This document shows positions 1 to 41,265 of a stretch of DNA of 41,265 nucleotides, one piece after another. The DNA is from a virus. Taxonomy: Duplodnaviria; Heunggongvirae; Uroviricota; Caudoviricetes. A program made the translations under genes and the position numbers. The notes beneath the pieces are model-generated. The model was not told the origin of the DNA, did not search any database, and saw nothing but the letters and a program-made list of their open reading frames with translations. The DNA is taken from IMG/VR virus record IMGVR_UViG_2521172717_000006. One strand, given 5' to 3'. Numbering within the stretch: the first letter of the stretch is position 1; every line of letters begins with the position of its first letter.

Positions 1-1158
1 ATGCTCACCGTTAAGCAGATTGAAGCAGCAAAGCCGAAAGAAAAACCATACCGCCTACTCGATGGTAATGGACTGTACCTTTATGTCCCTGTGTCAGGGA
101 AAAAGGTATGGCAGCTTCGCTACAAGATTGACGGTAAGGAGAAAATCCTGACCGTAGGAAAATACCCGCTTATGACTTTGCAAGAGGCAAGGGATAAAGC
201 ATGGACTGCGAGGAAAGACATCTCGGTCGGAATCGATCCGGTAAAAGCGAAAAAGGCTTCGTCTAACAACAATTCCTTTAGCGCCATTTACAAGGAATGG
301 TACGAGCACAAGAAGCAAGTCTGGTCTGTAGGGTATGCGACTGAACTTGCCAAAATGTTTGACGACGACATTTTACCTATCATTGGCGGCCTTGAAATTC
401 AGGATATTGAGCCGATGCAACTGCTGGAAGTAATCCGCAGGTTTGAAGATCGCGGTGCAATGGAGCGAGCCAACAAAGCCCGCAGAAGATGCGGCGAGGT
501 TTTCCGTTACGCTATTGTCACTGGTAGGGCTAAATATAACCCGGCACCTGACCTTGCTGACGCCATGAAGGGATACCGCAAGAAGAACTTCCCGTTTTTA
601 CCTGCCGACCAGATCCCGGCATTCAACAAAGCACTTGCAACATTTTCAGGAAGTATCGTATCGCTCATTGCGACCAAAGTTTTACGCTACACAGCCCTAA
701 GAACGAAAGAGCTTCGTTCCATGCAATGGAAGAACGTCGATTTTGAAAACAGGATTATCACCATCGACGCCAGTGTGATGAAGGGACGCAAAATTCATGT
801 TGTCCCGATGTCAGACCAGGTGGTTGAACTTCTCACTACGCTAAGCTCAATCACTAAACCAGTATCAGAGTTTGTTTTTGCCGGGCGAAACGATAAGAAA
901 AAGCCAATCTGCGAGAACGCGGTATTGCTTGTGATCAAACAAATCGGCTATGAGGGTCTGGAAAGCGGTCACGGATTCAGGCATGAATTCAGCACGATTA
1001 TGAACGAGCACGAATGGCCTGCTGACGCTATTGAAGTGCAACTTGCACATGCCAACGGCGGATCTGTGCGCGGGATTTACAACCATGCTCAGTATCTAGA
1101 TAAGCGCAGAGAAATGATGCAGTGGTGGGCTGACTGGATTGATGAAAAGGTGGAGTGA
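1..1158 (+). CDS. intS: Tyrosine site-specific integrase (P4/IntS-type), 385 aa
   Basis: N-terminal MLTVKQIEAAKPKEKPYRLLDGNGLYLYV typical of P4-family integrases; C-terminal R...HxxR...Y catalytic motifs (HGFRHEF, RGIYNHAQY) present; ORF begins at window position 1. Confidence 0.9.
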   Translation: MLTVKQIEAAKPKEKPYRLLDGNGLYLYVPVSGKKVWQLRYKIDGKEKILTVGKYPLMTLQEARDKAWTARKDISVGIDPVKAKKASSNNNSFSAIYKEWYEHKKQVWSVGYATELAKMFDDDILPIIGGLEIQDIEPMQLLEVIRRFEDRGAMERANKARRRCGEVFRYAIVTGRAKYNPAPDLADAMKGYRKKNFPFLPADQIPAFNKALATFSGSIVSLIATKVLRYTALRTKELRSMQWKNVDFENRIITIDASVMKGRKIHVVPMSDQVVELLTTLSSITKPVSEFVFAGRNDKKKPICENAVLLVIKQIGYEGLESGHGFRHEFSTIMNEHEWPADAIEVQLAHANGGSVRGIYNHAQYLDKRREMMQWWADWIDEKVE

Positions 1159-1321
1159 TCGATCTTAACCACTATCGGATAGTACAAAGCTTTGTGTGCC
1201 TCGTTCATGCCTCACATTACCTGGCAATCATCAAATTCACCAGAACGTTCATAAATCGTCTTTGTGATCTGCTTCACTGTTAGACGTAATACTTTTTGCA
1301 GTTATTTTATAATCATAGAAA

Positions 1322-1336
1322 TGCTCATCATGAGCA
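1322..1336. promoter_or_regulatory. Perfect palindrome TGCTCAT-c-ATGAGCA upstream of acyltransferase promoter; possible operator
   Basis: 7-bp inverted arms around a single centre base, read directly from sequence about 30 bp upstream of the -10 element. Confidence 0.3.
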
Positions 1337-1364
1337 GTGAGTTGGTGATCTGCGCTGGTAGCCC

Positions 1365-1373
1365 TGCTATAAT
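1365..1373 (+). promoter_or_regulatory. Extended -10 promoter element TGcTATAAT for acyltransferase gene
   Basis: Consensus TATAAT hexamer preceded by TG one base upstream; no good -35, consistent with extended -10 class. Confidence 0.4.
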
Positions 1374-1391
1374 CCTTTGAAATTTTATCTC

Positions 1392-2531
1392 ATGGTGTGC
1401 ATTATGATCTTTGAGGCGCAAAGTCTTTATTTATATTTTTTGTCTCTTTTAGCCGTTGTGTTATGTATTACACTATTGACACGATATAACTATTTTTCTC
1501 ACATCAACTTTGCAAGTAACAGGTATTTCTTTATAGACGGATTGCGTGGGATAGCTGCGTTCAGCGTTCTTATTAATCACGGCGCTCATACAATTATTAC
1601 CAATGGAGTTCAGCCCATATTTATAGACTTCACAAAATACTCCATCACAGGGAATATGGGTAGCTTCGGTGTACAGATTTTCTTTTGCATTACAGGATTT
1701 TTGTTCTTTGATAAATTAATAAAAGGAAATAATACATTTGACTGGAATAAATTTTATGTTGCTCGGATAAAAAGACTCGTTCCTCTATATATGCTTACTG
1801 CGCTTTTGGTGGCAATTTTAGCTATTATATTATCCGGCAGTTCAGCAAGGCTTAACTTTGTTGATTTTTCAAGCTTCCTAAATTTTTTTGGGTTTGGATT
1901 TTTGGGCACAGAAATCTTCATTGGCTCTTTTAACGCATCAGGATTAAATGCGGTGATATGGACTCTACCGTATGAATGGAGGTTTTATTTAATTTTCCCT
2001 CTATTATCGATTGCCATCGCAAGCAAGAGATATGGTATGTTTGCCATTTCCGCAGTAATGTTACTTGCGGCAAGAGACTTTATGACAGAATTTGTTTTGT
2101 GGCCATATTTTATAGTTGGCGCCTTAGGTGCATATATATTCAATAAATCTTATGTTAACATTGATGATAAATATTGGATATTCTCATTCATTTCTTTCAT
2201 AGCTATTTTTGTTATCTTCTGCTCTTCCGCAGACAGCTATGGACGAATCAGATTTGCATGCATTTCATTACTATTTATAATGGTACTTATAACTAAACCA
2301 AAAATATTTAAAATAAAATCATTAGTTTATTTAGGTGAGGCAAGTTATAGTCTTTATTTGCTGCATTTGCCTATCATGGCTATAGTAATGAGAACAATAA
2401 ATAATTTCTATAACCTATCGAGCATGTCTACTGTGAATTACACAATTTTGATAGCCTTTATTGCATCTCTGTGTAGCGTTATTTCCTGTATCTGTTTTAA
2501 GAATTTTGAGTGGAGATTCATTAAAAAGTAA
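1392..2531 (+). CDS. Acyltransferase family 3 integral membrane protein, O-antigen acetyltransferase-like (serotype-conversion candidate)
   Basis: FIDGLRGIAAFSVLINH motif near N-terminus typical of acyltransferase_3; multi-pass hydrophobic profile; visibly AT-rich codon usage; track ORF starts at TTG 1377, first ATG is 1392 (1404 also possible). Confidence 0.8.
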   Translation: MVCIMIFEAQSLYLYFLSLLAVVLCITLLTRYNYFSHINFASNRYFFIDGLRGIAAFSVLINHGAHTIITNGVQPIFIDFTKYSITGNMGSFGVQIFFCITGFLFFDKLIKGNNTFDWNKFYVARIKRLVPLYMLTALLVAILAIILSGSSARLNFVDFSSFLNFFGFGFLGTEIFIGSFNASGLNAVIWTLPYEWRFYLIFPLLSIAIASKRYGMFAISAVMLLAARDFMTEFVLWPYFIVGALGAYIFNKSYVNIDDKYWIFSFISFIAIFVIFCSSADSYGRIRFACISLLFIMVLITKPKIFKIKSLVYLGEASYSLYLLHLPIMAIVMRTINNFYNLSSMSTVNYTILIAFIASLCSVISCICFKNFEWRFIKK

Positions 2532-2535
2532 CATT

Positions 2536-2553
2536 GCGGGGCGATGGCCCCGC
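2536..2553. terminator. Bidirectional hairpin terminator between convergent acyltransferase and tailspike genes
   Basis: GCGGGGC-gatg-GCCCCGC stem-loop with T-rich flank on both strands. Confidence 0.55.
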
Positions 2554-2563
2554 TTGATTTCCG

Positions 2564-4762
2564 CTACGCTATATTAAGATTACCATATGTATTGTTTCCA
2601 AGACCATACCATGCCCAGTTTGTTCCTGATGCAGGAGTACCTGCATTGTGAATCATATCGCCTATATTTATCAGCACTTTCCCAGGGTATGTTGTAGTAG
2701 GAGCAGTGTCTATTCCAGCAGACACATCGGCAAAACGCCAACCACAGGAAACCATATCTGCGTTATCTCTAAATTTCTTAATTGAAAACGTGTATCTGTT
2801 TCCTCTATATATCATTCCAGCAAAACTAGGCCAGTCAATAAGTTGATTTACTGGTGAGTTTAAAGTGTTACTAAACTCATTATTTTCAATAACTGGTTCA
2901 TCGATACGCACACCCGAAGTTGATACTAGATATGTAGAATCAAAGTCGTTGTCAGAAATAATTGGAGCATAACCACCAATTTCACAACCTGTATTGCCAT
3001 GAACAAAATATGACTTATTCCCTCGGTATATAGATTTTCTCCATGTGGGCATTGTTACTTTTACGGCATCAGTTCTATCAAACTGGTTGTTTTCAATCAC
3101 AAGTCCATAACAATATGCAGACATCTGAGTTTCAGCATAATCATTTATGGCATAACCACCGCCTTTAAATGTATTTTTTGTTATTTTAATTCCATTGAAT
3201 GATGTTGAGTAGTCATTACTACCATTCCAGATAATTAGAATATGAGATGAAAATGTGCCATCCTCGTTCTGATCCCCAATGCTTATATTGCTATCAATAA
3301 CAACATTCTGCGCTGCAACACCGTTAGATTCACCTCCTATCTCAACGAATATTCCTTGTCCTGTTTTGATGTTATTCGATATAACTGCACCACCAGTCAC
3401 CCCCCAAGGAGTAATCCTAGACTGAATACTTATAGGGCTTATAAAGTGATTTCTTTCTGCAATTAAATATTTTGTTCTTGCTGAGCACGCAAAATCTTCA
3501 CCAAAAGTATGCCATTTTCTGCCTGTTCTGTACGTTTGGCAGTCAATCATCTTAGCAATTCCATTAAGATTTTTAGTGAAAAATGTATAATTTGTTACCA
3601 AATCAGTCCTTACATTGCTAAGAGTTATATCCTCATTTGGTATAGCACCGTCACCATCAGCATCTGCCATTACAAAGATTCTTGCAGCCAATACGTCAAT
3701 ATCATTAATAGATCCACTACTCCCCTCAAGTGCGAAACCAAACCAATTCTCTTGAGGGGTAAACGTGGTATCTGAAGGTCCAGTTGAAAAATTTGTGCAT
3801 GACTGGTTTAACTTTATACCATTAAATTTAAAGTTTTTGCAGTTGAATAAACCAAAGCAAACACGCTCAGCCTCACCATTTCCATCTGTATTTATATTTA
3901 CATCATTATCTGCGTAAACAAATAAATTATTTTTACCATTAATTACAATTGCTGTTTTACGTATAACACCTGCAGAGTCATGATATTGCTGGCTGATTTG
4001 GTAATTAAACTTTATCTCACCGGCGCTAAAACGTATTGCTCTAACACCACCAAATTTTGATATACAAGCGTTAACCGATGCCGTTGAATCATGCACTCCG
4101 TTAATATCATGTCCAGCCCAAACTGTATGTATGCCATCGAGCACACAATTCGAACGGATCCAGCAACCAGAGCCACCACCATCACTCTCACCAGTTCCCG
4201 CAAGGAAAGCAGCGAGCTCAGCATACGAACCATCCCACGGAACTGTGGGGCTAAATATGGTGATACCGTTGTGCTGAGATTTAGGCATGCTGGCATCCCA
4301 GTAAAACTGCCCGCCGCCAAAGTTGGTTCCTGGTACGTATCCAATTACATTTAATGTGTGATTCCCAGCAGGCTCGCTCATTAAGGTATGGATGTCAGGA
4401 ACATTCTCCATTCGCTGGCTAAACTGATCGGGATCATACTTCAGCACATTGGGAAAATAGAACTGCTGCGAACCATACGCATCATATACAGCCATGGAAT
4501 GGCCTTGCACAGTTACGAACTTGGCAATCTGTCCGTTATATACCGGATATCCGGCAGCGTTAATGATTATTGGTTGCGAAACAGGAACGTGAGAGCCGTC
4601 TTCGTTCTCTATATAAACCTGAATCTGGTTTTCTGAATTTACGGGGTCAGCGTCAATTTTACCGATATAAATTTTGCCATTGGCTACGGCTTTAAAAGAA
4701 CGAGCCATAGTGAAGAGTTGCGAAGGCATGCTTACCACAACATTTGCGGTGATATCTGACAT
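2564..4762 (-). CDS. Tailspike protein: P22/HK620-type N-terminal head-binding domain plus divergent beta-helix receptor-binding domain
   Basis: N-terminus [42 protein letters not shown]...[10 protein letters not shown] matches remembered P22 gp9/HK620 tailspike head-binding domain; remainder Gly/Asn/Ser/Thr-rich; start taken at internal ATG (M17 of track ORF) with GGAG RBS. Confidence 0.9.
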
Positions 4763-4883
4763 TTCATTGCTCCAGACGAATGATATGATGCAACCATGAT
4801 GTGATTGCATACCGAAATGGTACTATTGAGTATTTATCCAGTAGGTTACGATGCCATTCCACCCAACTGGTGAGGCATCAAGG

Positions 4884-5144
4884 ATGTACAGCAAATACGA
4901 CGAGGCGCAGTTTCACTTGAGACTTCCGCATGAACTCCACGCGAAAATTAAGCAGCGTGCGAAGATGAATAACAGGTCGCTGAACTCAGAGATAATTGCA
5001 GCGATTGAAGAATCATTGGCTAAACAAAGCTCTGCATCTGTTTACATTGACGATGCAGAGCGTATGGCAGAACAACAATCTGATATGGTTAAGAAAATTG
5101 TCTTTGATACGCTCAAAGAGCTATATAAAAAAGACAGCAGCTAA
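4884..5144 (+). CDS. mnt: Mnt-like ribbon-helix-helix repressor
   Basis: FHLRLPHELHAKIKQRAKMNNRSLNSEIIAAIEESL and C-terminal AERMAEQQSDMVKKIVFDTLKELYKK resemble P22 Mnt from memory; start chosen at M12 of track ORF. Confidence 0.75.
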   Translation: MYSKYDEAQFHLRLPHELHAKIKQRAKMNNRSLNSEIIAAIEESLAKQSSASVYIDDAERMAEQQSDMVKKIVFDTLKELYKKDSS

Positions 5145-5164
5145 CCATCAGTTACGGAGGATTT

Positions 5165-5242
5165 ATGCAAAGAGATATGCTGAATATTGCGTTCTACATA
5201 TTTGGTTTTTGCACGTTCCTGGTGTTTGCGAAGCTATTCTGA
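5165..5242 (+). CDS. Candidate 25-aa hydrophobic peptide (MQRDMLNIAFYIFGFCTFLVFAKLF)
   Basis: ATG preceded by GGAGG about 4 nt upstream; single predicted TM helix; not in ORF track (too short); overlaps 3' end of ejection protein gene convergently. Confidence 0.3.
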   Translation: MQRDMLNIAFYIFGFCTFLVFAKLF

Positions 5243-7231
5243 CAATGCATCAGACTTGGCACCCTGAGTCAGGGCGTTAATGGCCTTTTGCGCCTGCTGC
5301 ATGGCTTTCTCAAACGCTGTTGATCCGCGTGGTGTGTTTGCCATTCGGAGCATTGCATTTCTGAATGGCTCGCTCTCATAGGCGCGAGTAAGAAGTCCGT
5401 AGCTTACCGCTGCGCCAGTTGTCGCCGGGTTCATTGCCGTCCCATACCCGATAATGAAAGGGATGGTTTGCTGCCCTGTTGGTGTTGTTACTGCCGCTTT
5501 TGCAGCCTGCTGCGTGGATTGCAGGTAGTTTTTCAATCCTTTCAGATAAGCGGCTTCCTGACCTTTAAATGTAATGCCAGTCTGGTTTTGCAGGATGTTA
5601 AGCTGCCGAAGGAACTGGTCAGGGGATCCGCCAGATTTCTCCATCGCCTTTCCAATGATGCCATTGCGCATTTGCGCCCTGCCAACACGACCAACTGAGT
5701 TATACAGCGTCTTAATTTCCGATTTGTTCTTGCTGAATAGCATGTTGTTGACAACTTCCGGCGTCAGGTCGCCTTTCATGAGAACATTCTTCAGCCTGGT
5801 ATTCTTTAGTTTCGCCGCTTCGTCAGCGTAGACGGCATTGGCCTGCTGATATTTACGGAGAGTATCGTTGCCAAGATTCTGACCAATGGCACCATTGATA
5901 TCGTCGGTCATCGCCTTGTAAACTCGCTGAATGGCAGCATCGGAACGGTTTGGTAACACTGGTCGCTCACCCTTCACGTCCATTCTGAACTGGCTGCGCA
6001 GATCGCTTAATTGCTTCAAATCCAGATTGACCGGACCATCAGGACCAGCATTGCGAACGAGCTCATCACGATATGACTGAAGTTTTGAAATAGTCTCGTT
6101 ATCAGCAACCTTACCAAGCTTCTGCAGGTTAGATATTTCTGTATCAATCTGCTGAATTGCTCGCGCAGGCTGAATGTTTACTCCAGCCATAGCATTCTGA
6201 ACCTGCTCCAGTCGATTACCGGCGGCACGACGAATTCCTGATGTTTTCGCTTTAAGGCTGTCAATAACAACCGCTGGATCATACTCACCGAATTTATCAG
6301 CAAATCTCTGAACCAACTGGCTTCTCGCTTCCTGTTGCGTTGCTCTCATTCCGCTTGTGCCAGCCAGGGGGATATTTTCCGCTGTCGTCTGCGCCATTTT
6401 CCCGACGCGGGAAGTGGGTTGTAACAGGTCTGTGGTGTGCAGAGGAACTCCTTCACGCTCTGCAAATCTGATAGCCTGCTGCGCTTCTGGCGCAATAGCA
6501 CCACGAACGCCACGATAAGCAGCACCTAATCCACGTCCGGCAGCGTTAATAGCACCGCCAGCCAGCACACCAACGCCTAAATCGGTGGCGAGTGCTTCCG
6601 CATCATCTTTCGCACTATTTGCAGCAAGTGATCCAACTGTGTTTTCAGCGAGAAGGCGAGTTGCCCCCTGAGCAATTCGACCAGCAAGTGTTGGTGCCTG
6701 TGCTGACGCTCTCTCAATGCCAGCAGGAGTGAGGTAAGGCAATGCCTCAGCAAATACCATGCCCTCTGTAGTTTGTGGAGTCAGCGCGCCTTTCTGAAGG
6801 CCAAAGTCCTGCTCTAATCCCTGCGTTGTTACTCGTGGCGCTGGTTGATATGTCCCATCGCCAATTCCGAGTTTACCGCCAGCCCAAGCCGCCGCGCTTG
6901 TTACAGCATCTGCAACTGATGCAGGTATGTTTGCCACGTTCACGCCCGCCTGCACCAGTCCGCGACCAGTCTCTTTTACTGCTTCACCAAGATCAGACAT
7001 AAATCCACTTTGCTGTGGTTGTTGCTGTGCTACTGGTTGCTGTGTCTCCACTGGCTGCACAGATGGCAATGGATAGGCAGCATAGAAAGCTTGCTTAGCC
7101 TGCTCTGCATTTTCTCCGGCTTGCGGGGCCACGACTTCATTGAAGTATTGCTCCTGAGCCTGCGCTTTTTGTTCTGGTGCTAACGCCTGATACTGTGGAG
7201 AGGCGATAACATCTTTCCATGCTTTAGCCAT
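5234..7231 (-). CDS. Ejection (injection) protein, P22 gp16-like
   Basis: Position last in the gp7-gp20-gp16 ejection protein series; Ala/Gln-rich 665-aa protein; stop of upstream gene overlaps start (TAATG). Confidence 0.8.
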   Translation of the reverse strand: MAKAWKDVIASPQYQALAPEQKAQAQEQYFNEVVAPQAGENAEQAKQAFYAAYPLPSVQPVETQQPVAQQQPQQSGFMSDLGEAVKETGRGLVQAGVNVANIPASVADAVTSAAAWAGGKLGIGDGTYQPAPRVTTQGLEQDFGLQKGALTPQTTEGMVFAEALPYLTPAGIERASAQAPTLAGRIAQGATRLLAENTVGSLAANSAKDDAEALATDLGVGVLAGGAINAAGRGLGAAYRGVRGAIAPEAQQAIRFAEREGVPLHTTDLLQPTSRVGKMAQTTAENIPLAGTSGMRATQQEARSQLVQRFADKFGEYDPAVVIDSLKAKTSGIRRAAGNRLEQVQNAMAGVNIQPARAIQQIDTEISNLQKLGKVADNETISKLQSYRDELVRNAGPDGPVNLDLKQLSDLRSQFRMDVKGERPVLPNRSDAAIQRVYKAMTDDINGAIGQNLGNDTLRKYQQANAVYADEAAKLKNTRLKNVLMKGDLTPEVVNNMLFSKNKSEIKTLYNSVGRVGRAQMRNGIIGKAMEKSGGSPDQFLRQLNILQNQTGITFKGQEAAYLKGLKNYLQSTQQAAKAAVTTPTGQQTIPFIIGYGTAMNPATTGAAVSYGLLTRAYESEPFRNAMLRMANTPRGSTAFEKAMQQAQKAINALTQGAKSDALSE

Positions 7232-8619
7232 TAATCACCCCATAGTGAAGAAAAATTACTGCTGGCTGCTGGCTGTGATACCTGTGCAGGTTGAGATTGC
7301 TTCCGCTGTGATTTACCAACATTAACGTTATATTGTTGGTTGTAATTGTTTGTGTATTCCTGAATCTCACGAATCGACTGCTGCATAGCCTCCGGGCTTG
7401 AATAGTCAACCTGCGGCATCCCCTGAAAATACATCTTCGCTTCTGCAACGGTGTTAATACCACTGGCACCCATGTCCCTTGCTGCCGCCACGCCCTGATT
7501 CTGCATTCTTCCCTGAATACGTTGTGCTGAGTTATATAACTGGCGCTGCTCTTTTCCTGTTAATCGGCTGCGAACATCAGCACCAATTGCTGGATTACCT
7601 GCACCGCCTGTCATTCCTGTCATGAAATCGAGAGCAGAAGCGTCTGCATTTGCGATCGCGTCGATATCCTTCTTCATGGCATAGTTTTGTGCTGATGCAG
7701 ACGATGTTGCAGGCGCTGCGATTGAACTGGCAGGAACGCGAACCATATTCCCCTCGTTGTCGATGCCTTCGTAGAACGCATTAGCCCCAGCGCCATGAAG
7801 CTTCCCGCCGACAGTTACAGTTCTGCCATCTGATAACTGAACTGTACGCTCATCATTCCCAGCAGTTCCTCTTGTTGACGATCGCTGCATTGCCAAATCC
7901 TGACCGCGTCGTGCAGTAGAAGCAGATAAATCCTGACCGCGCATCGTGATGTTCTGACCACGCGCTGTTAGTGCTTCTCCAGCCTGATTGCTGCGGATTG
8001 TCTCTGCAAGTTTTCCGCGGTCAATCTCACGACCAACGATTCTGTCCTGAACATTGAAGTAGTCAATCGGACCGAGAGCAGCCATCCCAAGGTGATCAAC
8101 AAACTCACCAAATCCTGAAGGATTATGCTGATACATCTGAGCAACGTTGTTAGGGTCAACGCCGACGCGCGCCAGTTCCTTGGCGTTGTTTTGCAGCCAT
8201 GATTGCATTGCTTCTGGAGACGATGACGCAAGGTGTGCGCCAGCCGCTAAGGTGCCGATAGAATTACGCTGCTCTTCATCAATGAATCCCATGCCTTTAC
8301 GAACGGATTCAATCTGGTCTGGATATTGAGTAGCCAACTGACGCAAAGCACCGCGATCACCAGACGCATAAGCATTAGCGTATGCCTGCTGAAATTCTTT
8401 CTGCCGCTGAGCCTGCTTTTCCTGCTGAAACACCCCCGCAATACCTGAAAGGCCTTGCAAAGCAGTCAGCCCAACATTGTTAGCGCCTGAACGCTCAATA
8501 TCATTGTTCTGCCTGATAAGCTGAAGCGTATTGCCGATGTCATTTACGCTCGGAGCGTTTGAGTTGACGCCACCGATACCAGCCAACAATCCGCCGTTTG
8601 TTCCTTGCCAAGTAGCCAT
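7231..8619 (-). CDS. Ejection protein, P22 gp20-like
   Basis: 462 aa, synteny between gp7-like and gp16-like genes. Confidence 0.8.
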
Positions 8620-8628
8620 GATTACCCC

Positions 8629-9321
8629 TTAAAACAACGAGCCAAGCAATCCGATACCAGCACCAATGCCAGCGCCCCAAGGCGTTGATGTTCCCAAAAG
8701 GCTGGCAAGACCTGCACCGGCAATCGCACCAGACGTGCCACCGCTAATTGCAGTCTGAAGACTTGATGGTTTATTGGCATTAGCAGCGGCAAGTGCTGCA
8801 CTTTGCTGTGCAATGCTGCTCATGTTGTTGGCGTATGTCTGCCCAGCGTTTGCCTGACCTTGCAGCGCACCAAGCCCAACGTTTGCCAGATTATTGTAAT
8901 TGCTCATCTGGTTTGATAACCACGACTGACCGAGAGTCGGAGCAATCGTAGCCAGTTGATTGCTTGTAGCTGTCGAACCAAGTCCGCCAGTCGCCTCCGC
9001 AGCAGCAAGACTCTGGTAACGAGCCTGACCTGCAAGGTCTTTATACTGCTGAGAGTTGTAATACTGATTAAGTGCCTGCCCCTGACCTTCTAAACTGGAA
9101 AGGTTCTGAAGCTGGTTAACATACTGCTCCGCAAGAGGCGTGAACGGAGCAAGGTTTTTCATGATCGTCTGCCACTGCTGATTTTGCAGGTCTGCGGCAT
9201 ACTTCTGAGCTTCTGCTGCATACTTTGCGCTTTTATCAGAACTGCCACCTTTCCCGCCTTTTTCAGGGCAATAAGGTTCCTCACCGCGCAGTTTTCTGCC
9301 CAGTTTAAATGCATATAACAT
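8629..9321 (-). CDS. Ejection protein, P22 gp7-like
   Basis: N-terminus MLYAFKLGRKLRGEEPYCPEKGGKGGSS matches remembered P22 gp7; Gly/Ala/Ser/Gln-rich C-terminus. Confidence 0.85.
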   Translation of the reverse strand: MLYAFKLGRKLRGEEPYCPEKGGKGGSSDKSAKYAAEAQKYAADLQNQQWQTIMKNLAPFTPLAEQYVNQLQNLSSLEGQGQALNQYYNSQQYKDLAGQARYQSLAAAEATGGLGSTATSNQLATIAPTLGQSWLSNQMSNYNNLANVGLGALQGQANAGQTYANNMSSIAQQSAALAAANANKPSSLQTAISGGTSGAIAGAGLASLLGTSTPWGAGIGAGIGLLGSLF

Positions 9322-9323
9322 GG

Positions 9324-9779
9324 CTATCTCCCGTGATTCAGGAAGTCGATTAGTTCTTCGCGTGTGGCGCTGTAAAACGTCACGTCATCCACGCCTTTGA
9401 AGTATTTCTTGATGGTTCCTACTCGCTTAAGGCCAATCATTGCGCAGTACATCTGACCGTGGCGGAATTTGCGCGCAGCGAACGATGTGACGCACTGAAC
9501 GGTGGTGTTAGTCAGAATGTATCGCCAGAACGCCATCCCGATTTCCTTGCTGAATCCACGAACCTCTGGCAGGTACATGGCGTGGCAATCGAATGTCAGC
9601 GGCTGAATCTCCTGATAGTAAACAATGCCGCCAAACTGACCGTGCACGTTCACCTCAAAGTAACGGCATTCAGGCTTGTAGTCGTATCCATCACCGTTGT
9701 TGCTTCCGGCAATAATGTCAGGGTGATTTCCGACTGCTTCTATCAGGTCGATGTTTCGCGTTGGTTTGAACTGAATCAT
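9324..9779 (-). CDS. P22 gp14-like head-associated protein
   Basis: Synteny between tail needle and gp7 genes; track start is GTG, ATG one codon in; overlaps upstream stop (ATGA). Confidence 0.6.
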   Translation of the reverse strand: MIQFKPTRNIDLIEAVGNHPDIIAGSNNGDGYDYKPECRYFEVNVHGQFGGIVYYQEIQPLTFDCHAMYLPEVRGFSKEIGMAFWRYILTNTTVQCVTSFAARKFRHGQMYCAMIGLKRVGTIKKYFKGVDDVTFYSATREELIDFLNHGR

Positions 9780-10627
9780 CACTGCTCCGCGATTATCTTG
9801 ATGGTTGTGGCAGTAAACGCCGCACCATTTGACTGGATGGTTAACGTACTGCCATTTGTGGCAAGAAAGCCGTCTTTATCCACGCTGAAAAACGTAGCTA
9901 ACAGGATGTTATCGGTTGTTGTCGCTGCATTACGACTGCTGACCAACGTGTCAGGAACAGAGCCGGAAAAGGTTAGCTGCATTGACCTGTTGGCGGTTCC
10001 GCTGGGCCACGTCCCGACGATCGACAGCTTGAAGAACAAGGTTTTGTTCTCGTTGAACACAACCATCTTGTTGTTAACAGTGTCGAAGAATGGTGCCAAC
10101 GTCCCAGATGACGGCGTGAGCGTTTTCAGCAGGATAACAAGGTTGGTCGGCGCTGTCGGGATGGTTACAGATACGCCAGAGTAAACAACCTCTGACTTCT
10201 TGCGAGTAGTGGCATACTCCAGAGCATCAATGCGCGATTCATGGTCTGAAACCTGCGATTCCAGCGACTGAACTCTGGTATCAAGCGACGCAATATCGCT
10301 TTCATTCTGAGCGATTCGCGTTTCATGTTCCTGGAGAGTTGATTCTGCCTGGCTGATTCGCTCCTCATGATTAACAAGCGTTGCTTCCGCAGCAGAAATT
10401 CGCTGCTCATGGTCAGCGAGAATCACATCCTGCTCATCGTTCCTGACCTGTGCATCATAAGCGCCCTGTCCGGCCTCGTTGGCCTTGTTAGCCACGTTAC
10501 CAACATCAGTGCTCTGTGCGATAACGTAAAGCAGATACGACTGCGAGAAGATATTGCGTGGAAGGACTGATGTGTCGAGCCGTGTAGCCTGAATGATTAC
10601 CGGCACATTGAGATTCGAATCCGCCAT
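9779..10627 (-). CDS. Tail needle protein (P22 gp26-like) with extended C-terminal knob
   Basis: N-terminus [38 protein letters not shown] matches P22 gp26; heptad coiled-coil middle; 282 aa suggests Sf6/HK620-type knob. Confidence 0.85.
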
Positions 10628-12045
10628 TACTCAATCCTTATCTGAGCGCCAGACAGAGTGACAGGTGACTTCGTGATAACGCGCAATTTGAAGCCGACAT
10701 TTTTCCTGATACGCCCGACTCGCTTCCACAAAACACGTTTGTCATAAACGAACGGTTCATTCTGCTCAATCATCTGCTCACGACCGTAATTTATGCCGTC
10801 AGTGGTTGCAGAGAGGAACAGGCGGTCAGCATACTGAGCAACGCCAGTTGACGATTCAACCTCAAGGTCGAACACTCTGGCGTTATCCGCTTTGAACAGC
10901 GGAGTAAACAGAAGATGTTCCTGTTGCTTGTCGTACTGGCTGCTGATATCGAACTGCAGTTTCCCTGTTATCGATTCAAGCTTATCGCCGCACGTTATTT
11001 GGTTGCCTTCGTAAATGAAGTCGATAGCGCGGTACACATCGTCATACAGGCCTGTTTTCAGCACACACCATTGCGGACCATTGGCGCTTGAAGATGCGTC
11101 GTACACCAGAACATGGCGCGGAAGATGGATAATCAGCAACTCATGCGCATCAAACCGCAGCGATTCCATCACGCCATCAGCCAGTTCATCAGCAGTGTAG
11201 GAGCGGAGAATTTTCTCAATGCTCGCGCTGGCGATTGGTGATACCTGACCGGAACCGATGATGTATACAGACGGCGCACCTGTTGCCGGATTGCTGATGA
11301 ACGCATAAGAATCAGCGAATGGCGTTTTGCAGTAAGTTCCGGCGATGCCTTTTTGCACCATCAGTGATGGCTGCGCGACATACAAAGCAGCACCAACGGT
11401 GGTTGCGCCAGTAAGGGAGAAATATTCAATAGTCGATGAACCAAAGCAGACGATGAAGTCTCGCCATGTCCCGATACCGATGATGCCGTCCGGCTGAGAC
11501 TCGGCACGATATTGTGCGCTGTAGCGGTCAGGGTGCGATTCGTCTTCAAGGTCAGTGATAAACCATGAATCAGTACCGTCTTTTGACCACGCATAACGCC
11601 CACGTAAACGCGTAATGTCACGGACCGAACCTAACTCGTACTGTGTGAATCCGCTGTCTGTAGGCCAGTTTGAGACGGTTTTAACCGTGCCATCATAGCG
11701 ATACTCAACCAGTTGACCATTAACTCCTACAGCCTGTGATGTCCGGCCATGCGCCATTGATACACGACCACTTCCGGCGACATCACCGACTTCGCTTTCG
11801 CCTTTGTAGAGCTTGCCGCCACACACACGATAAACAGCATTCTGCGCCATGTTGTACTCGACACCGCGCGATATACCGTTCACATCAGAACGTTTGGTAA
11901 TGCCAGGGAATGAGCGAAGATATCCGCTGCTGTTCAGGATTTCTTTGGGTGTAGCCAGCATATTCACTGGCAGATAGTCGATATAGTCGGCATTTCGGAA
12001 GTCTTTGCCGACACCTTTCATGAGCGGAAGTTGCTGAATCGGCAT
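10627..12045 (-). CDS. Tail hub protein (P22 gp10-like)
   Basis: 472 aa, the P22 gp10 length as remembered; synteny between gp4 and gp26. Confidence 0.85.
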
Positions 12046-12522
12046 TATTCGCTCCCGTTATCGCAAGGTTCCTTTCGCTGGAAGTAATTCCAACCGTTCC
12101 ACTTCGCCAACTGATTACCGCTACCAACAGGCATACGGTTTGGATAACCGGACTTACATTTAGCGGCTTTTGCTCTGTCCATTGCAGACAGTTTGACGAG
12201 TCGCTCTTTCCCGTATCTGGCAGTGGTTATAAGTTTTGTAGACGCTTCCAGCGCATAATCCGGAGCAATGCGGCAGGCAAGGTTGAAAATGACGGCATTG
12301 ATAGCGTTATTTGATAAACCGTGCTCATCGCCCGGATCTGGAGCGACATCTGCATCAGCGAAAATGTAGCCAACGTTGATACCTGGTGACGCATCACCGC
12401 CAAGCCATTCAGCCATCATCATTTCAAGGTCGTTGACGCCGTCTTCCATAGACTGCGGTTCGACATCGGTTAACGTGGCATTTGATGCCACACCGAGCTT
12501 ACGTAATGCCGCAAGAACTAAA

Positions 12523-12545
<23 letters not shown>
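12045..12545 (-). CDS. Head-to-tail adaptor (P22 gp4-like), 166 aa
   Basis: Internal start [32 protein letters not shown] matches remembered P22 gp4 N-terminus; the longer track ORF N-terminus is out-of-frame readthrough of the upstream repeat. Confidence 0.85.
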
Positions 12546-12777
<232 letters not shown>

Positions 12778-12790
12778 GCTTGTCTCCAGA

Positions 12791-12813
12791 TAAAAAAGGG
12801 AGCCGAAGCTCCC
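12791..12813 (-). terminator. Rho-independent terminator downstream of coat gene
   Basis: Minus-strand GGGAGC-ttcg-GCTCCC hairpin followed by TTTTTTA. Confidence 0.6.
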
Positions 12814-12821
12814 TCTGGTTA

Positions 12822-14117
12822 TCACGCAGTCTGGTTAGGCAGACCAACACCAATTGCCTCTGGTCGTACAGCACATGCTGAATACCACACAGCAATACGG
12901 CACTTACCAGACAGGGTGTTGATATCTCCCTGCGTTGCGAAGATGCCGTTAACACCAATACCAGGAATGCTGAAGGAAGACGTTTTCATGCCAGCAAACA
13001 GTTCATGGGTTACCGGGATCGGCTGAGACAGCAGACGGATTGAGTCATCAGCCCAGAACACGTTAGCGGTGGTTGTTGCCACGTTCAGAACGTTTACCGG
13101 AGTGGTATCAGCAAGAGAGGTGTTTACGTTAGCGTAAGCCTTCTCTTCTTTTGTCAGTGAAGCGTCATCAAGCGCAATCGGCTTCGGCGTGATTTCTATG
13201 TGAGTACCATCGATCACACGGGTGATTGAGAAAGTAGCATCATCAGTCAGCACGTTCTTCGCCATCTGAGACAGGAATTTCACACCAGTGAAGCTGATTT
13301 TGTCGCCGCGCTTAAATCCGGTGGTTGAGGATACGGTCACCGTTGCAACACGGTTGTCGACGTTCTCTTTGTTACCATCGGTATCAAGGGTGTATGCCTG
13401 CGGCTTAAACTTCTGCGCACCAGAAACAGTTACACCAGTAGCGGTTGACTTGGTAACTGCCGGAAGTTTCGGTGAGCGAAGAATTTCATCAAAGCCAGCA
13501 ATCTGACGCTGAATAGTACCGTTACGATACGCTTCTTCAGGAACGCGCCCAAAGATGTCACCATCTACCAGGTTGCGGCCTGCTTTGCGGTAATCGTCAG
13601 GGTTCAGGAAGTAACTGATTCCCATGTCGCGGTTGAGTTCGCGGGAGAACATCAGTCGCTCTGCATCAGACACAAAATCCCAGCCAGACAGGCCAGTAGA
13701 TGGACCAATTGCGCGGGTATCGTGAACAACAAGTGAGCCCATTTCGGTTGCCTGTTTGGCAATTGCTGACTCAATGTTATTCGCCAATTTTTTGGCGGAT
13801 GCCTGGATGCGGCGACGGTAAGAACGCTCATCACGCAGGTCATCTGCACGAAGCTCGAAGAAATCGTTATCCGGATCGCCCATGTTGCATTTCACGGAGA
13901 GTTCCAGAATCCCGGTTGCTTTGCCAGTTAAATCCCAGCCAGTCTGGGTTGGCGCTTCCTGCTCAACAGGCATCCACACGGTGTTGCTTGAACGCTGCAT
14001 GGATTCTGCCGGAGGGGTGTATTTTGTCACTTTGGACGCCATTGGCGTCAGGTTCTGGACGGTTTCGATGATTTCATCCAGAGCATACGTGACCAGTTGA
14101 CCTTCATTTAATGCCAT
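12822..14117 (-). CDS. Major coat protein (P22 gp5-like)
   Basis: [54 protein letters not shown] closely matches remembered P22 coat; 431 aa. Confidence 0.95.
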
Positions 14118-15028
14118 TATCGAATTCCTTTATTCAGTTGCGCCTTGAGCTTGCGGTATGTCTCTACATCCCCTTTGTTTGCTGCCGCTTCCATCTGCTT
14201 TTCAATCGCAGAGATATTTGCAGCAACAGCGTGTCCCTGAATGGGTTCATCAGGTAACGGGGCTTCTGAAACAGGCTTGGCTCGAGGCTTGAGAGTTAAA
14301 CGTTCTGACAGTCGAGTGAGTTCAATCAGCGCGGATTGCCCGTCCATCGCCAGCAACTGGCGTGTTTTCTCAGGATTAGCACCAAGGTGATACATGAGAG
14401 CAGCGGATTTCTCCGGGAAGAGACGCATGATATCGGCACCGACTGCTGGCGGCACCAGTTGCATGAATGCATCCTCTTTCTCCTGATAGTCAGGGATGTT
14501 GAGCTTTTCCGCTGCGTCGTAGTGCTTACGGGCTGCCTCGACGTATTGCGCTGATTGCTGGGTGAACTCCTGAGTTTTTCGCCCCTGCTCGGCGACAGCC
14601 TGGCTTCGTGCGTCCATAGCCTTGATCTGCCATTCACTGTTTGCCTGCTGGAAGGCAGCCAGTGCGCGGCTCTGGTCATAGTCGTACTTAGCCAGTGCGT
14701 CTTCGGAAAGATAATCGTTAGGGTCTGGTTGTTTTGGTAACTCAGGACTCACCCGCAGGTGCTCCGGCAACTCTCCACGCTTAACCGCTTCCATCTGCTG
14801 CTCAAGCTCACGCTGGCGTTTGCGTTCGATGCGGCGACGGGCAAATTCAGCATTAGTTGCCGGGTCTTGTTTTGGTTTCTCATCGTCTTTCAGGACAATC
14901 TCGAAGCCTTCTTCCTGACCTGCGTTGTCGTTGGCATTATCGACAACTAAGCCATCAGCAGATGCCGCTGCATGATTGCCGGGCAGGGTTAATTCTTCAG
15001 AAGCCTGAATGTCGGTGGTTTGGTCCAT
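14117..15028 (-). CDS. Scaffolding protein (P22 gp8-like)
   Basis: 303 aa, acidic helical protein immediately upstream of coat gene with overlapping stop/start. Confidence 0.85.
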
Positions 15029-15041
15029 GATTAACTCTCTC

Positions 15042-17207
15042 TTATTGAGGTGTCTCGGCTACTCCGCCGGAGGGGATTTGAACTTGACGCATAAGATTCG
15101 CGAAATCCATGCGTTGTGAATGAGTCTGGTCTGCATCTTTAAGAAGCAGCTCAGCGTTAGCACGAGCATCTTTGCTGCGCTGTTGCTGGAATTGACCTAC
15201 GAGCTTGAGGTACTCACGCAGTTCTGCCTGCTTGTCGAGGTCCATATTGTTGAAGATTTCTGCAATCTTCGCGGCGTTGAGTTGGTTTTGGGCTTCAACC
15301 TTGGCGGCTTCAACCTGAATCTGCGCCTGTTGGTTCTCTGCCTTGAGCAATTCAGCCTGACCTTGCAGAAGGATACCCTGCGCCTGAATTTGCTCTGCTG
15401 ATGGCTGCTGCGGCTGTTGTTGTGCCTGCTGTACCATCTCCATCTCTTCAGGTGTTTCTGGTTTCTTCAGCCCCATCATCACCAGTTGCTTGTTCGCGTA
15501 CTCTCGCATCATCTCAACGCCTTTACCGTCAAGCAGCGTGAAGTATTGCAGCATCAGCATCTGGAACTCTGGAGTACCTTGAGGAACCTTGGTGAGTAAC
15601 TCCTGAATCTCTGCGCGGTTCTGTTCCTTCATGCTCTGGAAGGATGGCCCAACGTCCGTATAGCACTCATAGCGACCGCGAATGTCGTTGAGTGTGACCA
15701 CGTTGCCGGACTGGTAATCGACAACTTGCGCATAGAGTTGAACGTCTTTCTCGCTTCCATCTTCAAGTGTCAGCGTTACATGACGAGGAACGTCATAAAT
15801 ATCGTTGACCATTGAGGCATAAATCTCGCCATCACGTCGCATTGCGGTAGCCAGGTTATCCTGAAACACGTATGTCTCAAGGTCTGCCCGCATGTTCAGT
15901 TGATTGACGGTATCGAAAGCGACCTGAGAGCTTGCTGCCTGCGCATCCACGCCAAGACTAGCCACCTCTTTCACTGCGTTGGTGGCAGCCTCAAGCATGT
16001 AAGCGTTGGCTTGCGGCACTTCAGGGTTTTCCATGTAGGAGATTGGACCAATCGGCAGGTCGTTACCGTTTTCATCGGTCCTGTTCTGCAGATAGTACGG
16101 ATAGTCATCATTTCCACCGTACATGTATTCGTAGCCTTCGATTTGCTCAGGGAAGAAGGTCGGTTTCTTCTTCGGTGAACGAGCAACAATATCGGCGTTG
16201 AATGACATGATCATGTTACGAAGGCGTTGACCGTCTTTCGTCAGCCTTACCACTCCTTCGTAGCACTCCTTGTCACCAGCGAATGACCATTCGCCATACA
16301 CTGGAACGATTGGAATATGCTCTCCGGCTATCTTCTCGCGGTCTTTCAGTATCTGCGTGCAGGTGATGATCGACTTATACACACGCCGACGCTTCACCTT
16401 GCGCTCTGCTACCTTAATGAATCCACGATTAGCCAGGTCGTCGATGACGTCTTTGATATCCTGCTGGTAATAGCTGACCGGCTCACCTGTCAGCGGGTCG
16501 CGGTAGATGAAGACTTTCTCCTTCTTCTCTTCTACCTCGTAATACTCAGCGACGTAGACGACATCATTCGATACCCACGGAAACAGCCATGTGTCGTTCG
16601 GATTCTGGAAAGATGGCAGGGTGTCAGGATCAATACCGTAATCCTCTGCGAACTCTTTCCAGCCATTGCGTGACAAAGCGTTAATCACCGTGCAGTGCTT
16701 AGCGTCGCTCTTATCCATCTGCTTGCTGTTGGCGTCCCATATGACGTGTGAGCAGGCTTCATGGATTGGCAGGCGTCGGATTACCTGATTGTTGCTTGTT
16801 GGATCGTTGTCTTCGTACTGCGTGACCAGACGCCATGCACCAACGCCGGACTCTATCTGCTCACGAACGCCAACGTTAACGGCAATCTTTGCCGTGTTAT
16901 GGCGCATATCAGTACGGTACATCCCCATCAGCACATCAGCAGCATCAGGATTAGCTCCGTCTTTTGGTCTGAATAGAACGTCGATAGGGTTCCGGCGCAT
17001 CTCTGCGACCAGTTTCCTGACCACCGGGCGAACAACATCGAATTGTCCGCGATATTGCAGGGTGGTGTAGTTTGATAGCCAGTCATCCCATTGCGACACT
17101 CGGCTAAAATACAGGTCATTTGTCGCCTCGGTTCTGGCTTCATCGCTCGCCATCCAGTCCGCGTCAAACTTACACAGAATGGAATTGAGTCTGTTTTCGT
17201 CGGCCAT
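15042..17207 (-). CDS. Portal protein (P22 gp1-like)
   Basis: 721 aa; synteny between terminase large subunit and scaffold; Gln-rich C-terminal tail typical of P22 portal barrel. Confidence 0.9.
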
Positions 17208-18707
17208 TTAAGTTCTCCGTGCGATGGGCCTGATTGGGGCTGGTATCTTTTTCTCTTTTGGTTTTTTGATGTCGCGCATCATTTTGGCGAAGCGGCGCAT
17301 CATGTATGCATAGCGAACGGCTGATAGCACGTCGTCGTTAAGCTTGACGATCTTCCCGTTTTCATCACGGTGATAGAGGCGAAACTCCTCAAAGAATGGC
17401 TCACAGGTGTTGAATACTTTGAAGCGACCATCAAGCATCATGTCGCGCAATTCAGTGATTCCAGGCTCAACAGCATTACCGCCATCAGGCCATGTCGCAT
17501 GCTCCTGCAACATCATAAATCCAGCGTCTGCATACTGCCCTTTGAGCTGCTCACCGCCGCCCTTCTCGTGCTGGTTTCCGTCATGAGGCCATGCTGTTGG
17601 CACTTTATGCGCCCATGATTTAACGGCTCCCCACGCCTGAACGGCTGTTTTTTCTTTCGCCTTCCACACGCGTGAAACGTAGATTGTGTCTGCGTCTTTA
17701 TCCCACCAAAGCTGAACCTGCGCCTGCGGGTGATCCCATCCGAAATCCATCCCGCCAATTACGTAGAAGTGATCAGGACACTCGAACGGCTGACACTTAA
17801 TCGTCTCTTCCGGTATCTGGAAGATTCGACCACTACCCATCGTAGGAATACCGCGAGCTCGAGCCTCTCTCTCATGCTCTGGATAGGATGCGATGATTTG
17901 CTCTTTCTGCTCGTCGGTATAGTGCTCAGCGTCATAGATGGTCATGTTGACCACTTTCTGCGACTTGCTGGGATTCTTCAGGAACTTGGTAACAACGTCA
18001 GACATCCCCATCAGCGGGGTAAACGTCAGGATTGAGAATTGCCCGTATTTGTTGGTACGGGTAAGCCCTTCGCCATAAATGCTGTATGGTGGTTCTTCGT
18101 CAAACCACACGCCGTGGATTGTGTCACCCTGCCAGCGAGCGCGGCCTTGCGAGTATGGTTTGAAGTAGCAGATTGAAATGCCATCTTCAACGCCATCAGC
18201 CGTGTGATGCTTAACCAGAAGATGATCAACAAGGTTCGGAAAGAAAGGAGACTTCTTCCAGCTAATGATGTCTTCTTTAGGTATGGAACCGTAGCCTGGC
18301 TCATCATTCTCTTCGATACGACCACACAGGATGCGTTGAGTCGTTTTGGTTACAGTCTCGTTTGTCTCGCCGCCAATCCAGAAGACAACAGGCTCATAGA
18401 AACGCTTACCTTTCCACTCCCCACCATATTTACCATCAGCCGGATAGCCTTTTGTGCCCGGATAACGCCCGGTAAGGTGAAACGCGACTTCAGCAGCACC
18501 AGTAAATGACTTACCAAGCTGGTTACCAGCCATAAAACATCGCTCTGGATAGTCATGTCCGGCGTCGATGAACTCACGCTGTTTGCTGTATGGCGTAAAT
18601 TCATATAGCAGGTGTGTGTTCCGGTAGTTCTCTTCTTCTTCGAGTAGCTCGAGCAACTCGATTTGCTCTTCGTCGCTCAGGTTATCAAGAATCGCGTCCA
18701 GTTCCAC
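17208..18707 (-). CDS. terL: Terminase large subunit (P22 gp2-like)
   Basis: 499 aa; N-terminus [37 protein letters not shown] resembles P22 gp2; GTG start. Confidence 0.9.
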
Positions 18708-19173
18708 GGTTGAATAGCTCCTTGATACGAGAGCGTCGCTTATCGCGATCTCCCTTATCAGGTGTCACGTCTTCAACTTGCGACTGCTCTTTGAGGCCCA
18801 AATCACGGGCGATGATGTTAGCGTTGAGAAGGTCAGCGGCAGCGCCAGAGAATTTCTGGTCGTAGATGATGTCTTCCGCTCGTGATGTGACGTCAGAAAA
18901 ACCTTCCATTGACCGGAAGGTTCCCCATGTTTGCCTGGTGATATCAAGGAAGGTGCACAATCCTGAAATAGTCATGGCTCGCATCTTAGGGACATTAGCC
19001 TTAATTATTTTTCCCTGATATGAAAATACCTTACCCTCCCATAGCGGGTTATCATCAGCCCACTCGAAGTATTCACAACAAGCAGCCCACAGCGCCTCAG
19101 GCGATTCGAATTTAGGATTTCGCCCATGACTACTGCGGGCCTCCCAAAATCGGTTGCCCTTTGGTGCTGCCAT
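18685..19173 (-). CDS. terS: Terminase small subunit (P22 gp3-like)
   Basis: 162 aa, immediately upstream of and overlapping terL; the P22 gp3 length as remembered. Confidence 0.8.
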
Positions 19174-19252
19174 ATTGATTATTTCCCTTCTGCTTGCTTA
19201 TCCCATTCATCGCGGAATTTGGATGGGTTGTCGAAACCTTGAGTTGCCATGT

Positions 19253-19495
19253 TTACGCTCCGGTAGTGAACAGGTCTAACGATTCCTTCGATTTACGCAC
19301 CGCTTCGATAGTGCGGGTCGTGATATCCGAATTAGCGCCGCCTGACTGGAAGTGAATTTTGAATAGCTCAAGCTTCAGCTCGTCAGTACCAATGAACTGA
19401 AATGCTTCCTCTGCGGCTGCGTTCTGGTTCATGACCAGTTTGTAAATCTCTAACTGGAATTTCTGTTCTTCAGTCATGGGAATAATCTCTGCCAT
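19253..19495 (-). CDS. Hypothetical protein, 80 aa
   Basis: ATG with GGAG RBS; lies between moron gene and terminase small subunit. Confidence 0.5.
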   Translation of the reverse strand: MAEIIPMTEEQKFQLEIYKLVMNQNAAAEEAFQFIGTDELKLELFKIHFQSGGANSDITTRTIEAVRKSKESLDLFTTGA

Positions 19496-19743
19496 TGTTG
19501 GCTCCGTTTATCCGTTAAAAGGGATATCAGTTAAGTTATCCCGTGTAGGGTATAAGCCATTGTCGAGACCACTCATTGAATGGTCTCTGCAATAACCGAT
19601 GTCTTTCCATCAGTCCGCCACCACAAAGAATCTTTTTTTGCCATAAGGCAGGAGGTTCATCTTTCAGTGGCTGCCAGTGTTATTTCCCCACTTACTGGCT
19701 TGGGTTGTTTCGCGGTACTGCCGTTAATTGGTGAGTCCTGGGA

Positions 19744-20229
19744 TTATTTCAGTTCGTTACCAGGCATTTCTTTTAGCTCTTTCAAATGACAACGATTGAG
19801 ACTAAACCACTCCCCGTGCGACCTATAGTTGTAATATTTTTGGTGCAATTTGGTTTCAAGCTCTCTATCGGCCGGAATCTTTGCAATTAGATTTAGCTTC
19901 CCACCACTCATGCGAGATATCTCTGAAATCCGTTTATTAACCCTGCGACTAAACCCTATTTTTGTTAGCCCACTATCTTCAGCATGCAGAACGTACACAT
20001 ATGATTTTTGCGAAGCACTGGGTGCGACTTTGTTGTAATTAATCATGTCAAACATGAAGCCTTGCTTTAGCAAAGTTTCAAAAAAGATAGAATTAACACA
20101 CCCATTCCTTCTCAGCTCTGCACTTAGCTTGTCAATTTCCTCTATGATGTCGCCAGACCCCTTTCCACTTATAAGAAAATCTTGGTACATGCGACCAATT
20201 CTTGAGGTAATTTCAACAAAGTTATTCAT
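19744..20229 (-). CDS. T5orf172 (GIY-YIG-like) domain protein with unknown N-terminal domain; moron
   Basis: C-terminal half YVYVLHAEDSGLTKIGFSRRVNKRISEISRM...LETKLHQKYYNYRSHGEWFSL fits the T5orf172 pattern (YVY...KIG...R...E..LH...R...GEWF); AAGG RBS; AT-rich; occupies lambda bor-position after Rz. Confidence 0.7.
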   Translation of the reverse strand: MNNFVEITSRIGRMYQDFLISGKGSGDIIEEIDKLSAELRRNGCVNSIFFETLLKQGFMFDMINYNKVAPSASQKSYVYVLHAEDSGLTKIGFSRRVNKRISEISRMSGGKLNLIAKIPADRELETKLHQKYYNYRSHGEWFSLNRCHLKELKEMPGNELK

Positions 20230-20372
20230 AGCGTTTACCTTTTAGAAAGATGAGCCTGTTCGCACAGAAAAGCCGCCCCGAGATGGTCGCCACCATATAC
20301 GGCAGTTCTCAGGCTCAGCTTTCTGAAAGACTCGGGATTGTTACGCGCTGCGATGCGCGGTTTACTGCAGAT

Positions 20373-20398
20373 GTAAAAAAGCCCCGCGAATGCGAGGC
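20373..20398 (-). terminator. Putative rho-independent terminator between Rz and moron gene
   Basis: Minus-strand GCCTCGC-attc-GCGGGGC hairpin (one G-U pair) followed by TTTTTTA. Confidence 0.45.
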
Positions 20399-20572
20399 TA
20401 AATCCTGGTGTTTGTGATGACTGGCTCTTATCTCAACGCAGCCCCTTACCGCGCGCCAGATGCTCAATATCAAGCATCAGCAATGAGATGTTTAATCTGG
20501 ATTCACTCCAGAAGTGATCACCACCCTGTCTACAGAGCCAGATGTGAAGGATGATGAGTAAAATTATCGCTA

Positions 20573-21040
20573 TCATCGAAGGCATTGCGTCCTGATGTAT
20601 TCCTGAAGCGTTCTCAGTGATGTTTGGTCGCGTATAATTCCGTCCCGGACACCGAGAACGTTTCGTCCAGCAACTGGAGAGAGCTCGACGGTGGCATCAT
20701 TGCCCATGCCGGAGGCGCCGGAGGTTTCGGCTGAGGATGGCACAGGGCATTTTCCTTTGACGAGCACCCTGCCACCATTATCAAGCTTGCGCCGAAGAGC
20801 ATCATTTTCAGCTTTTGCATCAGCTAACTCCTTCGTGTATTTAGCATCGAGTGCATCAGCAGCACGCTGGCGTTGCTGCATGTCAGTAATGGTGGCGGTC
20901 GCCTGCTTCAGCTCACTGACTTTTTTATCGCGCTGCTCTTTGTAGGTAATGGCGTTATCACGGTAATGATTAACCGCCCATGACAGGCAGACGATGATGC
21001 AGATAACCAGAGCGGAGATAATCGCGGTTAATCTGCTCAT
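20573..21040 (-). CDS. Rz: Rz i-spanin
   Basis: [34 protein letters not shown] nearly identical to remembered lambda Rz N-terminus. Confidence 0.9.
20614..20820 (-). CDS. Rz1: Rz1 o-spanin lipoprotein embedded in Rz in alternate frame
   Basis: [21 protein letters not shown] lipobox and proline-rich [16 protein letters not shown] like lambda Rz1. Confidence 0.75.
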
Positions 21041-21513
21041 ACCTCAATCTCTCTTACCGTTCCGCCAGCTTCTTTGAATTTTGCAATCAGGCTGTCAGCC
21101 TTATGCTCGAACTGACCGTAACCAGCCCCCGGCAGTGAAGCCCAGATATTGCTGCAACGGTCGATAGCCTGACGGATATCACCGCGATCAATCATCGGTA
21201 AAGCGCCACGCTCTTTAATCTGTTGCAATGCCACAGCGTCCTGGCTTTTCGGAGAGAAGTCTTTCAGGCCAAGCTGCTTACGATAGGCATCCCACCAACG
21301 GGAAAGAAGCTGGTAACGTCCGGCTGCTGTTGATTTTAGTTTGGGGTTTAGCGTGACAAGTTTGCGAGGGTGATCGGAGTAATCAGTGAATAGCTCTCCG
21401 CCAACAATGACGTCATAACCATGATTTCTGGTTTTCTGTCGTCCGTTATCTGTTCCCTCTGACCACGCCAGCATATCGAGGAACGCCTTACGTTGATTAT
21501 TGATTTCCACCAT
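21037..21513 (-). CDS. R: Endolysin, lambda R-type lytic transglycosylase
   Basis: [53 protein letters not shown] essentially lambda R from memory. Confidence 0.95.
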
Positions 21514-21820
21514 CTTCTACTCCGGCTTTTTTAGCAGCGAAGCGTTTGATAAGCGAACCAATCGAGTCAGTACCGATGTAGCCGATGAACACGCTCGTTA
21601 TATAAGCGAGATTGCTACTTAGTCCGGCGAAGTCGAGAAGGTCACGAATGAACCAGGCGATAATGGCGCACATCGTTGCGTCGATTACTGTTTTTGTAAA
21701 CGCACCGCCATTATATCTGCCGCGAAGGTACGCCATTGCAAACGCAAGGATTGCCCCGATGCCTTGTTCCTTTGCCGCGAGAATGGCGGCTAACAGGTCA
21801 TGTTTTTCTGGCATCTTCAT
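21497..21820 (-). CDS. S: Holin, lambda S-type with dual start (MKM)
   Basis: [67 protein letters not shown] matches lambda S; 107 aa. Confidence 0.95.
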
Positions 21821-22111
21821 GTCTTACCCCCAATAAGGGGATTTGCTCTATTTAATTAGGAATAAGGTCGATTACTGATAGAACAAATCCAGGCTACTGT
21901 GTTTAGTAATCAGATTTGTTCGTGACCGATATGCACGGGCAAAACGGCAGGAGGTTGTTAGCGCAACCTCATGCCACCCGCTTTCACGAAGCCAGCCATT
22001 GCGCTGGTTTTCTTTTATGCAAAGCACACCGCACCGTAGCCACAGCGGATAAGGTGATTATTTTTGTCTGTCTGGTATTTGGTTTGATGTGCTTTCAGAA
22101 AGGTCGTGATT

Positions 22112-22147
22112 AAAACGCAAAAAGCCCCGAGCTATTAACTCAGGGCT
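22112..22147 (-). terminator. tR'-like terminator of short late leader transcript
   Basis: Minus-strand AGCCCTGAG-ttaatag-CTCGGGGCT hairpin followed by T-run, downstream of pR'-like promoter. Confidence 0.6.
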
Positions 22148-22182
22148 TTATTTAACGAGTGCATTTATCCATCGTTGGGTCA

Positions 22183-22211
22183 AATTTACCCAACTTTATT
22201 CAAAAAGTCAA
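22183..22211 (-). promoter_or_regulatory. Late promoter pR'-like (-35 TTGACT, 17-nt spacer, -10 TAAATT) with adjacent qut region
   Basis: Hexamers read on minus strand between Q stop and S start; arrangement as in lambda pR'. Confidence 0.6.
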
Positions 22212-22253
22212 TATCATGCCGTAAAGATGTTGCCATCCGTGGCAATCATGCTG

Positions 22254-22877
22254 CTAACGTGTGACCGCATTCAAAATGTTGTCTGCGATTGACTCTTCTT
22301 TGTGGCATTGCACCACCAGAGCGTCATACAGCGGCTTAACAGTGCGTGACCAGGTTGGTTGGGTAAGATTTGGGATTAGCATCGTCACAGCGCGATATGC
22401 GGCGCTTGCTGGCATCCTTGAATAGCCGACACCTTTGCATCTTCCGCACTCTTTCTCAACAACTCTCCCCCACTGCTCTGTTTTTGCTATATCAACCGCA
22501 CGGCCTGTACCGTGGCAATCTCTGCATCTTGCGCCCGGCGTCGCGGCACTACGGCAATAATCCGCATAAGCGAATGTTGCGAGCACTTGCAGTACCTTTG
22601 CCTTAGTATTTCCTTCAAGCTTTGCCACACCACGGTATTTCCCCGATACCTTGTGTGCAAATTGCATCAGATAGTTGATAGCCTTTTGTTTGTCGTTCTG
22701 GCTGAGTTCATGCTTACCGCAGAATGCAGCCATTCCGAATCCGGCTTGTGATTGCGCCATCCCCATAGCAGCCATCACATCAGTACCGGAAAGAGAGTCA
22801 GAAGCCGTAGCCCGTGGTGAGTCGCTCATCATCGGGCTTTTTGGCGAATGAAATTTAGCTACACTTTCGAGTCTCAT
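22254..22877 (-). CDS. Q: Late gene antiterminator Q (lambda-type)
   Basis: 207 aa, the lambda Q length as remembered, with Cys-rich zinc motif (CRDCHGTG...CGRCKGVG); position upstream of pR' and lysis genes. Confidence 0.9.
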   Translation of the reverse strand: MRLESVAKFHSPKSPMMSDSPRATASDSLSGTDVMAAMGMAQSQAGFGMAAFCGKHELSQNDKQKAINYLMQFAHKVSGKYRGVAKLEGNTKAKVLQVLATFAYADYCRSAATPGARCRDCHGTGRAVDIAKTEQWGRVVEKECGRCKGVGYSRMPASAAYRAVTMLIPNLTQPTWSRTVKPLYDALVVQCHKEESIADNILNAVTR

Positions 22878-23062
22878 GGTCTACCCCTCTTGCCCTGTTT
22901 GACCATCAGGACGCCGTTAACTATTACGTGACGCTCACCTTTGCTGTCTCGGTTGTACTTGAGCACTGTTCCTCTTGCACAGGAAAGCATCCTCGCCACC
23001 TCGGTCTGATTGCCTCGTGTCTGGATAAGAAGCTCTGGTATCGTTTGAATTGTGGCGTTCAT
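22874..23062 (-). CDS. ninH: NinH-like small DNA-binding protein
   Basis: 62 aa, position immediately upstream of Q; helix-turn-helix-like segment. Confidence 0.75.
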   Translation of the reverse strand: MNATIQTIPELLIQTRGNQTEVARMLSCARGTVLKYNRDSKGERHVIVNGVLMVKQGKRGRP

Positions 23063-23421
23063 GCGTTCTCCAGTTCGGTGATTTTTATTCCAAGCCGTCC
23101 GCCTGGTACTTTCACACCACGAATTACGCGAATGTCATCGAATTGCTCGTCGTCTTCCGCAAATCCGGCGTGGATAAGGGAATCGAGTAAACCTTTCAGG
23201 ATGTTATCGAGGTCGCGGCGGCGGGAGTCTGGAACGTCTGCGATGACTTTGATGCGGAGTCGTGATTTGGTGAAAATGTCTAACTTGAGTTGGCGGATGA
23301 TTTGCTGAACGTCTTTTCGGTATTTCTGGCCTTTATCGCTGATGTAGTATTGGCTTCCCCGTCTTCGCCAGTAGGTGTTCACCGACGGCGGGTATGGAAG
23401 CACAAACTGATATTCGTTCAT
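23059..23421 (-). CDS. rusA: RusA Holliday junction resolvase
   Basis: 120 aa; PYPPSVNTYW and DSRRRDLDNILKGLLDSL motifs match RusA family. Confidence 0.85.
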   Translation of the reverse strand: MNEYQFVLPYPPSVNTYWRRRGSQYYISDKGQKYRKDVQQIIRQLKLDIFTKSRLRIKVIADVPDSRRRDLDNILKGLLDSLIHAGFAEDDEQFDDIRVIRGVKVPGGRLGIKITELENA

Positions 23422-23708
23422 GGCTTAATCTTCCCCTCCTTCAGCAGTATCGCCTGCGTCCTGATCACGCCTTCCAGGTGGTAAAGTCTGGCGTCTTTGT
23501 TGTCGAGGTTATGGGTGCGTCGGTCGATTTCATCGTGACACGCGCTACAAGCCCATGCGCCGATCAGGTCGTCAGGTTTCATTCCCGTTCCGCAAATTCC
23601 AGCCATCCGGTAATGTGCCAGAACTGTAGTTTCAGGGTTGCCATTGCATACGCCGTAAATACGTACCTGGCATTCTCTGCCGCGTGCTTCTTTGCGTAGG
23701 TTAGCCAT
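23418..23708 (-). CDS. ybcO: YbcO-like (DUF1364) Cys-rich protein
   Basis: 96 aa with RGRECQVRIYGVCNGNPET...CSACHDEIDRR; position between antirepressor and rusA as in DLP12-type nin regions. Confidence 0.6.
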   Translation of the reverse strand: MANLRKEARGRECQVRIYGVCNGNPETTVLAHYRMAGICGTGMKPDDLIGAWACSACHDEIDRRTHNLDNKDARLYHLEGVIRTQAILLKEGKIKP

Positions 23709-24429
23709 TAAGCAGCCTCCCCGGTTACTTTCAGCATTCCGTTATCGAGCAGCTTTCTGGTCAGCCACTGTTGACCACGCCCGGTGATTTTTGTGGTGAA
23801 CGATATCTGTATTCCGTGATTTGTGTTGACCGCTGTTTCTTTCACTGTGAAATAGCCGCGATCCATATATTCCTGCATTGGCACATTGCGCCGGGAACCT
23901 GAAGCAATAAGGATTTTGTGATCGCGCATCCACGCAAACAGTTTGTTTGGACCAATACCAACAACCTTTGCAAAGTTTCCAATCAAAATTCCGCTGGCCT
24001 CGCCAACGCGATCGGCAAACTCAACTTTAGGTGCGGCAATTGCGAGCTGGTTTTCCAGTTGCATTTTCTGCTCAGCAAGATCAGCAGCAAGGCGCAACGC
24101 TTCCGGTAACGTTTTGGGATATTAACCGCAGTTTCTTCAAGCTCTCGCCAACGGTCAACAAGACGAGCGGTGAACTCTGGCGACAACTGGGCAACAACGA
24201 CAATACTGTCTCGCTTACCTTGTTCGCCCTCGAAGACGTAATGCTCGTACTGAACACTGAACCCTAAGTTATTGATTCTTTCGGAAACCTCAATTTGAGG
24301 AAGCCGGATAACACCATTTTTAGCCAGCGTTTCGATGGTACGTTTCACATTGTCATGACGCTTACCCACCAACTCAGCGATTTCAATGCTTGTCATTTTG
24401 ATGGCATTGCCATTTATTAACTCATTCAT
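23708..24429 (-). pseudogene. Rha / KilA-C antirepressor-like gene interrupted by a frameshift (two overlapping frames)
   Basis: N-terminal Rha domain ORF (24429 down to 23983) and C-terminal KilA-C-like ORF (from about 24120 down to 23708) overlap by about 115 nt in different frames; switch point lies in a CCCAAAAC run near 24113..24124; second frame has no ATG (track start is TTG). Confidence 0.55.
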
Positions 24430-24597
24430 CGTCTTCTTCCTCGTACATTGAGCTATTCGGATCGCTCATCAGCTCTGCGCAGCAATCGGAGCATACGTGA
24501 ACTTCCAGCACATGCAGTTTCTGACCGCAGTTAGCGCACGTTAAAGCTCGCTCGACGCTTTCTTTCTGGTATTGAAGGGATTGGGATGGGCTAAGCA

Positions 24598-24957
24598 TTA
24601 TTGGATTCTCTGCATCATGAGAAAGACAATCATGGCGGCGCGGAGGGGATTTTCATGTATAGCTCGCTTAGATTTACAGTAGGCCACACCGCGTGCACCC
24701 CACTCGTCTTCATCGAGATTGATAATGCTAATCCTGTATTTTTCAATAATCGGCCATGCGTCTGCTGGGTTTGCGCATGGGTTAAAGGAACCGCGCTCAA
24801 CTTCTACTTCAACTGCGTCTCCGTTTACAATGTCTCCCTCAAATGAGACAAACACCATATCGCCATTCTCACCTTCTTTGTAATCCGGTGATCCGTTATG
24901 AATAGCTTCGAATACAGCCACGTTAATTTCAAAATCACTTAACTGTGAATAATCCAT
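24598..24957 (-). CDS. Hypothetical acidic nin-region protein, about 119 aa
   Basis: ATG with AGGAA RBS overlapping ninE stop; function not recognisable. Confidence 0.5.
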   Translation of the reverse strand: MDYSQLSDFEINVAVFEAIHNGSPDYKEGENGDMVFVSFEGDIVNGDAVEVEVERGSFNPCANPADAWPIIEKYRISIINLDEDEWGARGVAYCKSKRAIHENPLRAAMIVFLMMQRIQ

Positions 24958-24959
24958 TG

Positions 24960-25136
24960 TCATTTCCTCGCACGATGTCTTAGCCACCGGATATCCCACA
25001 GGTGAGCCGTGTAGTTGAAGGTTTTTACGTCAGATTCTTTTGGGATTGGCTTGCGTTTATTTCTGGAGCGTTTCGTTGGAAGGTATTTGCAGTTTTCGCA
25101 GATGATGTCGGTGATACTTCGTCGCTGTCGTCTCAT
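24960..25136 (-). CDS. ninE: NinE
   Basis: [58 protein letters not shown] matches remembered lambda NinE; start at M31 of track ORF. Confidence 0.8.
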
Positions 25137-25660
25137 GCTGCCCTCCTGACGCCCTGCCCGATCGCCATCAATGCCGCTTTGGATACGGTAGTAAACATCC
25201 GTCGAGGACTGATGAACGGTCGCCAAATCAGCAGCATGGAGCCTTTGCTGTTTCCCTTCTTCTCCAGCCCTGTCGATGGTTCGATAAAATTAATCCGTCC
25301 ATCAGTGATAATGCGAACTTCGTCGACACTCTCCAGAGCCTTGCTGAACCATCCGACTGACATATCCTCTGGAACAAGCATAACTACCGTCTGTCGCTGT
25401 TGTATGCACTGCTCAGCGGCTTTTTCCACCCACGGCCTGATATTGCTGTACGGTGGGTTATTCCAGATTGCACCGTGGCTTATCCACTCAGAATTTAGCG
25501 CGTCGTCAGCCTCAGTTAGCCAGTGAGCGCACAGAGCATTTTTGTCGCTAGCTGCCGAATCCAGCCAGAATCCAAACTCAATATCCAGTGCATCAAAAAG
25601 CCAAAGCGGCGTTTGCCAGCAGTCCTTGTCGTGTGCTGGCGTATTTGATTTGATAGTCAT
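25133..25660 (-). CDS. Phage-type DNA N6-adenine methyltransferase (orphan)
   Basis: NPPY catalytic motif ([10 protein letters not shown]) and overall size typical of phage Dam-like methyltransferases; no adjacent restriction gene. Confidence 0.8.
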
Positions 25661-26103
25661 GCAGCCCTACCTTTTCGTTGTGACCATTCATACTCTCGCC
25701 GGGAGTCATCACTCCACCGCACGTTGCGCTCTGAGCCGAACCAAAACATGATTTCGATAAGCTCAGTCATGCTGGCCTTTCGCATTTTGCTGGTACGCAC
25801 GCCAAGCATGACAACGCCACCGTCGATACCAGGCACACTTCGTTGCTCCAGTTTTTTGGTCTTAAGCCACAGGGCAGTAAACAGGTCTTTCCAGTCCTCC
25901 GGCGCAAGTCTCTGTCCATGCCAAAGCACCTGACGTGATACGTCCTGCAATAACGCCCACATAAGGCGGTTTTGAGGATTGCTCCGCTTGGGTTCTTTAA
26001 CGTGGACTTCGTGAGGTGACTTGTCGTCGATCGGAAGTGAGAGTATTGCGTCTATGGCGTTGTTTCTGATTGCTTCGTTGCGAAGCATATATATTTGCTT
26101 CAT
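25657..26103 (-). CDS. ninB: NinB (Orf-family recombination mediator)
   Basis: QNRLMWALLQDVSRQVLWHGQRL and C-terminal RNVRWSDDSRREYEW...RAA resemble lambda NinB. Confidence 0.85.
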   Translation of the reverse strand: MKQIYMLRNEAIRNNAIDAILSLPIDDKSPHEVHVKEPKRSNPQNRLMWALLQDVSRQVLWHGQRLAPEDWKDLFTALWLKTKKLEQRSVPGIDGGVVMLGVRTSKMRKASMTELIEIMFWFGSERNVRWSDDSRREYEWSQRKGRAA

Positions 26104-26143
26104 CGTTACTCCTTCACTTTGACTCCATCAGCGTGCTGGGGTG

Positions 26144-26347
26144 TTAAGCGTCGTCGCCCTGAACCATCACGTACTGACCGCATGAGTCGCAGCAGTACTC
26201 ATTCATGTTTCTTCCATCATCTGTCCAGTTATCGCTTCCGCATTTGTTGCAAAGGAGTTTTCTAAACTGCGGCGGAGTTATTCTTACCTTTCCGAAATTA
26301 GTTACCCATTGAGTTGCATCGTCGAATCTATAACTATTAACTTTCAT
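26144..26347 (-). CDS. Small Cys-rich hypothetical protein, 67 aa
   Basis: ATG after GGGGGG RBS (M23 of track ORF); CNKCGSD...CCDSCG zinc-ribbon-like. Confidence 0.5.
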   Translation of the reverse strand: MKVNSYRFDDATQWVTNFGKVRITPPQFRKLLCNKCGSDNWTDDGRNMNEYCCDSCGQYVMVQGDDA

Positions 26348-26440
26348 TTTTCTGTGCCCCCCAATAAACCTATATTTTAAATAAAGGTCAGGAGACATAA
26401 TCGGCTCGCTCACACTCTCACCTCTCGCTTCCGGTCCAAT

Positions 26441-26468
26441 AAAAAAGGGCTACTGTGTAAATAGCCCC
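26441..26468 (-). terminator. Rho-independent terminator downstream of helicase gene (tR2-like position)
   Basis: Minus-strand GGGCTA-tttacacag-TAGCCC hairpin followed by TTTTTT. Confidence 0.6.
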
Positions 26469-26497
26469 TGTTATTAGCTCAGTGATGTAGATGGTCA

Positions 26498-27934
26498 TCA
26501 GAATCCTCCTTTCTTCTTGGACTGCGGTTCCTCGCGTTCACGGCGGCGAATTTCAGCAGACTGTTGGTCTGTGTCATAAATAGCGCCATTTGCCTGAATG
26601 CAATACACCGTACCGGTATTGCCATGACGATTGAGGCGAAGGATTAGTTCGGTTTCACCAGGAGGAACGCTGTCATCAAAAGCGCCTTCACGATGGATCC
26701 CGACCCAATAATCGCAATCCTGTTCAATCTGCCCTGTATCGCGCGAGTCACTTGGTAATGGGCGTTTATTGGTTCGGCTTTCCAATGCGCGGTTAAGCTG
26801 TGTCAGAAGCACAACAACGCAATCAAGCTCTTTGGCAAGGTTCTTCAGTCCTTTGGTGATCATGCCGTAAGCAAGGTCGTTGCGATCGGCCTTCTCAGCG
26901 GTCATTAGTGTCAGGTAATCGACCAGAATCATGCCAACACATCCTTTTTCTCGTTTGATTCGACGGCTTTCGCTGACGATTTGAGCCAGAGATAATCCCG
27001 GCGTGTCGTCGATGTAAAGCAGGTCGATTTCACTCAAGCGATTGGCTGTTTCGATCGCCCTGTTGAAGTCACCATCGTAATCACCCTGATAGCCGTCATC
27101 AGCGTCATTTGTCGCCGGAAGGTAAAAAATATTCGGGTTAACACCTGACTTCTGTCCCACCAGTTTTTCCAGTATCTGGTCACCTGGCATTTCAAGGCTG
27201 AACATCAGAGCGGGCTTTTTCTCATGCACTGCGCAGTTGATTGCCATCTGGCTGTATAGCGTCGTTTTCCCCATCTTAGGGCGAGCGCCAATGACAAACA
27301 GAGAGCCTTTCACCAGACCTTTCGGTGACAGCATCCTGTCCAGCGATGGGATCCCTGTGCTCATTCCTCGTTGTTCGCCTGACGGGTCAAATCGCTTCTC
27401 AAGGTCGCTAACCCAGTCTTCCATGACCTCACCAAATGAGCGAAGGCCGCGACGCGATCCGGTTTTTGCATGGTCTGTCAGTTGCGTGAAAATCGACTGA
27501 ATAGCTTCGTACTTCTGCGTTGCAGTCATTCCGTTGCGGGAATAGAGCAATTCCGTCGCTTCAGTCATGCGGTTGATGGCGTAGCGTTCCATTGCGGTTT
27601 CACGAACCTGCATTGCATAGGCAACGATGTTTGCTGCGCTTGGCGTGTTCTTTGCGATCTCAGCGATATAAGCAAAACCGCCAACAGACGCCGTTAACGA
27701 TTTACGCTCCAGTTCATCGAAAAGCGTCAGGCCATCTACTTGCTTTTGCTCCCGGTGCATTCTGGTTATTTCTTCGAAAAGAATTTTGTGTGGTCGGCTG
27801 TAAAATGAATCAGGCTTCAGCATCGCCAGAACTTTCTGGACGCGCTCACTGCTGTCATCATCCAGAAGCAATCCACCAATCACCGCCTGCTCTGCCTCGA
27901 TGCTATGGGGTGGCGCATAAAAATTATCGGTCAT
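26498..27934 (-). CDS. Replicative DNA helicase, DnaB family (P22 gene 12-like)
   Basis: N-terminal PHSIEAEQAVIGGLLLD DnaB signature; Walker A GARPKMGKT; start at ATG (M6 of track ORF) with GAGG RBS. Confidence 0.9.
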   Translation of the reverse strand: MTDNFYAPPHSIEAEQAVIGGLLLDDDSSERVQKVLAMLKPDSFYSRPHKILFEEITRMHREQKQVDGLTLFDELERKSLTASVGGFAYIAEIAKNTPSAANIVAYAMQVRETAMERYAINRMTEATELLYSRNGMTATQKYEAIQSIFTQLTDHAKTGSRRGLRSFGEVMEDWVSDLEKRFDPSGEQRGMSTGIPSLDRMLSPKGLVKGSLFVIGARPKMGKTTLYSQMAINCAVHEKKPALMFSLEMPGDQILEKLVGQKSGVNPNIFYLPATNDADDGYQGDYDGDFNRAIETANRLSEIDLLYIDDTPGLSLAQIVSESRRIKREKGCVGMILVDYLTLMTAEKADRNDLAYGMITKGLKNLAKELDCVVVLLTQLNRALESRTNKRPLPSDSRDTGQIEQDCDYWVGIHREGAFDDSVPPGETELILRLNRHGNTGTVYCIQANGAIYDTDQQSAEIRRREREEPQSKKKGGF

Positions 27935-28823
27935 CGTGTTCACCCTCACGAACTTTCAGGTAGGTATTGTCGTTAAGCAGGAAATCAAATCCCTTTTTGT
28001 GCCAGACGGTTCCGCGTTGATGGTTTGGGCGTTCTTCGAACATCCATCGGCAATTTTCGCCTACGTAGCTCAAATAATTTCTCCAGTCCTGCATCGTGAA
28101 CCCATGCCCGTCAAGCTGGCGGGTTATCACTCCGGCTTTGCGCCAGAACGTTCGGATCTGGTTTTTACGCTTGTCATTCAGTGCGCGGATTCTTGGCGCT
28201 TCAGGAAGGATTTCGTGGTAAGCATCGACAACATCCTGACAGCTGACGGAAGGTTTTTTCTTGTCAGACTTTTTGTCTGCTGCGGTACTCTCTAATACGT
28301 CAGTATTAGAGATAATATTATTATATTCTTTATCTGTGGTAATTTGCTGGTAATCTGCTGGTACAGTATTGCTTGCAGGCATTGGTATTGCTGGCTTTGA
28401 GGTGGTAATTTGCTGGTAATCTGCTGGTACAAAATTTGACTGATAATCGTCATATTTCTCTACCGAGAAAACTGAGAATTTACCGTGTGAAACCCAGTCA
28501 ATCATGCCGAGTTTTTTGAACTTTCTAAGCAGGTACTGAACGCGATCTGGTTTGAGTCCTGTTTCAAACGCCAGAGAGTTTCTACCGCCAAGTAGCTTCC
28601 CTCTGCCTACCAGAATTTCTCCTGCGTCAGTCATTACATACTCAGGCGTATGCTTTGCTTTGAGGATTAAGTGAACCCACAGATGCGCTGCTTCTGCGTT
28701 CTTGTAAAACGGCACATCCATAATTTTACGGTGCAGCAAGGCATACCCCTTACCGCTGCTTTGATGCGGTTGCTGGAGCCTTCTGGCCTCTCTGGCTTCG
28801 GCTAGATTAGATATGTTACTCAT
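27924..28823 (-). CDS. Replication initiation protein (O-like / P22 gene 18-like) containing origin iterons
   Basis: Position between cII and helicase; internal direct repeats encoding [10 protein letters not shown] twice; overlaps helicase start. Confidence 0.8.
28338..28431. repeat. Origin-type iterons: 28-bp direct repeat GGTAATTTGCTGGTAATCTGCTGGTACA x2 (with internal GCTGGTAAT sub-repeats), followed by AT-rich tract
   Basis: Two identical 28-mers about 66 bp apart inside the initiator gene, read directly. Confidence 0.6.
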
Positions 28824-28962
28824 GACCTTTCTCCTTCTGCATCAGCTTCACTTTTTCCAACTCAGCCCGGAATCGACCAGGCTGCTTGAAGCTGGACAGG
28901 AAGCGATCACGTAGTATGTGTTTGTGAATTTTGTCCTGGTAAGGACTGAGTTGTTTTGTCAT
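28816..28962 (-). CDS. Candidate 48-aa basic protein between cII and replication initiator
   Basis: ATG preceded by AGGAG RBS; stop overlaps initiator start; not in ORF track (under 60 aa). Confidence 0.3.
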
Positions 28963-28971
28963 AATTACTCC

Positions 28972-29048
28972 TGTGGATTGATCCAGTAATGACCTCAGAA
29001 TTCCATCTGGATTTGTTCAGAACGCTCGGTTGCCGCCGGGCGTTTTTT
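28972..29048 (+). ncRNA. oop: OOP-like antisense RNA overlapping the 3' end of cII
   Basis: Plus-strand terminator CGCTCGG-ttgccg-CCGGGCG followed by TTTTTTATT matches remembered lambda tO; 5' end estimated from lambda OOP length, promoter not resolved. Confidence 0.5.
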
Positions 29049-29291
29049 ATTGGTGAGTCCATCAAGCGCATACTTAAAAGCCCTGCTAATCGGACTGATG
29101 TCTGATGCCATTCCGAAAGCACACAAGACCGAAGCAATAAATCTCCAGTCCGTTCTGCTTATCTTCGATTCATGACAGCCAATCATCTTTGCCAGACCGC
29201 GCTGGGTAAGCGTTGACAGGTTGATAAGTAAATCTGTTTCTGCGCGATCAACGTCGCGCTGTGATAGTTTGCTGTAACTTGTTTGTTCCAT
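28995..29291 (-). CDS. cII: CII transcriptional activator
   Basis: C-terminus [19 protein letters not shown] identical to remembered lambda CII; 98 aa. Confidence 0.85.
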
Positions 29292-29356
29292 TTCTTATGA
29301 TTTCCATAGGTAAATAATCACTAATACTCATCTTTCGATGAGCGATTAATTAGTTA

Positions 29357-29390
29357 CCGCGTTGTCGGCGGTGCAGATTGATAAAGAGCG
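29357..29390 (-). promoter_or_regulatory. nutR-like site (boxA CGCTCTTTA; boxB hairpin CCGC-cgacaac-GCGG)
   Basis: Read on minus strand between cro stop and cII; order boxA then boxB. Confidence 0.4.
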
Positions 29391-29400
29391 GATCCGCTTA

Positions 29401-29616
29401 TTAAGCGGCTTTGTGTTCCGGCGGGAACACGTCATCAAGACTGACTTTTGCGCCTAACTTGTTTAGGCACGCAACAAGAGCACGGCATGTTTTAAGGTCT
29501 GGGAAGCGACGACCAGATTCCCAATGTCCGATAGCTCCCTGTGTGCATCCAACCGCCTTAGCAAGTGTTGTTTGAGAGATATTCAGTGACTCTCGATATT
29601 TTCGTAGGTTGCTCAT
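29401..29616 (-). CDS. cro: Cro-like HTH repressor, 71 aa
   Basis: Start at M58 of track ORF with GGAGG RBS; HTH segment SQTTLAKAVGCTQGAIGHWESGRR; divergent from cI. Confidence 0.8.
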   Translation of the reverse strand: MSNLRKYRESLNISQTTLAKAVGCTQGAIGHWESGRRFPDLKTCRALVACLNKLGAKVSLDDVFPPEHKAA

Positions 29617-29733
29617 ATGCCCTCCATAGTAACCATGAAACAATAATACGATATGTACTTTTGGAATGCAAACAAAAAATACATCTTGTGCATGGATGGT
29701 TTTAGTACATAGCGTAATAATAAGGATATGAAA
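29617..29733. promoter_or_regulatory. OR operator / pR-pRM region between cro and cI
   Basis: Minus-strand pR candidate (-35 TTGCAT, 17 nt, -10 TATTAT); two 15-bp sites fitting AGTAC-N5-GTACT with one mismatch each at about 29645..29659 and 29704..29718. Confidence 0.55.
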
Positions 29734-30387
29734 ATGAAATGGTATGAACTGGCTAGATCCAGAATGAAAGAGCTCGGCATAACTCAAGAGAAGTTAGCTG
29801 AAGAGCTTGGTATGACGCAGGGTGGAATTGGTCACTGGTTGCGCGGATCTCGTCATCCATCTCTTGACGAGATTGGTGTGGTGTTTAAATACCTTGGTAT
29901 TGATAACGTCTCATTCAACCACGACGGTACATTTTCACCTGCTGGCGAATACTCATCTGCCCCCGTTAAAAAACAATATGAGTACCCTGTTTTTTCTCAT
30001 GTTCAGGCCGGGATGTTCTCGCCTGAGCTTAGAACCTTTACCAAAGGTGATGCGGAGAGATGGGTCAGCACAACCAAAAAAGCCAGTGATTGTGCGTTTT
30101 GGCTTGAAGTTGAAGGTAATTCCATGACCGCACCAACAGGATCCAAGCCAAGCTTTCCTGACGGAATGTTAATTCTCGTTGACCCTGAGCAGGCTGTTGA
30201 GCCAGGAGATTTCTGCATAGCCAGACTTGGCGGTGACGAGTTTACCTTCAAGAAACTGATCAGGGATAGCGGTCAGGTGTTCCTACAACCACTAAACCCG
30301 CAATATCCAATGATCCCATGCAATGATAGCTGTTCCGTAGTAGGGAAAGTTATCGCCAGCCAGTGGCCTGAAGAGACATTTAGTTAA
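29734..30387 (+). CDS. cI: CI repressor: distinct N-terminal HTH domain with lambda-type C-terminal (LexA-like) domain
   Basis: C-terminal region [73 protein letters not shown] matches remembered lambda CI; N-terminal domain differs. Confidence 0.9.
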
Positions 30388-30418
30388 CAGCCTCACCACT
30401 CTAAAACACACAACAATA

Positions 30419-30447
30419 ACCCGACCTTAGCGTCGGGTTTTCTTTTT
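30419..30447 (+). terminator. Rho-independent terminator downstream of cI
   Basis: ACCCGAC-cttagc-GTCGGGT hairpin followed by TTTTCTTTTT. Confidence 0.6.
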
Positions 30448-30512
30448 CCAAAATATAAATCAATAAAATACAAAGTGTTATAAAAAACCAACCACATTTA
30501 GAACATTTTGTA

Positions 30513-30541
30513 TTGACTCAATAAAGTACACATCGTACTAT
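30513..30541 (+). promoter_or_regulatory. pL-like promoter (-35 TTGACT, 17-nt spacer, -10 TACTAT) overlapped by OL operator AGTACacatcGTACT
   Basis: Hexamers and perfect 15-bp palindrome read directly; same half-site as OR candidates. Confidence 0.6.
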
Positions 30542-30587
30542 TTAGCCATCAGCAGGAAGCTGGAAGCCAAACGGAACAGATTGGCAG

Positions 30588-30621
30588 GCTCTTTAACTTC
30601 GATGGGGCGCTGACAAAGCGC
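30588..30621 (+). promoter_or_regulatory. nutL (boxA GCTCTTTAA; boxB GCGCTGACAAAGCGC)
   Basis: boxB hairpin sequence matches remembered P22-type boxB; located between pL and N. Confidence 0.6.
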
Positions 30622-30740
30622 AAACAGATACCAAACGAGATGGGTTTGGCGGTGATGTGAATTGCAGCTGCAACGACAGCAACCAGAAGATCAGCACCTG
30701 GCGCATCACCACCAAAGCCATTTCACATGAGGAAAATATC

Positions 30741-31049
30741 ATGACGGTAATTGTGTACGGAAAATCAACATTTGCAGGAAATGCCAAAACTCGCCGTCAT
30801 GAGCGGCGCAGAAAGCTGGCTATCGAGCGTGATGCTATATGCAACATCATCGATTCGATCTTCGGCACAGACAGTGAGGAACCTGTTCAGGAAGCCCCGA
30901 GAAAGCGTTTAAGCATTTCTGAAAAAGCAATATCACTCGGCATCATTAGCAAATCAAATACAGATGCGAATAGCGGAAGCGTTTGTTTGCCTGAAGTCGC
31001 ACTGTATGCTGCTGGTTACAGAAGGCAAAAACTAATTACAGCGAGGTAA
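30741..31049 (+). CDS. N: Antiterminator N (P22 gene 24-like)
   Basis: MTVIVYGKSTFAGNAKTRRHERRRKLAIERD arginine-rich motif matches remembered P22 gp24; start at M29 of track ORF. Confidence 0.85.
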   Translation: MTVIVYGKSTFAGNAKTRRHERRRKLAIERDAICNIIDSIFGTDSEEPVQEAPRKRLSISEKAISLGIISKSNTDANSGSVCLPEVALYAAGYRRQKLITAR

Positions 31050-31051
31050 AA

Positions 31052-31330
31052 ATGAAGCCTAGCATAACAATCAAGCCAGCGAGAGATAATATCAGGAACC
31101 GCCGCAGAGAGGCCAGGAAGGCAGAAAGAGCAGAGAAGGAAAACAAGAGCCGGGAGGAGAGAAAGGCAGAGATTTTGGAAAAAGGAGGATTGGCTGCCGT
31201 GAGGGGTGAAAAAGCAGCTGAATTAGCAGTAGCTCACGAAAAGACAGAGATTGACAATAATTCTGGTGGAGATGCAATGTTTAAAGTTGTCAATCACGCC
31301 CATCAACGAAACCCCAAAAAGAAATGGTAA
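31052..31330 (+). CDS. Hypothetical highly charged protein, 92 aa
   Basis: K/R/E-rich helical-looking sequence; first gene after N. Confidence 0.5.
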   Translation: MKPSITIKPARDNIRNRRREARKAERAEKENKSREERKAEILEKGGLAAVRGEKAAELAVAHEKTEIDNNSGGDAMFKVVNHAHQRNPKKKW

Positions 31331-31333
31331 TCA

Positions 31334-31357
31334 ACCCGTCCAAGACGGGTTTTTTAT
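31334..31357 (+). terminator. Rho-independent terminator (tL1-like)
   Basis: ACCCGTC-caa-GACGGGT hairpin followed by TTTTTTAT. Confidence 0.6.
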
Positions 31358-31387
31358 TGCAAGCAAACCACTTATTTGAGATGAGAT

Positions 31388-31753
31388 ATGGAAGAACAAG
31401 CAAACAAGATTCTCGTAGAACTACTGCAAAAAGCCAGTAATGGAATAGACGCGGCTGTTTCATTTAGCCAGGCACAGATTCCTGATGTCATCCATCAGCT
31501 TTTGATGTGGCACGCCGTATCATCAGCTGGAATTCAGGCTATCTGTGTATTGGTGATTATAGCGTGTGTTTATCTGATGATTTTTGCATGGAATAAAGGA
31601 GATGATGCAGATATTGTTCTTTTATCACTACTTGTCACATCAGGAATAGAGATTACTTCTATTGTTGTTTTCTTCAATTATTTCGACTGGCTGAAAATTT
31701 GGCTTGCTCCAAAACTTTACCTTATCGAATATGCAGCATCATTGGTTAAGTAA
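31388..31753 (+). CDS. Small integral membrane protein (two predicted TM segments), 121 aa
   Basis: Hydrophobic stretches AGIQAICVLVIIACVYLMIFAW and IVLLSLLVTSGIEITSIVVFF; AT-rich; position of superinfection-exclusion genes in lambdoid phages. Confidence 0.6.
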   Translation: MEEQANKILVELLQKASNGIDAAVSFSQAQIPDVIHQLLMWHAVSSAGIQAICVLVIIACVYLMIFAWNKGDDADIVLLSLLVTSGIEITSIVVFFNYFDWLKIWLAPKLYLIEYAASLVK

Positions 31754-31757
31754 TCTC

Positions 31758-31785
31758 AGGCCGCATAGTCGGCCTTTATTTTTGG
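31758..31785 (+). terminator. Rho-independent terminator
   Basis: AGGCCG-catagt-CGGCCT hairpin followed by TTATTTTT. Confidence 0.55.
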
Positions 31786-31805
31786 CATAAACAACAGAGG
31801 CGAAG

Positions 31806-32135
31806 ATGAAAGAGTTTAATGGCACTCCTGGTAAATGGAGTTTTTCTCACAGCAGCGCAAGTGACGCAAGCGTAGCTTGCATAGAAATTAATTCATCTGA
31901 GTCACTGCATGAAATTGCATATCTCCAGAGCACTCCTTCAATAATTGGAGGATACAATCAGACTTCTTTCGATAAAACAATCGCTAATGCCCATCTAATA
32001 GCGGCAGCACCAGACCTTTTAAATGCCCTGCAAGCGATGCTAAACAAGGCATACAAGCAAAACTGGAACGACCATTATCCTGATGAAGTATCGAAAGCAC
32101 AGTCAGCAATTAGCAAAGCTCTTGGAGATGAGTAA
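31806..32135 (+). CDS. Hypothetical protein, 109 aa
   Basis: ATG with AGAGG RBS; AT-rich; no recognisable motif. Confidence 0.5.
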   Translation: MKEFNGTPGKWSFSHSSASDASVACIEINSSESLHEIAYLQSTPSIIGGYNQTSFDKTIANAHLIAAAPDLLNALQAMLNKAYKQNWNDHYPDEVSKAQSAISKALGDE

Positions 32136-32323
32136 TGAAAGTAAAAATAACTGCTTCCAATACCAGTTTTGTTAGTGTTGGTGATATTACAGAAGTAATA
32201 ACAAACCATGATGGAACACAAGTTATGTGGTCTGATTTTTGTAAAAGATATGAGCGAGTCACTTGGTGTAAACTCGTATGGGGAGTCGAATACGAAGAAT
32301 TACCTGAAATGCATGACGAATAA
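32135..32323 (+). CDS. Hypothetical protein, 62 aa, translationally coupled to upstream gene
   Basis: Start overlaps upstream stop (TAATG); Trp/Cys-containing small protein. Confidence 0.5.
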   Translation: MKVKITASNTSFVSVGDITEVITNHDGTQVMWSDFCKRYERVTWCKLVWGVEYEELPEMHDE

Positions 32324-32418
32324 GCACTGTGTATTCATTCCAACGAGTGAATACACGGAGCAATGTCGCTCGTAACTAAACAGGAGCCGACTTGTTCTGA
32401 TTATTGGAAATCTTCTTT

Positions 32419-32444
32419 GCCCTCCAGTGTGAGGGCCTTTTTAT
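32419..32444 (+). terminator. Rho-independent terminator
   Basis: GCCCTC-cagtgt-GAGGGC hairpin followed by CTTTTTAT. Confidence 0.5.
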
Positions 32445-32508
32445 ATGCATACCAATAACGCTTCACTTGAGGCGTTTTCGTTATGCAATCAAATAGAAGG
32501 AGCATCCT

Positions 32509-32679
32509 ATGCAACAGTTCGCTATTGCAGGGGCGGCATCGGTTCGCCCTTTCAACCCGATTTTATCGGTGCAGCATTCACGAAAAAACATTTTAACCGG
32601 AGCAGACTTTAAACAACCAAAAATGAAAAGTTTGCTCGAAAAGCTTTGGGATATTTTGAAACAACAAGGCCGTCCATGA
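32509..32679 (+). CDS. cIII: CIII-like protease inhibitor, 56 aa
   Basis: MQQFAIAG... and LLEKLWDILKQQGRP resemble remembered lambda CIII (MQYAIAG...LIDILNQPGVP); GAAGGAG RBS; not in ORF track (under 60 aa). Confidence 0.55.
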   Translation: MQQFAIAGAASVRPFNPILSVQHSRKNILTGADFKQPKMKSLLEKLWDILKQQGRP

Positions 32680-32834
32680 GTTTTACAGATAACTGGTCAG
32701 ACGAAGAATTCATTCGTCAGATGAAAGAATTAATCGGTAACGAAGGAGATATTCATGTCACTTGCAACCACAGTGAAGGAGAGCAAGTTACAGAGACGCA
32801 TGTACACGCAGAAAGCTCTCTGGTATCGCCATAA
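32676..32834 (+). CDS. Hypothetical acidic protein, 52 aa
   Basis: ATG overlapping cIII stop (ATGA); M11 of track ORF. Confidence 0.4.
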   Translation: MSFTDNWSDEEFIRQMKELIGNEGDIHVTCNHSEGEQVTETHVHAESSLVSP

Positions 32835-32933
32835 TGGTGACCGCGAAGGAATGCGGGTATGCCTTAATTTGTCCCGAGTCGAAGTATTAAATCAGCGTTA
32901 TTTCCTTGGGCCGTGTCCATTCTGAGGTGAATT

Positions 32934-33641
32934 ATGGATTTGAATAAATTCGATGAGCCATTCAGCCCTGAAGATATCGAATGGCGAATACAGCAAAGCG
33001 GTAAAACACGCGATGGCAAAGTGTGGGCTATGGTGCTGGCTTATGTCACGAACCGGGCAATCATGAAGCGCCTGGACGATGTTTGCGGCAAAGCAGGATG
33101 GCGCAATGAATACCGCGATATTCCCAACAACGGCGGCGTTGAATGCGGCATATCAATAAAGATTGATTCCGAATGGGTAACCAAATGGGATGCTGCTGAA
33201 AACACGCAGGTAGAAGCCGTCAAAGGTGGTCGTTCCGGTGCAATGAAGCGCGCTGCCGTTCAGTGGGGAATCGGTCGGTATCTGTATAACCTTGAGGAAG
33301 GTTTCGCACAAACATCTCTCGATAAAAAGCAGGGGTGGCACAGGGCAAAACTGAAGGATGGGACAGGATTTTACTGGCTCCCTCCATCGCTGCCGGGATG
33401 GGCAATCCCAGCATCAGATAACAAACCATCACCAGAAAATACCAACCAGAAATCTCCATCGGTTGACTGCGAACAAATCCTGAAAGACTTCAGCGATTAT
33501 GCAGCGACAGAAACTGACAAGAAAAAACTCATCGAGCGTTATCAGCATGACTGGCAATTAATGGCTGGAAACGAGGAGGCGCAGGCTAAATGCGTTCAGG
33601 TAATGAACATCAGAGTTAACGAGCTAAAACAGGCGGCATAA
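32934..33641 (+). CDS. Single-strand annealing recombinase (Rad52/Sak-like core; C-terminal region resembling P22 Erf C-terminus)
   Basis: AVQWGIGRYLYNL motif typical of Rad52-family annealases; C-terminal ...YAATETDKKKLIERYQHDWQL...CVQVMNIRVNELKQAA recalled as Erf-like; position upstream of ssb. Confidence 0.7.
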   Translation: MDLNKFDEPFSPEDIEWRIQQSGKTRDGKVWAMVLAYVTNRAIMKRLDDVCGKAGWRNEYRDIPNNGGVECGISIKIDSEWVTKWDAAENTQVEAVKGGRSGAMKRAAVQWGIGRYLYNLEEGFAQTSLDKKQGWHRAKLKDGTGFYWLPPSLPGWAIPASDNKPSPENTNQKSPSVDCEQILKDFSDYAATETDKKKLIERYQHDWQLMAGNEEAQAKCVQVMNIRVNELKQAA

Positions 33642-34157
33642 ATGGCAAGCAGAGGCGTAAATAAGGTGATCATTATTGGTCGCCTTGGGCATGATCCAGA
33701 AATCAGATATTCACCATCAGGAACGGCATTTGCAAACCTTACCGTTGCTACGTCAGAACAATGGCGTGATAAGAAAACTGGAGAGCAAAAGGAGCAGACG
33801 GAGTGGCACCGCGTGGTAATGAGCTGGAAACTGGCAGAAATTGCCAGCGAATATCTGCGAAAAGGCTCTGAGGTTTATCTTGAAGGCAAATTGCGGACAA
33901 GAAAATGGCAGGATCAAAGCGGACAGGATCGGTTCACTACCGAAGTCATCGTGGGCGTTGGTGGAACCATGCAAATGCTTGGTGGCAAGCAAGGAGGCAA
34001 TGAACAGTCTTCACCTCAGCGAAATAATGGTCAGCAACAAAGACAGCAACCTCAGCAGCAGGGAAATCACAGCGAACCACCTATGGATTTTGACGACGAT
34101 ATCCCCTTTGCACCAGTAACTCTCCCCTTCCCTCGTCACGCTATTCACGCAATTTAA
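33642..34157 (+). CDS. ssb: Single-stranded DNA-binding protein with C-terminal extension past the DDDIPF tip
   Basis: OB-fold N-terminus [41 protein letters not shown]; Gly/Gln-rich linker; acidic DFDDDIPF followed by 14 extra residues [15 protein letters not shown]. Confidence 0.9.
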
Positions 34158-34165
34158 GGACTTAC

Positions 34166-34714
34166 ATGAATCACTTGATGGTTGACCTTGAAACAATGGG
34201 CAACGGGCCATACGCGCCAGTTATTTCTATTGGGTCGGTATTCTTTGACCCGAATACCGGAGAAACAGGAGAAGAGTTCTCGGTAAATATCTCGCTTGAA
34301 TCATCAATGCGATATCGAGCGCGTCCTGACGCTTCAACGATTTTATGGTGGCTGGAACAGAGTGAAGAAGCCAGAAAATCGCTAACCAGCAACACTCAGG
34401 AGCTTTCAACGGCTCTTTCATGGTTATCTGAATTCATCATAAAGAACGCTAACCACAAATTCGTTCAGGTTTGGGGGAATGGAGCATCATTTGACTGCGT
34501 TATTCTCCGCAACAGTTATTCGCTGACAGGGCAGCCAGTTCCGTGGCAGTGGTGGAATGACCGCGACGTAAGAACAATCGTCGAGCTTGGAAAGGTAATA
34601 GGATTCGACCCTAAGCGAGATATGCCATTCAAAGGAACTCGCCACAACGCGCTTGATGATGCCATCCACCAAGCCAAATACGTTTCAGCGATCTGGAAAA
34701 AGTTAGCTAAATAA
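34166..34714 (+). CDS. DEDD-family 3'-5' exonuclease
   Basis: MVDLETMG (Exo I motif D-x-E) and C-terminal HNALDDA (Exo III) motifs. Confidence 0.7.
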   Translation: MNHLMVDLETMGNGPYAPVISIGSVFFDPNTGETGEEFSVNISLESSMRYRARPDASTILWWLEQSEEARKSLTSNTQELSTALSWLSEFIIKNANHKFVQVWGNGASFDCVILRNSYSLTGQPVPWQWWNDRDVRTIVELGKVIGFDPKRDMPFKGTRHNALDDAIHQAKYVSAIWKKLAK

Positions 34715-34730
34715 TCAACCGGAGAAAAAC

Positions 34731-35024
34731 ATGCCAGCGCCTTTGTATGGTGCGGATGACGCGCGCCGCTGTTCCGGCAATTCCGTATCGGAGGTGCTGG
34801 ATAAATTCAGAAAAAACTACGATCGGATAATGTCGCTACCGCAGGAAACGAAAGAGGAAAAGGAATTTCGCCATTGTATATGGCTTGCAGAGAAAGAAGA
34901 ACGCGAGCGAATTTACCAGACATCAATCCGACCATTCCGCAAAGCCACATATACCCACTTCCCTGAAATTGACCCGCGCCTGCGTAATTACCGCTCACGC
35001 TATGGCGCTATCAGTAATGACTGA
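34731..35024 (+). CDS. Hypothetical protein, 97 aa
   Basis: ATG with GGAGA RBS. Confidence 0.5.
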
Positions 35025-35034
35025 GGAATTTACC

Positions 35035-35199
35035 ATGAGAGGACTTGCATACAATCCCGGCATTCTTCCGGCAGAAATGATTATTCGCCAACGCGTAAAG
35101 CCAATGCCATCGAGAGAGGAATTGCTTAAGAGAAATTCTTTTCCATCAGTGAATCAAAACAAATATCTGAATGCGATGTTGCGGAGTGGGAAGAAATGA
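35035..35199 (+). CDS. Hypothetical protein, 54 aa
   Basis: ATG (M51 of track ORF) with GAGGAA RBS. Confidence 0.4.
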
Positions 35200-35714
35200 A
35201 ACAAATGTCACTAATTGAGATGGATGGTTTTCTGAAAGGTAAATGCATCCCACGAGATTTAAAGGTTAACGAAACAAACGCTGAATATCTGGTGCGTAAA
35301 TTTGCTGAAGCGGAGGCCAAGTGCGCGGCGCTAGCAGCGGAGAATGCGGGGCTGAAGTCTGGCGATATGGACGAAATCAATGTTATCAACCGTGGAGGGC
35401 AGGCATATTGCGTAAAAGATGGAGTGCAAGTTAATCCCATGTATGCAAGAGGGTGGAATGACTATCGCGCAAAGTCTCTGCAATCAGACACCCCAGCCAC
35501 CGATGCTTTCCTGGCTGAAGTCCGGGCGCAGGGGGTGGATGCTGCTATTGAAGCTGCAAAAAATCTGGTGGCCCAAGAATATGAGTGTAAGGATTTCAAA
35601 GCGGCGCAGAGTGATTGCTGTATGCACCCTGGTTCAGACCTGGTAGGGAAGGTTGAAATGACTGAGTGGTTAGTTGACTTTGCTGCCCAGCTTCGCAAAG
35701 GAGGCAGCCAGTGA
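35196..35714 (+). CDS. Hypothetical protein, 172 aa
   Basis: ATG overlapping upstream stop; no recognisable motif. Confidence 0.5.
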
Positions 35715-36355
35715 ATAACCGCTTTTACATGATGTGCTTGCGTGAAACTGTGGGTAATAACGCTTCATTCCATTGCCATAACGGCAATGGTTACAGTTCT
35801 AATATCGATCGCGCTCATGTTTACACGCTGGAAGAAGCCCAAAAAGCCTGGAATTGTGGTCGAGATATCGATCAGCCTGTTTGCGCTGATAGCGTGGATG
35901 CAATGGCTGTATGGCACGTTGATTGCCAGTACATCCCTACAGAAAGCCTGATTGAGTCAGATTGCACTGCGTATGTGGCCTACAAAAAAGGTAGCTGGAA
36001 CGGCAACGATGTTTACTGGCTTCAACACGGTGGATTGCCAACCGATGACTTCAGTAAAGCGACCATCTTTTGCGTCGCCAACAAAAACGAACCAGGAATA
36101 GTTTGGTTGCCATTTTCCATTGCTGATGCAGTAAAGCGCCGGACGTTCAATATCAATAACTTTAACCGCAGAACAATGGTTCAGGGCGCAGGTTTGGTCA
36201 TGCCTGACTGGTTGAAAAAGCAGAACAGAAGAAAGAAGTCGCGAAGCGGGAAGGTGCGTTGGAATTGTCCGCATTGCGGAAAAATCACCTGGCAGTACAG
36301 CCCATATGATTTTGAAGGCTGTAGTGATTACAACTGTGAAGGATGGCGAGAATGA
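35711..36355 (+). CDS. Hypothetical protein with C-terminal Cys-rich (zinc-ribbon-like) region, 214 aa
   Basis: GTG start after GGAGG RBS; C-terminus CPHCGKITW...CSDYNCEGW. Confidence 0.5.
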   Translation: MNNRFYMMCLRETVGNNASFHCHNGNGYSSNIDRAHVYTLEEAQKAWNCGRDIDQPVCADSVDAMAVWHVDCQYIPTESLIESDCTAYVAYKKGSWNGNDVYWLQHGGLPTDDFSKATIFCVANKNEPGIVWLPFSIADAVKRRTFNINNFNRRTMVQGAGLVMPDWLKKQNRRKKSRSGKVRWNCPHCGKITWQYSPYDFEGCSDYNCEGWRE

Positions 36356-36951
36356 CAATTGACTATCAGGCACTGCGTGAGGCAGCAGAACGTGCAATTC
36401 CAGCAATGGAACGCCTGTTAATGTTGCCAGTTGATGATGATTTGTTAAGTGAACAGGAACTTAAAGATTACGGTGTGGATATTGATGCGCTCAACGCCTT
36501 CAAATTTCTGACCGGACCAGAAACCGTGCTGGCACTACTGGATGAACGGGAAAGAAACCAGCAATACATCAAACGCCGCGACCAGGAGAACGAGGATATT
36601 GCGCTAACGGTAGGGAAGCTGCGTGTTGAGCTGGAAGGCAAAGACAAGCTGATTGCAGAGCTTGGAAAACAATGCGCCGAATGGGAGCGAAAAGCATTAA
36701 GCAACTTTGAAGAGTGTGCTGCGATGGCTGAACGTATCGAAGAGATGAGTAAGCAAAGTTGCGAAGCCCGGGAGCGTGATTTGTTTGAATCATGGGTAAT
36801 GCATTCAATTTGTATCTCCAAATCGACGCTTGAAGGATTGCGTACTGAAACTGGATACCGTAACGCAACCTTATCAGGCACAGACTTCAACCGAATGTGG
36901 AAACAATGGAAATCTATCCGCGCCGCTGGCATTCGCATTAAAGGAGAGTGA
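36352..36951 (+). CDS. Hypothetical coiled-coil protein (Ead/Ea22-like accessory protein)
   Basis: ATG overlapping upstream stop (ATGA); helical, charged sequence. Confidence 0.45.
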   Translation: MTIDYQALREAAERAIPAMERLLMLPVDDDLLSEQELKDYGVDIDALNAFKFLTGPETVLALLDERERNQQYIKRRDQENEDIALTVGKLRVELEGKDKLIAELGKQCAEWERKALSNFEECAAMAERIEEMSKQSCEARERDLFESWVMHSICISKSTLEGLRTETGYRNATLSGTDFNRMWKQWKSIRAAGIRIKGE

Positions 36952-36952
36952 T

Positions 36953-37642
36953 ATGACCACTTTCACCGACAAAGAACTGATTAAAGAAATCAAAGAGCGT
37001 ATCAGCAGCCTGGACGTTCGAGACAATATTGAACGCCGGGCTTATGAAATTGCACTGGCATCGCTGGAAGCAGATCCAGTTGCTTATATTTTCAAACATC
37101 CGGCCGGGAAATTATTCTGGGCTTTAACGGATGAAAGCAATAAAGAGCAACCGGACGTTATTCCTGTTTATGCTGCCGCGCCTGCGTCGGTTGTGCCGGA
37201 TAATGCATCAGAGCCTCTTGCTTATGCTTACAAAGAGCTTACGCCTGAGATTATGCGCAACCAGGCTGCCGAATCCAATCGCGGTAATGAGTGGACCGGC
37301 AATCCTGATATTGATAACGCCATCATCATGCTCGACCGCATAGATACGCTGGAAAATTGCGATGATGACCGTATTGAGGCTGTTAAGGCTGTTTTGCGTA
37401 GACTGGCTGGCAACTCTCCGGTAACTCCGGATGGTTGGATAAGCTGTAGTGAGCGAATGCCGGATGACGGTCAGCACGTAATTATTTTATGTGATGGCGC
37501 ATTCGTTCTTTATGCGCAATATCGAGACGGTGAGTTTTTTGATGTAGTCCGTGATGGTGATGAATTTTTCGAAACACAGAGCCGCAATGTAACCGACTGG
37601 ATGCCGCTACCGGAACCGCCGCAGGGGGTTAACCGTGGCTAA
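36953..37642 (+). CDS. Hypothetical protein with DUF551-like C-terminal domain
   Basis: C-terminal DGWISCSERMPDDGQHVII...WMPLPEPP resembles the DUF551 pattern common in phage accessory proteins; start at M42 of track ORF with GGAGAG RBS. Confidence 0.5.
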   Translation: MTTFTDKELIKEIKERISSLDVRDNIERRAYEIALASLEADPVAYIFKHPAGKLFWALTDESNKEQPDVIPVYAAAPASVVPDNASEPLAYAYKELTPEIMRNQAAESNRGNEWTGNPDIDNAIIMLDRIDTLENCDDDRIEAVKAVLRRLAGNSPVTPDGWISCSERMPDDGQHVIILCDGAFVLYAQYRDGEFFDVVRDGDEFFETQSRNVTDWMPLPEPPQGVNRG

Positions 37643-37919
37643 CCTGCAACTTGCCGTCAAAGGTGAATACTTCGATGCCATAATTCGCGGGGAGAAAACG
37701 GAAGAGTATCGCCTGTGTAATGACTACTGGAATAAGCGCCTCGTTAACCGTAAGTATGACCGCCTGATTATCACAAGGGGATATCCGAAGCGCGACGACT
37801 CCAGTCGCAGAATTAACGTCCCGTATGACGGATATGAAATCAAGACAATCACACATCCGCACTTCGGCGATAAACCGGTAAAGGTGTTCGCGATAAAGGT
37901 GAATATCGGCAATGAATGA
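37635..37919 (+). CDS. ASCH/PUA-like domain protein, 94 aa
   Basis: GEYFDAIIRGEKTEEYR fits the ASCH GxKxxExR motif; GTG start. Confidence 0.45.
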   Translation: MANLQLAVKGEYFDAIIRGEKTEEYRLCNDYWNKRLVNRKYDRLIITRGYPKRDDSSRRINVPYDGYEIKTITHPHFGDKPVKVFAIKVNIGNE

Positions 37920-37961
37920 CAATCCTCGCACTCGCGGGGATTTCTTTTATATGGGGATAAT

Positions 37962-38762
37962 ATGACCATCCACTTTCACGGCAGCCCAATATGGGGGGAT
38001 GAGCATGCCCCTACAGATATGCTGATTAAAGCCCTTTACCGTGATGGTGGGGCTTTTGTTTCATTTGCCAGACCAGAGCAGATGAAAAAGATTGCCATGT
38101 TCCCTTGTGATATACGCCTTGATAACGGTGCTTTTAGCGACTGGATGAAAGCATTAAAGAAAGGCACTCCGGTAGACTGGAGTAAGAGACGAGCAAAATT
38201 CTACGACTTTGTTGGGAAGTGGTTCAGCAGAATTGAATGGTTTCTTATACCTGACGTTATCGAAGGGACAGAGGCAGAAAACGACGAGCAGATTGAGTTG
38301 GTTCCTGATTGGCTAAAATCAAAAGCGGTTCCGGTCTGGCATACCGACGAATCAATTGAACGTCTTTTACGCCTTTCTGGCAAATTTAAATGGGTGGCGA
38401 TTGGATGCTGCGGCCCACACAGGCACATACGCTCTAAATGGTGGGAACAGAGAATGGATGAAGTTTTCACTGAGCTTTATATCAATCGTAATTTGAAAGT
38501 GAAAATTCATGGTCTTCGAATGCTCGACGTGAGAGTTCTTGGTATGTATCCGTTCGCCAGTGCGGATTCTACTAATGTTGCTGTTAACGTACCGAAGACA
38601 GAGAAGCGATTTCCTGAGATTACCGACAAACTGGCACGTACAGCTGTACTTCGCGCAGCTATTGAAAAGGTGCACCCACCATCGATATCAGCATGGGTAG
38701 ACAGAAAGATGAGAGAGCCGGCGCAAGCCGGTTTTTTATTTGAATTCACCGACGCCGCTTAA
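37962..38762 (+). CDS. Hypothetical protein, 266 aa (function not recognised)
   Basis: ATG with RBS; conserved-looking Trp/His/Cys positions (IGCCGPHRH) but no family assignable by eye. Confidence 0.5.
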   Translation: MTIHFHGSPIWGDEHAPTDMLIKALYRDGGAFVSFARPEQMKKIAMFPCDIRLDNGAFSDWMKALKKGTPVDWSKRRAKFYDFVGKWFSRIEWFLIPDVIEGTEAENDEQIELVPDWLKSKAVPVWHTDESIERLLRLSGKFKWVAIGCCGPHRHIRSKWWEQRMDEVFTELYINRNLKVKIHGLRMLDVRVLGMYPFASADSTNVAVNVPKTEKRFPEITDKLARTAVLRAAIEKVHPPSISAWVDRKMREPAQAGFLFEFTDAA

Positions 38763-38819
38763 TGCGGGTTTCTTTTATCTGAACTCGCTACGGCGAGTTT
38801 TGTTTTATGGAGACAAGAA

Positions 38820-39164
38820 ATGTCAGATTTGGCTATGAAGATTTTGAAATGGCAATCGACTGGCGATGTCGGCATCAGTAGCGCAACTCTTGCATCGATC
38901 GCATGTGGACTGAAAAAGAATATCTATGGTCATTACTTCGGCGCTCCACATGACGCAGCAGACTTCCGGCGATGCGTTACACTTGTCGAGCAGATTCCAG
39001 AAATCAGAGATTCATTCGACAAGGTTGCAAAGCGCGCTCCGGCATTCAAAGGAATCCTCAACGAATGGGATTCTCTCGTTGCTCTGTTGAAGTCTGAAAT
39101 GAAGATACACGGAAACAAAGCACCAGAGACTTACAGAAGAATCAGCGAGCTACGCAATGACTAA
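38820..39164 (+). CDS. Hypothetical protein, 114 aa
   Basis: ATG with GGAGA RBS; last gene of pL operon before terminators. Confidence 0.5.
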   Translation: MSDLAMKILKWQSTGDVGISSATLASIACGLKKNIYGHYFGAPHDAADFRRCVTLVEQIPEIRDSFDKVAKRAPAFKGILNEWDSLVALLKSEMKIHGNKAPETYRRISELRND

Positions 39165-39167
39165 CCC

Positions 39168-39197
39168 GCCTCACACTCGATGAGGCATTTTCATTTA
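39168..39197 (+). terminator. Putative rho-independent terminator
   Basis: GCCTCA-cactcga-TGAGGC hairpin followed by T-rich ATTTTCATTTAT. Confidence 0.4.
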
Positions 39198-39221
39198 TCA
39201 AGATATCCAGACCTACCATCG

Positions 39222-39242
39222 CCGCATCAATGCGGTTTTTTT
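39222..39242 (+). terminator. Rho-independent terminator upstream of excisionase gene
   Basis: CCGCA-tcaa-TGCGG hairpin followed by seven T. Confidence 0.6.
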
Positions 39243-39252
39243 ATTACCTGAT

Positions 39253-39268
39253 TTGCAGGTTCGATTCC
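39253..39268 (+). other. tRNA T-arm-like fragment TTGCAGGTTCGATTCC in excisionase promoter region
   Basis: 16-nt match to the canonical GGTTCGATTCC T-loop context (as recalled for argW). Confidence 0.45.
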
Positions 39269-39287
39269 CTATTCGGAGATAGCACTC

Positions 39288-39488
39288 ATGCAACACGAAC
39301 TACAGCCTGATTCCCTGGTTGATTTGAAATTCATCATGGCTGATACTGGCTTCGGTAAAACCTTCATCTATGACCGGATTAAGTCCGGCGACCTGCCAAA
39401 AGCCAAAGTTATCCACGGGCGAGCAAGATGGTTATATCGTGACCATTGTGAATTCAAAAATAAGCTCTTAAGCCGCGCTAATGGGTAA
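39288..39488 (+). CDS. torI: Excisionase / recombination directionality factor, TorI-type (66 aa)
   Basis: Sequence MQHELQPDSLVDLKFIMADTGFGKTFIYDRIKSGDLPKAKVIHGRARWLYRDHCEFKNKLLSRANG recognised as TorI/AlpA-family winged-helix Xis. Confidence 0.9.
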   Translation: MQHELQPDSLVDLKFIMADTGFGKTFIYDRIKSGDLPKAKVIHGRARWLYRDHCEFKNKLLSRANG

Positions 39489-39561
39489 ATTAGCGGGTAA
39501 AATATTTCTCACATCTAAAAAATACCATTCTAATCAATCCCCTGCTGCCTCAAGTAGATGT

Positions 39562-39576
39562 CTGCAGGGGACACCA
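39562..39576 (+). other. Probable attR core: tRNA 3' acceptor end CTGCAGGGGACACCA
   Basis: 15-nt sequence ending in the characteristic ...GGGGACACCA tRNA 3' end, about 75 bp downstream of excisionase gene. Confidence 0.55.
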
Positions 39577-39964
39577 GATACCCTTCAAACGAAATCTACC
39601 TTCACCCCGTAAAAGATGGGTTTGGCAGCACACTTGCCTTATATCTACTCATTTTTACTGCAACAGGTTGAAATCTCAGCACTGTCAGAAAGCGCTGATG
39701 ACTAAACAGCCCTGGGCCGGGCGATGTAACCATCACACAGAATCCTGATAGCGAAATATGGCGTGACTCGATACTTCACTCCGCAATGCATTCCTTGATG
39801 AATTCGCAGGACCGTGATACACGGGACAGGTCACTGAATGACGACAATGTCCTGGAAATCAGCGAACCGCGCATCTGAAGTACATTTGAGCGACTGTACC
39901 AGAACATGAATGAGGCGTTTGGATTAGGCGATTATTAGCAGGGCTAAGCATTTTACTATTATTA

Positions 39965-40008
39965 TTTTCCGGTTGAGGGATATAGAGCTATCGACAACAA
40001 CCGGAAAA
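39965..40008. repeat. Perfect 11-bp inverted repeat TTTTCCGGTTG ... CAACCGGAAAA with 22-nt spacer, just downstream of permease gene
   Basis: Read directly; no T-run, so not a canonical intrinsic terminator. Confidence 0.4.
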
Positions 40009-40017
40009 AGTTTACGT

Positions 40018-41265
40018 CTATATTGCTGAAGGTACAGGCGTTTCCATAACTATTTGCTCGCGTTTTTTACTCAAGAAGAAAATGCCAAATAGCAACATCA
40101 GGCAGACAATACCCGAAATTGCGAAGAAAACTGTCTGGTAGCCTGCGTGGTCAAAGAGTATCCCAGTCGGCGTTGAAAGCAGCACAATCCCAAGCGAACT
40201 GGCAATTTGAAAACCAATCAGAAAGATCGTCGACGACAGGCGCTTATCAAAGTTTGCCACGCTGTATTTGAAGACGGATATGACACAAAGTGGAACCTCA
40301 ATGGCATGTAACAACTTCACTAATGAAATAATCCAGGGGTTAACGAACAGCGCGCAGGAAAGGATACGCAACGCCATAATCACAACTCCGATAAGTAATG
40401 CATTTTTTGGCCCTACCCGATTCACAAAGAAAGGAATAATCGCCATGCACAGCGCTTCGAGTACCACCTGGAATGAGTTGAGATAACCATACAGGCGCGT
40501 TCCTACATCGTGTGATTCGAATAAACCTGAATAAAAGACAGGAAAAAGTTGTTGATCAAAAATGTTATAGAAAGACCACGTCCCCACAATAAATATGACG
40601 AAAACCCAGAAGTTTCGATCCTTGAAAACTGCGATAAAATCCTCTTTTTTTACCCCTCCCGCATCTGCCGCTACGCACTGGTGATCCTTATCTTTAAAAC
40701 GCATGTTGATCATCATAAATACAGCGCCAAATAGCGAGACCAACCAGAAGTTGATATGGGGACTGATACTAAAAAATATGCCGGCAAAGAACGCGCCAAT
40801 AGCATAGCCAAAAGATCCCCAGGCGCGCGCTGTTCCATATTCGAAATGAAAATTTCGCGCCATTTTTTCGGTGAAGCTATCAAGCAAACCGCATCCCGCC
40901 AGATACCCCAAGCCAAAAAATAGCGCCCCCAGAATTAGACCTACAGAAAAATTGCTTTGCAGTAACGGTTCATAAACGTAAATCATAAACGGTCCGGTCA
41001 AGACCAGGATGAAACTCATACACCAGATGAGCGGTTTCTTCAGACCGAGTTTATCCTGAACGATGCCGTAGAACATCATAAATAGAATGCTGGTAAACTG
41101 GTTGACCGAATAAAGTGTACCTAATTCCGTCCCTGTCAACCCTAGATGTCCTTTCAGCCAAATAGCGTATAACGACCACCACAGCGACCAGGAAATAAAA
41201 AAGAGAAATGAGTAACTGGATGCAAAACGATAGTACGCATTTCTGAATGGAATATTCAGTGCCAT
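40018..41265 (-). CDS. cscB: LacY-family oligosaccharide:H+ symporter, sucrose permease CscB-like (chromosomal)
   Basis: 415 aa; N-terminus MALNIPFRNAYYRFASSYSFLFFISWSLWWSLYAIWLKGHLGL recognised as CscB / LacY-like 12-TM permease; ORF start coincides with window end. Confidence 0.85.
   Translation of the reverse strand: MALNIPFRNAYYRFASSYSFLFFISWSLWWSLYAIWLKGHLGLTGTELGTLYSVNQFTSILFMMFYGIVQDKLGLKKPLIWCMSFILVLTGPFMIYVYEPLLQSNFSVGLILGALFFGLGYLAGCGLLDSFTEKMARNFHFEYGTARAWGSFGYAIGAFFAGIFFSISPHINFWLVSLFGAVFMMINMRFKDKDHQCVAADAGGVKKEDFIAVFKDRNFWVFVIFIVGTWSFYNIFDQQLFPVFYSGLFESHDVGTRLYGYLNSFQVVLEALCMAIIPFFVNRVGPKNALLIGVVIMALRILSCALFVNPWIISLVKLLHAIEVPLCVISVFKYSVANFDKRLSSTIFLIGFQIASSLGIVLLSTPTGILFDHAGYQTVFFAISGIVCLMLLFGIFFLSKKREQIVMETPVPSAI

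What the first reader, a model, noticed from the sequence alone, without database searches (positions are those of the whole stretch)
39168..39576. Split tRNA-derived sequences flanking torI, with int and xis at opposite prophage ends
Integrase is the first gene of the window, while the TorI-type excisionase is the last phage gene about 39 kb away, the KplE1/CPS-53-style arrangement in which the two recombination genes straddle the attachment site. A 15-nt tRNA 3'-end sequence (CTGCAGGGGACACCA) lies about 75 bp downstream of torI and is the likely attR core. A second 16-nt tRNA T-arm-like fragment (TTGCAGGTTCGATTCC) lies upstream of torI, so the two halves of a tRNA 3' region are separated by the excisionase gene. 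That may be a relic of an earlier att site or of module exchange at this locus. Two tandem terminators immediately upstream would insulate torI from pL readthrough.
Basis: partly seen in the sequence, partly recalled or inferred. Interest (0 to 1): 0.55.

Follow-up and report, generated by a model that had tools for sequence, protein, structure and literature searches.

The report
Conserved tRNA T-loop box before torI
The right end of this argW prophage is an ordinary KplE1/HK620-type attachment site, but the tRNA-like 16-mer in front of the excisionase gene turns out to be an old, strongly conserved box found across this family of recombination modules, probably controlling excisionase expression rather than marking a split att site.

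Summary
Both sequences are real. CTGCAGGGGACACCA (39562-39576) is the attR core: empty-site E. coli strains align from exactly 39562, and the same 15-mer ends argW at attL in an identical genome. TTGCAGGTTCGATTCC (39253-39268) is a 16/16 match to the argW bases just 5' of that core. The int/xis-straddling layout is the published KplE1/HK620/Sf6 (IntS-TorI) module.

The "two halves split by torI" reading is not supported as stated. K-12 KplE1, HK620 and Sf6 carry the same 16-mer. A shorter box, GTTCGATTCC(C), sits 28-29 nt upstream of the excisionase ATG in about 70% of diverged modules from at least seven genera. Pairwise identity is 0.93 for the box against 0.58 at xis third codon positions. 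In relatives the site next to the core is also T-loop-like (aTTCGATGTa), so torI is flanked by two overlapping T-loop copies. The box lies outside the published 135-bp functional attR.

It is therefore a tRNA-derived element under selection. My best guess, at low confidence, is that it forms the 5' arm of a leader hairpin that covers the torI ribosome-binding site. An IntS half-site is the main rival. An RDF operator is disfavoured, and the annotated cII/pI promoter lacks support.

The parts
1..1158 (+). intS, a P4-type tyrosine integrase and the first prophage gene. attL and argW lie just left of the window.
   Evidence: Pfam Arm-DNA-bind_3, Phage_int_M and Phage_integrase. Annotated 'prophage integrase IntS' in the identical genome, with tRNA-Arg 162 bp upstream.
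39168..39196 (+). First terminator-like hairpin (stem 39168-39186, T-rich tail). This sequence is shared with lambdoid phages 434, HK022 and Emek.
   Evidence: Scan; alignment with 434, HK022, K-12 and Emek.
39221..39243 (+). Intrinsic terminator (stem 39221-39236 plus a T run), homologous to t'-I of phage 434. It marks the end of the generic pL-operon sequence. Homology to 434 and HK022 stops at about 39241.
39253..39268 (+). 16-mer TTGCAGGTTCGATTCC, identical to argW nt 46-61 (T-stem 5' strand, T-loop and 2 nt).
   Evidence: The same 16-mer is present in K-12 KplE1, HK620 and 80 IMG/VR E. coli prophages.
39259..39269 (+). Family-wide conserved T-loop box GTTCGATTCCC, 29 nt upstream of the torI ATG.
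   Evidence: Box pairwise identity is 0.93, against 0.58 for xis third positions and 0.3-0.4 for the upstream flank.
39275..39278 (+). Shine-Dalgarno GGAG of torI, the predicted pairing partner of the box.
   Evidence: Sequence; folding; pair counts.
39288..39488 (+). torI, the recombination directionality factor (excisionase).
   Evidence: Matches PDB 1Z4H over all 66 residues, E 6.6e-43. Annotated torI in RefSeq genomes.
39483..39501 (+). Two IntS arm-type sites (GGGTAAA at 39483 and 39495) at the torI 3' end. This is the start of the published minimal attR.
   Evidence: Motif positions. TAAA-containing arm-type sites and the attR-IHF2 primer position are from PMC2951348 and PMC3509656.
39554..39561 (+). 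Inferred IntS core-type site C (GTAGATGT) abutting the core. Relatives have TTCGATGT here, which is T-loop-like.
   Evidence: Comparison of attP and attR in relatives. The inverted repeat GATGTC-TGCAGGG-GACACC is read directly from the sequence. The assignment is an inference.
39562..39576 (+). attR core CTGCAGGGGACACCA, the displaced original 3' end of argW. Host DNA begins inside or after it.
   Evidence: Empty-site strains align from 39562. The same 15-mer ends argW at attL. Published core is CTGCAGGGGACACCAT (PMC2951348).
39481..39612 (+). Small ORF, the counterpart of HK620 hkaB / Sf6 gene 17, that runs across the core into host DNA.
   Evidence: ORF list. HK620 and Sf6 annotate hkaB / gene 17 at the equivalent position.
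40018..41265 (-). Host gene cscB-like LacY-family oligosaccharide permease. It is the right chromosomal flank, where K-12 has dsdC.
   Evidence: Pfam LacY_symp, E 1.7e-193. The empty-site strain has the same gene next to argW.

Best explanation
Window 39168-39576 is the attR end of a P22/Sf6/HK620-like prophage integrated in argW through the known IntS-TorI (KplE1-type) module. In this module attP lies between the excisionase and integrase genes.

Shown:
- The 15-mer is the crossover core at attR.
- The 16-mer is not the missing half of a split att site. It is the E. coli form of a conserved T-loop-like box, GTTCGATTCC(C), placed 28-29 nt upstream of the excisionase start codon in most members of this module family.
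- The box lies outside the minimal attR.
- It is more conserved than the excisionase coding sequence.

Inferred:
- The box descends from an old second copy of the argW T-arm. E. coli keeps 5' tRNA identity (TTGCAG) and Serratia and Pantoea keep 3' identity (TG). The first T-loop-like copy is the integrase core-type site next to the core.
- The box was then kept because it works in cis on torI expression.

Most likely mechanism (low confidence): on read-through transcripts from pL, the box is the 5' arm of an imperfect leader hairpin, GGUU-CG-AUUCC(C)/loop/GGAG(A)U-NN-AACC. This hairpin covers the Shine-Dalgarno sequence and damps TorI translation, so excision and repression of intS are not triggered by low-level read-through.
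For: Core and layout; literature.

Conservation:
- The box is in K-12, HK620, Sf6 and 80 E. coli viral contigs.
- It is in Erwinia, Salmonella, Serratia, Citrobacter, Pantoea and Edwardsiella modules and in phiEt88, whose RDF is only 39% identical.
- Among representatives chosen only by xis divergence, 14 of 23 TorI-like and 21 of 27 Emek-like modules carry it. Pairwise identity is 0.93, against 0.58 at xis third positions and 0.85 at first and second positions.
- Spacing to the ATG is 28-29 nt in 24 of 28 clusters.

Outside attR: the 135-bp attR suffices for excision in vitro.

Overlapping copies: C sites read aTTCGATGTa|TGCAGG in relatives.

Hairpin:
- The same architecture is the minimum-free-energy fold in about 20 of 26 lineages, with P(SD paired) 0.75-1.0.
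- 85% of cells are pairable, against 64% or less for slid registers.
- The only variable stretch is the 5-nt loop, closed by a conserved C-G pair.
- The box variants seen (C9T, C9A, C11T) fall on a mismatch position or keep a wobble pair.
- phiEt88 has a different SD-ATG spacer but keeps AACC opposite GGUU.
- Box-less lineages also lack AACC.
Against: - No covariation supports the hairpin. It scores no better than column shuffles, and RNAalifold predicts nothing.
- Stability is marginal: mean z is -0.83 over related sequences. The window's own version gives z -0.7 on the longer stretches. On the short leader it gives z +0.66 and folds in a different register.
- The hairpin does not explain the invariant C4 and G5, or why the 5' arm must equal a tRNA T-loop.
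- Some successful lineages have lost the box through a precise 25-nt absence, so it is dispensable.
- No expression data were available. The Menouni 2013 paper on torI transcription is not held in the library.
Confidence: 0.4

Rival explanations
1. IntS half-site or pseudo-core. The box equals the B half-site of attB (GTTCGATTCC, immediately left of the inferred 7-bp overlap TGCAGGG). It binds the IntS core-binding domain near the torI start without recombining. It could act as a repressor site or decoy, or as an accessory site for attP function.
For: - The conserved block ends exactly where the attB overlap region would begin.
- attB is the one feature constant across all clades, which differ in arm-type sites (GGGTAAA versus GGGCATAA) and in RDF-site type.
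- C sites of relatives share TTCGAT with the box.
- The rare torI deletion in F404 and L120 joins the box plus 7 nt to the right half of the true core, in register. That is the product expected of Int-type recombination between two such sites.
Against: - Functional C sites vary far more (TAGATGT, TAGGTGT, GTGATGT) than the box does, so IntS binding alone does not demand this invariance.
- The spacing from the box to GAGATA is not constant, ranging from 5 to 14 nt.
- The in-register GGA is absent in phiEt88.
- The overlaps CTATTCG and TGCAGGG are heterologous.
- The F404-type junction is found in 1 of 5,426 genomes plus one viral contig, and a 3-nt GGA microhomology explains it equally well.
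Confidence: 0.2
2. Neutral fossil, closest to the first reader's idea. The 16-mer is a relic of an earlier att site, or of the event that placed torI next to attP, and has no present function.
For: - The 16-mer is a 16/16 match contiguous with the core in argW.
- It sits at the left boundary of the mobile module, right after the terminator, where two alternative upstream contexts join.
- Different lineages keep different tRNA flanks: TTGCAG in E. coli, CCTG in Serratia.
- The box can be lost.
Against: - Box identity is 0.93, against 0.58 at synonymous-type positions and 0.3-0.4 in the adjacent non-coding flank, across clades whose RDFs are 39-50% identical.
- The distance to the ATG is fixed.
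- Tandem duplicates occur in Erwinia lineages.
- It is not a split: the C site is a second, overlapping T-loop-like copy.
Confidence: 0.15
3. RDF operator. The box contains GTTCG, the experimentally defined TorI recognition pentamer, so TorI binds upstream of its own gene and autoregulates.
For: - TorI sites on attL are GTTCG, GATCG and GTCCG (PMC2951348).
- By my reading, the 8-nt site CAGTTCGY resembles CAGGTTCGA.
- A second GTTCG or GTCCG lies 12 nt downstream in Pantoea stewartii and Edwardsiella, and tandem boxes occur in Erwinia.
Against: - Four lineages whose P' arms hold no GTTCG-type repeat, and have (A/G)TTACC repeats instead, keep the box unchanged: phiEt88, L207, L213, L214.
- Conservation extends through ATTCC, which attL TorI sites do not share.
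- Spacings of 12, 13 and 16 nt are not helically phased as those in attL are (10 and 20).
- According to my recollection of the Panis 2007 and 2010 papers, which I did not re-read, TorI binding was mapped to attL only.
Confidence: 0.08
4. cII-dependent pI-type promoter, as annotated in the HK620 and Sf6 GenBank records. TTGC repeats overlapping the 16-mer would recruit cII to start an int-only transcript at or inside torI.
For: - HK620 annotates 'cII protein' binding at TTGCCTGATTTGC and a 'phage integration' promoter over this stretch. Sf6 annotates pI by homology.
- The position is analogous to lambda pI, just upstream of xis.
Against: - The repeat spacing is N5, not the N6 of lambda and P22 sites (from my own knowledge).
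- The window has TTAC, not TTGC, in the first repeat.
- The TTGC repeats and any -10 are not conserved outside E. coli, whereas the box, which would be mere spacer, is conserved.
- The promoter scan finds nothing.
- intS has its own mapped promoter.
Confidence: 0.07

Closest known systems
KplE1 (CPS-53) / HK620 / Sf6 IntS-TorI site-specific recombination module at argW
   Same: - Same integrase family and an identical TorI protein.
- Same core, CTGCAGGGGACACCA.
- Same order, torI-attP-intS, so that int and RDF end up at opposite prophage ends.
- Same arm-type GGGTAAA sites at the torI 3' end.
- 94-97% DNA identity over 39232-39576.
   Different: Nothing essential differs. The core identity is 15 nt here rather than 16, because the right flank is the csc side (G after CCA) rather than the K-12 dsdC side. 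The upstream context is the 434/HK022-type t'I region rather than the HK620 hkaD end.
Lambda pI / cII-activated integrase promoter upstream of xis
   Same: The position is the same, immediately upstream of the excisionase start and downstream of t'I. HK620 and Sf6 annotate this stretch as such a promoter.
   Different: TTGC-N5-TTGC (TTAC-N5-TTGC in the window) replaces TTGC-N6-TTGC. There is no usable -10. The conserved part is the T-loop box, not the TTGC repeats.
tRNA-derived identity blocks of P4-type integrase attP sites (tRNA 3'-end integration, Reiter 1989 / Williams 2002 classes; recalled from memory)
   Same: Both the core and the adjacent C site are copies of the argW 3' end and T-loop. 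The box is a further copy of the T-arm.
   Different: The box lies about 300 bp from the crossover. It is separated from the crossover by a gene, sits outside the functional attR, and is more conserved than the real integrase sites.
Shine-Dalgarno-occluding leader hairpins that limit translation (general bacterial and phage mechanism)
   Same: A pyrimidine stretch (UUCC) 5-7 nt upstream pairs with GGAG, with an outer stem just before the AUG. This fold is predicted in most lineages.
   Different: There is no covariation and stability is marginal. The 5' arm is a tRNA T-loop sequence, which such hairpins do not need.

Membership tests
KplE1/HK620/Sf6-type IntS-TorI recombination module | P4-type tyrosine integrase with an N-terminal arm-binding domain, transcribed away from the tRNA at attL | tested here: met
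   Pfam Arm-DNA-bind_3, Phage_int_M and Phage_integrase on window 1-1155. argW lies 162 bp upstream in the same orientation in the identical genome.
KplE1/HK620/Sf6-type IntS-TorI recombination module | TorI-type winged-helix RDF as the last prophage gene, reading toward attR | tested here: met
   The product of 39288-39488 matches PDB 1Z4H over all 66 residues. The core lies 73 nt downstream.
KplE1/HK620/Sf6-type IntS-TorI recombination module | Core CTGCAGGGGACACCA(T), the 3' end of argW, duplicated at both prophage ends | tested here: met
   attR copy at 39562-39576; attL copy in L001; single copy at the empty site L003; empty-site alignments start at 39562.
KplE1/HK620/Sf6-type IntS-TorI recombination module | Arm-type IntS sites (TAAA motif) on attR, and TorI sites (GTTCG, GTCCG, GATCG) on attL overlapping PintS | tested here: met
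   Sequence motifs only. GGGTAAA at 39483 and 39495. The attL of L001 holds caGTTCG, caGTCCG, caGTTCG, tgGTTCG and caGATCG before TTGACA. The motifs are as published. Protein binding was not testable.
KplE1/HK620/Sf6-type IntS-TorI recombination module | IntS + TorI + IHF-dependent excision regenerating attP and attB | not testable with these tools
   Needs PCR for attP and attB junctions after induction or TorI overproduction.
cII-activated pI-type promoter | TTGC-N6-TTGC repeats flanking a -35, with a -10 about 13 nt downstream | tested here: not met
   The window has TTAC-N5-TTGC and HK620 has TTGC-N5-TTGC. No promoter-like site is found in 38600-39700. The repeats are absent outside E. coli.
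tRNA gene or pseudogene | Cloverleaf detectable by ARAGORN or the Rfam tRNA model | tested here: not met
   No tRNA in the window. No tRNA hit even at E up to 10 in 38600-39800. Only 16 nt and 15 nt of argW are present.
Structured cis-regulatory RNA leader | Conserved secondary structure supported by covariation | tested here: inconclusive
   The same hairpin is the minimum-free-energy fold in about 20 of 26 lineages, and 85% of cells are pairable against 64% or less when slid. There is no covariation, no RNAalifold consensus, and z-scores are weak.
Intrinsic terminators upstream of torI (lambdoid t'I region) | G+C-rich hairpin followed by a T run, homologous to an annotated terminator | tested here: met
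   Hairpins at 39168-39186 and 39221-39236. The second aligns with 434 't'-I'. Termination activity was not testable.

The most novel reading that the evidence does not exclude
A fragment of the target tRNA gene (the argW T-loop) was copied into the recombination module long ago. It has since been co-opted as the control element of the excisionase gene, either as an SD-occluding leader or as an integrase 'attB half-site' decoy. Under this reading, excision control in this widespread Enterobacterales module family runs through an att-derived sequence that has been overlooked. It is currently annotated, if at all, as a putative cII/pI promoter.
Probability: 0.45. Interest if true: 0.45.

Novelty: new member of a known kind. 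Interest (0 to 1): 0.32.

Why it matters
The layout and the attR core are textbook for this family and add nothing new. What is new is modest. It is a short tRNA-T-loop-identical box at a fixed place in front of the RDF gene. It is conserved above coding-sequence level across genera and across clades that differ in arm-type and RDF sites. As far as the literature I could search shows, it has not been described as such.

In this module the integrase is made constitutively, and excision is decided by RDF expression alone (PMC2951348). A cis-element at the RDF start is therefore a plausible missing piece of how prophage stability is set, and it is cheap to test in K-12 KplE1. It also corrects a database annotation, the cII/pI promoter, that comparative data do not support.

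Tried and rejected
1. torI inserted into a longer ancestral identity block (a true split). Rejected because relatives keep a T-loop-like C site next to the core, so the two tRNA-like pieces overlap.
2. A deletion scar argW-5'/16-mer/torI left by recombination between the two 16-mers. No such junction exists in 5,426 E. coli genomes.
3. Recurrent site-specific torI deletion. The F404 junction is unique among complete genomes, plus one IMG/VR contig in a different downstream context. That is too rare to separate Int-mediated recombination from microhomology.
4. N-terminal extension of TorI through the box. The frame is open in E. coli and Emek but shifted in L015 and Edwardsiella, so it is not coding (read).
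5. T-arm hairpin in RNA (CAGG...CCTG). It is present only in Serratia, Edwardsiella and P. stewartii, so it is not conserved (read).
6. Sigma-70 promoter at the box. None was found.
7. Rfam families. Nothing reached threshold.
8. RDF operator. Weakened by lineages whose P' arms have TTACC-type repeats but which keep the box.
9. In-register pseudo-core (box-N7-GAGATA). The spacing varies and it fails in phiEt88.
10. Covariation between the box and the target tRNA could not be tested. Every module found targets the same tRNA-Arg(CCU) 3' end. Distant homologues (L034-L037, Pseudomonas F116-like) have other layouts.
11. The Menouni 2013 PNAS paper on torI transcription could not be read.

Full report
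**What is in the window.** The window starts at the ATG of a P4-type tyrosine integrase (1-1158; Arm-DNA-bind_3, Phage_int_M and Phage_integrase domains). Next come an acyltransferase and a P22-type tailspike with a head-binding domain. The leftward-reading ORF block that follows is laid out like P22-family structural, lysis and replication genes. From about 29.7 kb a rightward early-left block ends at a 66-codon gene at 39288-39488 (ORF map; gene identities in these two blocks are inferred from layout, not tested). That gene's product matches PDB 1Z4H, 'Tor inhibition protein' (TorI), over all 66 residues at E 6.6e-43. The right end of the window holds a LacY-family permease on the minus strand (40018-41265).

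**The observation.** CTGCAGGGGACACCA occurs once, at 39562-39576. TTGCAGGTTCGATTCC occurs once exactly, at 39253-39268, 19 nt before the torI ATG. A genome identical over 39168-39700 (NZ_CP026085.1) has tRNA-Arg (argW) 162 bp left of intS, ending ...GGGCTAATTGCAGGTTCGATTCCTGCAGGGGACACCA|t. The 16-mer is argW nt 46-61 and the 15-mer is nt 61-75, so they are contiguous in the tRNA. No other argW match in the window exceeds chance. The expectation for a 16-nt match is about 1e-3.

Strains with an empty site carry argW followed directly by the sequence found from window 39577 on. Their megablast alignments to the window begin exactly at 39562. This confirms the observation and identifies the 15-mer as the attR core. 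It matches the published KplE1 core CTGCAGGGGACACCAT (PMC2951348) and the Kapi1, Sf6 and HK620 att site (PMC8787464).

**Already known.** The layout, with attP between the RDF and integrase genes so that they end up at opposite prophage ends, is the defining and published feature of the KplE1/HK620/Sf6 module. The window is 94-97% identical to K-12 KplE1, HK620 and Sf6 over 39232-39576.

The two hairpins upstream are terminator-like. The second aligns with the annotated t'-I terminator of phage 434. Homology to 434 and HK022 ends at its T run, about 39241, where those phages continue with lambda-type xis.

**The 16-mer is family-wide, not local.** K-12 KplE1 has the identical 16-mer in the identical place. 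So do HK620 and 80 E. coli viral contigs. In those contigs two alternative upstream contexts both join the module at the same terminator T run, followed by ATT(G/A)CCTGATTTGCAGG....

I collected more distant modules from several sources:
- annotated phages;
- one genome per species;
- IMG/VR, seeded with divergent RDFs.

A shorter box, GTTCGATTCC(C), recurs upstream of the RDF start in Erwinia (in tandem copies), Salmonella (Emek and g341c type, RDF about 50% identical), Serratia, Citrobacter, Pantoea and Edwardsiella. It also recurs in Erwinia phage phiEt88, whose RDF is 39% identical.

Taking representatives only by xis DNA divergence (below 95%), 14 of 23 TorI-like and 21 of 27 Emek-like modules carry the box with at most 1-3 mismatches. 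Four have a precise 25-nt absence (..ATTGCCTG|GAGATA..). The rest have coding DNA abutting xis.

Among box carriers, pairwise identity is as follows:
- the 11-mer box: 0.93;
- xis third codon positions: 0.58-0.59;
- xis first and second positions: 0.84-0.87;
- the upstream flank: 0.30-0.42.

The box starts 28-29 nt before the ATG in 24 of 28 clusters. This is purifying selection on a positioned element, not a decaying relic.

**Not two halves of one tRNA end.** In relatives, the sequence directly left of the core is aTTCGATGTa|TGCAGGGGACACCA. That is 8 of 11 identical to the T-loop side of argW. The E. coli form GTAGATGT is a further diverged version.

Read directly from the sequence, the core has the usual tyrosine-recombinase shape. 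An inverted repeat, GATGTC and GACACC, flanks a 7-bp TGCAGGG. attR junctions with variant host flanks place the crossover within TGCAGGGGACA.

The module therefore holds two overlapping T-loop-like copies, flanking torI and the P arm: the box, and the C site. A tRNA origin of the box is likely, because lineages retain different tRNA flanks (TTGCAG in E. coli, CCTG in Serratia). The published in vitro attR of 135 bp begins at the torI 3' end, so the box is not needed for excisive recombination (PMC3509656).

**What the box might do.**

*(a) RDF operator.* GTTCG is the published TorI pentamer, and some lineages have a second GTTCG or GTCCG nearby. However, four lineages whose P' arms contain no GTTCG-type repeat, and carry (A/G)TTACC repeats instead, keep the box unchanged. 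Conservation also extends through ATTCC. This reading is disfavoured.

*(b) cII/pI promoter.* HK620 and Sf6 annotate this stretch as a cII-dependent pI promoter. The repeats are TTGC-N5-TTGC, or TTAC-N5-TTGC in the window. They are absent outside E. coli, no promoter-like site is found, and the conserved part would be only spacer.

*(c) IntS half-site.* The box equals the attB half-site up to the overlap boundary, and attB is the one constant across clades. Against this, the real C sites are much more variable than the box.

*(d) Leader hairpin.* The hairpin GGUU-CG-AUUCC(C)/5-nt loop/GGAG(A)U-NN-AACC is the predicted fold in about 20 of 26 lineages, with the SD paired at probability 0.75-1.0.
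- Its register beats slid controls, 85% against 64% or less.
- The only freely varying stretch is the loop.
- The box variants seen fall on a mismatch position or keep a wobble pair.
- phiEt88 keeps AACC opposite GGUU despite a different spacer.
- Against it, there is no covariation and stability is marginal. The window's version gives z -0.7 on the longer stretches and z +0.66 on the short leader; the mean over lineages is -0.83.
- It leaves C4, G5 and the T-loop identity unexplained.

I rank (d) first and (c) second, both at low confidence. In this module IntS is constitutive and excision is decided by RDF expression, which makes a damping element at the RDF start biologically sensible. That last step is inference.

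**Side results.** E. coli F404 and one IMG/VR contig have lost torI through a deletion joining box-CTATTC-GGA to CACCA of the core. The junction is in register with the tRNA. The downstream contexts differ: dsdC in F404, and another P4-type integrase island in the contig. This fits either rare Int-type recombination between the box region and the core, or slippage on the GGA microhomology. No genome shows the converse scar, argW-5'/16-mer/torI.

**Verdict.** The attR core and the KplE1-type arrangement are confirmed and already known. The split-tRNA and local-relic reading is replaced by a conserved, tRNA-derived box in the RDF leader whose function is unresolved. Novelty is modest.

Noticed in passing
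L004 (E. coli F404, NZ_OY754364.1) 3019-3072; L120 (IMGVR_UViG_2778261619_000010) 4527-4551 (-): Two lambdoid argW prophages have lost torI through the same deletion. The junction is ..GGTTCGATTCCCTATTCGG|ACACCA.., in register with the argW 3' end. Only 1 of 5,426 complete E. coli genomes carries it. The downstream contexts differ (dsdC versus another P4-type integrase island). The attR core is destroyed, so these prophages should be locked in.
   Followed up: partly
window 39170-39225: In one frame the region of the two hairpins reads LTLDEAFSFIKISRPTI with no start codon. The K-12 version, with its in-frame TGA replaced by R, hits Pfam HTH_17 (excisionase-type HTH) at E 4e-4, below threshold. 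Emek has a 37-codon ORF here. This may be a fossil of an older excisionase gene shared by 434, HK022 and Stx phages, or it may be coincidence.
   Followed up: partly
window 39168-39244: The double-hairpin stretch gives weak sub-threshold Rfam matches to the sRNAs isrK and ncS025 (E about 4, 14-17 bits against gathering scores of 46-50). The stretch is conserved at over 90% in many lambdoid and Stx phages upstream of their xis and int genes.
   Followed up: no
window 39481-39612: A 43-codon ORF, the counterpart of HK620 hkaB / Sf6 gene 17, starts inside the torI 3' end and runs across the att core into host DNA. Its C-terminus therefore differs between the prophage and the excised phage.
   Followed up: no
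L018, L216, L219, L221, L223-L226 (upstream of xis): A precise 25-nt absence of the box (..TTATTGCCTG|GAGATAATGAT-ATG) occurs in both the TorI-like and Emek-like clades. It is explainable by deletion between CCTGG and ACCGG in the Citrobacter-type leader. These lineages also lack the AACC before the ATG.
   Followed up: partly
L227 (phiEt88), L207, L213, L214: P' arms between the core and int: The repeats at the positions of the TorI sites are (A/G)TTACC-type instead of GTTCG-type. Arm-type sites are GGGCATA-type instead of GGGTAAA-type. This suggests switches of RDF and integrase arm specificity within one module family that keeps the same attB.
   Followed up: partly
L005 (Midgardsormr38) 2470-2530; L139, L142, L136: Erwinia and related lineages carry two tandem copies of the T-loop box (CAGGTTCGATTCCCGTCAGGTTCGATTCCC, 16-nt period; 13-nt period in L136).
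   Followed up: no
NZ_CP026085.1 (L001) versus K-12 (L002): The RefSeq genome labelled 'DH5alpha' (4.83 Mb) carries this full-length P22-like prophage and the csc-side flank. True K-12 has the 10-kb KplE1 remnant and dsdC. The strain label is probably wrong.
   Followed up: no
window 39577-41265: The right flank is the cscB (sucrose/oligosaccharide permease) side of the variable argW-dsdCXA island, not dsdC as in K-12. As a result the att identity is 15 nt here (G after CCA) rather than 16.
   Followed up: yes

Follow-up and report, generated by a model that had tools for sequence, protein, structure and literature searches.

Fold-back inhibition, as reportedly described by Davis, Simons and Kleckner in Cell in 1985, is said to shield the transposase genes of IS10 and IS50 from outside transcription. 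In both cases, the element's own promoter starts between two complementary segments, while transcripts that arrive from outside hold both segments and hide the ribosome-binding site. Another well-known group is that of the class 3 sigma-28 (FliA) promoters, which drive genes such as tar, tsr, trg, aer, motAB-cheAW and fliC and whose classical members, to our knowledge, have not been reported to have their -10 element and start site flanked by a conserved inverted repeat. The sigma-28 promoter consensus is TAAAGTTT-n11-GCCGATAA (PMC2859248 Table 1). In E. coli K-12, non-canonical FliA sites are mostly intragenic, and the promoter inside uhpT, a sugar-phosphate transporter gene, makes a small RNA from the gene's end (PMC4183435). 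The element described here, which lies immediately past the permease gene cscB, is, as judged from its sequence, a sigma-28 chemoreceptor promoter of this well-known kind that is found as an orphan, and what is unusual about it is the predicted pairing between its spacer and its leader.

The window, i.e. the whole stretch of 41,265 nt that was analysed, corresponds to a csc-positive E. coli with a KplE1-like prophage at argW, a variable locus in which replacement of dsdCX by cscRAKB has already been described (PMC13054288). Its features run in the order torI, attR core, a ~455-bp spacer, the inverted repeat, cscB, cscK, cscA, cscR, a truncated dsdX and dsdA. In the cscK-cscB pair, cscB comes last, so that both arms of the repeat would be present in transcripts that continue beyond it. 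The initial annotation had noticed a perfect 11-bp inverted repeat with a 22-nt gap 3' of cscB and was right in this respect, the arms TTTTCCGGTTG and CAACCGGAAAA being 100% complementary over 11 bp, 22 nt apart and 9 nt past the cscB stop codon. It had also placed the repeat at the prophage-chromosome junction, which is incorrect: the attR core is ~390 bp away, and the repeat is embedded in chromosomal DNA that moves along with the csc genes. The features of this region are the following:

39288-39488, torI, the excisionase gene of the KplE1-like prophage
39562-39576, attR core, whose 15 nt match the argW 3' end exactly
~39720-39921, DUF4942 pseudogene remnant, inside the ~455-bp spacer between attR and the repeat
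39934..39964, minus strand, putative relic of the mcp 5' end, which, anchored on the repeat, agrees with the C. amalonaticus mcp start at 18-19 of 31 bases
39965..39975, repeat arm farther from cscB, TTTTCCGGTTG on the plus strand and CAACCGGAAAA on the minus strand, on which it is the 3' arm
39976..39997, minus strand, the 22-nt "loop", which holds the end of the promoter spacer, the -10 element and the predicted start site
39981, minus strand, predicted transcription start (+/- 2 nt), 7 nt past the -10 element, from promoter geometry (after the sigma-28 promoter layout in PMC2859248)
39988..39995, minus strand, predicted -10 element GTCGATAG, which agrees with the consensus GCCGATAA at 6/8 positions and has an intact CGAT core
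39996..40006, minus strand, predicted promoter spacer TTCCGGTTGTT, exactly 11 nt
39998..40008, repeat arm nearer cscB, CAACCGGAAAA on the plus strand and TTTTCCGGTTG on the minus strand, on which it is the 5' arm
40007..40014, minus strand, predicted -35 element TAAACTTT, 7/8 to the consensus TAAAGTTT
40018..40020, minus strand, cscB stop codon TAG
40018-41265, minus strand, cscB

The element resembles the fold-back systems of IS10 and IS50 in that its predicted start lies between complementary segments, the downstream one of which would cover a ribosome-binding site. It differs from them in involving a chromosomal chemoreceptor gene and an alternative sigma factor, and in that the effect on translation is deduced from sequence and folding. 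With intrinsic terminators and REP-type 3' stem-loops it shares a stable stem-loop a few nucleotides past the last gene of an operon, but it has a 22-nt loop, no U-tract and no REP consensus, it is single-copy, and it was apparently not built for cscB. As for class 3 promoters, the window element has the same octamers and 11-nt spacer, its score falls in the top tenth of FliA-bound sites, and its copy in related genomes sits 58-72 nt before a chemoreceptor start, whereas the gene of the window copy has been deleted and the promoter starts in the back-up stop of an unrelated sugar-transporter gene. Like uhpT-type FliA sites (PMC4183435), it is a strong motif that lies where a transporter gene ends, no protein-coding gene coming after it, and any product would likewise be a non-coding, probably unstable RNA. 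Unlike intragenic K-12 sites, for which no lost-gene origin has been reported, it can apparently be traced to a genuine chemoreceptor promoter, of which it is a relic, and K-12 does not have it.

The match to a FliA promoter on the cscB-sense strand is strong and near-consensus, which suggests promoter activity. Its conserved block reads TAAACTTT-N11-GTCGATAG (40014-39988), and the first three bases of the -35 element (TAA) provide cscB with an in-frame back-up stop. The -35 motifs of motAB-cheAW and fliDST are identical to TAAACTTT, and the GTCGAT core of GTCGATAG is also found in the FliA-bound yjcZ, holA and rluF sites (PMC4183435 Table 2). A weight matrix was needed because the plain consensus search is not significant alone: with 3 mismatches allowed, the site is its sole match in the window, and 37% of shuffles have a hit. 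With a matrix built from 51 FliA ChIP-seq motifs (PMC4183435 Table 2) and ranks taken against leave-one-out scores, the site scores 20.8 bits and ranks 5 of 51 (about 19th of 51 once the spacer columns, which give ~4.5 of the 21 bits, are left out), between motAB (22.6) and hypD (20.6) and ahead of the tsr, flgKL, fliDST, fliA and fliC sites. The runner-up in the window reaches 13.7 bits, none of 300 simulated windows reached 20.8 bits (mean maximum 13.9, sd 1.8), and wherever a site reached 19 bits or more in 1.29 Mb of real DNA, it was a copy of this same element.

Scores vary between alleles, from 22.7 bits (O157-type) through 21.9 (L010, a divergent Escherichia), 20.7 (Citrobacter) and 18.3 (F11-type) down to 9.3 for an E. 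coli allele with a 10-nt spacer, the one exception to the 11-nt spacer found in the window and in all other lineages. The -10 element reads GTCGATAT in E. coli O157-type alleles, GCCGATAG in L010 and GCCGATAT in lineage L155. A literature search for FliA linked to the cscB locus found no paper.

The promoter and the repeat are interlocked. The upstream arm consists of the last two bases of the -35 element and nine bases of the spacer (-27 to -17, there being no position 0), and the downstream arm would occupy positions +7 to +17 of the transcript predicted for FliA. Taken alone, the 11-bp repeat is statistically unremarkable: it is the only inverted repeat of its kind in the window (perfect, at least 11 bp, loop of 3-40 nt), and at least one such repeat is present in 32% of 200 dinucleotide-preserving shuffles (mean 0.375), so that the case for it must be borne by its context. 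The hairpin alone folds at about -17 kcal/mol and can form from either strand (overall folds range from -17 to -23 kcal/mol), and a 101-nt context folds better than shuffles on both strands (z = -3.6 and -3.2), with 5 of the 11 pairs of the stem being G-C. The loop measures 22 nt in Escherichia, 25-26 in C. amalonaticus and 33-39 in lineages without csc, and such wide variation is expected if the element is a hairpin. An inner GAUA/UAUC mini-stem, which in a narrow set of genomes had seemed to be a conserved structure, was abandoned as such: it is retained only in the E. coli/C. amalonaticus group, where it overlaps the -10 element, which accounts for its conservation there, and it is lost in the wider set.

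Several familiar classes could be set aside. In complete E. coli genomes, a 63-bp segment of the locus is present in 2640 of 5426, at 2641 places, i.e. one per genome, with an extra partial match at the end of a record in one genome, and it was found on no plasmid. When plasmid and phage collections were searched, what matched were E. coli records, as large as 4.9 Mb, and prophage-type records extending into the csc locus, while other viral-contig matches have different loops and are chance hits of 9-nt arms. A dispersed repeat (REP/BIME, ERIC, MITE or IS end) is thus ruled out by the single copy per genome, and terminal repeats of a csc-carrying mobile element by the lack of any further copy of the arms across the full csc locus. 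Rfam 15 covariance models gave no hit at the repeat at E-values up to 10, and a tRNA search around it returned nothing. An intrinsic terminator is excluded by the 22-nt loop, the mere 5 of 11 G-C pairs and the missing U-tract: what comes after the stem is AAAAUAAUAAUAG on the cscB strand and AAGUUUACG on the other, with no T-run on either, and a terminator scan of the window did not report the repeat. A LacI-family (CscR) operator, defined as a contiguous palindrome of 14-20 bp with a central CG and a resemblance to the sites of the csc control region, is ruled out as well, the arms being 22 nt apart and unlike the GTTAACGTTAAC palindromes of the cscK-cscA control region, which are likely CscR operators. 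In one strain (L009), an IS66-family element lies inside the loop, and the "insertion hot spot" that it had suggested was discarded, this being just one insertion.

These results bear on what had been proposed for the repeat. That it is unlikely to be an intrinsic terminator, for want of a T-run, holds, and the search for other genomic copies that the initial annotation had advised located it at one place per genome, apart from the partial match already mentioned. Its two suggestions as to function survive in part. The repeat may be a protein-binding site, in the unintended sense that it overlaps a strong FliA promoter match, but it is not one resembling the CscR-type palindromes; it is probably a remnant as well, that of a lost mcp control region, but not of a repeat element, since it is single-copy.

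The origin of the element is indicated by Citrobacter. In genomes of the C. amalonaticus group, CscB is 90-92% identical and the same arms come straight after cscB, followed in four C. amalonaticus-type lineages by an MCP gene (Pfam MCPsignal) that begins 5-6 nt beyond the repeat. In this group, the mcp gene encodes a 370-aa methyl-accepting chemotaxis protein, and the convergent fbp comes next. While third-codon identity of cscB between E. coli and the C. amalonaticus group is 61-68%, the arms are identical at 22 of 22 positions and a 27-nt block (TAAACTTTTTCCGGTTGTTGTCGATAG) is invariant across both. In this set, 97.8% of alignment cells are paired, 12 of 15 pairs are invariant and covariation is zero, i.e. 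conservation is at the level of sequence. Past the repeat, the window retains what is best read as the 5' end of mcp, its start codon changed from ATG to ATA (39959-39957). The anchored match of 19/31 equals the best of 82,468 unanchored registers (mean 7.8), and identity to Citrobacter mcp is 55-61% within the relic versus 25-38% over the next 60 nt; by this comparison, the relic marks the edge of the DNA that was imported with csc. Other csc lineages (Raoultella, Pluralibacter and lineages at 71% and 83%) have unrelated terminator-type hairpins in the same slot.

Orthologues of this short chemoreceptor are found in Salmonella enterica and in other Citrobacter, with the mcp / fbp / mpl neighbourhood kept. 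The genes upstream are, in our own reading of the gene order, ppa (divergent), a pair of ytfT/yjfF-like ABC permeases or, in L155, an unannotated 252-aa gene, and most lineages thus have a co-directional upstream gene (cscB, ABC permease or 252-aa gene), Salmonella excepted. In Salmonella and three Citrobacter-type lineages, a promoter match (15.9-25.3 bits) and the repeat precede mcp, the promoter being 69-72 nt before its ATG, with no csc upstream. Because mcp loci without csc carry both promoter and repeat, the element belongs to mcp, and cscB is no more than its upstream neighbour in C. amalonaticus, the two having passed into E. coli as one piece. Across nine related loci, an MCP gene follows the promoter at 58-72 nt, of which the window retains the ~31-nt relic alone.

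Comparison of these more distant copies supports selection on pairing of the arms, mainly through one lineage (L155) and one wobble change. The arms of L155 (CCGGTTAC/GTAACCGG) have mirrored changes, which include both of the pairs altered on both sides (G-C to A-U and U-A to C-G), those of Salmonella, L152 and L154 are extended by GTAG/CTAC, and a C-to-U change in Salmonella turns C-G into U-G and so keeps pairing on the mcp-sense strand only. In the wide alignment, 91.4% of cells pair, as against 33-56% with slid partners, and the observed covariation was reached in 7 of 500 shuffles. The CCGGTT core of the spacer and the adjoining T-run are almost invariant in 10 lineages, although in the FliA matrix the columns for the spacer are hardly informative. 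The best explanation for this conservation is that the spacer must pair with the leader, since sigma-28 does not read the spacer. In the five lineages examined for it (5/5), the GGAA of the 3' arm precedes the mcp ATG by 10-13 nt; it is likely the mcp ribosome-binding site, the only plausible one. In predicted ensembles, the probability that this GGAA is unpaired is 0.00-0.07 in read-through RNA and 0.29-0.73 in RNA that begins at the FliA start.

The reading that we favour, and consider reasonably probable, is that E. coli has lost a chemoreceptor gene, mcp, and that the repeat, together with the FliA promoter, belongs to the 5' control region that was thereby orphaned. Since the upstream arm precedes the predicted start, it would be present only in RNA begun farther upstream, e.g. 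cscKB read-through, and a FliA transcript, which would be without it, could not form the hairpin. The mechanism that we propose is therefore one in which (i) RNA coming from an upstream gene (cscKB in the csc-type locus, an ABC-transporter operon in other Citrobacter) would hold both arms and fold, hiding the mcp ribosome-binding site, (ii) RNA begun by FliA polymerase within the loop would be without the upstream arm and hence translatable, and (iii) the receptor would thus be made under flagellar control alone, the upstream mRNA gaining a 3' stem-loop in the process. E. coli would have gained the element with the csc genes from a C. amalonaticus-like locus of the cscB-mcp-fbp type and then have lost mcp, apart from ~31 nt. 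What is left in the window would be an orphan hairpin that ends the cscKB message and a FliA promoter that points away from cscB into non-coding DNA.

What the element might still do in E. coli is a separate question. With mcp lost, any activity of the promoter would be spent on non-coding DNA, in the direction of the DUF4942 remnant and attR. Neither a canonical terminator nor a conserved ORF was found downstream on the minus strand, where the ~78-80 nt after the repeat are C-rich and G-poor (C/G up to 2.3), and we infer that any transcript from the orphan promoter is short-lived. It is possible, if somewhat doubtful, that the element is an inert fossil, which was functional before mcp, is now idle in E. 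coli and persists because too little time has elapsed. This would fit with the disappearance of the gene that it served, with the missing terminator and ORF just mentioned, with the IS66-family element in the loop of one strain and with E. coli alleles that are expected to be weaker, either through a 10-nt spacer or through -35 elements reading TAAACTCT or TAAACTCA. The comparison with the divergent Escherichia L010 argues against it: while third-codon identity of cscB is 81%, the 38 nt of promoter and arms differ at just 2 positions, neither of which is in the arms and one of which is changed towards the consensus (our own binomial estimate for two changes or fewer in 38 nt is ~0.016). Moreover, the O157-type allele outscores that of the window by reaching 22.7 bits. 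Some constraint on the element therefore seems to persist in E. coli. One common E. coli allele has the 10-nt spacer, which probably weakens the promoter, and keeps the 11-bp repeat intact, so that the hairpin rather than the promoter may be what is selected in E. coli, if anything is. In a lineage in which cscK and cscB are fragmented, there are two changes in the upstream arm and the -35 element.

A DNA operator, the main rival to the fold-back mechanism, in which the arms would be inverted half-sites for a regulator of mcp transcription (a relic in E. coli, or still bound there), seems unlikely to us, although the arms flank the -10 element and the start site, a position typical of repressors, and the CCGG core is conserved in sequence in 10 of 10 lineages. 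Salmonella speaks for it too and is the weak point of the mechanism that we propose, keeping the repeat without a co-directional upstream gene and, as far as a search of the mcp strand upstream of its mcp could tell, without a sigma-70-like promoter from which read-through RNA might come. However, the spacing of the half-sites shifts from 22 to 25-26 to 33-39 nt, which would rotate and separate them, and the mirrored changes in L155, like the additional GTAG/CTAC pairs, suit pairing of nucleic acids better than recognition by a protein. The arms are also unlike the palindromes of the csc control region, and no known motif could be assigned to them.

That the stem-loop evolved as an end to the cscKB message, either as a barrier to exonucleases or as a U-less terminator followed by Rho-dependent termination, is highly improbable as an origin. 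It occupies the slot in which every other csc lineage examined has a terminator hairpin, its predicted fold has an energy of -17 to -23 kcal/mol (z = -3.6), and the next 78 nt are C-rich and G-poor. A 3' stabiliser of cscKB with Rho termination downstream was in fact our first model for its origin, which was dropped once mcp-only loci had been seen: the same repeat precedes mcp in genomes without cscB, which implies that the element did not evolve for cscB and undoes the tie to cscB expression that had initially been suggested. There is no U-tract either, and conservation of the -35/-10 block would be left unexplained. Such a role may well exist at present as a side effect. Least credible of all, to the point of being negligible, is the idea that the inverted repeat arose by chance or belongs to a dispersed repeat family. 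About one third of shuffled windows do hold a perfect 11-bp inverted repeat, but this one is found at this locus only, in a single copy with no Rfam match, the viral-contig matches with other loops are unrelated, and it is conserved across genera against a synonymous-site divergence of 32-39%.

If the element is indeed the orphaned control region of mcp, a T-less hairpin that ends a much-engineered sugar operon would be explained by never having been an element of cscB, and the source of the E. coli csc cluster would be a C. amalonaticus-like cscB-mcp-fbp locus, with a break ~30 nt inside mcp. A strong FliA site is thereby predicted in about half of E. coli strains. Published FliA maps (PMC4183435 among them) were made in MG1655 and S. 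Typhimurium 14028s, and K-12 regulon maps could not show this site because K-12 is without the locus, csc being absent from MG1655. A more speculative extension, to which we give rather little credence, is that the FliA promoter with its flanking repeat would be a conserved device, acting outside transposons as a fold-back insulator by which a chemoreceptor gene could be translated solely from its own sigma-28 transcript, and that in the csc-carrying strains, roughly half of E. coli, FliA would still bind and fire the orphan. This would add a strain-specific non-coding transcript, missing from K-12 regulon maps, that leaves the cscB end in the direction of argW/attR and torI, and it would shape the 3' end of the sucrose-operon mRNA. 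More generally, pairing between spacer and leader may represent a testable design by which a gene of the flagellar regulon would be insulated from the transcription of a neighbouring operon.

One departure from the window is a one-T-shorter T-run, a common E. coli allele found in strain 503829 (L005) and in 16 IMG/VR loci (e.g. L042), which narrows the -35/-10 spacer of the predicted FliA promoter to 10 nt and scores 9.3 bits on the matrix built from published FliA-bound sites, while leaving the 11-bp inverted repeat downstream of cscB intact. In Escherichia sp. MOD1-EC7003 (L009, from ~4283), the end of an IS66-family element is inserted within the part of the repeat loop that separates the -10 element from the downstream arm. 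A third locus (L150, ~2255-2300) carries two changes in the upstream arm and the -35 (TAAACTCATTCCGG); in that genome, cscK and cscB are each split into fragments.

Three further observations are the following:
40012-40020, - strand: tandem in-frame cscB stops TAG ACG TAA (corresponding positions in L011: 4237-4245)
39935-39962, + strand: TTAGCA-16-TATTAT, a match to a sigma-70-like promoter that faces into the repeat, antisense to cscB
8868-8893 and 8934-8955 of the csc locus L001: a pair of GTTAACGTTAAC-type palindromes, both in the cscK-cscA control region

The second stop (TAA) overlaps the predicted FliA -35 element, and one Citrobacter lineage, L011, has lost the first stop and terminates at the second, making its CscB two residues longer. 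The sigma-70-like match does no better than chance in the scan, and it shows no conservation in Citrobacter. The palindromes in the cscK-cscA control region are probably CscR operators.

Other features of the window, beyond the end of cscB, are as follows:
39221-39236, + strand: terminator-like hairpin, directly before torI
39562-39576: KplE1-like prophage attR core, a 15-nt exact match to the argW 3' end
39624-39638, + strand: terminator-like hairpin, 48 nt after the argW-derived core
~39720-39921, + strand: DUF4942 gene remnant, 72-76% identical to genes near CP4-type island ends
39934-39964, - strand: mcp (chemoreceptor gene) 5'-end relic of ~31 nt, with its start codon changed from ATG to ATA at 39959-39957

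Homology to csc-positive genomes that lack the prophage begins precisely at the attR core. Since the sequence just past the cscB end is also present in GenBank phage records (ON470608, ON470622, ON470589 and ON470594) and in about 98 IMG/VR contigs (L026 onward), these phage- or viral-labelled records probably include host DNA beyond attR. The hairpin before torI overlaps a sub-threshold isrK-like Rfam match (39168-39242, E = 8.4).

The DUF4942 remnant, which some genomes annotate as a short CDS or a pseudogene, suggests that an older island, now decayed, occupied argW. It is joined to the mcp relic at about 39922-39934. The presence of this relic implies that E. coli acquired its csc cluster from a cscB-mcp-fbp locus of the C. 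amalonaticus type. In Pluralibacter gergoviae (L023/L024), csc also adjoins fbp and mpl, and in Salmonella and Citrobacter (L151-L155) mcp lies within the same fbp neighbourhood. In Enterobacteriaceae, the csc cluster may have had its ancestral site in the fbp region.
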